A DNA stretch of 5,757 nt from a virus. Positions 1 through 5,757 of this stretch are shown here, in pieces. The stretch is from IMG/VR virus record IMGVR_UViG_3300029830_000112; one strand, 5' to 3'. The notes under the pieces are model-generated. The model saw only the letters and a list, made by a program, of their open reading frames with translations. It had not been told where the DNA came from and made no database searches. The position numbers were made by a program, and so were the translations under genes. Numbering within the stretch: the first letter of the stretch is position 1; the number at the start of each line of letters is the position of its first letter.

Positions 1-77
1 ATTTGACCCATTCCCCATAGATTGCACATCCATTCACTTGTATAATATCCGTTATGCCTTATTTTATAGATTTGCTT
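1..77. repeat. 77-nt terminal direct repeat. Positions 1-77 are identical to 5681-5757, a circular-genome wrap-around artefact, giving a unit genome length of 5680 nt.
   Basis: Direct comparison of the window ends shows atttgacccattccccatagattgcacatccattcacttgtataatatccgttatgccttattttatagatttgctt at both 1-77 and 5681-5757. Confidence 0.95.
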
Positions 78-599
78 CAAGTCTTTTGGTTGCCATCCAT
101 ACAATATCATGTGATAGTGTGGTCTTGCTGTTTGCTCTCCGTACTCTCCCGCACAGAAATAGCGTAGTTGGCTCCCGTAAGCCTTCCTGAGACGTTTTAA
201 GAACTTTTGCATATCTGGATATAGCAATGTTTGCACGCTCTCTGGCGCCTTTTCTCCCGGCTTCCAGACGTATTGAACCTTACGCATGATTTCACCGGTT
301 TTAATTATCATTCCCGGCACGTGGTCATCATCATAAGTTAGTGTGATAAACCAGACTTCTTCTTTTGGCCATGATCTGGCCTCTAGCTCTATGCGTGTTG
401 TCCAGTCCTCTCTCTGCCGTATTCTGCACCCGATGCATTTTCCGCATGGTATTAACATTACTTTTGGGTCATATATTAAATCTTCATATTTCATCTGTTT
501 CCCGGCTAATTCAGAAAAGTGGGCGAGTGACATCACCCGCCCACTTATTTCTCTGTTTTCCGGGTTGTACAGCCTTATAAGTGGCTTGTAACAACTCAT
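1..599 (-). CDS. VP4: Replication initiation protein (Microviridae VP4, HUH rolling-circle endonuclease), N-terminal about 200 aa. The full CDS is join(599..1, 5680..5257) on the circular genome and encodes about 340 aa.
   Basis: Manual minus-strand translation from ATG (revcomp of 597-599) gives MSCYKPLIRLYNPENREISGRVMSLAHFSELAGKQMKYEDLIYDPKVMLIPCGKCIGCRIRQREDWTTRIELEARSWPKEEVWFITLTYDDDHVPG...YFCAGEYGEQTRPHYHMILYGWQPKDLKQIYKIRHNGYYTSEW. It then runs in frame into the 150-aa ORF at 5709. It carries RCR motif I (FITLTY, 333-350), motif II HUH (HYHMILYG, 96-119) and an N-terminal PCGKCIGCR Cys cluster (423-449) typical of gokushovirus VP4. A Shine-Dalgarno AGGTGA lies 9 nt upstream. The start ATG overlaps the VP2 stop (ATGA). 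Confidence 0.85.
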   Translation of the reverse strand, partial: MSCYKPLIRLYNPENREISGRVMSLAHFSELAGKQMKYEDLIYDPKVMLIPCGKCIGCRIRQREDWTTRIELEARSWPKEEVWFITLTYDDDHVPGMIIKTGEIMRKVQYVWKPGEKAPESVQTLLYPDMQKFLKRLRKAYGSQLRYFCAGEYGEQTARPHYHMILYGWQPKDLKQIYKIRHNGYYTSEWMCNLWGMGQ

Positions 600-1450
600 C
601 TTAAATAGTCACCTGGCTTCCTTTTTTCGCCATAATCTCCCGTTTTGTTCTGCGGTTTTGTGAATTCTCGCTTTCTGCCCTGTCTTGGCGTTACTTTTTC
701 AACTGCTTCTTCGGTTGCTTTGTCGGTTTCGTTTCCGATTTCCGTTAGTGCCTTTTGCATTCCGTAAGGTGTCAAGTGCGTTTCGCTTAGCATCTGTTGC
801 CAGCTTTGCGCCGCGTTGTACCAGTCTGATGTGCTCCAACTGCTACTGCTGTATGCGTTTGGTACAAATCCCCCGCTTCTGCTTACACCTAGTGCGCTAC
901 TACTTGCAAGCCCTATACTTGCGCCGCTTATGGTTCCCGCACTTCCTCCGGGTGTGCTCGCGCCCCCATTTGCGAATGCTAGTATAGGATTTATTCCTGC
1001 TTTTTTCATGTCCTCTACGGCTCTTTGATAGGCCGTGTTTGACATTCTTTCTTGCCATTCTCTGTTTTTCATGGCTTCGGTGCTGTTAAAATTCATTGCC
1101 GCTGCGTTCTCGATGTGGTTATAAATGCCTTGTGCAATTGCACTTAAGGTGTTGTAACCCATTTGTTTTAACATGGAGCTGCTATTGAACTGACTTTGCC
1201 TTTCTCCTTCGGCTGCTTGGTATTGATATGCACCTTCCAGCCATTTTTGCACCTGCTCGATGTTCGTTCCTGCTTGGCTTCCACTTTCTGAATGTCCTCC
1301 GCCTTGGCTTATACTGCCGCCTTGGCTTTGTGAATTTCCTGTCTGTCCCCATCCACCGAATGCGCCGCCTATGTTTTTTACTGCTCCTGCAATGCTTCCT
1401 ATTGCGTTGGCTCCTGCGCCGATCATTGACATAATGCTTAATGGATCCAT
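596..1450 (-). CDS. VP2: Minor capsid / DNA pilot protein (Microviridae VP2-like), 284 aa.
   Basis: Gly/Ser/Ala-rich N-terminal half (GAGANAIGSIAGAVKNIGGAFGGWGQTGNSQSQGGSISQGGGHSESGSQAG) followed by a helical C-terminal half, as in gokushovirus VP2. It sits immediately downstream of VP1. ATG start at 1448-1450. TGA stop overlaps the VP4 ATG. Confidence 0.7.
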   Translation of the reverse strand: MDPLSIMSMIGAGANAIGSIAGAVKNIGGAFGGWGQTGNSQSQGGSISQGGGHSESGSQAGTNIEQVQKWLEGAYQYQAAEGERQSQFNSSSMLKQMGYNTLSAIAQGIYNHIENAAAMNFNSTEAMKNREWQERMSNTAYQRAVEDMKKAGINPILAFANGGASTPGGSAGTISGASIGLASSSALGVSRSGGFVPNAYSSSSWSTSDWYNAAQSWQQMLSETHLTPYGMQKALTEIGNETDKATEEAVEKVTPRQGRKREFTKPQNKTGDYGEKRKPGDYLR

Positions 1451-1458
1451 TTTAAAAT

Positions 1459-1478
1459 AGCCCGGATTTCTCCGGGCT
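1459..1478 (-). promoter_or_regulatory. GC-rich hairpin with GAAA tetraloop between VP1 and VP2 (mRNA: AGCCCGGA-GAAA-UCCGGGCU followed by AUUUUAAAAUG). Candidate attenuator or translational-control structure.
   Basis: Perfect 8-bp inverted repeat agcccgga / tccgggct with a 4-nt loop. On the mRNA strand it is preceded by a strong SD-like GAAAGGAGGAA and followed by a short U-rich tract leading directly into the VP2 ATG. Confidence 0.45.
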
Positions 1479-1488
1479 TCCTCCTTTC

Positions 1489-3177
1489 TTACAGTTTATA
1501 CAGGCCCGGCACGCTATACAGCGGCATTCTTCGTGTGGTTTTGTTTGCCACTCGCACGGCTCCGAAAAATTGCGGTTCGCTCTGCACAATCAATGTTCTT
1601 GCAATCTCCGCTTTGCCCTCTGCCATCCATTCCTGGCTGAGCGTTGGTACTTTACTGTATATATCAGCGTAGTGCCAGAAGTCCAGTGTACCGGTCGCGT
1701 TGCTTCTCATGAGGCCGGACACCCGGTTTGGCTTCATTCGGTAGTCTGCCCACGCTTCTTGGTAACCGAATGTTTCTTCATCGGTTGCGTCACCGGTCAG
1801 CATGATTTCTTTCTTCTTTACCGGCTGTTCCCCTAAATTTGCGAACTGCGGGACATAGTAGTCCAGCCGGTCGCGTCGGCTCCAGAAGCGTTCAAGGCCC
1901 TGTTGGTAGCTTCTATTGTGCCGTACACATGCGACGCCAATGACAAAGCCGTGTTCTTCAAAGCTTTTAGTAAAAGAGCTCTCTCTGATAGGTGTTACGG
2001 ACACCGCACCTGTTTCACCGATGGGTGTATCGTTTTCCGTCTGTTGGCCGCTGGTCTGCACAATCTGGTTTACGTTGACTTGATATCTGCCGCCTCCCAG
2101 ATATTCCGGGATTTGTACGGTCTTGTCACTGATTGTTACATCCCATAATGCGCGTACTTGTTCGCGGTACCTGCTGCCACCTCTAGTCAGTGCTTCATAG
2201 TACTGTTGTACTGCTACGGCATTTCTCAATTCGTTGATGGTTGCCGCTGTTACGGCACTTAAGTCTGCCGTCATCCGTTCGCCTAATTTTAGTGACCCAT
2301 TGAATGTTCCCAGGACTGCGCGTGCTTTTTCGTTTACGTTTTCATAGTCTTGGGTCATTATTTCGTTTCCTGTGCGGTATAGATATCCTCCTGCTCCTTC
2401 TTTCCAGATTCCGGTATTTTCCAGGTCTGCGATTACTAACGGATTGTCTGTTCCGTCTGCCCAGTAAATCGGTGCATTGCCCGACATTGGTAGGTTAATT
2501 TCCGGCCCACGTTGTGGGTAAGGCATACAGGATGTGAAGTAGTCGTGGTATTTATTTACCGGAAGTAGATTTCCACCCAGTACTGCGTTTTTCAGGTCTT
2601 TTTCCAGCGTTTCTGTTGCTTCTTCGTCGAAATTGTAAGTCACGTCTTTGCTATCGTTTTTCAGAACTGCCGCGTTGTCTACGTTTTCGTCTCTAAAAAA
2701 CTCATTCCAGATTTTTACATATGCTCGGATTGGTAATGCATTGACGGTGAATGGTTTATTGATTTTCGTAGGCACACCCATGTAGTCCAAAATTGACTTT
2801 TCGTTTGGTGCAGGCTTTTCAGTTGTGCCGTTGATTTTGATTTGTGGTACTTTATATGCTATTGTTGGCATCCATGGTGTTTCCTCAACTTCACCCATGA
2901 AATTTTTAAATTTGTCCCACAAGATTCTATTTGGCGTGTAGAAGTAATAGAAGTCAATAAATGCATCATCCATGACCGGATATTTCGGTGTGCTCATGCG
3001 AATGATTGCTGTCGTGTCTACCTGGAAAGTGTCTCCCGGTAATACCTCGTCCACGAAAAATGGAATCAGTTTTCCGGAATCAAATGTTGTTAGAATAGTC
3101 TGGTCGCGATTAAATCTTGTTCGGCTTGCGTGCATTTCCGGGATTTGAAGGAAATGTCTTTCATTATTTCTGTTCAT
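1489..3177 (-). CDS. VP1: Major capsid protein (Microviridae VP1 / F-like jelly-roll capsid protein), 562 aa.
   Basis: Size is typical of gokushovirus VP1. The N-terminus MNRNNERHFLQIPEMHASRTRFNRDQ...VLPGDTFQVDTTAIIRMSTP resembles the conserved F/VP1 N-terminal beta-strand region (compare phiX174 F ...PVIAGDSFEMD...). Strong SD AGAGGAA upstream. It is the longest ORF and lies on the strand shared by all genes. Confidence 0.85.
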   Translation of the reverse strand: MNRNNERHFLQIPEMHASRTRFNRDQTILTTFDSGKLIPFFVDEVLPGDTFQVDTTAIIRMSTPKYPVMDDAFIDFYYFYTPNRILWDKFKNFMGEVEETPWMPTIAYKVPQIKINGTTEKPAPNEKSILDYMGVPTKINKPFTVNALPIRAYVKIWNEFFRDENVDNAAVLKNDSKDVTYNFDEEATETLEKDLKNAVLGGNLLPVNKYHDYFTSCMPYPQRGPEINLPMSGNAPIYWADGTDNPLVIADLENTGIWKEGAGGYLYRTGNEIMTQDYENVNEKARAVLGTFNGSLKLGERMTADLSAVTAATINELRNAVAVQQYYEALTRGGSRYREQVRALWDVTISDKTVQIPEYLGGGRYQVNVNQIVQTSGQQTENDTPIGETGAVSVTPIRESSFTKSFEEHGFVIGVACVRHNRSYQQGLERFWSRRDRLDYYVPQFANLGEQPVKKKEIMLTGDATDEETFGYQEAWADYRMKPNRVSGLMRSNATGTLDFWHYADIYSKVPTLSQEWMAEGKAEIARTLIVQSEPQFFGAVRVANKTTRRMPLYSVPGLYKL

Positions 3178-3574
3178 TTGCTTCCTCTTTCTGCACCTTT
3201 TCCTGTGCGGCTTCCTGTGCCTTTTTCAGCTCTTCCAGCTTCATGGCTTTTACCTGTGCCGTTGCCATCATCTGGTGATACTCGTGCACGTTCTGCGGCC
3301 ATCCGGTAATGTCCGTGATTGGCATTTCTTCTTTGGATAGTGCTCCCTGTGACAGACTTGCCATAAAGGCCGGGTCGAAACTTGCTTTCCTGACAATGTT
3401 CTTGATGTCACATTCGTCTGCATAGCTTTCAATTTCGGCCTGCACGTCGATGCTTTCGGTTTCCTGCAAGTACTCCTTGCCGTCCTTGTCCTTTGCCCAG
3501 ACGTATTGTTTTCGTTCGTTTTTGCCTGGTTCGGAAAAGAGGGGCTTTCGCCCCTCCTCATATCGTTTATTCAT
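3164..3574 (-). CDS. VP3-like putative internal scaffolding protein (136 aa, acidic N-terminal half, Lys/Glu-rich helical C-terminus). The assignment is by position and composition only.
   Basis: ATG at 3572-3574 with SD GGGAGGG 8 nt upstream. Its stop overlaps the VP1 start by 14 nt (ATGAACAGAAATAA), suggesting translational coupling with the capsid gene. The C-terminus (ATAQVKAMKLEELKKAQEAAQEKVQKEEANEQK) is predicted helical, like microvirus scaffold proteins. Confidence 0.4.
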   Translation of the reverse strand: MNKRYEEGRKPLFSEPGKNERKQYVWAKDKDGKEYLQETESIDVQAEIESYADECDIKNIVRKASFDPAFMASLSQGALSKEEMPITDITGWPQNVHEYHQMMATAQVKAMKLEELKKAQEAAQEKVQKEEANEQK

Positions 3575-3806
3575 GCGGCTTGCCCTCCCATACTTTTTCC
3601 GCGTCGTTCTGGAAGGTTCCTAGTTCGTCTTCAAAGTTGGCCAATTTGAACCCGGTGTAGTCCTGCGGACTTTGGCCGATAAAGGTTTTTTCGTCCTTTG
3701 CCATTACATCGCACATTCGCGCAAACGTTGCGTTATTCTTGCTCTCGCCAACCCATGCATAGCATTTTGCTACTCTGTCCCAGATACCGTAATACGAATG
3801 AATCAT
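3567..3806 (-). CDS. Hypothetical protein (79 aa), possibly VP5-like or another morphogenesis/accessory protein.
   Basis: ATG start at 3804-3806 with SD AAAGGA 8 nt upstream. Its TAA stop overlaps the ATG of the downstream 136-aa ORF (ATGAATAA). Same strand and operon organisation as the structural genes. Confidence 0.5.
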   Translation of the reverse strand: MIHSYYGIWDRVAKCYAWVGESKNNATFARMCDVMAKDEKTFIGQSPQDYTGFKLANFEDELGTFQNDAEKVWEGKPHE

Positions 3807-3822
3807 TGTTTTTGTCCTTTCT

Positions 3823-3924
3823 TTACAGTCGGATGCCTCCGCGCATGGGCTTCTGACTTAGGTTGATACTCTTTGTTTTTCGTGCGGTGACGTTGAACAT
3901 GTGTTTATCTTTTCGCATATTCAT
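3823..3924 (-). CDS. Possible small basic peptide (33 aa, MNMRKDKHMFNVTARKTKSINLSQKPMRGGIRL). Candidate J-like / ORF8-like DNA-binding packaging protein.
   Basis: Found by manual translation of the 120-nt gap between the 75-aa and 79-aa ORFs. It holds 9 Lys/Arg in 33 aa, with the ATG 4 nt after the upstream stop. Only a weak purine-rich stretch lies upstream, and it is too short for the ORF track. Confidence 0.25.
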   Translation of the reverse strand: MNMRKDKHMFNVTARKTKSINLSQKPMRGGIRL

Positions 3925-3928
3925 TTTC

Positions 3929-4156
3929 TTACGATATGCCATTGTAGAATCCCCTTCTGATAAGTTCAAGTTCTATTGCGTTTGTAAAGCTCTTTAAGTG
4001 CCAGATTTCGTCTAGCATCTTCTTTGCGGTTTCTATGTCCGCTATCTTGCGCAAGAGCCTATATTGCGCGTTGATTTCTTTGTATTTTTTTTCAAGTAGT
4101 TCAGACAATTCTTTTTCGGTCTGGTCTCTTACGTTCCAGCTTTTGTGCAGGTCCAT
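3929..4156 (-). CDS. Hypothetical protein (75 aa), predicted helical / coiled-coil-like.
   Basis: ATG at 4154-4156 preceded by SD AAGGAG at 8-nt spacing. The sequence MDLHKSWNVRDQTEKELSELLEKKYKEINAQYRLLRKIADIETAKKMLDEIWHLK carries charged heptad-like periodicity. Same strand as all other genes. Confidence 0.5.
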   Translation of the reverse strand: MDLHKSWNVRDQTEKELSELLEKKYKEINAQYRLLRKIADIETAKKMLDEIWHLKSFTNAIELELIRRGFYNGIS

Positions 4157-4281
4157 GGTTGTTACTCCTTCTCATTCGTCGCGTCCTTCAGCGCGTGATA
4201 GATTTCATCGAGCCGGTCTAGGATTTGCAGCATAATGTCGATTGCCTTCTTGACGTCCTTAACGTTGATAAGTGCTATGGT

Positions 4282-4674
4282 TTATACCCCCTTTCTGTAC
4301 TTGCTGTTGCGAGTGTCAAAGTGCACCCACGATTTATAGACGATGATGCCGCAAGAGTTTGGCGCCAGCTTGTCAAGCTCTTTTGCAACCTCCTTTGGCG
4401 TCATGTCTTTCACGGTGATATCGGCCGCCATGCCGCGCGTGTGGTAGCTGTATTTTGCTCCACCTACTTTTTTGTTATGCTCTGGCGTTCTATATCCGCT
4501 TGTTACGATTACTGGCTTTTTAATTGTCTCGCGTAGGATGTCTAACAGGATTGCTAGACACTCGTCTACAAAGACAATTGGTGACCCATCTTTACACGCG
4601 AATTCTTTTACTTTGAAGTGTTTTGTGATTTTGACGTCTGCTTGTTCGTCTAATACATATGCTTTAATTTCCAT
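4282..4674 (-). CDS. Peptidase M15 (LAS-family zinc D-Ala-D-Ala carboxypeptidase / L-Ala-D-Glu peptidase fold, Peptidase_M15_3-like), 130 aa. Likely cell-wall hydrolase / endolysin.
   Basis: The translation contains the LAS-family zinc-binding signature in the canonical order and spacing: KEFACKDGS...SGYRTPEHNKKVGGAKYSYHTRGMAADI...SWVHFDTR (SxHxxGxAxD plus a terminal WVHxD His). ATG at 4672-4674 with SD AGGTGA 5 nt upstream. A sigma70-like promoter lies directly upstream. Confidence 0.75.
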   Translation of the reverse strand: MEIKAYVLDEQADVKITKHFKVKEFACKDGSPIVFVDECLAILLDILRETIKKPVIVTSGYRTPEHNKKVGGAKYSYHTRGMAADITVKDMTPKEVAKELDKLAPNSCGIIVYKSWVHFDTRNSKYRKGV

Positions 4675-4705
4675 GGCGATTCACCTTTTTTTGTATTCTA
4701 TCGGT

Positions 4706-4734
4706 ATTGTATCATTCAATCTCCGAATTTTCAA
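4706..4734 (-). promoter_or_regulatory. Sigma70-like promoter for the peptidase/accessory-gene module: -35 TTGAAA (4729-4734), 17-nt spacer, -10 TACAAT (4706-4711), read on the minus strand.
   Basis: TTGAAA-N17-TACAAT (5/6 and 5/6 matches to consensus, optimal spacing). It lies about 30 nt upstream of the peptidase ATG, within the intergenic region. Confidence 0.45.
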
Positions 4735-4781
4735 GGGTTGCGTTAGCAACTTTTGAAATTTCGGTGATTTCGCCGTTAGGC

Positions 4782-4946
4782 GTTTTCAACAGTTTCCACA
4801 TAGTTTTCAACTTTTCCACATTGTTAAACTTTATCACAATAGAGTATTTTAACAATTCAACAAGTTTTTAACATTTCTTTTAACAATAGTTTCTTTCATA
4901 AAGAAACGTTATTGTGTTATTTTTTAATGGTTTTCAACTTTTCAAC
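4782..4946. repeat. AT-rich iteron region. It holds a 21-bp tandem direct repeat (4782-4802 gttttcaacagtttccacata; 4803-4823 gttttcaacttttccacattg). It holds three same-orientation DnaA-box-like 9-mers (4792-4800 GTTTCCACA, 4812-4820 TTTTCCACA, 4830-4838 TTTATCACA). It holds TTTTCAAC x4 (4783, 4804, 4931, 4939) and TTTTAACA x3 (4847, 4866, 4878). It also holds an 8-bp-stem hairpin gtttctttcataaagaaac (4889-4907).
   Basis: Repeats read directly from the sequence. TTTTCCACA fits the relaxed DnaA box consensus TTWTNCACA exactly, and the other two have one mismatch each. Confidence 0.6.
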
Positions 4947-4980
4947 TACCTCTACTACTACGACTACAACAAGTTAATAA

Positions 4981-5032
4981 ATATATGCGCGTGCGTGCGT
5001 GCGCGTCTACGTGCGCGTATGCGCGCGCATAC
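4981..5032. repeat. Alternating purine-pyrimidine (Z-DNA-prone) tract: atatatgcgcgtgcgtgcgtgcgcgt-ct-acgtgcgcgtatgcgcgcgcatac, including the perfect 16-bp palindrome gtatgcgcgcgcatac (5017-5032).
   Basis: 26 nt of perfect Pu/Py alternation, a 2-nt break, then 24 nt of perfect alternation. (GCGT)n-like composition. The palindrome was verified by reverse complement. Confidence 0.8.
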
Positions 5033-5036
5033 CTTT

Positions 5037-5155
5037 GAGCGCTTTAGCGCGAACCGGCGTCCGCGCGATTTCAGCGCGGTCAGCGGCTGATCAGTCAGCC
5101 GCGACGCCGTGCCAATAGGGGTCCGGGGACGCGAGCGGAACGCGGCCCCGGGATA
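5037..5155. other. GC-rich island (about 70% GC by eye versus about 43% for the genome) made of consecutive stem-loops. These are gcgc-ttta-gcgc (5042-5053); ccgcgc-gatttca-gcgcgg (5061-5079); gcggctga-tcag-tcagccgc (5083-5102, with the embedded palindrome ctgatcag); and the compound hairpin tccgggg-a-cgcg-agcggaa-cgcg-g-ccccgga (5122-5152). Candidate complementary-strand (ssDNA to dsDNA) origin or another structured cis element.
   Basis: Inverted repeats verified by reverse complementation. The compositional contrast with flanking AT-rich DNA is obvious by eye. Confidence 0.5.
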
Positions 5156-5207
5156 TTGTTTAATTTCAATCACTGCCTAGACTGATACATGGAGCCTTTA
5201 AACGGCT

Positions 5208-5242
5208 CTAGCCCAGTACCTACTTGATAGGTACTGGGCTAG
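5208..5242. other. Perfect 15-bp hairpin ctagcccagtaccta-cttga-taggtactgggctag, 15 nt downstream of the VP4 stop. Candidate rolling-circle origin (Rep nick site in the loop) or transcript-end structure.
   Basis: Perfect 15/15 inverted repeat with a 5-nt loop. A second smaller hairpin gagcc-tttaaac-ggctc (5192-5208) abuts it. The loop plus flank on the displayed strand reads ACTTGATA, the same 8-mer as the phiX174 origin core caACTTGATAttaata. Confidence 0.5.
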
Positions 5243-5256
5243 GTGACACCAAAATC

Positions 5257-5757
5257 TTATAAACCGCCTTTTTGGAGCTTTACAGACTTTTTGATAACTC
5301 TTTCTTTTGTCTTTAAGTCCTCTTCAAAATCTGCATTTTCATACTTTAGTCGGTTTTGTTCGATTACTGCTTTCTGTCGGTTCCTCTTGATTCTCCATAA
5401 TCGTTCTGGGTTTTCTGCTTCCATCATTTTTTCGTAATATCGCGGAATTTGTGCTTGTTTTCCGTTGGTGCATTGAATATAGCCTTTTCGCCATATTTCT
5501 TCTTTGTGCTCTTGATAGTAGGAATCGCCAAGTCCCGGTTTTAGGCTCATACATGCAAATGGTTTTTGCTGGCCTAGCTCGTAGTATTGGTTAGCTTTTT
5601 TTCCGTCTATTTCGTACATCTTTTTTGTGACGTACCCCGCAACATATCTATAGGTTTCGGGTGTTGCCTGTGCTATCTGGATTTGACCCATTCCCCATAG
5701 ATTGCACATCCATTCACTTGTATAATATCCGTTATGCCTTATTTTATAGATTTGCTT
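5257..5757 (-). CDS. VP4: Replication initiation protein VP4, C-terminal portion (contains the catalytic Tyr motif III). Same CDS as feature 1..599, continued across the window edge.
   Basis: ORF-track 150-aa ORF at 5257..5709 contains YVAGYVTKK (YxxxYxxKK, 5620-5646), the twin-tyrosine catalytic motif of phiX174-A/VP4-type Reps. The reading frame stays open upstream through 5757, equal to position 77, into 78-599. TAA stop at 5257-5259. Confidence 0.85.
   Translation of the reverse strand, partial: KQIYKIRHNGYYTSEWMCNLWGMGQIQIAQATPETYRYVAGYVTKKMYEIDGKKANQYYELGQQKPFACMSLKPGLGDSYYQEHKEEIWRKGYIQCTNGKQAQIPRYYEKMMEAENPERLWRIKRNRQKAVIEQNRLKYENADFEEDLKTKERVIKKSVKLQKGGL
5681..5757. repeat. Second copy of the 77-nt terminal redundancy (same sequence as 1-77).
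   Basis: Exact 77/77 identity with 1-77. Confidence 0.95.

Follow-up and report, generated by a model that had tools for sequence, protein, structure and literature searches.

An origin-like stem-loop lies on the strand complementary to the genes in a gut gokushovirus genome

The window, i.e., the whole 5,757-nt stretch of DNA analysed here, in all likelihood represents one complete gokushovirus genome (Microviridae, Gokushovirinae), a 5680-nt circle that is permuted through the Rep gene, has 77 nt repeated at its ends and would replicate by a rolling-circle scheme analogous to those of phiX174 and Chp2. This reading is the best joint explanation of the observations. The genome is an ordinary new lineage of the known human/pig/monkey gut Gokushovirinae clade. 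Its origin-like stem-loop is located on the strand opposite to all genes, and we lean slightly towards the view that in this clade and a few neighbouring lineages the rolling-circle origin is inverted relative to all genes, that the strand complementary to the mRNAs is packaged (negative-sense), and that the displayed strand is the virion strand. The features of the window are listed in Table 1.

Table 1. Features located in the window
Feature	Position	Strand	Evidence or remark
Rep/VP4 (340 aa)	599..1 joined to 5680..5257	-	PF23343, E 4e-17; phrog_942, E 9e-111
Rep N-terminal part, codons 1-200	1..599	-	start ATG 599..597; ATGA overlap with VP2 stop
Rep C-terminal part	5257..5680	-	stop TAA 5259..5257; collinear with KX513877, L003, L004 over junction
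VP2, DNA pilot protein (284 aa)	1450..596	-	phrog_8742 'pilot protein for DNA ejection', E 2e-123, full length
VP1, major capsid protein (562 aa)	3177..1489	-	PF02305 Phage_F, E 9e-138; phrog_514, E 7e-197
VP3, internal scaffolding protein (136 aa)	3574..3164	-	PF09675 Chlamy_scaf, E 4e-9; phrog_24309, E 3e-82
VP5/ORF5-type small DNA-binding protein (79 aa)	3806..3567	-	PF20577, E 2e-9; phrog_1670, E 2e-17
ORF75, conserved protein (75 aa)	4156..3929	-	tblastn, 44/47 complete relatives
M15 (LAS-type) zinc peptidase (130 aa)	4674..4282	-	PF08291, E 8e-22; phrog_894 endolysin, E 1e-43
Long intergenic region, Rep to peptidase, 582 nt	4675..5256		stem-loop aside, variable among relatives (352-932 nt)
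Sigma-70-like promoter match upstream of peptidase gene	4706..4734	-	TTGAAA-17-TACAAT, TG extension; consensus scan 10/12
AT-rich stretch	4780..4950	-	GTTGAAAA x4 and AACTTGTTG x2 (coding-strand reading)
GC-rich (about 70%) hairpin cluster	4985..5160		GC profile
Origin-like stem-loop	5206..5253	+	CTAGCCCAGTACC-TACTTGATA-GGTACTGGGCTAG-GTGACACC; 6 nt from Rep stop codon
Predicted Rep nick site, G/A of ACTTG/ATA	5226..5227	+	analogy to phiX174; window 5222-5229 = ACTTGATA
First overlap copy	1..77		inside Rep coding sequence; exact match to 5681-5757
Second overlap copy	5681..5757		assembly wrap-around, to be trimmed

The exact identity of the first and last 77 nt of the window defines the unit of 5680 nt. 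The chance of such a match is negligible (4^-77), and a repeat search of the window found no second long direct repeat. Only circularisation with a single 77-nt copy yields an intact 340-aa Rep ORF. A single copy is also present in three related contigs (L001, L003, and L004), which are collinear with the window across the junction without a break at 87–90% identity, and the GenBank genomes KX513877 (one copy) and KT264792 likewise run straight across the junction. Terminal repeats occur in 45 of 80 related contigs, with lengths of 55 (15 contigs), 99 (13), 119 (6), 141 (2), 77 (2), or 127 nt (1). These lengths are assembler k-mer sizes and follow assembler settings, not phylogeny; 77 is a common SPAdes k value. 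Since the relatives are collinear across the junction and the repeats are of k-mer size, the 77 nt are attributed to wrap-around in the assembly of a circle. With k=77, a de Bruijn-graph assembler would have walked once round a circular (or concatemeric) template. The genome is probably circular, judging from the terminal overlap, the restored Rep ORF and the collinearity with independent assemblies and circular records, and a head-to-tail concatemer would yield the same contig. The sequence-only reading had proposed a complete circular microvirus genome with a 77-nt wrap-around and a Rep gene to be joined over the window edge, and both proposals are borne out. It had also placed the unit at the upper end of gokushovirus-like sizes. 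The unit falls within the size range of small circular Microviridae genomes (about 4–6.5 kb) and exceeds the classical gokushoviruses (4.1–5.2 kb), but it is mid-range in its own clade (5557–6130 nt, n=47).

A k-mer overlap and a short true repeat look the same in the sequence alone, and the 77 nt might instead reflect true redundancy at the ends, or a tandem duplication, in a longer or linear molecule. We consider this exceedingly unlikely. A second copy within the genome would add 77 nt, not a multiple of three, to Rep and destroy its reading frame, and the single copy in KX513877, L003, and L004, together with the tracking of overlap lengths (55–141 nt) with assembler settings, also argues against it. 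Circular genomes are, moreover, the norm in Microviridae. The window could also derive from an integrated prophage (XerCD/dif-type or other) and not from an episomal or virion circle. Gokushovirus prophages exist (PMC7062461), integrated relatives with 39–48% VP1 identity were found in Clostridia-type MAG contigs, some of them in tandem, and a circular assembly may also arise from a tandem prophage. The window, however, contains one unit plus the overlap and no base beyond, and the 77 relatives with the stem-loop element are almost all unit-length contigs. In two scans of 185,579 species-representative genomes, the closest match shares 51% VP1 identity and is itself a 5.8-kb free contig; the single-sequence scan of bacterial genomes gave no match and the profile scan gave distant relatives only, so that neither a host nor a prophage was found for the clade. 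Host flanks, which the earlier reading had named as a sign of a prophage, are thus absent from the window, and no close copy exists among the scanned genomes. Integration is very unlikely for this genome. Three longer contigs were rejected as evidence of integration: L032 consists of two different microviruses joined together, and L043 and L012 carry unrelated extra sequence.

All genes are located on the minus strand of the window, in the order VP1-VP2-VP4(Rep)-[long intergenic region]-M15 peptidase-ORF75-VP5-VP3. The Phage_F domain spans residues 11–559 of the 562 aa of VP1, identifying the jelly-roll capsid type of Microviridae. The DNA pilot protein (VP2/H) typical of the family is recognised through phrog_8742, and its N-terminus is Gly/Ser-rich, with Gly making up 26%, and Gly plus Ser 41%, of the first 65 residues. 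VP3 and VP5 were each found in all 47 complete relatives, and the presence of both the internal scaffold (PF09675) and the VP5/ORF5 protein (PF20577) is a Gokushovirinae trait. Pfam and PHROG matches thus agree with the core set of VP1 capsid, Gly-rich VP2 and HUH Rep (VP4) on one strand that had been claimed from the sequence. VP3, VP5, ORF75, the M15 peptidase, and the 582-nt intergenic region were absent from that earlier list. ORF75 has no Pfam or PHROG match; its tblastn homologues among the 47 complete relatives share 49–91% identity, lie on the same strand and do not overlap another gene. The M15 peptidase contains the motifs SYHxxGxAAD and VHFD, is located downstream of Rep in 47 of 47 complete relatives, and is annotated as 'peptidase M15' in KX513877. 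M15 peptidases have been reported previously in Microviridae (PMC3394797). The protein is the likely endolysin. Among the eight minus-strand ORFs of at least 69 aa, none matched a Pfam or PHROG family of the D (external scaffold), G (spike), or J proteins of phiX type, although a J-like peptide below this length may be present. A tRNA search found none. Three further ORFs were rejected as genes. ORF69 (5173..4964, Arg-rich, GTG start) was found in only 3 of 47 relatives and falls within the GC-rich hairpin cluster; ORF71 and ORF97 are alternative frames of Rep and VP3, and their apparent conservation stems from the main frames.

PF23343 and phrog_942 both match residues 1–336 of Rep. The protein contains the motif FITLTY, the HUH motif (H161-Y-H163), and the tyrosine pair Y212-VAG-Y216, comparable to Y343-VAK-Y347 of phiX A, and it is a two-tyrosine HUH rolling-circle initiator as in other Microviridae. 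At least 36 relatives share the conserved first 22 aa, and their position 23 is mostly Tyr and not Met. Met1 was taken as the start in place of Met23, the one in the VP4 annotations of the GenBank relatives, which begin too late by 22 codons (GTG start).

Closest to the window are two Gokushovirinae records, both complete and circular and with the same genes, human gut gokushovirus SH-CHD14 (KX513877, 5726 nt) and Gokushovirus WZ-2015a 44Mky08 (KT264792, 5730 nt), which share approximately 84% nucleotide identity with the window over approximately 74% of the genome. Two IMG/VR contigs (L003 and L004) share 88.7% nucleotide identity over 100% of the unit. The GenBank pair and the IMG/VR pair (UViG_3300045988_001840 and _000721; 88.7% over 100%) have the same gene set, gene order, M15 peptidase, size class, and circular topology, and they carry the same stem-loop after Rep on the anti-coding strand. 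VP1 shares 82% identity with the GenBank pair, 88–89% with the IMG/VR pair, and 82–86% amino acid identity with human gut gokushovirus VP1; an exact-protein look-up found no identical VP1 on record. All 47 complete relatives display the same architecture. By sequence identity, the genome is a distinct lineage or species-level variant relative to its GenBank and IMG/VR relatives. The top DNA and VP1 matches are records classified as Gokushovirinae, and the gokushovirus affiliation is supported. VP1 identity falls to 38% with Chp2 and 37% with phiMH2K.

The intergenic region between Rep and the peptidase is composed of several distinct parts. The DNA fold of 4960–5256 has an energy of -74.2 kcal/mol (z = -6.3). 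The GC-rich hairpin cluster is common only to the closest relatives, i.e., the IMG/VR pair UViG_3300045988_001840 and _000721 plus L007, and it could be where complementary-strand synthesis is primed, or just variable filler. Three Rfam miRNA matches in the (CG/CA)-rich stretch scored far below the gathering scores and were discarded as low-complexity noise. The AT-rich stretch is possibly a promoter or regulatory; its repeat GTTGAAAA has 2–5 intergenic copies in 45 of 47 relatives. Sigma-70-like sites are no more frequent in the window than in shuffles, so the promoter match upstream of the peptidase gene is weak.

The stem-loop contains a perfect 15-bp inverted repeat. Among relatives, the loop and flank are invariant while compensatory changes occur at 5 of 12 stem pairs, a pattern reached by 0 of 500 shuffles. 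A covariance model built solely from other gokushovirus lineages matches the plus strand with 49.8 bits (E 2.4e-13) and the minus strand with 11.3 bits (cmsearch). The sequence CTACTTGATA at plus-strand positions 5220–5229 is identical at 9 of 10 positions to the phiX174 core CAACTTG/ATA (the slash marks the cut), within which the phiX174 rep_origin is annotated at 4306, and the cleavage-core sequence is invariant in 48 of 48 complete relatives. Overall, 17 of 32 nt are identical in register to the phiX174 origin (4299–4330). The phiX174 origin has a 3' binding ('key') sequence some 20 nt downstream; in the window, CACC stands in the phiX174 register, and the GTGACACC flank, which does not vary within the clade and hardly varies in other lineages, may be a counterpart. 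The invariant loop and GTGACACC flank on a covarying stem suggest sequence-specific recognition. With the ACTTG/ATA core in its loop and this flank, the stem-loop is the best origin candidate by analogy, and Rep is predicted to nick at 5226/5227. We found no experimentally mapped gokushovirus origin in the literature within reach, and no relevant literature on an origin hairpin or antisense packaging in gokushoviruses, of which an earlier description may exist. The stem-loop was rejected as a prophage att/dif site, since its invariant loop and covarying arms are the reverse of the dif pattern. The paired element copies in L178 and L196 come from tandem prophages, with one internal copy each.

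Three known systems were compared with the window. The phiX174 origin (J02482, nt 4299-4328, nick G4305/A4306) has the core C-ACTTGATA and the 3' CACC in the same register, and the two Reps are homologous and share a Y-VA-x-Y-V-x-KK active site. The phiX174 origin, however, lies within gene A on the coding (viral) strand and has no hairpin, whereas the element in the window is an intergenic 13–15-bp stem-loop on the anti-coding strand, as are all 79 matches in the clade. The covariance model gave no match on phiX174 at E<=1e-3. Chlamydia phage Chp2 (Chlamydiamicrovirus, AJ270057) has VP1–VP5 homologues and carries the origin-like element too (CTAG-stem, loop TACTTGAT, CTAG-GTGA). It differs in its size (4563 nt), its lack of the M15 peptidase, its gene order, and its VP1, and its element lies between VP3 and ORF8, on the coding strand. 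Besides Chp2, over 100 further gokushovirus lineages carry the same oriented element on their coding strand, at varied genomic positions. CRESS-DNA virus origins are alike in principle only, with a conserved loop on a covarying stem adjoining rep. In CRESS-DNA viruses, a nonanucleotide in a stem-loop is nicked by an HUH Rep, and the genes can be antisense or ambisense to the packaged strand. These viruses differ in having a Rep superfamily unrelated at family level and another loop sequence, and in being eukaryotic or archaeal viruses.

The sequence-only reading had called the displayed strand the complement of the virion/mRNA strand. For the mRNA this holds, all genes being on the minus strand. 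The virion part is not supported in this form, since the origin-like stem-loop and the mutational skew both lie on the displayed strand, which may therefore be the virion strand. That part had been assumed from family-level knowledge. Synonymous sites on the coding strand are A-rich here, not T-rich (AT4 +0.60), whereas those of Chp2 are T-rich (AT4 -0.32). Synonymous composition and substitution spectra are mirrored between the two element orientations. The substitution spectrum is strongly strand-asymmetric, of the kind attributed to ssDNA, and the virion DNA is presumably single-stranded. GC skew at 4-fold sites is uninformative in every group, phiX174 included. Among related lineages, the element seems to have flipped its orientation at least four times, with the synonymous T-skew following each time.

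To our knowledge, all characterised Microviridae are positive-sense, and this favours a rival reading in which the stem-loop is not the viral-strand origin but a Rep terminator, a complementary-strand origin, or a packaging signal, its orientation is uninformative, and the virion carries the coding strand. We rate this reading as quite conceivable, although below an even chance. The element closely follows the Rep stop, as a terminator would, but no T-run follows the stem, the terminator scan reported nothing there, and the element occurs in either orientation relative to the genes across lineages, while an RNA terminator could not work both ways; the intrinsic terminator was rejected on these grounds. 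The invariance of loop and flank beside a covarying stem also speaks against the rival. A complementary-strand origin or packaging signal also needs the packaged strand, which leads to the same polarity conclusion. Coding-strand-element lineages without T-rich synonymous sites (9 of 47 in one set and 12 of 52 in another) make the skew an imperfect marker of the packaged strand, but excesses of C>T, G>T, and A>T are found on the element-bearing strand in both orientation groups. Conserved hairpins of unassigned function have been described in other microvirus clades (PMC9865509), which is also compatible with the rival. We still slightly prefer the inverted origin with packaging of the displayed strand.

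A life cycle can be proposed from phiX174 and Chp2 biology and the proteins identified. The ssDNA would be converted to a double-stranded replicative form, from which all genes would be transcribed from one strand, with the window's minus strand as mRNA sense. The two-tyrosine HUH Rep would nick the origin and drive rolling-circle replication. Since the element runs opposite to the genes, it is probably the displayed plus strand that is nicked, displaced, and packaged. VP1, VP2, and VP3 would build the procapsid, VP5 would accompany the DNA, and the M15 peptidase would lyse the host. The host, the lytic lifestyle, and Rep cleavage at 5226/5227 are points that we infer.

As one more lineage in a well-sampled mammalian-gut gokushovirus clade, the genome itself is of little consequence. 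Of more consequence is the near-universal 48-nt gokushovirus stem-loop with the phiX174 cleavage core, which provides a concrete, testable origin candidate. Clades vary in the strand that bears this stem-loop, and the mutational skew varies accordingly. Should the element indicate which strand is packaged, genome polarity would not be a fixed family trait in Microviridae, and the 'NNT codon' rule for ssDNA phages (PMC3278643) would fail predictably in the anti-coding clades. Gokushovirus records oriented by gene direction would then not always represent the virion strand, and this orientation bears on strand-specific virome quantification, primer/probe design, and codon-based host prediction.

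The window had been read, from its sequence alone, as a complete circular microvirus genome with a 77-nt wrap-around. This reading proved correct, if ordinary, on the strength of the exact repeat, the collinear relatives and the single-copy Rep. Direct comparison confirmed that positions 1-77 equal 5681-5757, with a terminal identity of precisely 77 nt and a repeat unit of 5680 nt. The second-longest direct repeat family in the window measures 28 nt (71% identity), and an exact 77-mer cannot have arisen by chance within 5.7 kb. In coding-strand coordinates rotated to the VP1 start, the junction falls between 3177 and 3178, and single ungapped-order alignments cross it in the GenBank relative KX513877 (2645-3649) and in the closest IMG/VR contigs, L003 (2579-5680) and L004 (1-4998). 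Independent assemblies thus hold a single 77-nt copy, flanked by the same neighbouring sequence. Were there another copy in the genome, Rep would be 77 nt longer and out of frame. Exact terminal repeats were found in 45 of 80 related IMG/VR contigs, with lengths of 55 nt (15 contigs), 99 nt (13), 119 nt (6), 141 nt (2), 77 nt (2), 127 nt (1) and, in a few contigs, other odd values. Such lengths are assembler k-mer sizes (SPAdes and MEGAHIT defaults). Repeat length tracks assembly, not phylogeny, and the 77-nt repeat arose when the assembly wrapped around a circular or head-to-tail template. Host flanks are absent from the window, which consists of one unit plus the overlap and no further sequence. 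When 185,579 species-representative genomes of bacteria and archaea were scanned twice, nothing above 51% VP1 identity was returned, and the best match is itself a 5.8-kb contig. Collectively, circular topology is shown by three concordant lines of evidence.

The nearest GenBank records, KX513877 (5726 nt) and KT264792 (5730 nt), have the same gene set and represent complete, circular genomes of Gokushovirinae recovered from human faeces. They share ~84% nucleotide identity with the window across ~74% of the unit and 82% identity in VP1. L003 and L004 are closer, with 88.7% identity across 100% of the unit. The order of Rep, a long intergenic region (352-932 nt) and an M15 peptidase is common to all 47 complete relatives, whose units range from 5557 to 6130 nt. 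The remark that the unit is large for a gokushovirus holds against classical members (4.1-5.2 kb), but 5680 nt is typical within its own clade. By all testable features the genome belongs to Microviridae/Gokushovirinae, as a new member (~84-89% nucleotide identity) of a gut gokushovirus clade that was already known. Only the assumption of positive polarity stands apart, and indirect evidence contradicts it.

All long ORFs of the circularised unit lie on the window minus strand, and no ORF longer than 103 aa was found on its plus strand. Families were assigned by Pfam and PHROG scans. As in the sequence-only reading, VP1, VP2 and Rep share one strand and Rep must be joined over the window edge. 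M15 peptidases in Microviridae have been reported earlier (Roux et al., 2012; PMC3394797). A tRNA search found none, and an Rfam search returned no family at its gathering score.

Features of the window (positions in window coordinates)
Feature	Position	Strand	Size	Match or property
Rep/VP4	599..1 + 5680..5257	minus	340 aa	PF23343; phrog_942, E 9e-111
VP2, DNA pilot	1450..596	minus	284 aa	phrog_8742, E 2e-123
VP1, major capsid	3177..1489	minus	562 aa	PF02305, E 9e-138
VP3, internal scaffold	3574..3164	minus	136 aa	PF09675 Chlamy_scaf
VP5	3806..3567	minus	79 aa	PF20577
ORF75	4156..3929	minus	75 aa	no Pfam or PHROG match
M15 peptidase	4674..4282	minus	130 aa	PF08291; phrog_894 endolysin, E 1e-43
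Inverted repeat in Rep N-terminal coding region	517-546		14 bp	93%
Stem-loop, intergenic region after Rep stop	5208-5242		15 bp	perfect
Second small hairpin, intergenic region after Rep stop				
GC-rich hairpin cluster	4985-5160			70% GC; DNA fold z = -6.3
AT-rich stretch (coding-strand reading)	4780-4980			GTTGAAAA x4, AACTTGTTG x2

Rep carries the motifs FITLTY, HUH H161-Y-H163 and Y212-VAG-Y216, the last of which aligns with the active site Y343-VAK-Y347 of the phiX174 A protein. Its start, Met1, has an ATG that overlaps the VP2 stop codon (ATGA). The first 22 residues, MSCYKPLIRLYNPENREISGRV, are kept in at least 36 relatives, where residue 23 is usually Tyr, so the 318-aa GenBank VP4 annotations would be 22 codons short. 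Judging from this conservation, the VP4 CDSs of KX513877 (1-957) and KT264792 (2636-3592) probably start 22 codons late; the in-frame VSCYKPLIRIYSPEDREISGRV (GTG start) upstream of both deposited CDSs is conserved throughout the clade. The inverted repeat within Rep is centred on codon 23, the start in these GenBank annotations. ORF75, located between the M15 peptidase and VP5, is kept in 44 of 47 complete relatives (49-91% identity) and is probably a real, clade-specific gene; KX513877 and KT264792 carry no annotation for it. An intergenic ORF69, conserved in 3 of 47 relatives only, was rejected as a gene.

Following the Rep stop codon, in coding-strand reading, is a 582-nt intergenic region with four features, of which only the 15-bp stem-loop is conserved clade-wide. 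In the AT-rich stretch, the AACTTGTTG copies lie 109 nt apart, and GTTGAAAA occurs 2-5 times in the corresponding region of 45 of 47 relatives; both repeats could be promoter or regulator sites. The GC-rich island, with hairpins and alternating CG/CA runs in a genome of 45% GC, is common only to the closest relatives (L003, L004 and L007); elsewhere in the clade this position is filled by other inserts. Sub-threshold Rfam miRNA matches in this island were dismissed as spurious.

The conserved stem-loop belongs to an origin-like element that reads CTAGCCCAGTACC-TACTTGATA-GGTACTGGGCTAG-GTGACACC on the displayed + strand. All 48 complete genomes and 76 of the 82 loci contain the 10-mer CTATCAAGTA, every time on the VP1-coding strand. 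In some clade members (L046, L056, L062, L075 and L077) a second copy of this loop motif lies 60-73 nt downstream of the first and may be a duplicated origin-like element. When 44 distinct versions are aligned, neither the loop nor the adjoining GTGTCAC varies, and compensatory double changes occur in 5 of 12 stem pairs (15 cells; matched by 0 of 500 shuffles). The phiX174 viral-strand origin, CAACTTG/ATATTAATAACACTATAGACCAC (nick, at the slash, annotated at 4306 in J02482), shares 17 of 32 bases with window + 5220-5251 in the same register, with C-ACTTGATA and the terminal CACC among them. Chp2 has an element of the same architecture on its coding strand, CTAGCGTATAACAG-TCTACTTGATC-TGTTATACGCTAG-GTGATAGC, and SpV4 a weaker version; phiMH2K (AT skew at VP1 4-fold sites +0.26) has no detectable element. 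A stem-loop with the phiX174 cleavage core appears near-universal in gokushoviruses. No description of such a gokushovirus stem-loop, or of two orientations, was found in the searchable literature; the Chp2 hairpin may have been described in older Chlamydia-phage papers, which lie outside that search.

A covariance model was built from the Chp2 element and 29 elements of a comparison set, which comprised 80 additional gokushovirus contigs with 51-84% VP1 identity to Chp2; all elements used were coding-strand and none came from the window's clade. The model matched window + strand 5206-5253 over its full length (49.8 bits, E 2.4e-13), versus 11.3 bits, in the stem only, on the coding strand. 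All 76 matches in the diverse gokushovirus set were on the coding strand, versus 79/79 anti-coding matches in the window's clade (77/82 loci, both GenBank relatives included). Among 79 loci from bacterial genome assemblies, the element was coding-strand in 52 and anti-coding in 6 (plus 2 weak). On a rough NJ tree of VP1 without support values, anti-coding cases surround the window's clade, where coding-strand lineages are interspersed among them, and parsimony gives at least 4 switches.

The element was rejected as an att site, since the paired copies in L178 and L196 belong to tandem prophages with one internal element each. These pairs (L178 6262-16671, in a Clostridia MAG, with 97.8% identity between the copies; L196 1980-10193, copies diverged to 68-74%, in Intestinirhabdus alba) are reminiscent of tandem XerCD-type integration. 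Gokushovirus sequence within the longer contigs L145 (30.5 kb, IMG/VR) and L115 (8.5 kb, elements at 3474 and 7595) may represent prophages or concatenated genomes. Three over-length contigs are probably chimeric assemblies: L032 (IMGVR_UViG_3300045988_004182, 10.7 kb) joins two different microviruses head to tail, both elements anti-coding; L043 (8.8 kb) has a host-like or tailed-phage-like flank with an opposite-strand ORF of 457 aa; L012 (7.2 kb) has no recognisable Rep.

A preference for NNT codons is characteristic of ssDNA phages and has been ascribed to C>T pressure acting on the single strand (PMC3278643). AT skew at VP1 4-fold sites on the coding strand (AT4; negative when T-rich) is -0.53 in phiX174, -0.32 in Chp2 and on average -0.50 in contigs with a coding-strand element (strongly negative in 38/47), versus +0.60 (range 0.39-0.79) in the window's clade (n=73), where sequences within one clade are not independent. 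In the genome-derived set, AT4 is negative in 40/52 coding-orientation loci and positive in 5/6 anti-orientation loci (Fisher p = 0.0066). Its sign follows orientation in every local contrast of the NJ tree, which lacks support values: anti-coding L172 (+0.57) against coding-strand L170 (-0.64) and L169 (-0.41), L216 (+0.44) against L177 (-0.76), and L243 (+0.23) and L219 (-0.02) against L178 (-0.40). Several lineages, mostly marine, have positive AT4 despite a coding-strand element. These exceptions with A-rich sites (L096-L107, L129-L147, L144, L183, L212, L218, L230, L237 and L239) range from +0.05 to +0.5, and several are apparently from aquatic samples.

Substitutions at 4-fold sites were polarised on terminal branches, with rates per ancestral base in coding-strand notation. 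In a coding-strand-element cluster, C>T exceeds G>A (0.256 vs 0.037), G>T exceeds C>A (0.118 vs 0.032) and A>T exceeds T>A (0.131 vs 0.027); the corresponding rates in the window's clade are 0.052 vs 0.151, 0.010 vs 0.053 and 0.011 vs 0.059, the reverse complement of that spectrum, although at equilibrium polarised rates largely repeat the information of composition. C>T and G>T are classical signatures of single-strand damage, and in both groups they fall on the ACTTGAT-bearing strand. Were transcription-linked asymmetry the cause, both groups would show them on the coding strand, so it cannot explain the flip. A role as complementary-strand origin or packaging signal would equally require the element to be on the packaged strand. 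The only escape from the polarity conclusion is an RNA-level or strand-symmetric dsDNA function, and the polarity of loop and flank, conserved over both orientations, argues against it.

By analogy with phiX174 and Chp2, viral DNA would be converted to the replicative form, the window's minus strand transcribed, rolling-circle replication driven by Rep, procapsids assembled with VP1, VP2 and VP3, and the host lysed by the M15 peptidase. Homology of the element suggests that Rep would nick at ACTTG/ATA, between G5226 and A5227 of the window + strand, and that the displaced + strand would be packaged. Packaging in microviruses is coupled to strand displacement, so an inverted origin would mean an antisense virion strand. 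On these sequence comparisons and analogies we lean slightly towards the window's clade packaging the antisense strand, which would cost gene expression nothing, since genes are transcribed from the double-stranded form in either case.

Follow-up and report, generated by a model that had tools for sequence, protein, structure and literature searches.

How does a gokushovirus that encodes a cell-wall-degrading enzyme, and no recognizable holin, bring this enzyme to the wall of its host? Gokushoviruses are among the most abundant ssDNA phages of the gut, and the question is raised by the window analyzed here, the whole 5,757-nt stretch of the virus record IMGVR_UViG_3300029830_000112. Positions 1 to 77 of the window are repeated directly at 5681 to 5757; this 77-nt repeat arose as an overlap when a circular genome was assembled, and the circular unit measures 5,680 nt. 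All genes lie on the minus strand, and the circular genome encodes the gokushovirus-type set of Microviridae proteins: the major capsid protein VP1 (1489 to 3177; PF02305, Phage_F, E=9e-138), the DNA pilot protein VP2 (596 to 1450; phrog_8742, E=2e-123), the internal scaffolding protein VP3 (3164 to 3574; PF09675, Chlamy_scaf), the DNA-binding protein VP5/ORF5 (3567 to 3806; PF20577, phrog_1670) and the replication initiator VP4. The N-terminal part of VP4 occupies 1 to 599, with the start codon at 599, and its C-terminal part 5257 to 5680 (phrog_942, and PF23343 on a 340-aa homologue). Once the 77-nt repeat is removed, VP4 is an intact 340-aa ORF that begins at 599, passes position 1 and continues beyond the circular junction; its apparent split is due only to the terminal redundancy. 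Two smaller minus-strand genes were also found: a very basic ORF8-like protein (3823 to 3969; pI 11.1; phrog_10695 over residues 10 to 48), which is present in 78 of 79 relatives and probably starts in fact at an internal ATG (3942), for a length of 39 aa, and orf75 (3929 to 4156), encoding a hydrophilic helical protein conserved in 62 of 79 relatives.

The peptidase gene lies on the minus strand at 4282 to 4674. The first-pass annotation had read a 130-aa ORF here and assigned it to the LAS/M15 peptidases, proposing a search with M15 profiles; the ORF indeed runs from an ATG to a TAA stop codon, and the search returned a significant match to Peptidase_M15_3 (PF08291; 77.9 bits, E=7.6e-22, profile positions 2 to 108 of 108), compared with a gathering cut-off of 23.2 bits. 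PHROG 894, labeled "endolysin," was matched as well (E=9.5e-44). The product is a free-standing, single-domain, globular enzyme of 14.7 kDa (MEROPS M15A). A single-sequence phmmer search against the PDB gave no match, and profile and fold searches were required. The predicted structure fits the LAS/Hedgehog-DD-peptidase fold, with a central antiparallel sheet and flanking helices; the AlphaFold2 (AF2) model is of moderate quality, with pLDDT values below 50 in the loop around H78. The top structural neighbor in the fold search was PDB entry 1LBU, the Zn D-Ala-D-Ala carboxypeptidase of Streptomyces albus G, and VanX and VanY were also among the neighbors. This M15A type enzyme, which is 18% identical to the peptidase, is a secreted protein of 213 aa with an extra N-terminal peptidoglycan (PG)-binding domain, and its specificity need not transfer. 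The viral enzyme has no cell-wall-binding domain of the kind usual in endolysins of Gram-positive phages, and neither has its homologue from Faecalibacterium phage Aster. On sequence criteria, the 130-aa ORF is an M15A zinc PG peptidase in a microvirus.

All the motifs of the catalytic signature quoted in the first-pass annotation are present, namely, SGYR at residues 59 to 62, SYHTRGMAAD at 76 to 85 and WVHFD at 116 to 120. The predicted Zn ligands are H78, D85 and H118, with R62 as the substrate-binding arginine and D120 as the acid. The SxHxxGxAxD motif, as defined in PMC13461873, reads S76-Y-H78-T-R-G81-M-A83-A-D85 and holds the first two ligands, and the (W/F)xH motif, W116-V-H118, holds the third, with D120 close by. 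H78 and D85 align with H154 and D161 of 1LBU, and R62 aligns with the arginine of GFR(138)S in that enzyme, i.e., R138, which binds the substrate carboxylate. S59, R62, H78, D85 and D120 are invariant in 139 microviral homologues, 138 of which also have H118; among 51 bacterial homologues, S59, R62, H78, D85 and H118 are invariant and D120 is found in 50. The Ka/Ks ratio of the peptidase (0.10 to 0.16) indicates strong purifying selection, with synonymous sites near saturation (median pS, 0.72). These data bear on whether the gene might be a hitch-hiker, or a decaying gene, with no viral function, as could be suspected from its horizontal acquisition and from the many gokushoviruses that do without a peptidase. 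Neutral evolution would give a Ka/Ks ratio near 1 and loss of ligands, whereas we observed a ratio of about 0.1 and a catalytic set that is essentially invariant in the 139 microviral copies. Moreover, the gene has stayed in one position, behind a conserved promoter and Shine-Dalgarno (SD) sequence, in a 5.7-kb genome under strong size constraint. This reading is thus effectively refuted.

The active site resembles that of two single-domain M15_3 enzymes known to degrade sacculi, the experimentally characterized peptidase M15A of Burkholderia phage ST79 (H77/D84/H119/W117; PMC5025407) and the Zn-dependent LysPM1 of a Proteus phage (H63/D70/H104, R47, F102 and D106; PMC13461873). The likeness, which is one of motifs, domain and structural neighbor, covers the same Pfam domain in a single-domain protein of 116 to 150 aa, the motifs, the Zn triad, the arginine, the nearby aspartate and 1LBU as top structural neighbor. 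In contrast, ST79 M15A and LysPM1 are encoded by dsDNA phages of Gram-negative hosts that have holin and spanin genes, whereas the present peptidase belongs to a holin-less ssDNA phage of 5.7 kb and is closest, among cellular proteins, to those of Clostridia. Zn-dependent PG hydrolysis has been demonstrated for dsDNA-phage relatives, but our literature searches turned up neither biochemical nor genetic assays of a microviral M15 peptidase.

The rarity that the first-pass annotation had implied for such a gene did not hold up. M15_3 peptidases have been known in human-gut Gokushovirinae and Alpavirinae since 2012, when an endolysin role and horizontal transfer from Firmicutes-type phages were proposed for them (Roux et al.; PMC3394797), and later surveys describe M15 peptidases as recurrent accessory lysis genes in microviruses (PMC9239249, PMC11499846, PMC7062461). 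At E≤1e-5, the peptidase has matches in more than 1,400 protein clusters, and the best 120 of these all lie on contigs of at most about 10 kb, all but one on contigs of at most about 6 kb. The nr database holds a 98% identical protein (P0001/DAW67629.1, "MAG TPA: peptidase [Microviridae sp.]"). The comparison with other M15-carrying Microviridae that had been suggested led to nearest GenBank records named "Human gut gokushovirus" and "Gokushovirus WZ-2015a," and in the closest GenBank genomes the gene is annotated "peptidase M15." The gut Gokushovirinae peptidases (KX513877, KX513868, KT264791-3, MG945xxx) share with the present one the family, a length of about 130 aa, the slot after VP4 and the genome backbone, as well as the affinity to Faecalibacterium/Clostridiales and the proposed endolysin role (PMC3394797). 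The GenBank entries are 60 to 70% identical to it in amino acid sequence (63% for KX513877), and the identity to KT264792 is 51%. For KX513877, nucleotide identity is 84% across 74% of the genome. The peptidase alleles have diverged further than the 84 to 85% nucleotide identity in the alignable three quarters of the genomes would lead one to expect, a hint that alleles have been exchanged. The feature is thus already known in gut microviruses, and the present genome adds a further strain or species to a clade already on record. Its value for the catalogue is small, as M15_3-carrying gut gokushoviruses were reported in 2012 and have annotated GenBank entries; what remains of value is the lysis question, the path of the enzyme to the wall in a phage without a holin.

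We then considered where the gene came from. The 57 homologues in bacterial genomes are 33 to 50% identical to the peptidase (mostly 40 to 49%) and belong almost all to Clostridia. In phage Aster, the 137-aa homologue orf20 (47% identical) is followed by two transmembrane (TM) proteins, orf22 and orf23, and of the 44 long bacterial loci, 28 have a small TM-bearing ORF within 1.5 kb of the peptidase, which it abuts in several. The Aster and Clostridia prophage homologues are thus like the microviral enzyme in their single domain, their common active site and 40 to 49% identity over the full length, but they are set among holin-like TM genes that the microviral copies lack. We infer that an ancestor of the gokushovirus clade acquired the gene from the lysis cassette of a Clostridia dsDNA phage or prophage. 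Judged by homologue taxonomy only, the host is probably a thick-walled member of the Clostridia; the peptidase comparison thereby supports a Gram-positive host for a microvirus clade. To our knowledge, this clade has no cultured members, nor is there a cultured gokushovirus with a Gram-positive (Clostridia) host. Short contigs (3 to 6 kb) in Clostridia metagenome-assembled genomes were considered as a link between virus and host and were set aside, because nothing on them is homologous to VP1, VP2 or VP4 of the present virus. The lysis question is sharpened by these comparisons: the donor cassettes in Clostridia have holins, nearly all recipient microviruses lack them, and the enzyme is under strong purifying selection.

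In a further step, the genome was searched for a lysis partner. No TM-like segment was found in any coding-strand ORF of at least 25 aa in the three frames of the circularized genome, so that the window encodes no small TM protein beside the peptidase, as a canonical holin-endolysin cassette would, and no candidate for an amurin of the phiX174 protein E type. The sole TM-like stretch encoded in the genome is a Gly/Ala-rich hydrophobic segment at the N terminus of VP2 (IMSMIGAGANAIGSIAGAV; Kyte-Doolittle [KD] value, 1.49). The positive control for the scan was the detection of TM ORFs at the 28 bacterial loci and in phage Aster. A small TM-bearing ORF is likewise missing from 146 of 151 related microvirus genomes (about 97%). 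Among the five genomes that have one, only relative L023 has an ORF that looks holin-like; it encodes 55 aa with a single TM segment and a charged C terminus, overlaps the peptidase start and may be a holin remnant. The peptidase itself has no signal peptide or SAR domain: its N terminus (MEIKAYVLDEQADVKITKHF) is acidic and hydrophilic, and the sole 19-mer with a KD value above 1.5 is a charged core helix (residues 33 to 51) predicted to lie inside the fold. Longer homologues (142 to 199 aa) were examined as signal-peptide forms and rejected, the additions being in-frame upstream gene-calling extensions of hydrophilic or basic character. The claim that the enzyme comes with no signal peptide, holin or spanin therefore stands, but the two neighbors put forward as holin candidates do not: the 79-aa protein is VP5/ORF5, and the 75-aa protein is the hydrophilic orf75 product, which is not membrane-like and has no family match in profile searches. 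That neither the window nor 146 of the 151 genomes encode a holin, a signal peptide or a SAR domain speaks against an endolysin reading, which would need an agent to bring the enzyme to the wall.

A canonical holin might have been missed if it were encoded on the complementary strand, were shorter than 25 aa or were only weakly hydrophobic, in which case orf38 or orf75 might act on the membrane in an unconventional way. In most genomes, the antisense frames of the peptidase gene do contain long, hydrophobic ORFs, and one complementary-strand ORF was described beside a microviral peptidase (Roux et al.; PMC3394797). However, the T-rich complementary strand yields such antisense ORFs throughout the genome, so that ORF openness was uninformative as a test, and the pS of 0.72 in the peptidase leaves no overlapping constraint visible. 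As for the coding strand, orf38 encodes an amphipathic product, shows strong conservation and has its translation coupled to that of the peptidase, but neither it nor orf75 has a TM segment or a family match, and orf38 occurs in relatives without this peptidase and never beside the bacterial homologues. We consider a missed holin improbable.

This small gene, orf38, lies on the minus strand at 4162 to 4278 and encodes a conserved amphipathic helical microprotein of 38 to 42 aa (consensus MALISIKDVKQAIRIMMQILEKLDEIYHALHD...; helical hydrophobic moment, about 2.1). It starts one codon past the peptidase stop, and its SD sequence (AAGGGGGT) falls within the C-terminal codons RKGV of the peptidase. 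The start codon in the window is ATA (4278 to 4276), and a start at the internal ATG (4233) would shorten the product to 23 aa; in relative L233 (98%), the gene starts with ATG and is called as 42 aa. Relatives of orf38 were found by a degenerate DNA pattern scan, and in 74 genomes the third codon positions are free to vary while the first and second are invariant, except for C/T at the first base of Leu codons and an Ala/Val change. Eight complete relatives have orf38 and lack this peptidase, so that orf38 is a backbone gene, and it was not found at any of the 57 bacterial or prophage peptidase loci. Both observations weaken its candidacy as a peptidase-specific partner such as a chaperone or a holin substitute.

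Small phages can lyse their hosts without a holin-endolysin pair: protein E of phiX174, small and membrane-bound, inhibits MraY and does not degrade the wall enzymatically. By analogy, the peptidase might be an "enzymatic amurin" that stays in the cytoplasm and destroys UDP-MurNAc-pentapeptide or inner-face lipid II, so that wall synthesis would collapse and growing cells would lyse without a holin. The M15 enzymes VanX and VanY do act on cytoplasmic precursors ending in D-Ala-D-Ala, and they are structural neighbors of the peptidase, the closest solved structure, 1LBU, being that of a muramoyl-pentapeptide carboxypeptidase. Such an activity would also account for the lack of TM proteins in the window and in 146 of 151 genomes while prophage homologues keep their holins; if real, it would explain the repeated capture of the enzyme from holin-endolysin cassettes minus the holin and the roughly 97% of 151 genomes without a membrane protein. 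Against it, the enzyme has about 45% identity and all active-site residues in common with homologues in holin-endolysin cassettes, the characterized single-domain M15_3 enzymes degrade sacculi, a holin-like ORF is still found beside the same peptidase in L023, and the sequence gives no sign of altered specificity. We regard this precursor-cleaving role as unlikely.

The first-pass annotation had also raised the possibility that the peptidase acts at entry, in or on the virion, by opening the PG locally during DNA delivery. An enzyme without an export signal would suit this role, and a thick Gram-positive wall is a barrier to a tail-less particle of 25 to 30 nm. However, the peptidase is free-standing, with no fusion or similarity to structural proteins, its dsDNA-phage homologues sit in lysis cassettes and not in structural modules, and it is dispensable in relatives with the same VP1/VP2 architecture. 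Furthermore, a T=1 gokushovirus capsid has very little internal room to spare. An entry enzyme is thus very unlikely.

We favor, as the probable reading, a functional Zn-dependent M15A peptidase derived from a Clostridia phage and serving as an accessory endolysin. The enzyme would be made in the cytoplasm alongside the structural proteins, where it would be harmless, and would meet the wall only after a backbone lysis function, which peptidase-less gokushoviruses must have too, has breached the membrane. It would then cut stem-peptide or cross-link bonds and so speed or complete the lysis of a thick-walled host. Candidates for the membrane-breaching factor are the glycine-zipper-like N terminus of VP2 and the conserved amphipathic orf38 microprotein. 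That the peptidase is accessory is supported by the eight orf38-keeping relatives without it and by gokushovirus EC6098, which lyses E. coli without any peptidase (PMC7062461). The peptidase system offers a clean experimental test case for holin-independent endolysin use.

The placement of the gene is also conserved. The order VP4, peptidase, orf38, orf75 is the commonest, occurring in 53 of the first 79 relatives, and in all 79 the peptidase follows VP4 directly or follows a match to orf47 that comes after VP4. The good SD sequence noted earlier is indeed present (AAAGGTGA, minus strand, 4681 to 4688, 6 nt upstream of the ATG), and an SD-like motif precedes the peptidase in 126 of 142 relatives. 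A sigma-70/sigma-A-type promoter-like site lies on the minus strand at 4706 to 4734 (TTGAAA-17-TACAAT, with an extended -10 TG; 10/12 match). In the window alone, promoter-like sites are at chance level (3, versus 3.4 in shuffles), but 64 of 142 relatives have a match of at least 10/12 in the corresponding place, versus about 0.3 in shuffles, the median -35 start being 53 nt from the ATG. Transcription of the peptidase and of the genes downstream of it probably starts from this site; since there is no terminator 3' of the peptidase, it heads the whole string. The sigma-70-like promoter reported as the gene's own is therefore supported as a conserved promoter-like site, but it is better seen as a shared late-string promoter, with the peptidase as the first gene. 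The VP4 stop and the peptidase start are separated by a noncoding region of 582 nt (4675 to 5256, minus strand). A 47-aa ORF in it, orf47, 5' of the peptidase, is probably not a gene, being matched in 12 of 79 relatives and lying inside a block of repeated motifs. An Rfam scan of the whole window gave no family above threshold, with only subthreshold miRNA-like matches on a GC-rich imperfect palindrome at 4979 to 5036. The region further comprises an A/T-rich block at 4728 to 4946 with repeated GTTGAAAA-type motifs, which has the promoter at its end, and a perfect 15-bp hairpin at 5208 to 5242.

The 130-aa protein (pI 9.2, 14.7 kDa) encoded at 4282-4674 on the minus strand matched the Pfam family Peptidase_M15_3 with 77.9 bits, against a gathering threshold of 23.2, as well as PHROG 894, "endolysin" (9.5e-44), and more weakly the related M15_2/DUF882. 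It carries the motifs SxHxxGxAxD (S76...D85) and WxH (W116-H118) together with D120 and R62, the residues by which M15A zinc peptidases are defined. Their counterparts in experimentally characterised endolysins are H77, D84, H119 and W117 of ST79 (PMC5025407) and H63, D70, H104, R47 and D106 of LysPM1 (PMC13461873). A profile built from 46 homologues matched PDB entry 1LBU, the Zn DD-carboxypeptidase of S. albus G (E=1.1e-5), and aligned its H154 and D161 with H78 and D85. M15A members include DD-carboxy- and endopeptidases, and the structurally related phage enzymes are L-Ala-D-Glu peptidases. The first-pass annotation had described an M15-type peptidase ORF here, and the Pfam, motif and 1LBU matches confirm that identification. 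S59, R62, H78 and D85 were invariant in 139 microviral and 51 bacterial homologues, among which H118 and D120 were each substituted in one sequence only. Against the closest relatives, Ka/Ks was 0.10-0.16 and synonymous sites were nearly saturated. This is a genuine, intact gene under selection; that it might be a functionless passenger is ruled out by these selection data and by the near-invariant active site.

All convincing genes of the window lie on the minus strand: VP2 pilot protein (596-1450, phrog_8742), VP1 capsid (1489-3177, PF02305, E=9e-138), VP3 scaffold (3164-3574, PF09675), VP5/ORF5 (3567-3806, PF20577), an ORF8-like basic peptide (3823-3969, phrog_10695) and a partial replication initiator (5257-5709, phrog_942). 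An exact 77-nt terminal direct repeat (1-77 = 5681-5757) stems from the assembly of a circular genome, which measures 5,680 nt once this overlap is removed. The apparent split of VP4/Rep is due to this repeat, and on the circle the gene is an intact 340-aa ORF running on the minus strand from 599 across the junction to 5257. Among GenBank genomes, the nearest were KX513877, "Human gut gokushovirus" (84% nt identity across 74% of the genome), and KT264792, "Gokushovirus WZ-2015a". Based on the intact circle, the gene set and these neighbours, the window is therefore a complete gokushovirus genome from a human or animal gut. The peptidase proteins of KX513877 and KT264792 were only 63% and 51% identical to that of the window, whereas the genomes share ~84-85% nt identity over about three quarters of their length, which suggests that peptidase alleles are exchanged between closely related backbones, consistent with recombination as described by Kirchberger et al. 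(2022).

An M15 peptidase in a gut microvirus, presented as unusual in the first-pass annotation, is in fact a well-documented accessory gene. As early as 2012, Roux et al. described genes for M15_3 peptidases from 11 Microviridae associated with humans, 5 of them Gokushovirinae and 6 Alpavirinae. They showed that these genes were acquired horizontally, the gokushoviral ones clustering with those of Faecalibacterium and further Clostridiales, observed that the bacterial homologues have holins next to them, and suggested that the viral enzymes serve as endolysins (PMC3394797). In later studies, peptidases count as the typical accessory lysis genes of microviruses, and recombinational exchange of a peptidase between distant families is documented (PMC9239249; PMC11499846); the eLife paper on EC6098 touches on them briefly (PMC7062461). 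Among GenBank phage records, 20, all of them Microviridae or gokushovirus entries, carried ORFs with 60-70% identity, many of them labelled "peptidase M15" or "similar to peptidase". In a collection of 5.8 billion proteins, 1,402 clusters matched at E<=1e-5, the top match being the nr entry DAW67629.1, "MAG TPA: peptidase [Microviridae sp.]" (98%); the best 120 of these (68-98% identity) came from contigs no longer than ~10 kb, of which a single one exceeded ~6 kb. IMG/VR held at least 251 relatives.

Transmembrane (TM) segments were sought with a 19-residue Kyte-Doolittle (KD) window containing at most 1 charge. After circularisation of the window, none of its coding-strand frames contained a TM-like ORF of >=25 aa; the sole 19-mer above 1.5 was the charged core helix of the peptidase itself. 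This result, together with the finding that longer database versions are N-terminal mis-calls and not signal-peptide forms, upheld the earlier remark that signal peptide and holin are lacking. Across the whole genome, VP2 alone encodes a TM-like stretch, IMSMIGAGANAIGSIAGAV (KD 1.49). The VP2 N-terminus (residues 6-33) is a conserved Gly/Ala-rich hydrophobic segment, IMSMIGAGANAIGSIAGAVKNIGGAFGG, with repeated small-xxx-small spacing. At a common threshold, 5 of 151 non-redundant related genomes had a TM-like small ORF, and only one case (1/151) was persuasive: a 55-aa protein, MQSRKEVKNMETLAAVGIIIAIIGMTAATASLIILMVQMVKDMKGESKKWKSNHM, at 2775-2942 of the related locus L023, which combines a single TM segment with a highly charged C-terminus and whose ORF shares ~20 nt with the start of the peptidase gene. 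This ORF is holin-like in layout, matched a PHROG holin only faintly (E=0.5) and may have been left over from the lysis cassette of the donor. As a positive control, the same scan detected TM-bearing small ORFs no more than 1.5 kb from the homologous peptidase in 28/44 long loci of bacteria or prophages, in several cases abutting it; in the cultured Faecalibacterium phage Aster, two TM proteins, orf22 and orf23, come after orf20, a 137-aa peptidase with 47% identity. Since TM ORFs accompany the bacterial and Aster genes and are almost absent from the microviruses, we conclude that the peptidase gene came from holin-endolysin cassettes and that the holin was essentially always left behind. Aster orf22 (3232-3459 of that locus) and an ORF at 7469-7756 of a Clostridia MAG locus (L122) encode a small protein with an N-terminal TM segment and a coiled coil, …TDTKLEELTREVREHNNFA…, which adjoins the homologous peptidase and is probably a Clostridia phage holin family.

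An overlooked unconventional or antisense holin would fit the long, hydrophobic antisense frames found in most genomes. However, such frames occur genome-wide as a by-product of the T-rich plus strand (AT skew -0.2 to -0.4) and are not evidence of genes, and the peptidase gene, with near-saturated synonymous divergence (median pS 0.72), gave no sign of overlapping constraint, so that we regard such a holin as unlikely. In the window, many long, hydrophobic ORFs lie on the plus strand (e.g. 4225-4536 and 4472-4756). The missing holin would also be elegantly explained if the peptidase were an enzymatic amurin acting on cytoplasmic precursors, for which VanX/VanY provide a precedent among M15 enzymes; this too seems improbable, given that the microviral proteins are indistinguishable from cassette-borne homologues and that L023 retains its holin-like ORF.

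The donor taxonomy also bears on the host. In one-per-species bacterial genomes, we found 57 homologues with 33-50% identity (mostly 40-49%), almost all in Clostridia (Lachnospiraceae, Oscillospiraceae, Faecalibacterium, Lacrimispora) with a few in Bacteroidales or others, and the best non-microviral phage match was a Faecalibacterium phage. From these gene donors we infer a Gram-positive Clostridiales host. Strong Shine-Dalgarno sequences (SDs) and extended -10 promoters would fit Bacillota, as weak evidence for the host. Short MAG-binned contigs carried no genes of this virus. The same kind of host was suggested for these gokushoviruses in 2012 (PMC3394797) and is reached here with far more data.

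The good SD claimed for the peptidase was confirmed as AAAGGTGA, 6 nt from the ATG, an SD-like motif being kept in 126/142 relatives. A promoter-like site, TTGAAA-17-TACAAT with an extended -10 TG, lies at 4734-4706. Taken alone, the window had no excess of such sites (3 vs 3.4 in shuffles). Matches of >=10/12 were nevertheless present in 64/142 relatives vs ~0.3 in shuffled upstream regions, a count that reflects conservation and not independent recurrence, as the relatives are kin to one another. These matches, several of them 11-12/12, kept a constant place ~53 nt before the ATG amid divergent surroundings, making the predicted promoter convincing on comparative grounds. The "own sigma70-like promoter" proposed earlier thus stands as a site but not as the peptidase's own: no terminator-like site was found downstream of the peptidase on the coding strand and the next ORF is translationally coupled, so transcription from this promoter most likely covers the entire string PEP-orf38-orf75-ORF8-VP5-VP3-VP1..., in which the peptidase (PEP) comes first and is co-transcribed with virion genes.

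The order VP1 > VP2 > VP4 > PEP > orf38 > orf75 > ORF8 > VP5 > VP3 was the commonest among microvirus-sized IMG/VR genomes (53/79, including 10 with an additional match to orf47, a 47-aa ORF, before the peptidase), and in 79/79 the peptidase immediately followed VP4 or an orf47 match. Downstream of it, 73/79 genomes encode a previously unflagged microprotein of 38-42 aa, orf38 (consensus MALISIKDVKQAIRIMMQILEKLDEIYHALHDSINEKEKE), whose start lies at or overlaps the peptidase stop and whose SD, AAGGGGGT, is made by the conserved C-terminal peptidase codons RKGV; orf38 is translationally coupled to the peptidase. In 74 genomes, codon positions 1 and 2 of KLDEIYHAL were invariant, except for the C/T first base of Leu and an Ala/Val change, and position 3 was free, a pattern that argues for a real coding gene under purifying selection. 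In the window orf38 occupies 4162-4278 (minus strand, MALISIKDVKQAIRIMMQILEKLDEIYHALHD...), and it was found in loci L001-L080 and L138-L231. Its start codon is ATA (4278-4276) in the window and L001, and ATG in L002, L233 and most relatives; in L233, a 98% relative, a 42-aa gene was called. The ATA may be a rare non-canonical start, translation may begin at an internal ATG at 4233 (23 aa), or this may be a loss-of-function variant. In this lineage, orf38 lies in frame directly past the peptidase TAA stop. The protein forms an amphipathic helix, lacks a TM segment, had no match of note in PHROG and was absent near the bacterial homologues in 57/57 loci. It also occurred in 8 complete genomes that are more distantly related (VP1 ~45% identical) and have no peptidase, where unrelated small ORFs replace the peptidase in the VP4-orf38 interval. 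Being also present in such relatives, orf38 is not tied to the peptidase and is a backbone gene of the clade.

The sequence evidence establishes a predicted M15A peptidoglycan peptidase, intact and selected, encoded without export signal or holin, whose homologues function in lysis cassettes. How such an enzyme reaches the wall, as asked in the first-pass annotation, is a real question, to which the literature searched gave no answer and which our comparative results sharpen; it concerns a known class and not a new kind of element. A virion-associated entry enzyme would be highly improbable, as nothing links the gene to structural proteins, relatives can dispense with it and its ancestry lies in a lysis cassette. 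We propose instead that the peptidase would accumulate in the cytoplasm, reach the wall only once the membrane is compromised by a lysis function of the gokushovirus backbone, and then speed up or finish the lysis of a host with a thick wall. That the backbone has such a function follows from the relatives that lack the peptidase and from EC6098, which can lyse E. coli with no enzyme of this kind (PMC7062461). The N-terminal segment of VP2 and the amphipathic orf38 are two putative candidates for this function.

Several features were observed in the intergenic region upstream of the peptidase. At 5208-5242, 15 nt past the VP4 stop codon, lies a perfect inverted repeat of 15 bp whose loop is 5 nt long; it has no T-run after it and may act as a terminator or as a signal for replication or packaging. 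A GC-rich island (~4990-5180) stands amid the A/T-rich surroundings, with an imperfect 28-nt palindrome of GCGT/GCGC repeats at 4979-5036; Rfam gave only sub-threshold miRNA-like matches on the island, and a 69-aa Arg-rich ORF spanning it (4964-5173) had no family match. The 47-aa ORF at 4712-4855 is probably not a gene, as it overlaps an A/T-rich repeat block and was matched in 12/79 relatives only. This block (4728-4946) terminates in the promoter -35 element; its coding strand contains repeats of the GTTGAAAA(C)/GTGGAAA type, belonging to families D1-D3 and D6, which could be regulator-binding or iteron-like sites.

Follow-up and report, generated by a model that had tools for sequence, protein, structure and literature searches.

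An oriC-like arrangement of DnaA-type boxes and trios in a gokushovirus genome as a candidate phage-borne origin of the dnaA-dnaN type

The locus raises the question of why a single-stranded DNA phage with a genome of only 5.7 kb should carry a dense array of sequences resembling DnaA boxes. In the guts of humans and animals, the Microviridae rank with the most abundant and most persistent phages; microviruses replicate by Rep-dependent rolling circle, and the replication of gut gokushoviruses is assumed to be phiX174-like, with a Rep nick, rolling-circle synthesis and no DnaA. To our knowledge, a DnaA requirement has been reported for no microvirus, and the hosts of most gut gokushoviruses are not known. 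The literature search found no report of DnaA in connection with Microviridae or gokushoviruses, of a gokushovirus origin, or of oriC-like elements in ssDNA phages, while searches for CAACTTG together with Microviridae returned nothing relevant and searches for TTTTCAACA returned primer noise only. The analysis of the window (the whole stretch of 5,757 nucleotides) suggests, with a probability that we put at roughly 0.65, that at positions 4782-4986 the phage carries a copy or a mimic of a dnaA-dnaN (incC) type origin from a bacterial chromosome, at which host DnaA would open the replicative form (RF).

The element is an oriC look-alike of about 205 bp, or about 4% of the genome, consisting of a box array, a spacer and an unwinding module. 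On the plus strand, four DnaA-type boxes which form conserved columns among the relatives occupy 4783-4820, namely TTTTCAACA (4783-4791), GTTTCCACA (4792-4800), TTTTCAACT (4804-4812) and TTTTCCACA (4812-4820). They are followed by an inter-box segment (4821-4845) with a weak inverted box, TTTAACA, on the minus strand at 4822-4828, and then by four further plus-strand boxes at 4846-4885, ATTTTAACA (4846-4854), AATTCAACA (4854-4862), TTTTTAACA (4865-4873) and CTTTTAACA (4877-4885), at which positions most relatives have TTTCAACA. An AT-rich spacer of 45 bp with a small inverted repeat inside it (4886-4930) separates this array from two tandem trio-proximal boxes, both TTTTCAACT and offset by 8 bp (4931-4939 and 4939-4947, plus strand). 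The remainder of the element is a 4-nt gap, ACCT (4948-4951), a nearly invariant DnaA-trio array that reads CTA CTA CTA CGA CTA on the plus strand (4952-4966), a conserved, phage-specific extension CAA CAA GTT (4967-4975) not shared by host origins, and a short run of AT-rich DNA, GTTAATAAATATAT (4973-4986), in the position of a DNA unwinding element, with a GC-rich island beginning at 4987. Since the plus strand carries the CTA triplets, the 3'-GAT-5' trios lie on the minus strand, which is the coding strand.

A part of this array had been noticed in the sequence-only reading as a tandem repeat of 21-bp units with DnaA-box-like motifs, and a sequence check found all the motifs it listed where it had placed them. 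The two units, which hold the first four boxes, read GTTTTCAAC-AGTTTCCACA-TA (4782-4802) and GTTTTCAAC-TTTTCCACA-TTG (4803-4823), and Tandem Repeats Finder (TRF) reported the repeat at 4782-4825 with period 20, 2.1 copies and 87% matches. The three copies of TTTTAACA, ending at 4854, 4873 and 4885, and the tandem pair of TTTTCAAC at 4931-4946 (TRF period 8, 100% matches) were likewise recovered. The idea that these are DnaA boxes is supported; TTTTCCACA, one of the listed motifs, is a minority variant of the family consensus (T)TTTCAACA. The proposed third box, TTTATCACA at 4830-4838, is no conserved box, as most relatives read TTTAGCACA there. The element runs past the proposed end at 4946, and its most conserved part (4948-4975), comprising the gap, the CTA triplets and the CAACAAGTT block, was missing from the description.

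To demonstrate how the number of boxes compares with that expected from local composition, the motif TTHMACW was counted in 20,000 local dinucleotide-preserving shuffles. The results showed 11 plus-strand copies in 4782-4947 in comparison to a mean of 2.1 +/- 1.2 in the shuffles, whose maximum was 7, so that none reached 11; the whole window has 17 matches, of which 12 lie within this 166-bp stretch. The relaxed E. coli consensus TTWTNCACA with at most one mismatch is not enriched over the whole window (12 found in comparison to 12.6 expected), and five of the 12 matches cluster at 4783-4873, all on the plus strand. The boxes are not in a clean helical phase: the spacings are irregular at 8 to 12 bp (8, 9, 10, 11, 12 and, once the wider interval is included, 24 bp) and show no dominant 10.5-bp periodicity.

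The basal unwinding system (BUS) of oriC consists of two DnaA boxes, a gap, DnaA-trios and an unwinding element (Richardson 2016, 2019; Pelliciari 2021; PMC8287927, PMC6669920). In B. subtilis it reads TTATCCACA-AATCCACA-GGCC-CTA CTA TTA CTT CTA CTA, and S. aureus, D. radiodurans and C. botulinum share this layout, with a box pair of 9+8 nt, a gap of 4 nt and a spacer of 12; in the published origins the strand with the box in TTATCCACA orientation is also that of the trios, and the strand bound by DnaA is the one with the 3'-GAT-5' trios (PMC8287927, PMC6669920). The window at 4931-4972 reads TTTTCAACT-TTTCAACT-ACCT-CTA CTA CTA CGA CTA CAA CAA. Its two copies of TTTTCAACT correspond to DnaA-box#6 and #7 of Bacillus subtilis, and they stand on the published strand and in the published sense, TTATCCACA and then CTA. 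The distance from the better box to the first trio, for which at most 16 bp including the gap of about 4 nt is allowed and 10 to 13 is typical, is 12 bp (4940-4951), the value of B. subtilis and S. aureus, and ACCT takes the place of the 'GC-rich' gap of bacterial origins, with GCCT, CCCC, GCCC or TACT in relatives. At least three consecutive trios with a central A on the bound strand are expected, and opposite CTA CTA CTA at 4952-4960 the minus strand has GAT GAT GAT; the central-A rule is broken by CGA, in fourth place, and by the CAA CAA after the array, and is kept by CTA in fifth place. The 14-bp AT-rich stretch GTTAATAAATATAT then precedes DNA of 65-73% GC.

The published rule for the boxes asks for at most two mismatches in the better box and at most four in the other, to TTATCCACA or to a species-specific motif (PMC8287927). 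Each trio-proximal box of the window has three mismatches to TTATCCACA and one to TTTTCAACA, the dominant motif of the matching bacterial origins, and which standard applies depends on the host, so that the rule is broken unless the host-type motif is the standard; in many relatives the second box is TTTTCCACA or TTTTTCACA, with one or two mismatches to TTATCCACA, which is within the rule. No string in the published table of predicted unwinding systems is identical to the phage box pairs. A chromosomal origin typically adjoins dnaA and dnaN; the location here is between the VP4 gene and the peptidase gene of a 5,680-bp circular microvirus genome, which makes this an origin-type module outside the chromosome rather than a chromosomal oriC.

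Bacterial counterparts were sought with the pattern TTCAAC N1-2 TTTCMAC N4-5 CTACTACTAC in one genome each of 185,579 bacterial and archaeal species. The pattern matched 112 loci, 111 of them bacterial and mostly from Oscillospiraceae, Ruminococcus and other Clostridia; the one locus with microvirus genes is a free 5.7-kb contig, and no integrated copy was found among the 112 genome matches, so a prophage or integration-site explanation was rejected. At least 101 of the 111 bacterial loci adjoin dnaA and/or dnaN: the pattern lies between the two genes in 72, beside one gene with the other side off the end of the locus in 22, and beside dnaN only in 7. For one locus (L139), DnaA and DnaN were confirmed by Pfam. 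The density of TTTCAACA peaks in the dnaA-dnaN spacer at 0.7-1.9 per 100 bp in comparison to a background of about 0.03. Within 300 bp upstream of the host trio-proximal boxes, TTTTCAACA occurs 232 times in comparison to 9 times for TTATCCACA, a count to be read with the fact that the pattern already contained TTCAAC and so biased the host set towards TTTTCAACA-type boxes. From position and enrichment at origins, TTTTCAACA is probably the DnaA box of these bacteria, which would define a divergent box consensus for a large group of gut Clostridia.

The base frequencies of phage and host boxes are near-identical at every free position, and the whole element (4782-4989) can be aligned collinearly to the dnaA-dnaN spacers of the hosts, with 64-67% identity and an E value of about 1e-15. 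Chromosomal origins in gut Clostridia (Oscillospiraceae, Ruminococcus, Acutalibacteraceae and related groups), as well as those in Selenomonas, share with the phage the box consensus, the string of box pair, gap and trios, and the layout of array, spacer of about 45 bp (of similar length and at the same place as phage 4886-4930) and BUS. The origin-type module of the phage is made up of about ten same-orientation TTTTCAACA boxes of the Clostridia type, the 45-bp spacer and the BUS. There are differences as well. Phage elements have 10.3 boxes on average in comparison to 7.3 in hosts, and they carry the CAACAAGTT block, whereas in the host origins CTA CTA simply continues where the phage has CAA CAA GTT; in host origins (CTA)5 leads into 30-60 bp of AT-rich DNA, much longer than the phage stretch of about 14 bp that abuts the GC island, and there is usually one inverted box before the spacer. 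No extended near-identity indicating recent transfer was seen between the phage element and host origins. In general, the match to gut Clostridia origins points both to the hosts of the phage and to a replication step that would depend on host DnaA.

We then looked into the distribution of the element among phages, which bears on the conservation check proposed in the sequence-only reading. The element is present in 71 of 80 genomes chosen by VP1 similarity, and at least four of the nine genomes without it are contigs that break inside the box array. Box columns are 0.92 conserved in comparison to 0.77 for inter-box positions (p = 5e-13; 62 elements, from the VP1-selected genomes plus the window), the trio-proximal boxes are more than 90% conserved (61 elements from the VP1-selected genomes), and some variants of the phage extension are without AAGTT. 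Altogether about 192 distinct gokushovirus genomes carry the element, with about 10-12 boxes per genome, in either orientation, at two genomic positions and in three arrangements, and 43 GenBank records match the intergenic region. The AT-rich end is directed towards the VP4 gene in 188 of the 192 genomes; the trio strand is the coding strand in 157 and the other strand in 35. Clades whose VP1/VP4 proteins are no more than 36-48% identical to those of this phage have the element too, and its independence of position and orientation is consistent with a role on duplex DNA. As a test for a flip of the packaged strand, base skew was compared at four-fold degenerate sites and did not differ between element orientations, which is weak evidence because inverted close relatives are few and the cause of the skew is not established. 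In a distant microvirus lineage, whose VP1 is 31-34% identical over its longest matches, an analogous module combines canonical TTATCCACA and TTTCCACA boxes with (CTA)5-6. Four non-microvirus matches to a 22-mer in viral contigs were set aside as chance matches in Thr/Ser-rich coding repeats, and a homologue search with the peptidase M15 gave no host information, the best 120 matches all being microvirus-sized contigs.

The architecture of the element, its conservation among phages and its identity with host origins are direct observations, from which we infer DnaA binding, unwinding and every downstream step at the phage element. Once the phage ssDNA has become duplex RF, host DnaA would bind the boxes, and the two trio-proximal boxes would direct an oligomer of ATP-DnaA to the GAT trios on the minus strand of the window. 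The adjacent AT-rich DNA would then open, with the flanking GC island limiting the spread of the opening, and the open complex would start RF replication, most simply through loading of the host helicase as at oriC, which could lead to theta-type amplification or maintenance of the RF. The open complex may also, or instead, expose ssDNA to VP4, the HUH nuclease of the phage.

An alternative that we consider unlikely is that the element is the phage's own rolling-circle origin, with the repeats as iterons for VP4 (Rep), as the sequence-only reading also entertained, and the conserved block as the nick site. The block CTACAACAAGTTA is phage-specific and highly conserved, the coding strand TAACTTG/TTGTAG resembles the phiX174 site CAACTTG/ATATTAATAAC, with AACTTG in the complement of the block equal to the six bases 5' of the phiX174 nick, and the AT-rich end faces the VP4 gene in nearly all genomes. 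However, the same boxes, gap and trios occur at bacterial dnaA-dnaN origins, where VP4 is absent, and the same element accompanies VP4s that are only 36-41% identical, without the co-variation of Rep and iterons. In addition, several lineages have CTACAACAAATAAT and hence no AACTTG though the element is kept, the best match in the genome to the 30-nt phiX origin is 17/30, the element is inverted without a change in synonymous-site strand bias, and a second phiX-like candidate exists elsewhere in the genome, in the loop region CTACTTGATAG of a hairpin at 5208-5242. A phiX-like nick site was therefore rejected as the main explanation, since the agreement amounts to just six bases, which some lineages have lost; a nick site inside the DnaA-opened region would be compatible with the origin-mimic reading.

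It is quite improbable that the element acts as a DnaA sink or sensor without unwinding, in which case the multi-copy RF would titrate DnaA and block host initiation, or DnaA would regulate phage transcription. DnaA is also a transcription factor, there are about 10-12 boxes in each genome, and the peptidase M15 gene has a sigma-70-type promoter (4706-4734, minus strand; TTGAAA, 17-nt spacer, TG-n-TACAAT), next to the element but outside it, whose -35 hexamer has the array about 50 bp upstream. Such a role does not need the exact geometry of boxes, gap and trios, yet this is the most conserved part of the element, and the element moves and inverts relative to promoters.

Ranked next, and highly doubtful, is an ssiA or ABC-primosome signal, where DnaA bound to a hairpin box on the viral ssDNA would recruit helicase and primase for complementary strand synthesis. 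The boxes do adjoin a strongly structured region (4980-5256, z = -5.8 when folded as ssDNA), and the trio strand, which DnaA binds as ssDNA, is most often the coding strand. Sites of this kind (the DnaA-box hairpins of R6K and pBR322 type) need the box in a stable hairpin stem. By contrast, 4775-4985 folds at -13.6 kcal/mol in comparison to -12.9 +/- 2.8 for shuffles (z = -0.25) with no box in a stem, and nearly all boxes are direct repeats and so cannot pair with each other. The element also lies on the other strand in 35 genomes with strand bias unchanged, and the GC island is not a constant neighbour of it across relatives. An Rfam scan of the whole window gave only sub-threshold miRNA-like matches on the palindromic GC island and no known RNA. 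Firmicute primases prefer 5'-CTA, and primase initiation at the CTA repeats was considered and rejected, as the coding strand carries TAG rather than CTA in 157 of the 192 genomes.

That the repeats are phased T/A-tracts which bend DNA as an upstream activator of the peptidase promoter is very improbable. The box region is AT-rich (22% GC), it spans 50-215 bp upstream of a good sigma-70 promoter, and the 8-12 bp box spacings average near one helical turn; against this, the dominant 10.5-bp periodicity of a curved promoter element is missing, conservation tracks the CAACA box core and not the T-runs alone, the same sequence is found at bacterial origins, and the orientation of the element towards the promoter is reversed in four close relatives (L008, L015, L064 and L097), and another clade has the element upstream of VP4 instead. 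In sum, the DnaA boxes of the sequence-only reading are supported by their place within a complete oriC-type module matching gut Clostridia origins, while its ssiA, Rep-iteron and A-tract models fit poorly. Least credible of all is a functionless passenger fragment of host origin DNA acquired by recombination, which would account for the collinearity with host origins at 64-67% identity, but not for its presence in nearly all clade members and in the clades of 36-48% VP1/VP4 identity, for boxes and trios being selectively conserved while inter-box spacers drift, for the share of a 5.7-kb genome that it takes up, or for the phage-specific conserved extension.

A more far-reaching version of the origin-mimic reading, which we offer as tentative, is that capture of a complete host-type chromosomal origin took place in gut gokushoviruses as well as in at least one distant lineage of microviruses, so that the RF would be a DnaA-dependent 'minichromosome' beside VP4 rolling circle. 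If so, the RF would be coupled to the initiation potential of the host, allowing long-term plasmid-like carriage without integration, and the box variant together with the box-trio string would be a host tag, pointing here to Oscillospiraceae or Ruminococcaceae-like Clostridia. Dependence on DnaA at one step of an ssDNA phage's life cycle, as predicted here, could account for stable persistence without integration, and hosts may be predicted from sequence as Clostridia with TTTTCAACA boxes in their own origins; the distant lineage, with its TTATCCACA boxes, provides the first data point on co-variation of box type between phages and host origins. The unwinding unit of boxes and trios, which has so far been described for chromosomes only, would be portable, and the phage elements could serve as naturally occurring minimal origins, about 200 bp long, in gut anaerobes that are hard to manipulate. 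Box-trio modules of a similar kind are present in dsDNA phage contigs and suggest that capture of origins may be a general, unrecognised phage strategy.

The element can be compared with several known systems. With the phiX174 viral-strand origin, CAACTTG/ATATTAATAACACTATAGACCAC, the complement of the phage block shares AACTTG and the rest of the 30-mer is unmatched. With ssiA sites it shares the presence of DnaA boxes on a replicon that is single-stranded for part of its cycle, but its box region has no special ssDNA structure and it has trios and origin geometry. The origins of P1 (oriR), pSC101, F and RK2 have a few DnaA boxes together with iterons for their own initiator, and we know of no plasmid or dsDNA-phage origin described with a box-trio unwinding module. 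The phage resembles these replicons as a mobile replicon that would recruit host DnaA through origin boxes and differs from them in that the entire module is of host-origin type and its own initiator is a rolling-circle HUH nuclease. From the B. subtilis incC BUS the phage module differs in being carried by a 5.7-kb ssDNA phage and not adjoining dnaA or dnaN, in its boxes, TTTTCAAC(A/T) in comparison to TTATCCACA, in its degenerate fourth triplet, and in the CAA CAA GTT after the trios; the C-to-A change of the window boxes is also seen in the C. botulinum boxes TTATTAACA and TATCAACA. The two modules are alike in their same-orientation tandem boxes about 8-9 bp apart, the 4-nt gap and spacer of 12, the three or more 3'-GAT-5' trios opposite TTATCCACA-sense boxes followed by AT-rich DNA, and the additional boxes upstream.

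The window comprises the whole 5,680-bp circular genome of a gokushovirus (Microviridae) plus 77 bp of terminal redundancy, and all of its genes are on the minus strand. These genes encode peptidase M15 (4674-4282), an ORF5-like protein and a scaffold-like protein, the major capsid protein VP1 (3177-1489), a Gly/Ser-rich VP2-like protein, and the replication initiator VP4, which spans the window ends. In the sole large intergenic region (4675-5256), which also contains the peptidase promoter (4734-4706, minus strand; TTGAAA, 17 nt, TG-n-TACAAT), an element lies at 4782-4986, between this promoter and the VP4 stop codon. It consists of an array of DnaA-type boxes, a 45-bp spacer, a box pair, a gap, CTA triplets and a short AT-rich stretch, which we interpret from its sequence, with a probability of about nine in ten, as a module of the type found at host origins. 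Two small palindromes with a GTTA centre, GTTGC-GTTA-GCAAC (4737-4750) and CGCC-GTTA-GGCG (4771-4782), occupy part of the interval from the box array to the peptidase promoter and are possible operators; only the closest relative keeps the second.

The box-like motifs described by the sequence-only reading were all found where it had placed them. The motif TTHMACW occurs 11 times on the plus strand of 4782-4947, in comparison to a mean of 2.1 +/- 1.2 and a maximum of 7 in 20,000 local dinucleotide-preserving shuffles, and 12 of its 17 matches in the window fall inside this stretch. The relaxed E. coli DnaA consensus was not enriched over the whole window (12 observed vs 12.6 expected), with five of the 12 matches clustered in the element in a single orientation. 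The 21-bp units and the TTTTAACA copies make up the putative upstream box array, while the tandem TTTTCAAC pair at 4931-4946 is assigned as the trio-proximal box pair because the layout matches that of the basal unwinding system. The helical phasing that had been proposed for the boxes was not borne out, as their spacings are 8-12 bp and a dominant helical period is absent. One box, TGTTGAAAA, is one base off the Spo0A box TGTCGAA, and the distal boxes might therefore be bound by another origin-binding protein.

The AT-rich block that starts exactly at 4782/4783 is matched by 43 gokushovirus records in GenBank, which come from the gut of humans, pigs, monkeys and dogs; for many of these it is the sole matching part of the intergenic region, and in some the rest of the genome has no DNA-level match to the window. 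In an alignment of eleven elements, TTTYCAACA boxes recur and CTACTACTAC-NN-CTACAACAAGT (4952-4974) is invariant, with the following two bases nearly so; the extent first given for the element stopped just short of this block. The block is present in 71 of 80 genomes selected by VP1 similarity alone (72-89% identity), and at least four of the nine genomes lacking it are contigs broken within the box array. Column conservation over 62 aligned elements (61 from the VP1-selected set plus the window) showed that the motifs are kept in relatives, which had been suggested as a check: conservation was 92% at box positions vs 77% between boxes (p = 5e-13), and 95% in the trio block vs 68% in its flanks. 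The element is conserved under constraint.

Arrangements were counted in about 192 distinct near-complete genomes, divided by VP4 identity to the window into near (>60%) and far (60% or below) clades. The window arrangement, downstream of VP4 with the trio TAG strand as coding strand, was found in 114 near and 43 far genomes; the element was inverted at the same site in 4 near genomes, and in 31 far genomes (VP1 and VP4 roughly 36-48% identical) it occupied the opposite strand at a site about 95 nt upstream of VP4. The inverted arrangement was seen directly in GenBank record MG945388. The AT-rich, unwinding end points to the VP4 gene in 188 of the 192 genomes, whether the element is downstream or upstream, which may be chance as there are only three or four independent arrangements. 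At VP1 four-fold degenerate sites the near-clade coding strand has about 47% A and 12% T, the same in either element orientation; this extremely A-rich, T-poor skew is characteristic of the window's clade. The phiX174 virion strand is T-rich. Between clades (L011-L129 vs the window) peptidase M15 is 44-69% identical, far above VP1/VP4 (36-48%), a difference suggesting that this gene, like the origin element, is a host-specific module subject to exchange or constraint.

A scan of one genome per species for 185,579 bacterial and archaeal species with the pattern TTCAAC N1-2 TTTCMAC N4-5 CTACTACTAC gave 112 loci, comprising one free 5.7-kb microvirus contig and 111 bacterial loci, the latter preselected for this box type since the pattern itself contained TTCAAC. 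They were mainly from Oscillospiraceae, Ruminococcus, Acutalibacteraceae and other Clostridia of gut and rumen, with others in Selenomonas isolates and scattered further phyla. The pattern was between dnaA and dnaN at 72 loci, beside one of the two with the other side cut by the locus end at 22, and with dnaN only at 7; at one locus (L139) DnaA and DnaN were confirmed by Pfam, with recF and gyrB downstream. The dnaA-dnaN spacers of these genomes reach a density of 0.7-1.9 TTTCAACA copies per 100 bp vs about 0.03 elsewhere, and within 300 bp upstream of the box pair TTTTCAACA outnumbers TTATCCACA by 232 to 9; judged by this enrichment and excess, these bacteria appear to use the TTTTCAACA-type box at their origins. 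Many of the Clostridia origins (L130-L241: Oscillospiraceae, Ruminococcus, Acutalibacteraceae) carry TTTTCAACA boxes, not TTATCCACA, and the string after the boxes is highly uniform, GTTTTCAACA-(G)TTTCAACA-CCCC-(CTA)5; this divergent origin box consensus was absent from the literature searched. Phage and host boxes have near-equal base frequencies at every free position, with 10.3 boxes per phage element vs 7.3 per host locus, and the phage element can be aligned in full and collinearly with host spacers (64-67% identity, about 190-220 bp, E ~1e-15). Both share the order array, ~45-bp spacer, box pair, gap, trios and AT-rich DNA, and in this architecture the element is equivalent to chromosomal origins. 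A search for peptidase M15 homologues that might indicate the host gave, among its 120 best hits, phage contigs only.

As single-stranded DNA the element is unstructured (z = -0.25), which together with the changes of site and orientation between genomes and the unchanged four-fold composition favours a function on duplex DNA. This function is rather probably DnaA-dependent unwinding. On the duplex replicative form the boxes would be bound by host DnaA, the proximal pair would load an ATP-DnaA oligomer on the GAT trios of the minus strand, and the short AT-rich stretch would then open, which could allow helicase loading and theta-type replication or maintenance of the replicative form, and/or give VP4 access to single-stranded DNA. 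A weak alternative, compatible with the unwinding module, is that the element is the VP4 origin; its main basis is that the conserved block has AACTTG on its complementary strand, but just six bases are common with phiX174, they are absent from some lineages, and the hairpin at 5208-5242 offers a second phiX-like candidate. An iteron array for one Rep is disfavoured by the same element being present in clades with divergent VP4, a promoter-bending element by its varied position and orientation among the roughly 192 genomes, and a hairpin-type single-strand initiation site by the z value, the inversions and the orientation-independent four-fold composition.

The hairpin at 5208-5242 has a perfect 15-bp stem closed by a 5-nt loop and lies just past the VP4 stop codon. 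Its plus strand, the non-coding strand of the window, contains CTACTTGATAG, which agrees with the phiX174 nick region CAACTTGATA at 9 of 10 positions. An intergenic hairpin of Chlamydia phage Chp2 (L312, 2812-3009) has TCTACTTGATCT in its loop, and both hairpins are candidate VP4 nick sites. The same Chp2 region (2812-2880) contains A-tract units TGTGCAAAAAA, TGTGCAAAAAA, TGCCCAAAAAAA, GGGCCAAAAA and TTGCCCCCAAAA about 10-13 bp apart, a repeat array of another kind in another gokushovirus. Next to the element, a GC-rich island (4987-5150; 65-73% GC vs 45% for the genome) opens with runs in which purines and pyrimidines alternate (GCGCGTGCGTGCGTGCGCG) and includes several hairpins; with the adjoining hairpins it is strongly structured as single-stranded DNA (z = -5.8). 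Relatives retain the GC-rich block with changed sequence, and genomes with an inverted element have the alternating tract on the box side instead. The island might serve as a complementary-strand origin, impede unwinding or adopt the Z-DNA form.

Box-trio modules were also found in other viruses. One very distant lineage of microviruses, about 4.7 kb in size (L353, L355, L388, L395), 31-34% identical to the window in VP1 and 27-31% in VP4 over the longest matches, has its own module with canonical TTATCCACA twice, then TTTCCACA-TTTCCACA-ATGC-(CTA)5-6 and AT-rich DNA, which suggests an independent capture fitted to a different host. Modules of the form box-box-gap-(CTA)4-AT occur in about 30 larger viral contigs (L342-L403, roughly 9-120 kb), with neither dnaA nor dnaN in the DNA fetched. 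Two that were examined have dsDNA-phage replication and recombination genes, with ORFs named by eye from sequence: a Cas4-like nuclease, a DNA methylase and a clamp-like ORF near the pattern in L385 (1642-1662, reverse-complemented locus), and RecT-like, exonuclease-like and GroEL-like ORFs in L347 (pattern at 9333-9354). dsDNA phages may also carry host-origin-type modules. The end of a 23.6-kb contig classed as viral (L316) has the host-type string TTTTCAAC-TTTTCAAC-TCGAC-(CTA)4 followed by AT-rich DNA, and dnaA and dnaN are absent from the 2.3 kb examined.

For comparison with the bacterial basal unwinding system, published sequences and their tables were used, in which box 1, box 2, gap and trios are TTATCCACA, AATCCACA, GGCC and CTA CTA TTA CTT CTA CTA in B. 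subtilis; TTATCCACC, AATCCACA, GCAC and CTA CTA CTA TTA CTA in S. aureus; TTTTCCACA, GTATCCACA, GGCC and CTA CTA CTG ... in D. radiodurans; and TTATTAACA, TATCAACA, AGCC and (CTA)6 in C. botulinum, the trios of C. difficile being CAC CTA CTA CTA TTA CTA CTA (PMC8287927, PMC6669920, PMC7561715). In the window (4931-4972) they are TTTTCAACT, TTTCAACT, ACCT and CTA CTA CTA CGA CTA CAA CAA, with AT-rich GTTAATAAATATAT directly after. The proximal boxes both have three mismatches to TTATCCACA, so they fail the published search rule unless the host-type motif is taken as the standard. In the literature searched, DnaA boxes, DnaA-trios and oriC-like elements were not linked with Microviridae or gokushoviruses. 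Specific to the phages are a degenerate fourth triplet and CAA CAA (G/A)TT after the trios (4967-4975), where hosts have CTA CTA; the latter is absent from bacterial origins and kept across clades whose VP4 is just 36-41% identical to that of the window (L011-L129). The window agrees with the basal unwinding system in how the strands relate, in its 17-nt box pair, 4-nt gap and 'spacer' of 12, and in having three or more GAT trios on the opposite strand. The element belongs to a known kind, the origin unwinding system, here in a setting that is new and with modifications specific to the phages.

Follow-up and report, generated by a model that had tools for sequence, protein, structure and literature searches.

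A strand-specific alternating hairpin and an exchangeable GC-rich cassette beside a nick-type hairpin: a candidate single-strand origin in a gokushovirus genome

Few phages of the human gut are as abundant as gokushoviruses, yet knowledge of how microviruses start synthesis of the complementary strand comes, as far as we are aware, from the φX174/G4 group. The DNA analysed here (a stretch of 5,757 nt, termed the window) represents a circular gokushovirus genome of 5,680 nt that carries, in an intergenic region, a short island of foreign appearance, and one may ask what role such an island plays. The first-pass annotation described a GC-rich segment at 4981-5155 that opens with near-perfect purine/pyrimidine alternation, contains a 16-bp perfect palindrome and continues as consecutive GC-rich hairpins, and all these descriptive claims were borne out. 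The GC content of the island is 0.674 vs 0.452 for the whole genome, and no other part of the genome is as rich (the highest 175-nt window, 0.680, starts at 4984; the best elsewhere reaches 0.571). The alternation runs over 26 nt (4981-5006) and 25 nt (5008-5032) with a sole break at TCT, whereas the longest run was 21 nt in 500 shuffled genomes and 18 nt in 2000 shuffles of the island. The palindrome, GTATGCGC/GCGCATAC, occupies 5017-5032, and the hairpins that follow the alternating tract include a three-way junction whose stems measure 6, 6 and 8 bp (Table 1). A chimeric assembly, which the same annotation named as a reason to dismiss the island, was excluded, since independent assemblies (L005, L070/L130, L121, L047, L128/L133 and L131) carry the same sequence with point differences.

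The island is composed of two units, 4984-5031 and 5037-5199, that behave differently in evolution, and the second of them reaches ~45 nt past the right-hand boundary given initially. Upstream lies an AT-rich block, some repeat copies of which fit a relaxed DnaA-box (TTWTNCACA); it is kept in relatives, but in L036 its orientation to the genes is reversed, and in L010 and L064 it has moved to the front of VP4. The anchor that separates this block from the alternating hairpin is found as an exact pattern in more than 119 viral contigs.

Table 1. Features of the island and its surroundings (window coordinates; the plus strand is antisense to the genes)
Feature	Position	Strand	Basis or remark
AT-rich block, ~26% GC, ~8 copies of TTTTCAAC(A)/TTTCCACA	4780-4950	+	direct repeats D1-D5, D9, D11
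Conserved anchor TCTACTACTACGACTACAACAAGTTAATAA, directly 5′ of the alternating hairpin	4951-4980	+	invariant in alignment A1
69-aa Arg-rich GTG ORF, composition artefact	4964-5173	−	no Pfam match
(YG)n hairpin: arms 4984-5005 and 5010-5031, loop TCTA 5006-5009	4984-5031	+	folding
CCTTT direct repeat, left copy, bounds the cassette indel	5032-5036	+	L034 junction
Exchangeable GC-rich cassette, ~163 nt, indel unit, GAGCGC to CATACATGGAGCCTTT	5037-5199	+	presence/absence in relatives
S1 hairpin GCGC-TTTA-GCGC	5039-5050	+	7 bp in L136 (TGAGCGC/GCGCTCA)
Three-way junction: S2 5055-5060/5104-5109, S3 5061-5066/5074-5079, S4 5083-5090/5095-5102	5055-5109	+	compensatory changes in every stem
Unpaired junction TGCCAATAGGGG	5110-5121	+	invariant columns in alignments A3, A4
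S5 hairpin; outer stem varies and covaries	5122-5152	+	alignments, folding
CACTGCCTAGACTGATACATGGAG: nick-like repeats (CTGAATAG / CTGATAC), candidate Rep-binding iterons	5171-5194	+	block conserved in many lineages
Perfect 15-bp hairpin, loop CTTGA, putative Rep nick hairpin	5208-5242	+	z = −6.25
GGTGACACC, conserved flank 3′ of the nick hairpin, before the VP4 stop (5257-5259)	5243-5251	+	conserved in all relatives

The first unit, the (YG)n hairpin, is built of 22 pairs, some of them G·T wobbles, and only on the plus strand is its pairing perfect. Folding of the window gave z = −5.5 for the plus strand and −2.8 for the minus strand, and the plus strand was the more stable one in all 61 unique versions of the hairpin, whose carriers share 40-95% VP1 identity (mean energies of −37.9 vs −24.3 kcal/mol with RNA parameters, and −21.6 vs −15.6 kcal/mol with DNA parameters). 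These versions contain 279 G·T pairs on the plus strand (~22% of pairs), each of which is an A·C mismatch on the opposite strand; in a census of the tracts, present in 90 of 119 genomes, CG steps numbered 1034, TG steps 499 and CA steps 107. The assignment of the fold to the minus strand (gene-sense, 'virion') is thus contradicted. Alternating tracts were also found in dsDNA phage contigs with related GC modules, but there they are strand-symmetric, therefore the asymmetry goes with ssDNA replicons. Some clades of relatives do not have the (YG)n hairpin.

The second unit, the GC-rich cassette, behaves as a discrete indel. In L034 the sequence ...CATACCTTT is joined straight to AAACGGCTC and the cassette is missing, as it is from L038 and from the two closest GenBank relatives, KX513877 and KT264792; the right copy of the CCTTT repeat (5195-5199) lies inside the cassette unit, and the left boundary, TTCCTTTGAGCGC, is identical in L136 and L137. 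The cassette is carried, as one copy per genome, by L005, L070, L121, L047, L128, L131, L136, L137 and L161, other modules occupy its slot in other lineages, and about half of the relatives contain no GC module at all. Absence from close relatives had been named at the outset as an argument against an origin and, applied here, it means that the cassette fails as an essential one. On the other hand, the early suggestion of a horizontally acquired fragment holds for 5037-5199, which is an indel unit shared with plasmid-like DNAs encoding Rep_1.

The structure of the cassette is under selection for pairing. In the cassette alignment 94.3% of cells are paired vs 25-48% in slid controls, seven pairs are changed on both sides, and the covariation score was reached in none of 500 shuffles. 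The S3 and S4 stems are wholly rewritten in L137 with pairing retained, and this copy scores 100.6 bits under a covariance model built without it; in L047, L128 and L131 a single hairpin stands in place of the three-way junction. The copies in Rep_1 plasmid-like contigs likewise show compensatory changes and invariant junctions, the apex of S5 (GGGGACGCG-AGCGGAA-CGCGGCCCC) is invariant across phage and plasmid-like copies, and segments of 12-25 nt do not vary between the two kinds of replicon. The cassette, with its Watson-Crick stems, folds alike on either strand (−65.1 vs −65.7 kcal/mol), therefore it is the (YG)n hairpin that provides the strand specificity. Near its right end, the 5171-5194 block is repeated two to four times in L019, L054 and L103 and, judged by its nick-like repeats, it may consist of Rep-binding iterons.

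Searches for the cassette elsewhere returned little. With blastn, no phages beyond close relatives were matched, and among 72,556 plasmids there were chance matches only. A host origin of the cassette was considered and rejected, as the sole match in a bacterial genome (a Pseudohongiella MAG, L129) is a 23-mer shared by chance, inside an unrelated coding region of high GC content; the metagenome matches L132 and L134 are 23-nt chance matches within unrelated GC-rich sequence, the 15-mer matches L138-L158 are due to chance, and a match of φMH2K to the covariance model at 19 bits is not convincing. Rfam 15 applied to the whole window gave sub-threshold microRNA and sX15 matches only, arising from the alternating repeat (the microRNA models scored 21-33 bits against gathering thresholds of 81-100), Rfam searches of the related modules of other phages gave no matches, and no tRNA or tmRNA was detected in the window. 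The 69-aa ORF that reads through the island was rejected as a gene, in agreement with its first description as an artefact: it matches no family, the region is missing in close relatives, and the indels of the cassette, copies of which differ in length by 1, 2, 34 and 36 nt, shift its frame. A 58-aa ORF without a family match was also rejected as protein-coding.

What stands next to these two units? The hairpin at 5208-5242 bears the motif CTTGATA in its loop, read on the strand antisense to the genes, and CTTGATA is the nick site of pC194-type replicons (PMC10378824). The stems of such nick-type hairpins covary across lineages while YTTGATAG is retained; in 119 genomes this motif was counted 209 times on the antisense strand vs once on the sense strand. 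The conserved flank GGTGACACC is kept in L136, L137 and L161 as well. VP4, a Rep of the HUH kind, has the active-site motif YVAGYVTKK, the YxxxY core of which is that of φX174 A-type proteins. Judged by the motif, the putative Rep nick would fall between G5226 and A5227 (TACTTG/ATAGG, nick at the slash). The likeness to double-strand origins of the pC194/pUB110/φX174 type (CTTG/ATA) is seen in the loop, which displays TACTTGATAGG, but the arrangement differs: in the pC194 and pUB110 controls CTTGATA lies upstream of rep, on the rep strand, which is the displaced and T-rich one, whereas in the window, and likewise in L136, L137 and L161, it lies antisense to rep and downstream of it.

The base composition of the strands bears on the same question. 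At fourfold sites the sense strand of the window has 0.48 A and 0.10 T, the plus strand thus being T-rich, and A exceeds T on the sense strand in all 119 relatives; in Chp2 and SpV4 it is the sense strand that is rich in T (0.51-0.65). The deamination signature is incomplete, because on the plus strand C is no rarer than G (0.21 vs 0.20). Chp2 and SpV4 were also tried as controls for the polarity of the motif and set aside: both show YTTGATA in sense orientation, yet the hairpins at these sites do not reach significance (z = −0.6 and −1.4), and in SpV4 the motif falls within an ORF.

The cassette, the (YG)n hairpin and the nick-type hairpin all recur in L136, L137 and L161, contigs from human gut metagenomes that encode Rep_1 (PF01446, E = 4e-49) and no microvirus genes. 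These Rep_1 replicons with a phage-type origin are 4.1-4.4 kb long; in the more distant Rep_1/Mob_Pre plasmids L162-L166 all three elements are missing.

Taken together, the island may be a plasmid-type single-strand (lagging- or complementary-strand) origin region located beside the nick hairpin, with the cassette as an exchangeable accessory, and we give this reading about an even chance of being correct. Single-strand origins (sso) of rolling-circle replication (RCR) plasmids are active only when single-stranded, usually lie just upstream of the nick and are dispensable but helpful (PMC4595007, PMC5703833); in most RCR plasmids the sso is placed upstream of the double-strand origin (PMC4595007), and ssos exchange as cassettes and limit host range (PMC5703833). 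[quoted passage not shown] The region described here resembles them in length (~160 nt, like ssoA), in its position on the strand of the nick motif, in cassette behaviour and in its presence in Rep_1 RCR replicons. It is non-coding and its intrastrand pairing is selected, as the folds, the covariation and the rejection of the ORF indicate. In the clade of the window, the alternating hairpin and the cassette are placed immediately 5′ of the CTTGATA hairpin and share its strand, the exception being the L010/L064 clade, in which the module is 3′ of the nick-type hairpin. As to the strand, the (YG)n hairpin points to the plus one and the cassette to neither, the displaced strand being deduced from the orientation of CTTGATA. 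The differences from known ssos are the 22-bp alternating CG/TG hairpin, the three-way junction, the hairpin with an invariant apex, the microvirus as carrier and a function that is predicted. A covariance model (R1) did not match pC194 ssoA or pUB110 ssoU (L159, L160) at E ≤ 5. The CS-6 consensus TAGCG(A/T) was not found in a terminal loop: the window has TAGCGC over the S1 loop and stem (5045-5050), L136, L137 and L161 have GTCAGCGC, and TAGCGA occurs in L065 only.

Complementary-strand origins of ssDNA coliphages (the n′/PriA site of φX174, G4 ori-c and the minus-strand origin of M13/f1) are likewise intergenic hairpin clusters, which are thought to persist under SSB and to recruit a host priming enzyme. 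However, they fold on the packaged, gene-sense strand whereas the structure described here is antisense-specific, there is no sequence similarity, and the GC cassette is not universal but an accessory. The first-pass proposal of a complementary-strand origin therefore stands in part: the region is non-coding and structured, its pairing is selected, it adjoins a probable nick site and is shared with Rep_1 replicons, but the strand it was assigned to does not agree. Hairpins of other microviruses have been proposed, without proof, as complementary-strand origins (PMC9865509), and no literature on this particular tract was found, only the general suggestion that intergenic hairpins of microviruses may prime the minus strand.

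From these features we infer the nick site, the strand nicked and the priming function as follows. Rep (VP4) would nick the loop 5223-5227 on the CTTG/ATA strand, i.e., the plus strand of the window, which would then become single-stranded. On this strand, 5′ of the nick, the 22-bp (YG)n hairpin and, in this lineage, the five-stem fold of the cassette would form and, existing only as ssDNA, might attract a priming enzyme of the host, be it RNA polymerase, primase or a PriA-type primosome, by which the ssDNA would be converted to duplex. The (YG)n hairpin would be the widely conserved core of the origin, while the cassette, presumably acquired by recombination at the CCTTT microhomology, would probably adjust the efficiency of priming to a particular host. 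Replication from such a nick would run head-on against transcription, a consequence that counts against a single-strand origin at this place.

Other functions have to be weighed against a single-strand origin. A transcription terminator or a REP-like stabiliser of mRNA 3′ ends, which would stop read-through or 3′ exonucleases on a genome-long sense transcript, fits the position directly after the VP4 stop, after the rep-ORF225 operon in L136 and L161 and between operons in the vicinity of the terminase gene in dsDNA phage contigs, with a constant orientation to the neighbouring genes; a second hairpin of the form AAGGGG-stem-CCCCTT(TT) in many lineages and the variable presence expected of an accessory element are also in its favour. 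Yet no terminator-like site was found on either strand in the scanned interval 4600-5320, the sense strand has no U-run after the hairpins, and invariant unpaired junction and loop sequences are unexpected for a plain terminator. In the sense RNA, A·C mismatches interrupt the (YG)n hairpin at ~22% of pairs in 61 of 61 versions, therefore selection does not act on the sense transcript, and we regard this explanation as unlikely. For the opposite transcript speaks the G·U-compatible pairing, which is found on the plus strand only: a small structured RNA antisense to the genes could act as a counter-transcript controlling Rep, as in RCR plasmids, or as a primer RNA, and many lineages have a TATAAT-like box 5-8 nt upstream of the hairpin while some (L049, L078, L036) have T-runs after the last plus-strand hairpin. 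In the window, however, neither a plus-strand promoter-like site nor a terminator was found, the only good promoter in the scan being that of the peptidase (4734-4706, minus strand); a conserved promoter in the upstream block is not possible because the block is inverted in L036, no Rfam family was recognised apart from the sub-threshold microRNA matches to the alternating repeat, and the target of the RNA would be a 3′ untranslated region instead of a Rep leader, which leaves such an RNA only a small chance.

The presence of a discrete indel flanked by a 5-nt direct repeat, its absence from the closest relatives and the differing modules in the same slot may also suggest a mobile cassette that is selfish or neutral (a MITE-like element or an insert at a recombination hotspot), i.e., GC-rich DNA brought to the origin by illegitimate recombination with no role for the phage, and RCR replicons are known for cassette shuffling via ssDNA recombination (PMC5703833). 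This is quite unlikely, given that compensatory changes keep the structure, that the same segments remain invariant in phages and plasmid-like replicons, that a single copy is found per genome with a constant slot and orientation to the nick hairpin, and that neither a transposase nor terminal inverted repeats are present. As for the duplex RF, the 51 nt of CG/TG alternation are a classical Z-prone sequence (both runs, 26 and 25 nt, exceed the 12 nt of alternating CG/TG that define such a tract), and a near-palindrome able to extrude, close to a nick hairpin that needs extrusion, might absorb superhelical stress or aid origin melting. The Z-DNA-prone character noticed at first sight is thus real in its perfect alternation, in which the tract resembles d(CG)n and d(TG)n; nevertheless, Z-DNA requires neither the conserved central interruption of 3-7 nt nor TG, instead of CA, on one strand in both arms, so that the strand asymmetry, the interruption and the maintenance as a hairpin are left unexplained, one arm of a cruciform would be poor and the structure asymmetric, and the GC cassette does not alternate, which makes this explanation very improbable. 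Least credible of all is a XerCD or other recombinase attachment site for lysogeny, put forward early as an alternative: dif-like sites occur in non-coding regions of some gokushoviruses (PMC7062461) and the tract holds GTGCGCAT-like strings, but the best match that the non-coding region offers to the dif consensus sequences of E. coli, B. subtilis and streptococci/lactococci (dif_SL) differs at 13 positions over 28-31 nt and is no better than what coding DNA yields, and the chance 23-mer already mentioned is the only bacterial-genome match to the cassette.

According to descriptions of the Microviridae, it is the gene-sense strand that is packaged, which speaks against an origin on the plus strand unless this clade differs. 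Could it differ? It is possible, though on balance doubtful, that this gokushovirus clade nicks, displaces and packages the strand antisense to all genes, that the Rep_1 replicons nick and displace theirs likewise, and that the island is a lagging-strand origin on the packaged strand. Such negative-sense microviruses are suggested by CTTGATA within the sole conserved hairpin on the antisense strand, by the G·T-only pairing of the (YG)n hairpin on that strand, by the sso-like modules directly 5′ of the motif, and by the T-richness of the antisense strand at fourfold sites in every relative, as opposed to the sense strand of Chp2 and SpV4. If the nicked strand is the packaged strand, these phages would carry negative-sense DNA. 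The small Rep_1 replicons, with their phage-type origin, might in addition be natural 'phagemids' or satellites packaged in gokushovirus capsids.

The locus supplies a candidate complementary-strand origin of a microvirus with defined boundaries, a covariance model and natural presence/absence variants. Origin modules are exchanged between microviruses and rolling-circle plasmid-like replicons, and therefore host range may depend on them. Origins in metagenomic ssDNA replicons can be located with the (YG)n hairpin and the GC modules as markers, and the strand asymmetry raises the question whether the strand packaged by these phages is opposite to the one assumed in the definition of the family.

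The GC-rich segment at 4981-5155 is a real, structured and conserved feature of this genome. Everything that the first-pass annotation described there was found in the sequence, and since several independent assemblies carry the island, it is not a chimera of one assembly. Alignment of four GenBank relatives, together with more than 120 related contigs that were found via a conserved flanking block, splits the island into two elements, an alternating tract termed here the (YG)n hairpin and a discrete unit, the cassette, bounded by CCTTT repeats (table). In the related genome L034 the hairpin is identical, but CCTTT is joined directly to AAACGGCTC with no cassette, and the unit is also missing from the two closest GenBank genomes; elsewhere the same slot is, depending on the lineage, empty or occupied by AT-rich repeats or other GC-rich hairpin modules. 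In another related contig (L135:4158-4239) the 3' arm of S4 follows straight on the 5' arm of the (YG)n hairpin (GCGTGCGT followed by CAGTCAGCCGC); this fusion is due either to a natural deletion or to collapse of the assembly in a repeat-rich region.

Coordinates of the island, of the genes around it and of related elements
Feature	Position	Strand	Remark
(YG)n hairpin	4984-5031		alternating tract
CCTTT repeats	5032-5036; 5195-5199		cassette boundaries
Cassette	5037-5199		
S1	5039-5050		cassette fold
Three-way junction	S2 5055-5060/5104-5109; S3 5061-5066/5074-5079; S4 5083-5090/5095-5102		cassette fold
Invariant unpaired TGCCAATAGGGG	5110-5121		
S5	5122-5152		invariant apex GGGGACGCG-AGCGGAA-CGCGGCCCC
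Nick-type hairpin, loop YTTGATAG, flank GGTGACACC	window 5208-5251; L136 ~1195-1245; L161 ~1150-1200 (antisense)	antisense to rep	
VP4/Rep	from 599, wrapping round to 5257	minus	spans circular junction
VP2	1450-596	minus	
VP1	3177-1489	minus	
Chp2-type scaffold protein	3574-3164	minus	
ORF5-like protein	3806-3567	minus	
75-aa ORF		minus	
Peptidase M15	4674-4282	minus	
Core ACCGNCAGCCCCC-loop-GGGGGCGTNNGNCGGAAGGGGGG	L168, L173, L177, L184, L192, L194, L205, L207, L213, L217		high-GC tailed-phage contigs

An exact terminal overlap of 77 nt (1-77/5681-5757) shows that the genome is circular and complete at 5,680 nt; it is that of a gut gokushovirus with ~84% identity to KX513877 and KT264792. All genes are encoded on the minus strand, and the island lies within the sole long non-coding region (4675-5256). 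The peptidase M15 gene is preceded, at 4734-4706 on the minus strand, by a sigma-70-type promoter of good quality (TTGAAA-17-TACAAT plus an upstream TG), downstream of which lies the ribosome-binding site AAAGGTGA (region 4706-4769, minus strand). The promoter overlaps a 24-nt inverted repeat (4718-4741/4746-4769), which could be an operator. These promoter and Shine-Dalgarno signals suggest a host that uses sigma-70-type promoters and Shine-Dalgarno sites, possibly a Firmicute. Between the promoter and the island there is an AT-rich block (4780-4980) of about eight repeats, TTTTCAAC(A)/TTTCCACA, with a conserved terminal CTACTACTACGNCTACAACAAGTTAA; some of the repeats, e.g., TTTTCCACA at 4812-4820, match the relaxed DnaA box TTWTNCACA. 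Counterparts of the block were found in the related genomes L036 (1540-1750) and L010 (3160-3375). In L036 the entire block has the opposite orientation with respect to the genes, and in the L010/L064 clade it is placed between VP2 and VP4; it thus behaves as an independent, orientation-free module.

The alternating tract is kept in 90 of 119 related genomes (VP1 40-95% identical to that of the window), always as two runs of YG dinucleotides with 2-7 nt between them. When the genomes are oriented by VP1, the antisense-strand steps are CG (1034), TG (499) and only rarely CA (107). Because TG steps far exceed CA steps, the antisense strand (the plus strand of the window) forms, in all 61 unique versions, an uninterrupted stem of ~20 bp in which ~22% of the pairs are G·T, whereas the gene-sense strand has A·C mismatches at those positions. 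RNA parameters give these 61 versions a mean energy of -37.9 kcal/mol antisense and -24.3 gene-sense, and DNA parameters one of -21.6 and -15.6; for the window itself the plus-strand fold has z = -5.5, the minus-strand fold z = -2.8. Paired G-to-A substitutions in one relative, L108, turn G·T pairs into A-T pairs. It follows that the user of the hairpin acts on the plus strand or that C-to-T change is concentrated there; under either option the plus strand is singled out, and not the minus strand in which the first-pass annotation had assumed the element to fold.

The cassette stems are Watson-Crick and either strand folds equally well. Across the copies in other genomes compensatory changes were found in every variable stem. 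In a six-sequence alignment 94.3% of cells are paired, against 25-48% with slid partners, both sides change in seven pairs, and the covariation score was reached by 0 of 500 shuffles. The covariance model built from the same six sequences recovers L137, in which S3 and S4 are entirely different in sequence, at 100.6 bits; L047, L128 and L131, variants with a single hairpin, score 80 bits, and weak, correctly placed matches fall in the GC modules of further lineages, L065, L045, L024, L071 and L036 (E = 0.001-0.09).

The commoner gokushovirus module, for which Rfam gave no family match, consists of two hairpins, H-A (GCRGCAGCCCC-loop-GGGGCG..GACGC) and then AAGGGG-stem-loop-stem-CCCCTT. The H-A core with the following AAGGGG is present in 90 viral contigs, ~14 of which derive from tailed dsDNA phages and are fragments of high GC; in these the core lies ~1 kb from the large-terminase gene, amid further GC hairpins and flanked by alternating CG/TG/CA tracts. 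This distribution suggests that structured elements between genes form a wider class. The tracts of the dsDNA phages are strand-symmetric, so that the TG-only asymmetry is a property specific to ssDNA and rolling-circle (RCR) replicons.

Exact-pattern scans located the cassette in two human-gut metagenome contigs, L136 (4,456 nt) and L137 (4,103 nt), and a third, L161 (4,406 nt), was reached via protein homology. All three have a gene for a Rep_1 initiator (PF01446, E = 4e-49), and none codes for microvirus proteins. They share a three-part layout that lies antisense to rep: the (YG)n hairpin, which measures 31+26 nt in L161, the cassette, whose left boundary TTCCTTTGAGCGC is that of the window, and a nick-type hairpin, GGGCACAGTACC-CAACTCGATA-GGTACTGTGCCC and then GGTGACAC, which resembles that of the window. 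More distant Rep_1/Mob_Pre plasmids are without all three origin elements, and the sole bacterial-genome match to the cassette proved to be a chance 23-mer. The three replicons also share a conserved ORF of ~225 aa beside Rep_1 and the gokushovirus-type origin region, and relatives of their Rep protein come from metagenome assemblies only. As the size of the replicons fits a gokushovirus capsid, they could be natural phagemid-like satellites.

The nick-type hairpin of the window has a perfect 15-bp stem (5208-5242; z = -6.25); among lineages its stems covary and the loop YTTGATAG is kept. A matching YVAGYVTKK motif is present in VP4. The protein A of φX174 nicks at CTTGATA. Origins of the pC194 type are nicked at the same sequence (PMC10378824). 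In pC194 and pUB110 the origin TTCTTATCTTGATA was confirmed to lie on the same strand as rep and upstream of it, whereas in the window, L136, L137 and L161 the motif is antisense to rep. Between cassette and hairpin stand repeats similar to the nick sequence (CTGCCTAG, ACTGATAC), which may serve as Rep-binding iterons. A second conserved CTTGATAG (5511-5518, plus strand) lies ~288 nt from the hairpin copy, the same distance as in most relatives, antisense inside the VP4 coding region at the YYQEH motif; it may simply reflect protein conservation or be a secondary Rep site.

The plus strand thus reads (YG)n hairpin, cassette, iteron-like repeats and putative nick site. In most RCR plasmids the single-strand origin (sso) is located just upstream of the double-strand origin (dso) and works only in single-stranded DNA and in one of the two orientations (PMC4595007); the plus-strand order of the window is the same sso-then-dso arrangement. 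The ssoA type measures ~160 nt, and ssos swap as cassettes and restrict host range (PMC5703833). On the grounds of the RCR-like order, the ssoA-like size and the cassette exchange, the island is read as an sso region; it would represent a new type within an already known class, that of sso or complementary-strand origins. The (YG)n hairpin would be the conserved core of this lagging-strand origin and the GC cassette its exchangeable accessory. The complementary-strand origin proposed in the first-pass annotation was a reasonable guess, in need of correction as to strand, boundaries and essentiality. The island does not belong to ssoA or ssoU, CS-6 being unconserved and the covariance model finding nothing in pC194 or pUB110.

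Other roles were weighed against an origin. In all three replicon types the element follows the last gene, as one would expect of a terminator or mRNA stabiliser, but this explanation fails on the lack of U-runs and on a (YG)n hairpin that is mismatched on the sense strand. An antisense small RNA would carry the pairing of the plus strand as G·U pairs and so fits that pattern, although no conserved promoter or terminator was found for it. The indel pattern agrees with a functionless insert, with which covariation and invariant junctions are at odds. A Z-DNA element and a dif site are likewise addressed by the evidence, and neither is favoured.

By definition, Microviridae package the gene-sense strand. 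Four observations on the window and its relatives, i.e., nick-motif orientation, G·T asymmetry, sso-like position and fourfold-site composition, suggest instead that the single-stranded form is the plus strand. YTTGATAG occurs 209 times antisense and once sense in the 119 genomes, counts that are inflated by shared ancestry and base composition. At fourfold sites of the gene-sense strand the window has A 0.48 and T 0.10, A exceeds T in 119 of 119 relatives, and L136 has A 0.37-0.48 and T 0.06-0.12; T reaches 0.51 in Chp2 and 0.65 in SpV4. Against negative sense stand a plus-strand C that is not depleted relative to G, replication that would meet transcription head-on, and the module of the L010/L064 clade, which lies 3' of the nick-type hairpin. 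The antisense nick-type motif in both phage and Rep_1 replicons, with A far above T at fourfold sites, makes packaging of the antisense strand by these phages possible, albeit rather unlikely. In φMH2K (L127), a cultured gokushovirus, the fourfold sites are also A-rich and T-poor (A 0.46, T 0.27), and no experimental determination of its polarity was found. Its TCTTGATAG is on the antisense strand only (4365). The intergenic region of φMH2K is 72% GC and contains a 19-bit antisense match to the cassette model (2778-2898, minus strand), too weak to convince. The island raises an unusually testable question on genome polarity, for which φMH2K would be a convenient organism.

Follow-up and report, generated by a model that had tools for sequence, protein, structure and literature searches.

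The gokushovirus genome analysed here carries a long perfect hairpin just beyond its Rep stop codon, and across the loop of this hairpin a piece of the phiX174 origin can be read on the strand antisense to all genes. This locus raises the question whether the hairpin serves the Rep protein as nick site and origin and, if so, on which of the two strands. The first-pass annotation had proposed such a role and had left two options for the strand: either the similarity to phiX174 is coincidental, or recognition takes place at the complement, TATCAAGT, on the virion strand.

Genome organization and the Rep protein

The window, by which the whole stretch of DNA analysed (5,757 bases) is meant, consists of a complete circular gut gokushovirus genome of 5,680 nt plus a 77-nt terminal overlap. 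Positions 1-77 are identical to 5681-5757, and this terminal redundancy marks the contig as circular. The nearest GenBank records are gokushoviruses from human, monkey and pig gut (KX513877, 84%; KT264792, 83%). All recognisable genes are located on the - strand: VP2 (596-1450), the major capsid protein VP1 (1489-3177; PF02305, E 9e-138), the scaffold protein VP3 (3164-3574), VP5 (3567-3806), a 75-aa ORF (3929-4156) and an M15 peptidase (4282-4674). The VP4/Rep gene (340 aa), also on the - strand, crosses the circular junction, running from 599 to 1 and on from 5680 to 5257, with its TAA stop codon at 5257-5259.

VP4 aligns with protein A of phiX174 (E 4e-4) through the three rolling-circle motifs, which read FITLT/FDTLT, HYHMILY/HFHAVHF and YVAGYVTK/YVAKYVNK (VP4/protein A), and it possesses the HUH and two-tyrosine motifs as found in protein A. 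In a Pfam search its only match was PF23343 (REP_ORF2-G2P); membership of Rep_1 (PF01446) was not found.

Between the end of VP4 and the peptidase gene lies a non-coding region of approximately 580 nt (4675-5256). Close to the hairpin, ssDNA structure is much stronger in the segment 4984-5151 (z -7.4). A tRNA/tmRNA scan of the window returned none. Rfam searches at E <= 1 gave weak microRNA-family matches on a GC-alternating palindrome (4972-5045), which were far under the gathering scores and were rejected as spurious. DnaA boxes had been suspected by eye in the AT-rich region and were dropped, the pattern TTWTNCACA giving one match versus 0.63 expected.

Structure of the hairpin and its likeness to the phiX174 origin

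A repeat search returned two arms of 15 nt, 5208-5222 (CTAGCCCAGTACCTA) and 5228-5242 (TAGGTACTGGGCTAG), 100% complementary and 5 nt apart. They form a candidate origin-type hairpin on the + strand (5208-5242) with a perfect 15-bp stem and the loop CTTGA (5223-5227). The folding energy of either strand as ssDNA was about -19.4 kcal/mol, with z values of -7.1 and -7.5; none of 200 shuffles was as stable. The chance expectation of a perfect 15-bp stem, obtained by arithmetic, is well below 1e-4 per 5.7 kb. The stem, which lies outside the gene, is separated from the VP4/Rep stop codon by 14 nt. The perfect hairpin with CTTGA loop that had been described just past the Rep stop was thereby recovered by repeat search as well as by folding. 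The interval then assigned to it starts at 5192 and also covers a separate small hairpin of 5 bp, GAGCC (5192-5196) and GGCTC (5204-5208) with TTTAAAC between them, which abuts the large hairpin on its non-coding side (5192-5208); a similar ...TTTAAAGGCTCCATGTATCAG segment occurs in part of the clade.

Compared with its relatives, the perfect 15-bp stem with a 5-nt loop is a minor variant. Most relatives carry one additional base, resulting in a stem of 12-14 bp and a loop of 8-10 nt; the inner 1-3 pairs are missing and the loop reads (C/T)TACTTGAT(A/G). Because of this extra base, ACTTGAT normally lies wholly inside the loop.

On the + strand, loop and flanks read ACTTGATA (5222-5229). This 8-mer contains the CTTG|ATA nick consensus of protein A and of the Rep_1 plasmids. 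Protein A of phiX174 cuts between G and A within CTTGATA; the corresponding cut in the window is predicted between G5226 and A5227 on the + (antisense) strand. In Rep_1 (pC194-type) plasmids, CTTGATA is the conserved nick site of the dso (PMC10378824). The 8-mer equals positions 3-10 of the phiX174 origin CAACTTGATATTAATAAC... and phiX174 positions 4301-4308, the rep_origin being annotated at 4306 in J02482, within CAACTTGATATTAATAACACTATAGACCAC. Its identity with the phiX174 origin core and its antisense position relative to the genes, both noted in the first-pass annotation, were confirmed. The ACTTGATA 8-mer was found twice, versus 0.15 expected per window. Taken alone, the match is weak evidence, and it is conservation in the relatives that lifts it above chance.

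Conservation among gokushoviruses

Comparison with related microviruses had been suggested as a check on the proposed role, lack of conservation being held to speak against it; the comparison turned out positive. A census was taken of 217 non-redundant gokushovirus genomes (3.9-7.3 kb, each with a VP1 match), using a strict regular expression that demanded CTTGAT in a hairpin followed by TGACA. The element, consisting of the hairpin, the loop (C/T)TACTTGAT(A/G) and a 3' box (G)TGACAC(C), was present in 188 of these genomes. The strict match was absent in 29 (6/139 in the clade of the window and 23/78 among more distant genomes), and those within the clade include contig-end truncations and one box variant.

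In the GenBank relatives the element follows the VP4 stop codon in 16 cases out of 16, while the VP4 C-termini and the sequence beyond the hairpin are divergent. Written in coding sense, their consensus past the VP4 stop is GGTGTCACC-[TA]AG[CG]CCAGTACC-TATCAAGTA(A/G)-GGTACTGG[GC]CT[TA]. A 16-mer covering the loop and inner stem matched more than 119 IMG/VR contigs, about 100 of which are microvirus genomes of 4-7 kb with the whole element. About 20 of the first 119 matches were contigs with neither a VP1 match nor the hairpin, most of them large; these were considered chance matches and excluded. Outer-stem pairs differ in a compensatory manner between relatives (TAGGCCAG/CTGGCCTA, AAGCCCAG/CTGGGCTT and TAGCCTAG/CTAGGCTA), as they do in a sister clade (CCAAGTAGC/AGTTACTTGG), and the loop and the GTGTCACC box are kept while the outer stems change.

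A covariance model, R1, was built from 75 diverse gokushovirus elements. The window contains a single real match to it, a full match at 5200-5252 on the + strand (62.1 bits, E 6e-14 to about 1e-13). In Chp2 the element reads CTAGCGTATAACAG-TCTACTTGAT-CTGTTATACGCTAG-GTGATAG and is located in the VP3-ORF8 intergenic region (R1, 31.5 bits); this copy is 84-100% conserved in Chp3, Chp4, CPG1 and CPAR39, i.e. in five Chlamydia phages in all. phiMH2K carries a CTTGTT variant, CTACTTGTTGTAA, in a 10-bp hairpin that is matched by R1. SpV4 may possess a copy at ~1636-1670, where a CTTGATA hairpin followed by TAGGTGA was tentatively recognised by eye and R1 gave no detection. Furthermore, 80 environmental gokushovirus genomes were retrieved by VP1 alignment. 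In most of them the stems are quite dissimilar, the loop reads (T)CTACTTGAT(G/A), and a (G)TGACAC(C) box follows after 0-6 nt; the hairpin scan of these genomes required CTTGAT only, and the box emerged unprompted. The hairpin is accordingly, by sequence comparison, a conserved element of most gokushovirus genomes sampled and not a product of chance.

Pairing was quantified in an alignment of 75 diverse copies with an 11-pair helix (A3). These copies were collected with the regular expression CTTGAT...TGACA, and the invariance of CTTGAT and TGA.A in the alignment is partly by construction; the TA after CTTGAT is conserved in at least 70% of the rows. In the helix, 75.6% of the cells were paired versus 59.1% in shuffles, the covariation score was 0.366 versus 0.139, and double changes amounted to 152 cells versus 69. 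None of 500 shuffles reached the observed pairing, covariation score or double changes. When the 3' partner was slid by 1-3 columns, pairing decreased to 29-45%. A constant loop on stems that are lineage-specific but paired is the pattern that a protein-recognised loop would be expected to leave.

Outside the core, likeness to phiX174 is slight. The phiX174 origin 18-mer had no match in the window with up to 3 mismatches allowed, nor was the full 30-bp phiX174 origin, with its AT-rich spacer and key sequence, found there. Searched with R1, the phiX174 origin gave a non-significant local match only (5.8 bits, E 0.84, the second-best local match). Top scores of a weight matrix of the gokushovirus element, run over phiX174, fell off the origin and were reached by 67 of 200 shuffles. 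Homology to the phiX174 origin is proposed for the ACTTGATA core only.

A candidate rolling-circle origin

Directly 3' of the hairpin on the CTTGAT strand lies the GTGACACC box (5243-5250, + strand), a candidate Rep binding site. Elsewhere (G)TGACAC(C) stands 0-6 nt 3' of the stem on that strand, the place that the box occupies in the window. GTGACAC is present as a single copy in the window genome; 49/133 gut-clade genomes have the box in 2-3 direct copies, iteron-like.

The hairpin together with the GTGACACC box probably constitutes the rolling-circle (viral-strand) origin, with the box as Rep binding site and the loop as nick site; we assign this reading a probability of roughly 0.6. It is drawn from the conserved loop, the covarying stems, the adjacent box and a Rep with the catalytic motifs of protein A. 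These are also the observations that lend the original suggestion of a Rep nick site or origin strong comparative support, nicking itself keeping the status of a prediction.

The following course of initiation is envisaged, in which binding, cut position and displaced strand are all inferred from sequence. VP4 would bind the GTGACAC box on replicative-form DNA. Extrusion or melting of the inverted repeat would display (C/T)TACTTGAT(A/G) as a single-stranded loop, and VP4 would cut CTTG|ATA (G5226/A5227, + strand) and stay on the 5' end, leaving the 3'-OH to prime synthesis. One round later, the regenerated site would be cut and the displaced strand re-ligated into a circle.

Orientation of the element and the packaged strand

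Orientation of the element divides the census by VP1 identity to the window. At 45% identity or more (139 genomes), the CTTGAT strand is antisense to VP1/VP4 in 133 and coding in 0; below 45% (78 genomes), it is antisense in 0 and the coding strand in 55. In the gut clade the whole element is inverted in 133/133 cases and situated just 3' of VP4, ~26-50 nt from the end of the VP4 match. Chp2, phiMH2K (variant) and the 55 environmental genomes have CTTGAT on the coding strand, usually upstream of VP4 (sense class, median 255 nt upstream). GenBank records show the same split: those of the gut clade match the + strand of the window on their own - strand, and microviruses of Ciona, honeybee, blackfly and flamingo (4.1-4.7 kb) match on their own + strand. 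The mutual polarity of loop and box is always kept, the inverted clade included. Since loop and box are inverted together, the change is more than the loop turning over between the two arms. All inverted copies belong to one clade and represent a single evolutionary event. Among the 113 usable genomes, the median nucleotide identity of VP1 is 68% and few pairs exceed 88%, a divergence too saturated for a parsimony analysis of polarised mutations (C>T against G>A at four-fold sites).

The two options initially left for the strand, coincidence or recognition of the complement on the virion strand, are therefore incomplete, as other gokushoviruses carry the same element on the coding strand. It is more economical to suppose that nicking still takes place on the CTTGAT strand and that the equation of virion strand with coding strand may fail for the gut clade. 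Should VP4 nick the CTTGAT strand, as its relatives would, the strand displaced, circularised and packaged in this clade would be the complement of the mRNAs. That the rolling-circle origin of this large clade, with members from human and animal guts, is inverted relative to all genes, and that the clade encapsidates the strand complementary to the mRNAs, is put forward tentatively, at somewhat less than even odds. Textbooks describe the Microviridae as positive-sense, and antisense packaging would contradict this. The virion DNA of Chp2, SpV4 and the reference gokushoviruses is presumably positive-sense.

Base composition was compared between the two classes. On the coding strand of the window, A makes up 36.4% and T 18.4% of the bases; codon position 3 has A 38%, T 15%, C 26% and G 22%. 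At silent sites, the antisense strand is rich in T and G and in this resembles the packaged strands of Chp2 and SpV4 (T 45-55% at position 3). The T-A skew is negative in non-coding DNA too, in 133/133 clade members, and the T-rich antisense strand of the gut clade resembles the packaged strands of phiX, Chp2 and SpV4. A sense-class group from the same metagenome (L246) has a T-A skew of opposite sign. Over the sense-class genomes as a whole, however, the T-A skew ranges from -0.39 to +0.43. A simple skew rule is contradicted by phiMH2K and L056, in which the element is on the sense strand and the coding strand is A-/C-rich. Base-composition skew is no reliable reporter of the packaged strand; antisense packaging is weakly consistent with the values observed.

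Alternative explanations

An origin or operator of Rep with the usual virion polarity would preserve the textbook positive-sense arrangement. In that case VP4 of this clade would cut within the complementary loop TATCAAGTA on the coding strand; alternatively, the element would be a duplex-only binding or autoregulatory site, whose orientation would be of no consequence, with the nick elsewhere. The palindromic stem gives the same hairpin from both strands, the element adjoins VP4 in all classes, which fits an operator too, and the whole-genome G-C skew of the coding strand is +0.06, as in the packaged strands of phiX and Chp2. HUH nucleases, however, read the nick site as single-stranded sequence, and both orientation classes conserve the loop and box on one strand, always in the same polarity to each other. 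The coding strand of the window contains no CTTGAT at all and no second R1 match, and no alternative conserved motif was found on it. We regard usual polarity as unlikely. The hairpin could also be read by the host, as a complementary-strand (single-strand) origin or another signal for primase, RNA polymerase or PriA, or act in packaging, and not be a nick site. phiX174 and G4 use hairpins for complementary-strand initiation. In other microvirus clades, hairpins with compensatory changes have been proposed as negative-strand initiation sites (PMC9865509). A host-read signal would scarcely keep one loop across phages of Chlamydia, Bdellovibrio, gut and environment, however, and the sequence of this loop agrees with the nick consensus of the Rep family to which VP4 belongs. 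The ssoA-type CS-6 loop motif (TAGCGT/A) is missing, and TAGCG occurs on neither strand of 5192-5256; the structured segment 4984-5151 (z -7.4) is a better candidate for such a role. A function of this kind is judged quite improbable, and an inverted orientation-specific ssDNA signal would still imply an inverted packaged strand.

With the hairpin 14 nt past the stop codon of VP4, the gene that closes the block, an RNA element would be well placed to act as intrinsic terminator or 3'-end stabiliser of the transcript ending in VP4. On the coding strand of several relatives, a T-rich run directly follows the stem (for example GGGCTTTTGTCG, GGGCTTTTTTCT and GGGCTTTATTCG). In the window there is no T-tract, the coding-strand tail being AGAGCCGTTTAAAGG, and a terminator scan of 4600-5400 yielded 0 terminator-like sites, which agrees with the first-pass opinion that a classical intrinsic terminator is unlikely. 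A terminator needs neither an invariant loop nor a GTGACAC box, and in the 55 sense-class genomes the element is usually upstream of VP4, with the box and not T's next to it on the coding strand. As the explanation of the element, an RNA function is very unlikely; in some relatives it may be present as a secondary role. Least credible is a role outside replication, either as a mobile palindromic element or as a dif-like (XerCD) site of recombination or integration. Dif-like motifs do occur in non-coding regions of some gokushoviruses, in connection with XerCD integration (PMC7062461), and relatives differ widely in the sequence that borders the hairpin on its non-coding side. By inspection, however, the element bears no likeness to the 28-bp dif site (11-bp arms, 6-bp spacer), a search of 185,579 species-representative bacterial and archaeal genomes (GTDB) with a clade-specific 24-mer from it gave no match, each genome has one copy, and the lytic Chlamydia phages have it as well.

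Implications

Gokushoviruses are among the commonest ssDNA phages of gut and environmental viromes. An origin candidate that can be searched with a model would serve as a well-defined substrate in biochemical work on VP4, as a natural point from which to number microvirus genomes in annotation, and as a polarity marker for each genome. To our knowledge, the element is the first candidate at sequence level for the viral-strand origin of the Gokushovirinae. None of the GenBank records annotates the hairpin element. A full-text literature search, with the founding papers of Chp2, SpV4 and phiMH2K outside its scope, found no gokushovirus origin or hairpin described, and the enterogokushovirus paper in eLife (PMC7062461) makes no mention of an origin or hairpin.

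The inversion leads to the prediction that virions of the gut clade hold the non-coding strand. If this is true, replication in the clade would run head-on against transcription, and the assumption that the Microviridae are uniformly positive-sense would be wrong. We know of no earlier negative-sense members of the family, and the gut clade would be the first. Such a finding would bear on strand-specific virome libraries, on the mutational skews of ssDNA phages, and on the ease with which a rolling-circle replicon can reverse its origin with respect to its genes.

Comparison with known systems

The origin of phiX174 and the Bullavirinae (30 bp, CAACTTG|ATA) belongs to the same virus family, is served by a homologous Rep, shares the ACTTGATA core and lies near the Rep gene. 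By inspection, the two may also be alike in having a nick, a spacer and a GAC-containing box ~18-20 nt 3' of the cut. Unlike the gokushovirus element, the phiX174 origin has no hairpin, is located inside gene A and reads on the coding (virion) strand; in the gut clade, the candidate site occupies the loop of a hairpin on the antisense strand and lies outside the gene, and the sequences have nothing similar beyond the 8 nt. The dso of pC194/pUB110-type (Rep_1) plasmids resembles it in the CTTGATA nick motif, the HUH Rep and rolling-circle replication, but VP4 of the window belongs to PF23343, the flanks are unrelated, and the phage encapsidates a strand.

The architecture recalls CRESS-DNA viruses (circo-, gemini- and nanoviruses), which have covarying stems, an invariant nick loop and repeated Rep boxes beside the stem, and in which it is normal for genes to lie on the complement of the packaged strand. 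Their loop motif is TAGTATTAC or TAATATTAC. The nonanucleotide (T/N)A(G/A)TATTAC was not found in the loop of the window, which reads CTTGA/TACTTGATA, and the likeness is architectural only. CRESS-DNA Reps differ in having one catalytic tyrosine and an SF3 helicase domain, and the element is not homologous. The hairpins of reekeekee- and roodoodoo-microviruses (PMC9865509), likened here by their description, are likewise intergenic, beside Rep, identical in the loop and compensated in the stem; they belong to other clades and are tentatively assigned to negative-strand initiation. Set against these systems, the element is probably an origin of the CTTG|ATA rolling-circle type, known from phiX and pC194, that is set in a hairpin and, in the gut clade, inverted relative to the genes.

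Sequence surroundings of the proposed origin hairpin

The hexamer CTTGAT occurs five times in the window genome, within 2078-2085 and at 3401, 5223, 5386 and 5511, each time on the + strand, and is absent from the coding strand. Apart from the copy at 5223, none of these lies in a hairpin or beside a TGACAC box, the conserved candidate Rep binding site found 3′ of the proposed origin hairpin. The copy at 2078-2085 is a second occurrence of ACTTGATA, located antisense inside VP1.

Downstream of the hairpin, the TGACAC box was found as two to three direct repeats in several of the compared genomes, including L079, L087, L085 and L036 (in L087, for example, GGTGACACCATGAGTGACACCATGACACT). An inverted TGACAC copy (GGGACACTCTAA) overlaps the final VP4 codons in many genomes; the putative Rep-binding boxes may therefore overlap the 3′ end of the Rep gene. 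On its non-coding side, the hairpin is adjoined by a segment (5170-5207) whose - strand reads ...GTTTAAAGGCTCCATGTATCAGTCTAGGC. Many members of the window's gut gokushovirus clade, not all, have a TTTAAAG(G/A)CTCCATGTATCAG segment beside the hairpin.

A G+C-rich, imperfect palindrome of alternating purines and pyrimidines (GCGCGTGCGTGCGTGCGCGT / ACGTGCGCGTATGCGCGCGC) lies at 4979-5036 and forms a hairpin of approximately 22 bp, followed by further G+C-rich hairpins (structured region 4984-5151). Folding of 4960-5260 as single-stranded DNA gave z = -7.4. In most relatives, a similar GCGCGCACGCGC... palindrome directly adjoins the origin hairpin, whereas in the window the two are separated by approximately 170 nt of additional hairpins. 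The palindrome region is a candidate complementary-strand origin or Z-DNA/cruciform element. Rfam microRNA matches at the same region were rejected as spurious.

Within the AT-rich stretch at 4700-4980, TTTTCAAC/TTTCCAC words recur; ATAGTTTTCAACTTTTCCAC, for instance, is present at 4800-4819 and 4927-4946 with 90% identity. DnaA boxes, suggested in this stretch by resemblance on visual inspection, were not enriched (1 match versus 0.63 expected).

Genome ends, gene content and strand composition

Positions 1-77 and 5681-5757, at the two ends of the window, form an exact 77-nt direct repeat. The window is a complete, circularly permuted genome (5,680 nt) in which the VP4 gene spans the circular junction. 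At 517-546, within the 5′ portion of the VP4 coding sequence, two 14-nt arms separated by 2 nt (AAGTGGGCGAGTGA / TCACCCGCCCACTT) form an almost perfect inverted repeat. An M15-family peptidase, likely a lysis enzyme, is encoded at 4282-4674 on the - strand (PF08291, E 8e-22) and is annotated in GenBank relatives as well; upstream of its gene, a sigma-70-like promoter was located at 4734-4706 (- strand).

Strand asymmetry was assessed for the whole window and compared genomes L001-L198. Over the whole window, the coding strand contains 36% A and 18% T, and the T-A skew of this strand is very strong and uniform (-0.33 ± 0.02) among 133 genomes of the clade. The asymmetry was observed in non-coding DNA as well. 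Its sign is opposite in the L246 group, gokushoviruses from the same metagenome that carry the element on the coding strand.

Element variants in phiMH2K and SpV4

In phiMH2K, an isolated phage of Bdellovibrio, a variant of the element is situated on the coding strand at 3297-3343, in the VP5-J intergenic region. Its hairpin measures 10 bp, CTTGAT is replaced by CTTGTT and TGACAC by TCACAG. SpV4 carries a short hairpin on the coding strand at about 1636-1670 (TCTAAACTTGATAAGCAAGGTTTAGGTGATTTAG), which was not matched in a search with covariance model R1, built from 75 diverse gokushovirus copies. In this hairpin, CTTG|ATA sits where stem and loop meet and TAGGTGA comes after it; the hairpin is tentatively regarded as the SpV4 counterpart of the element.
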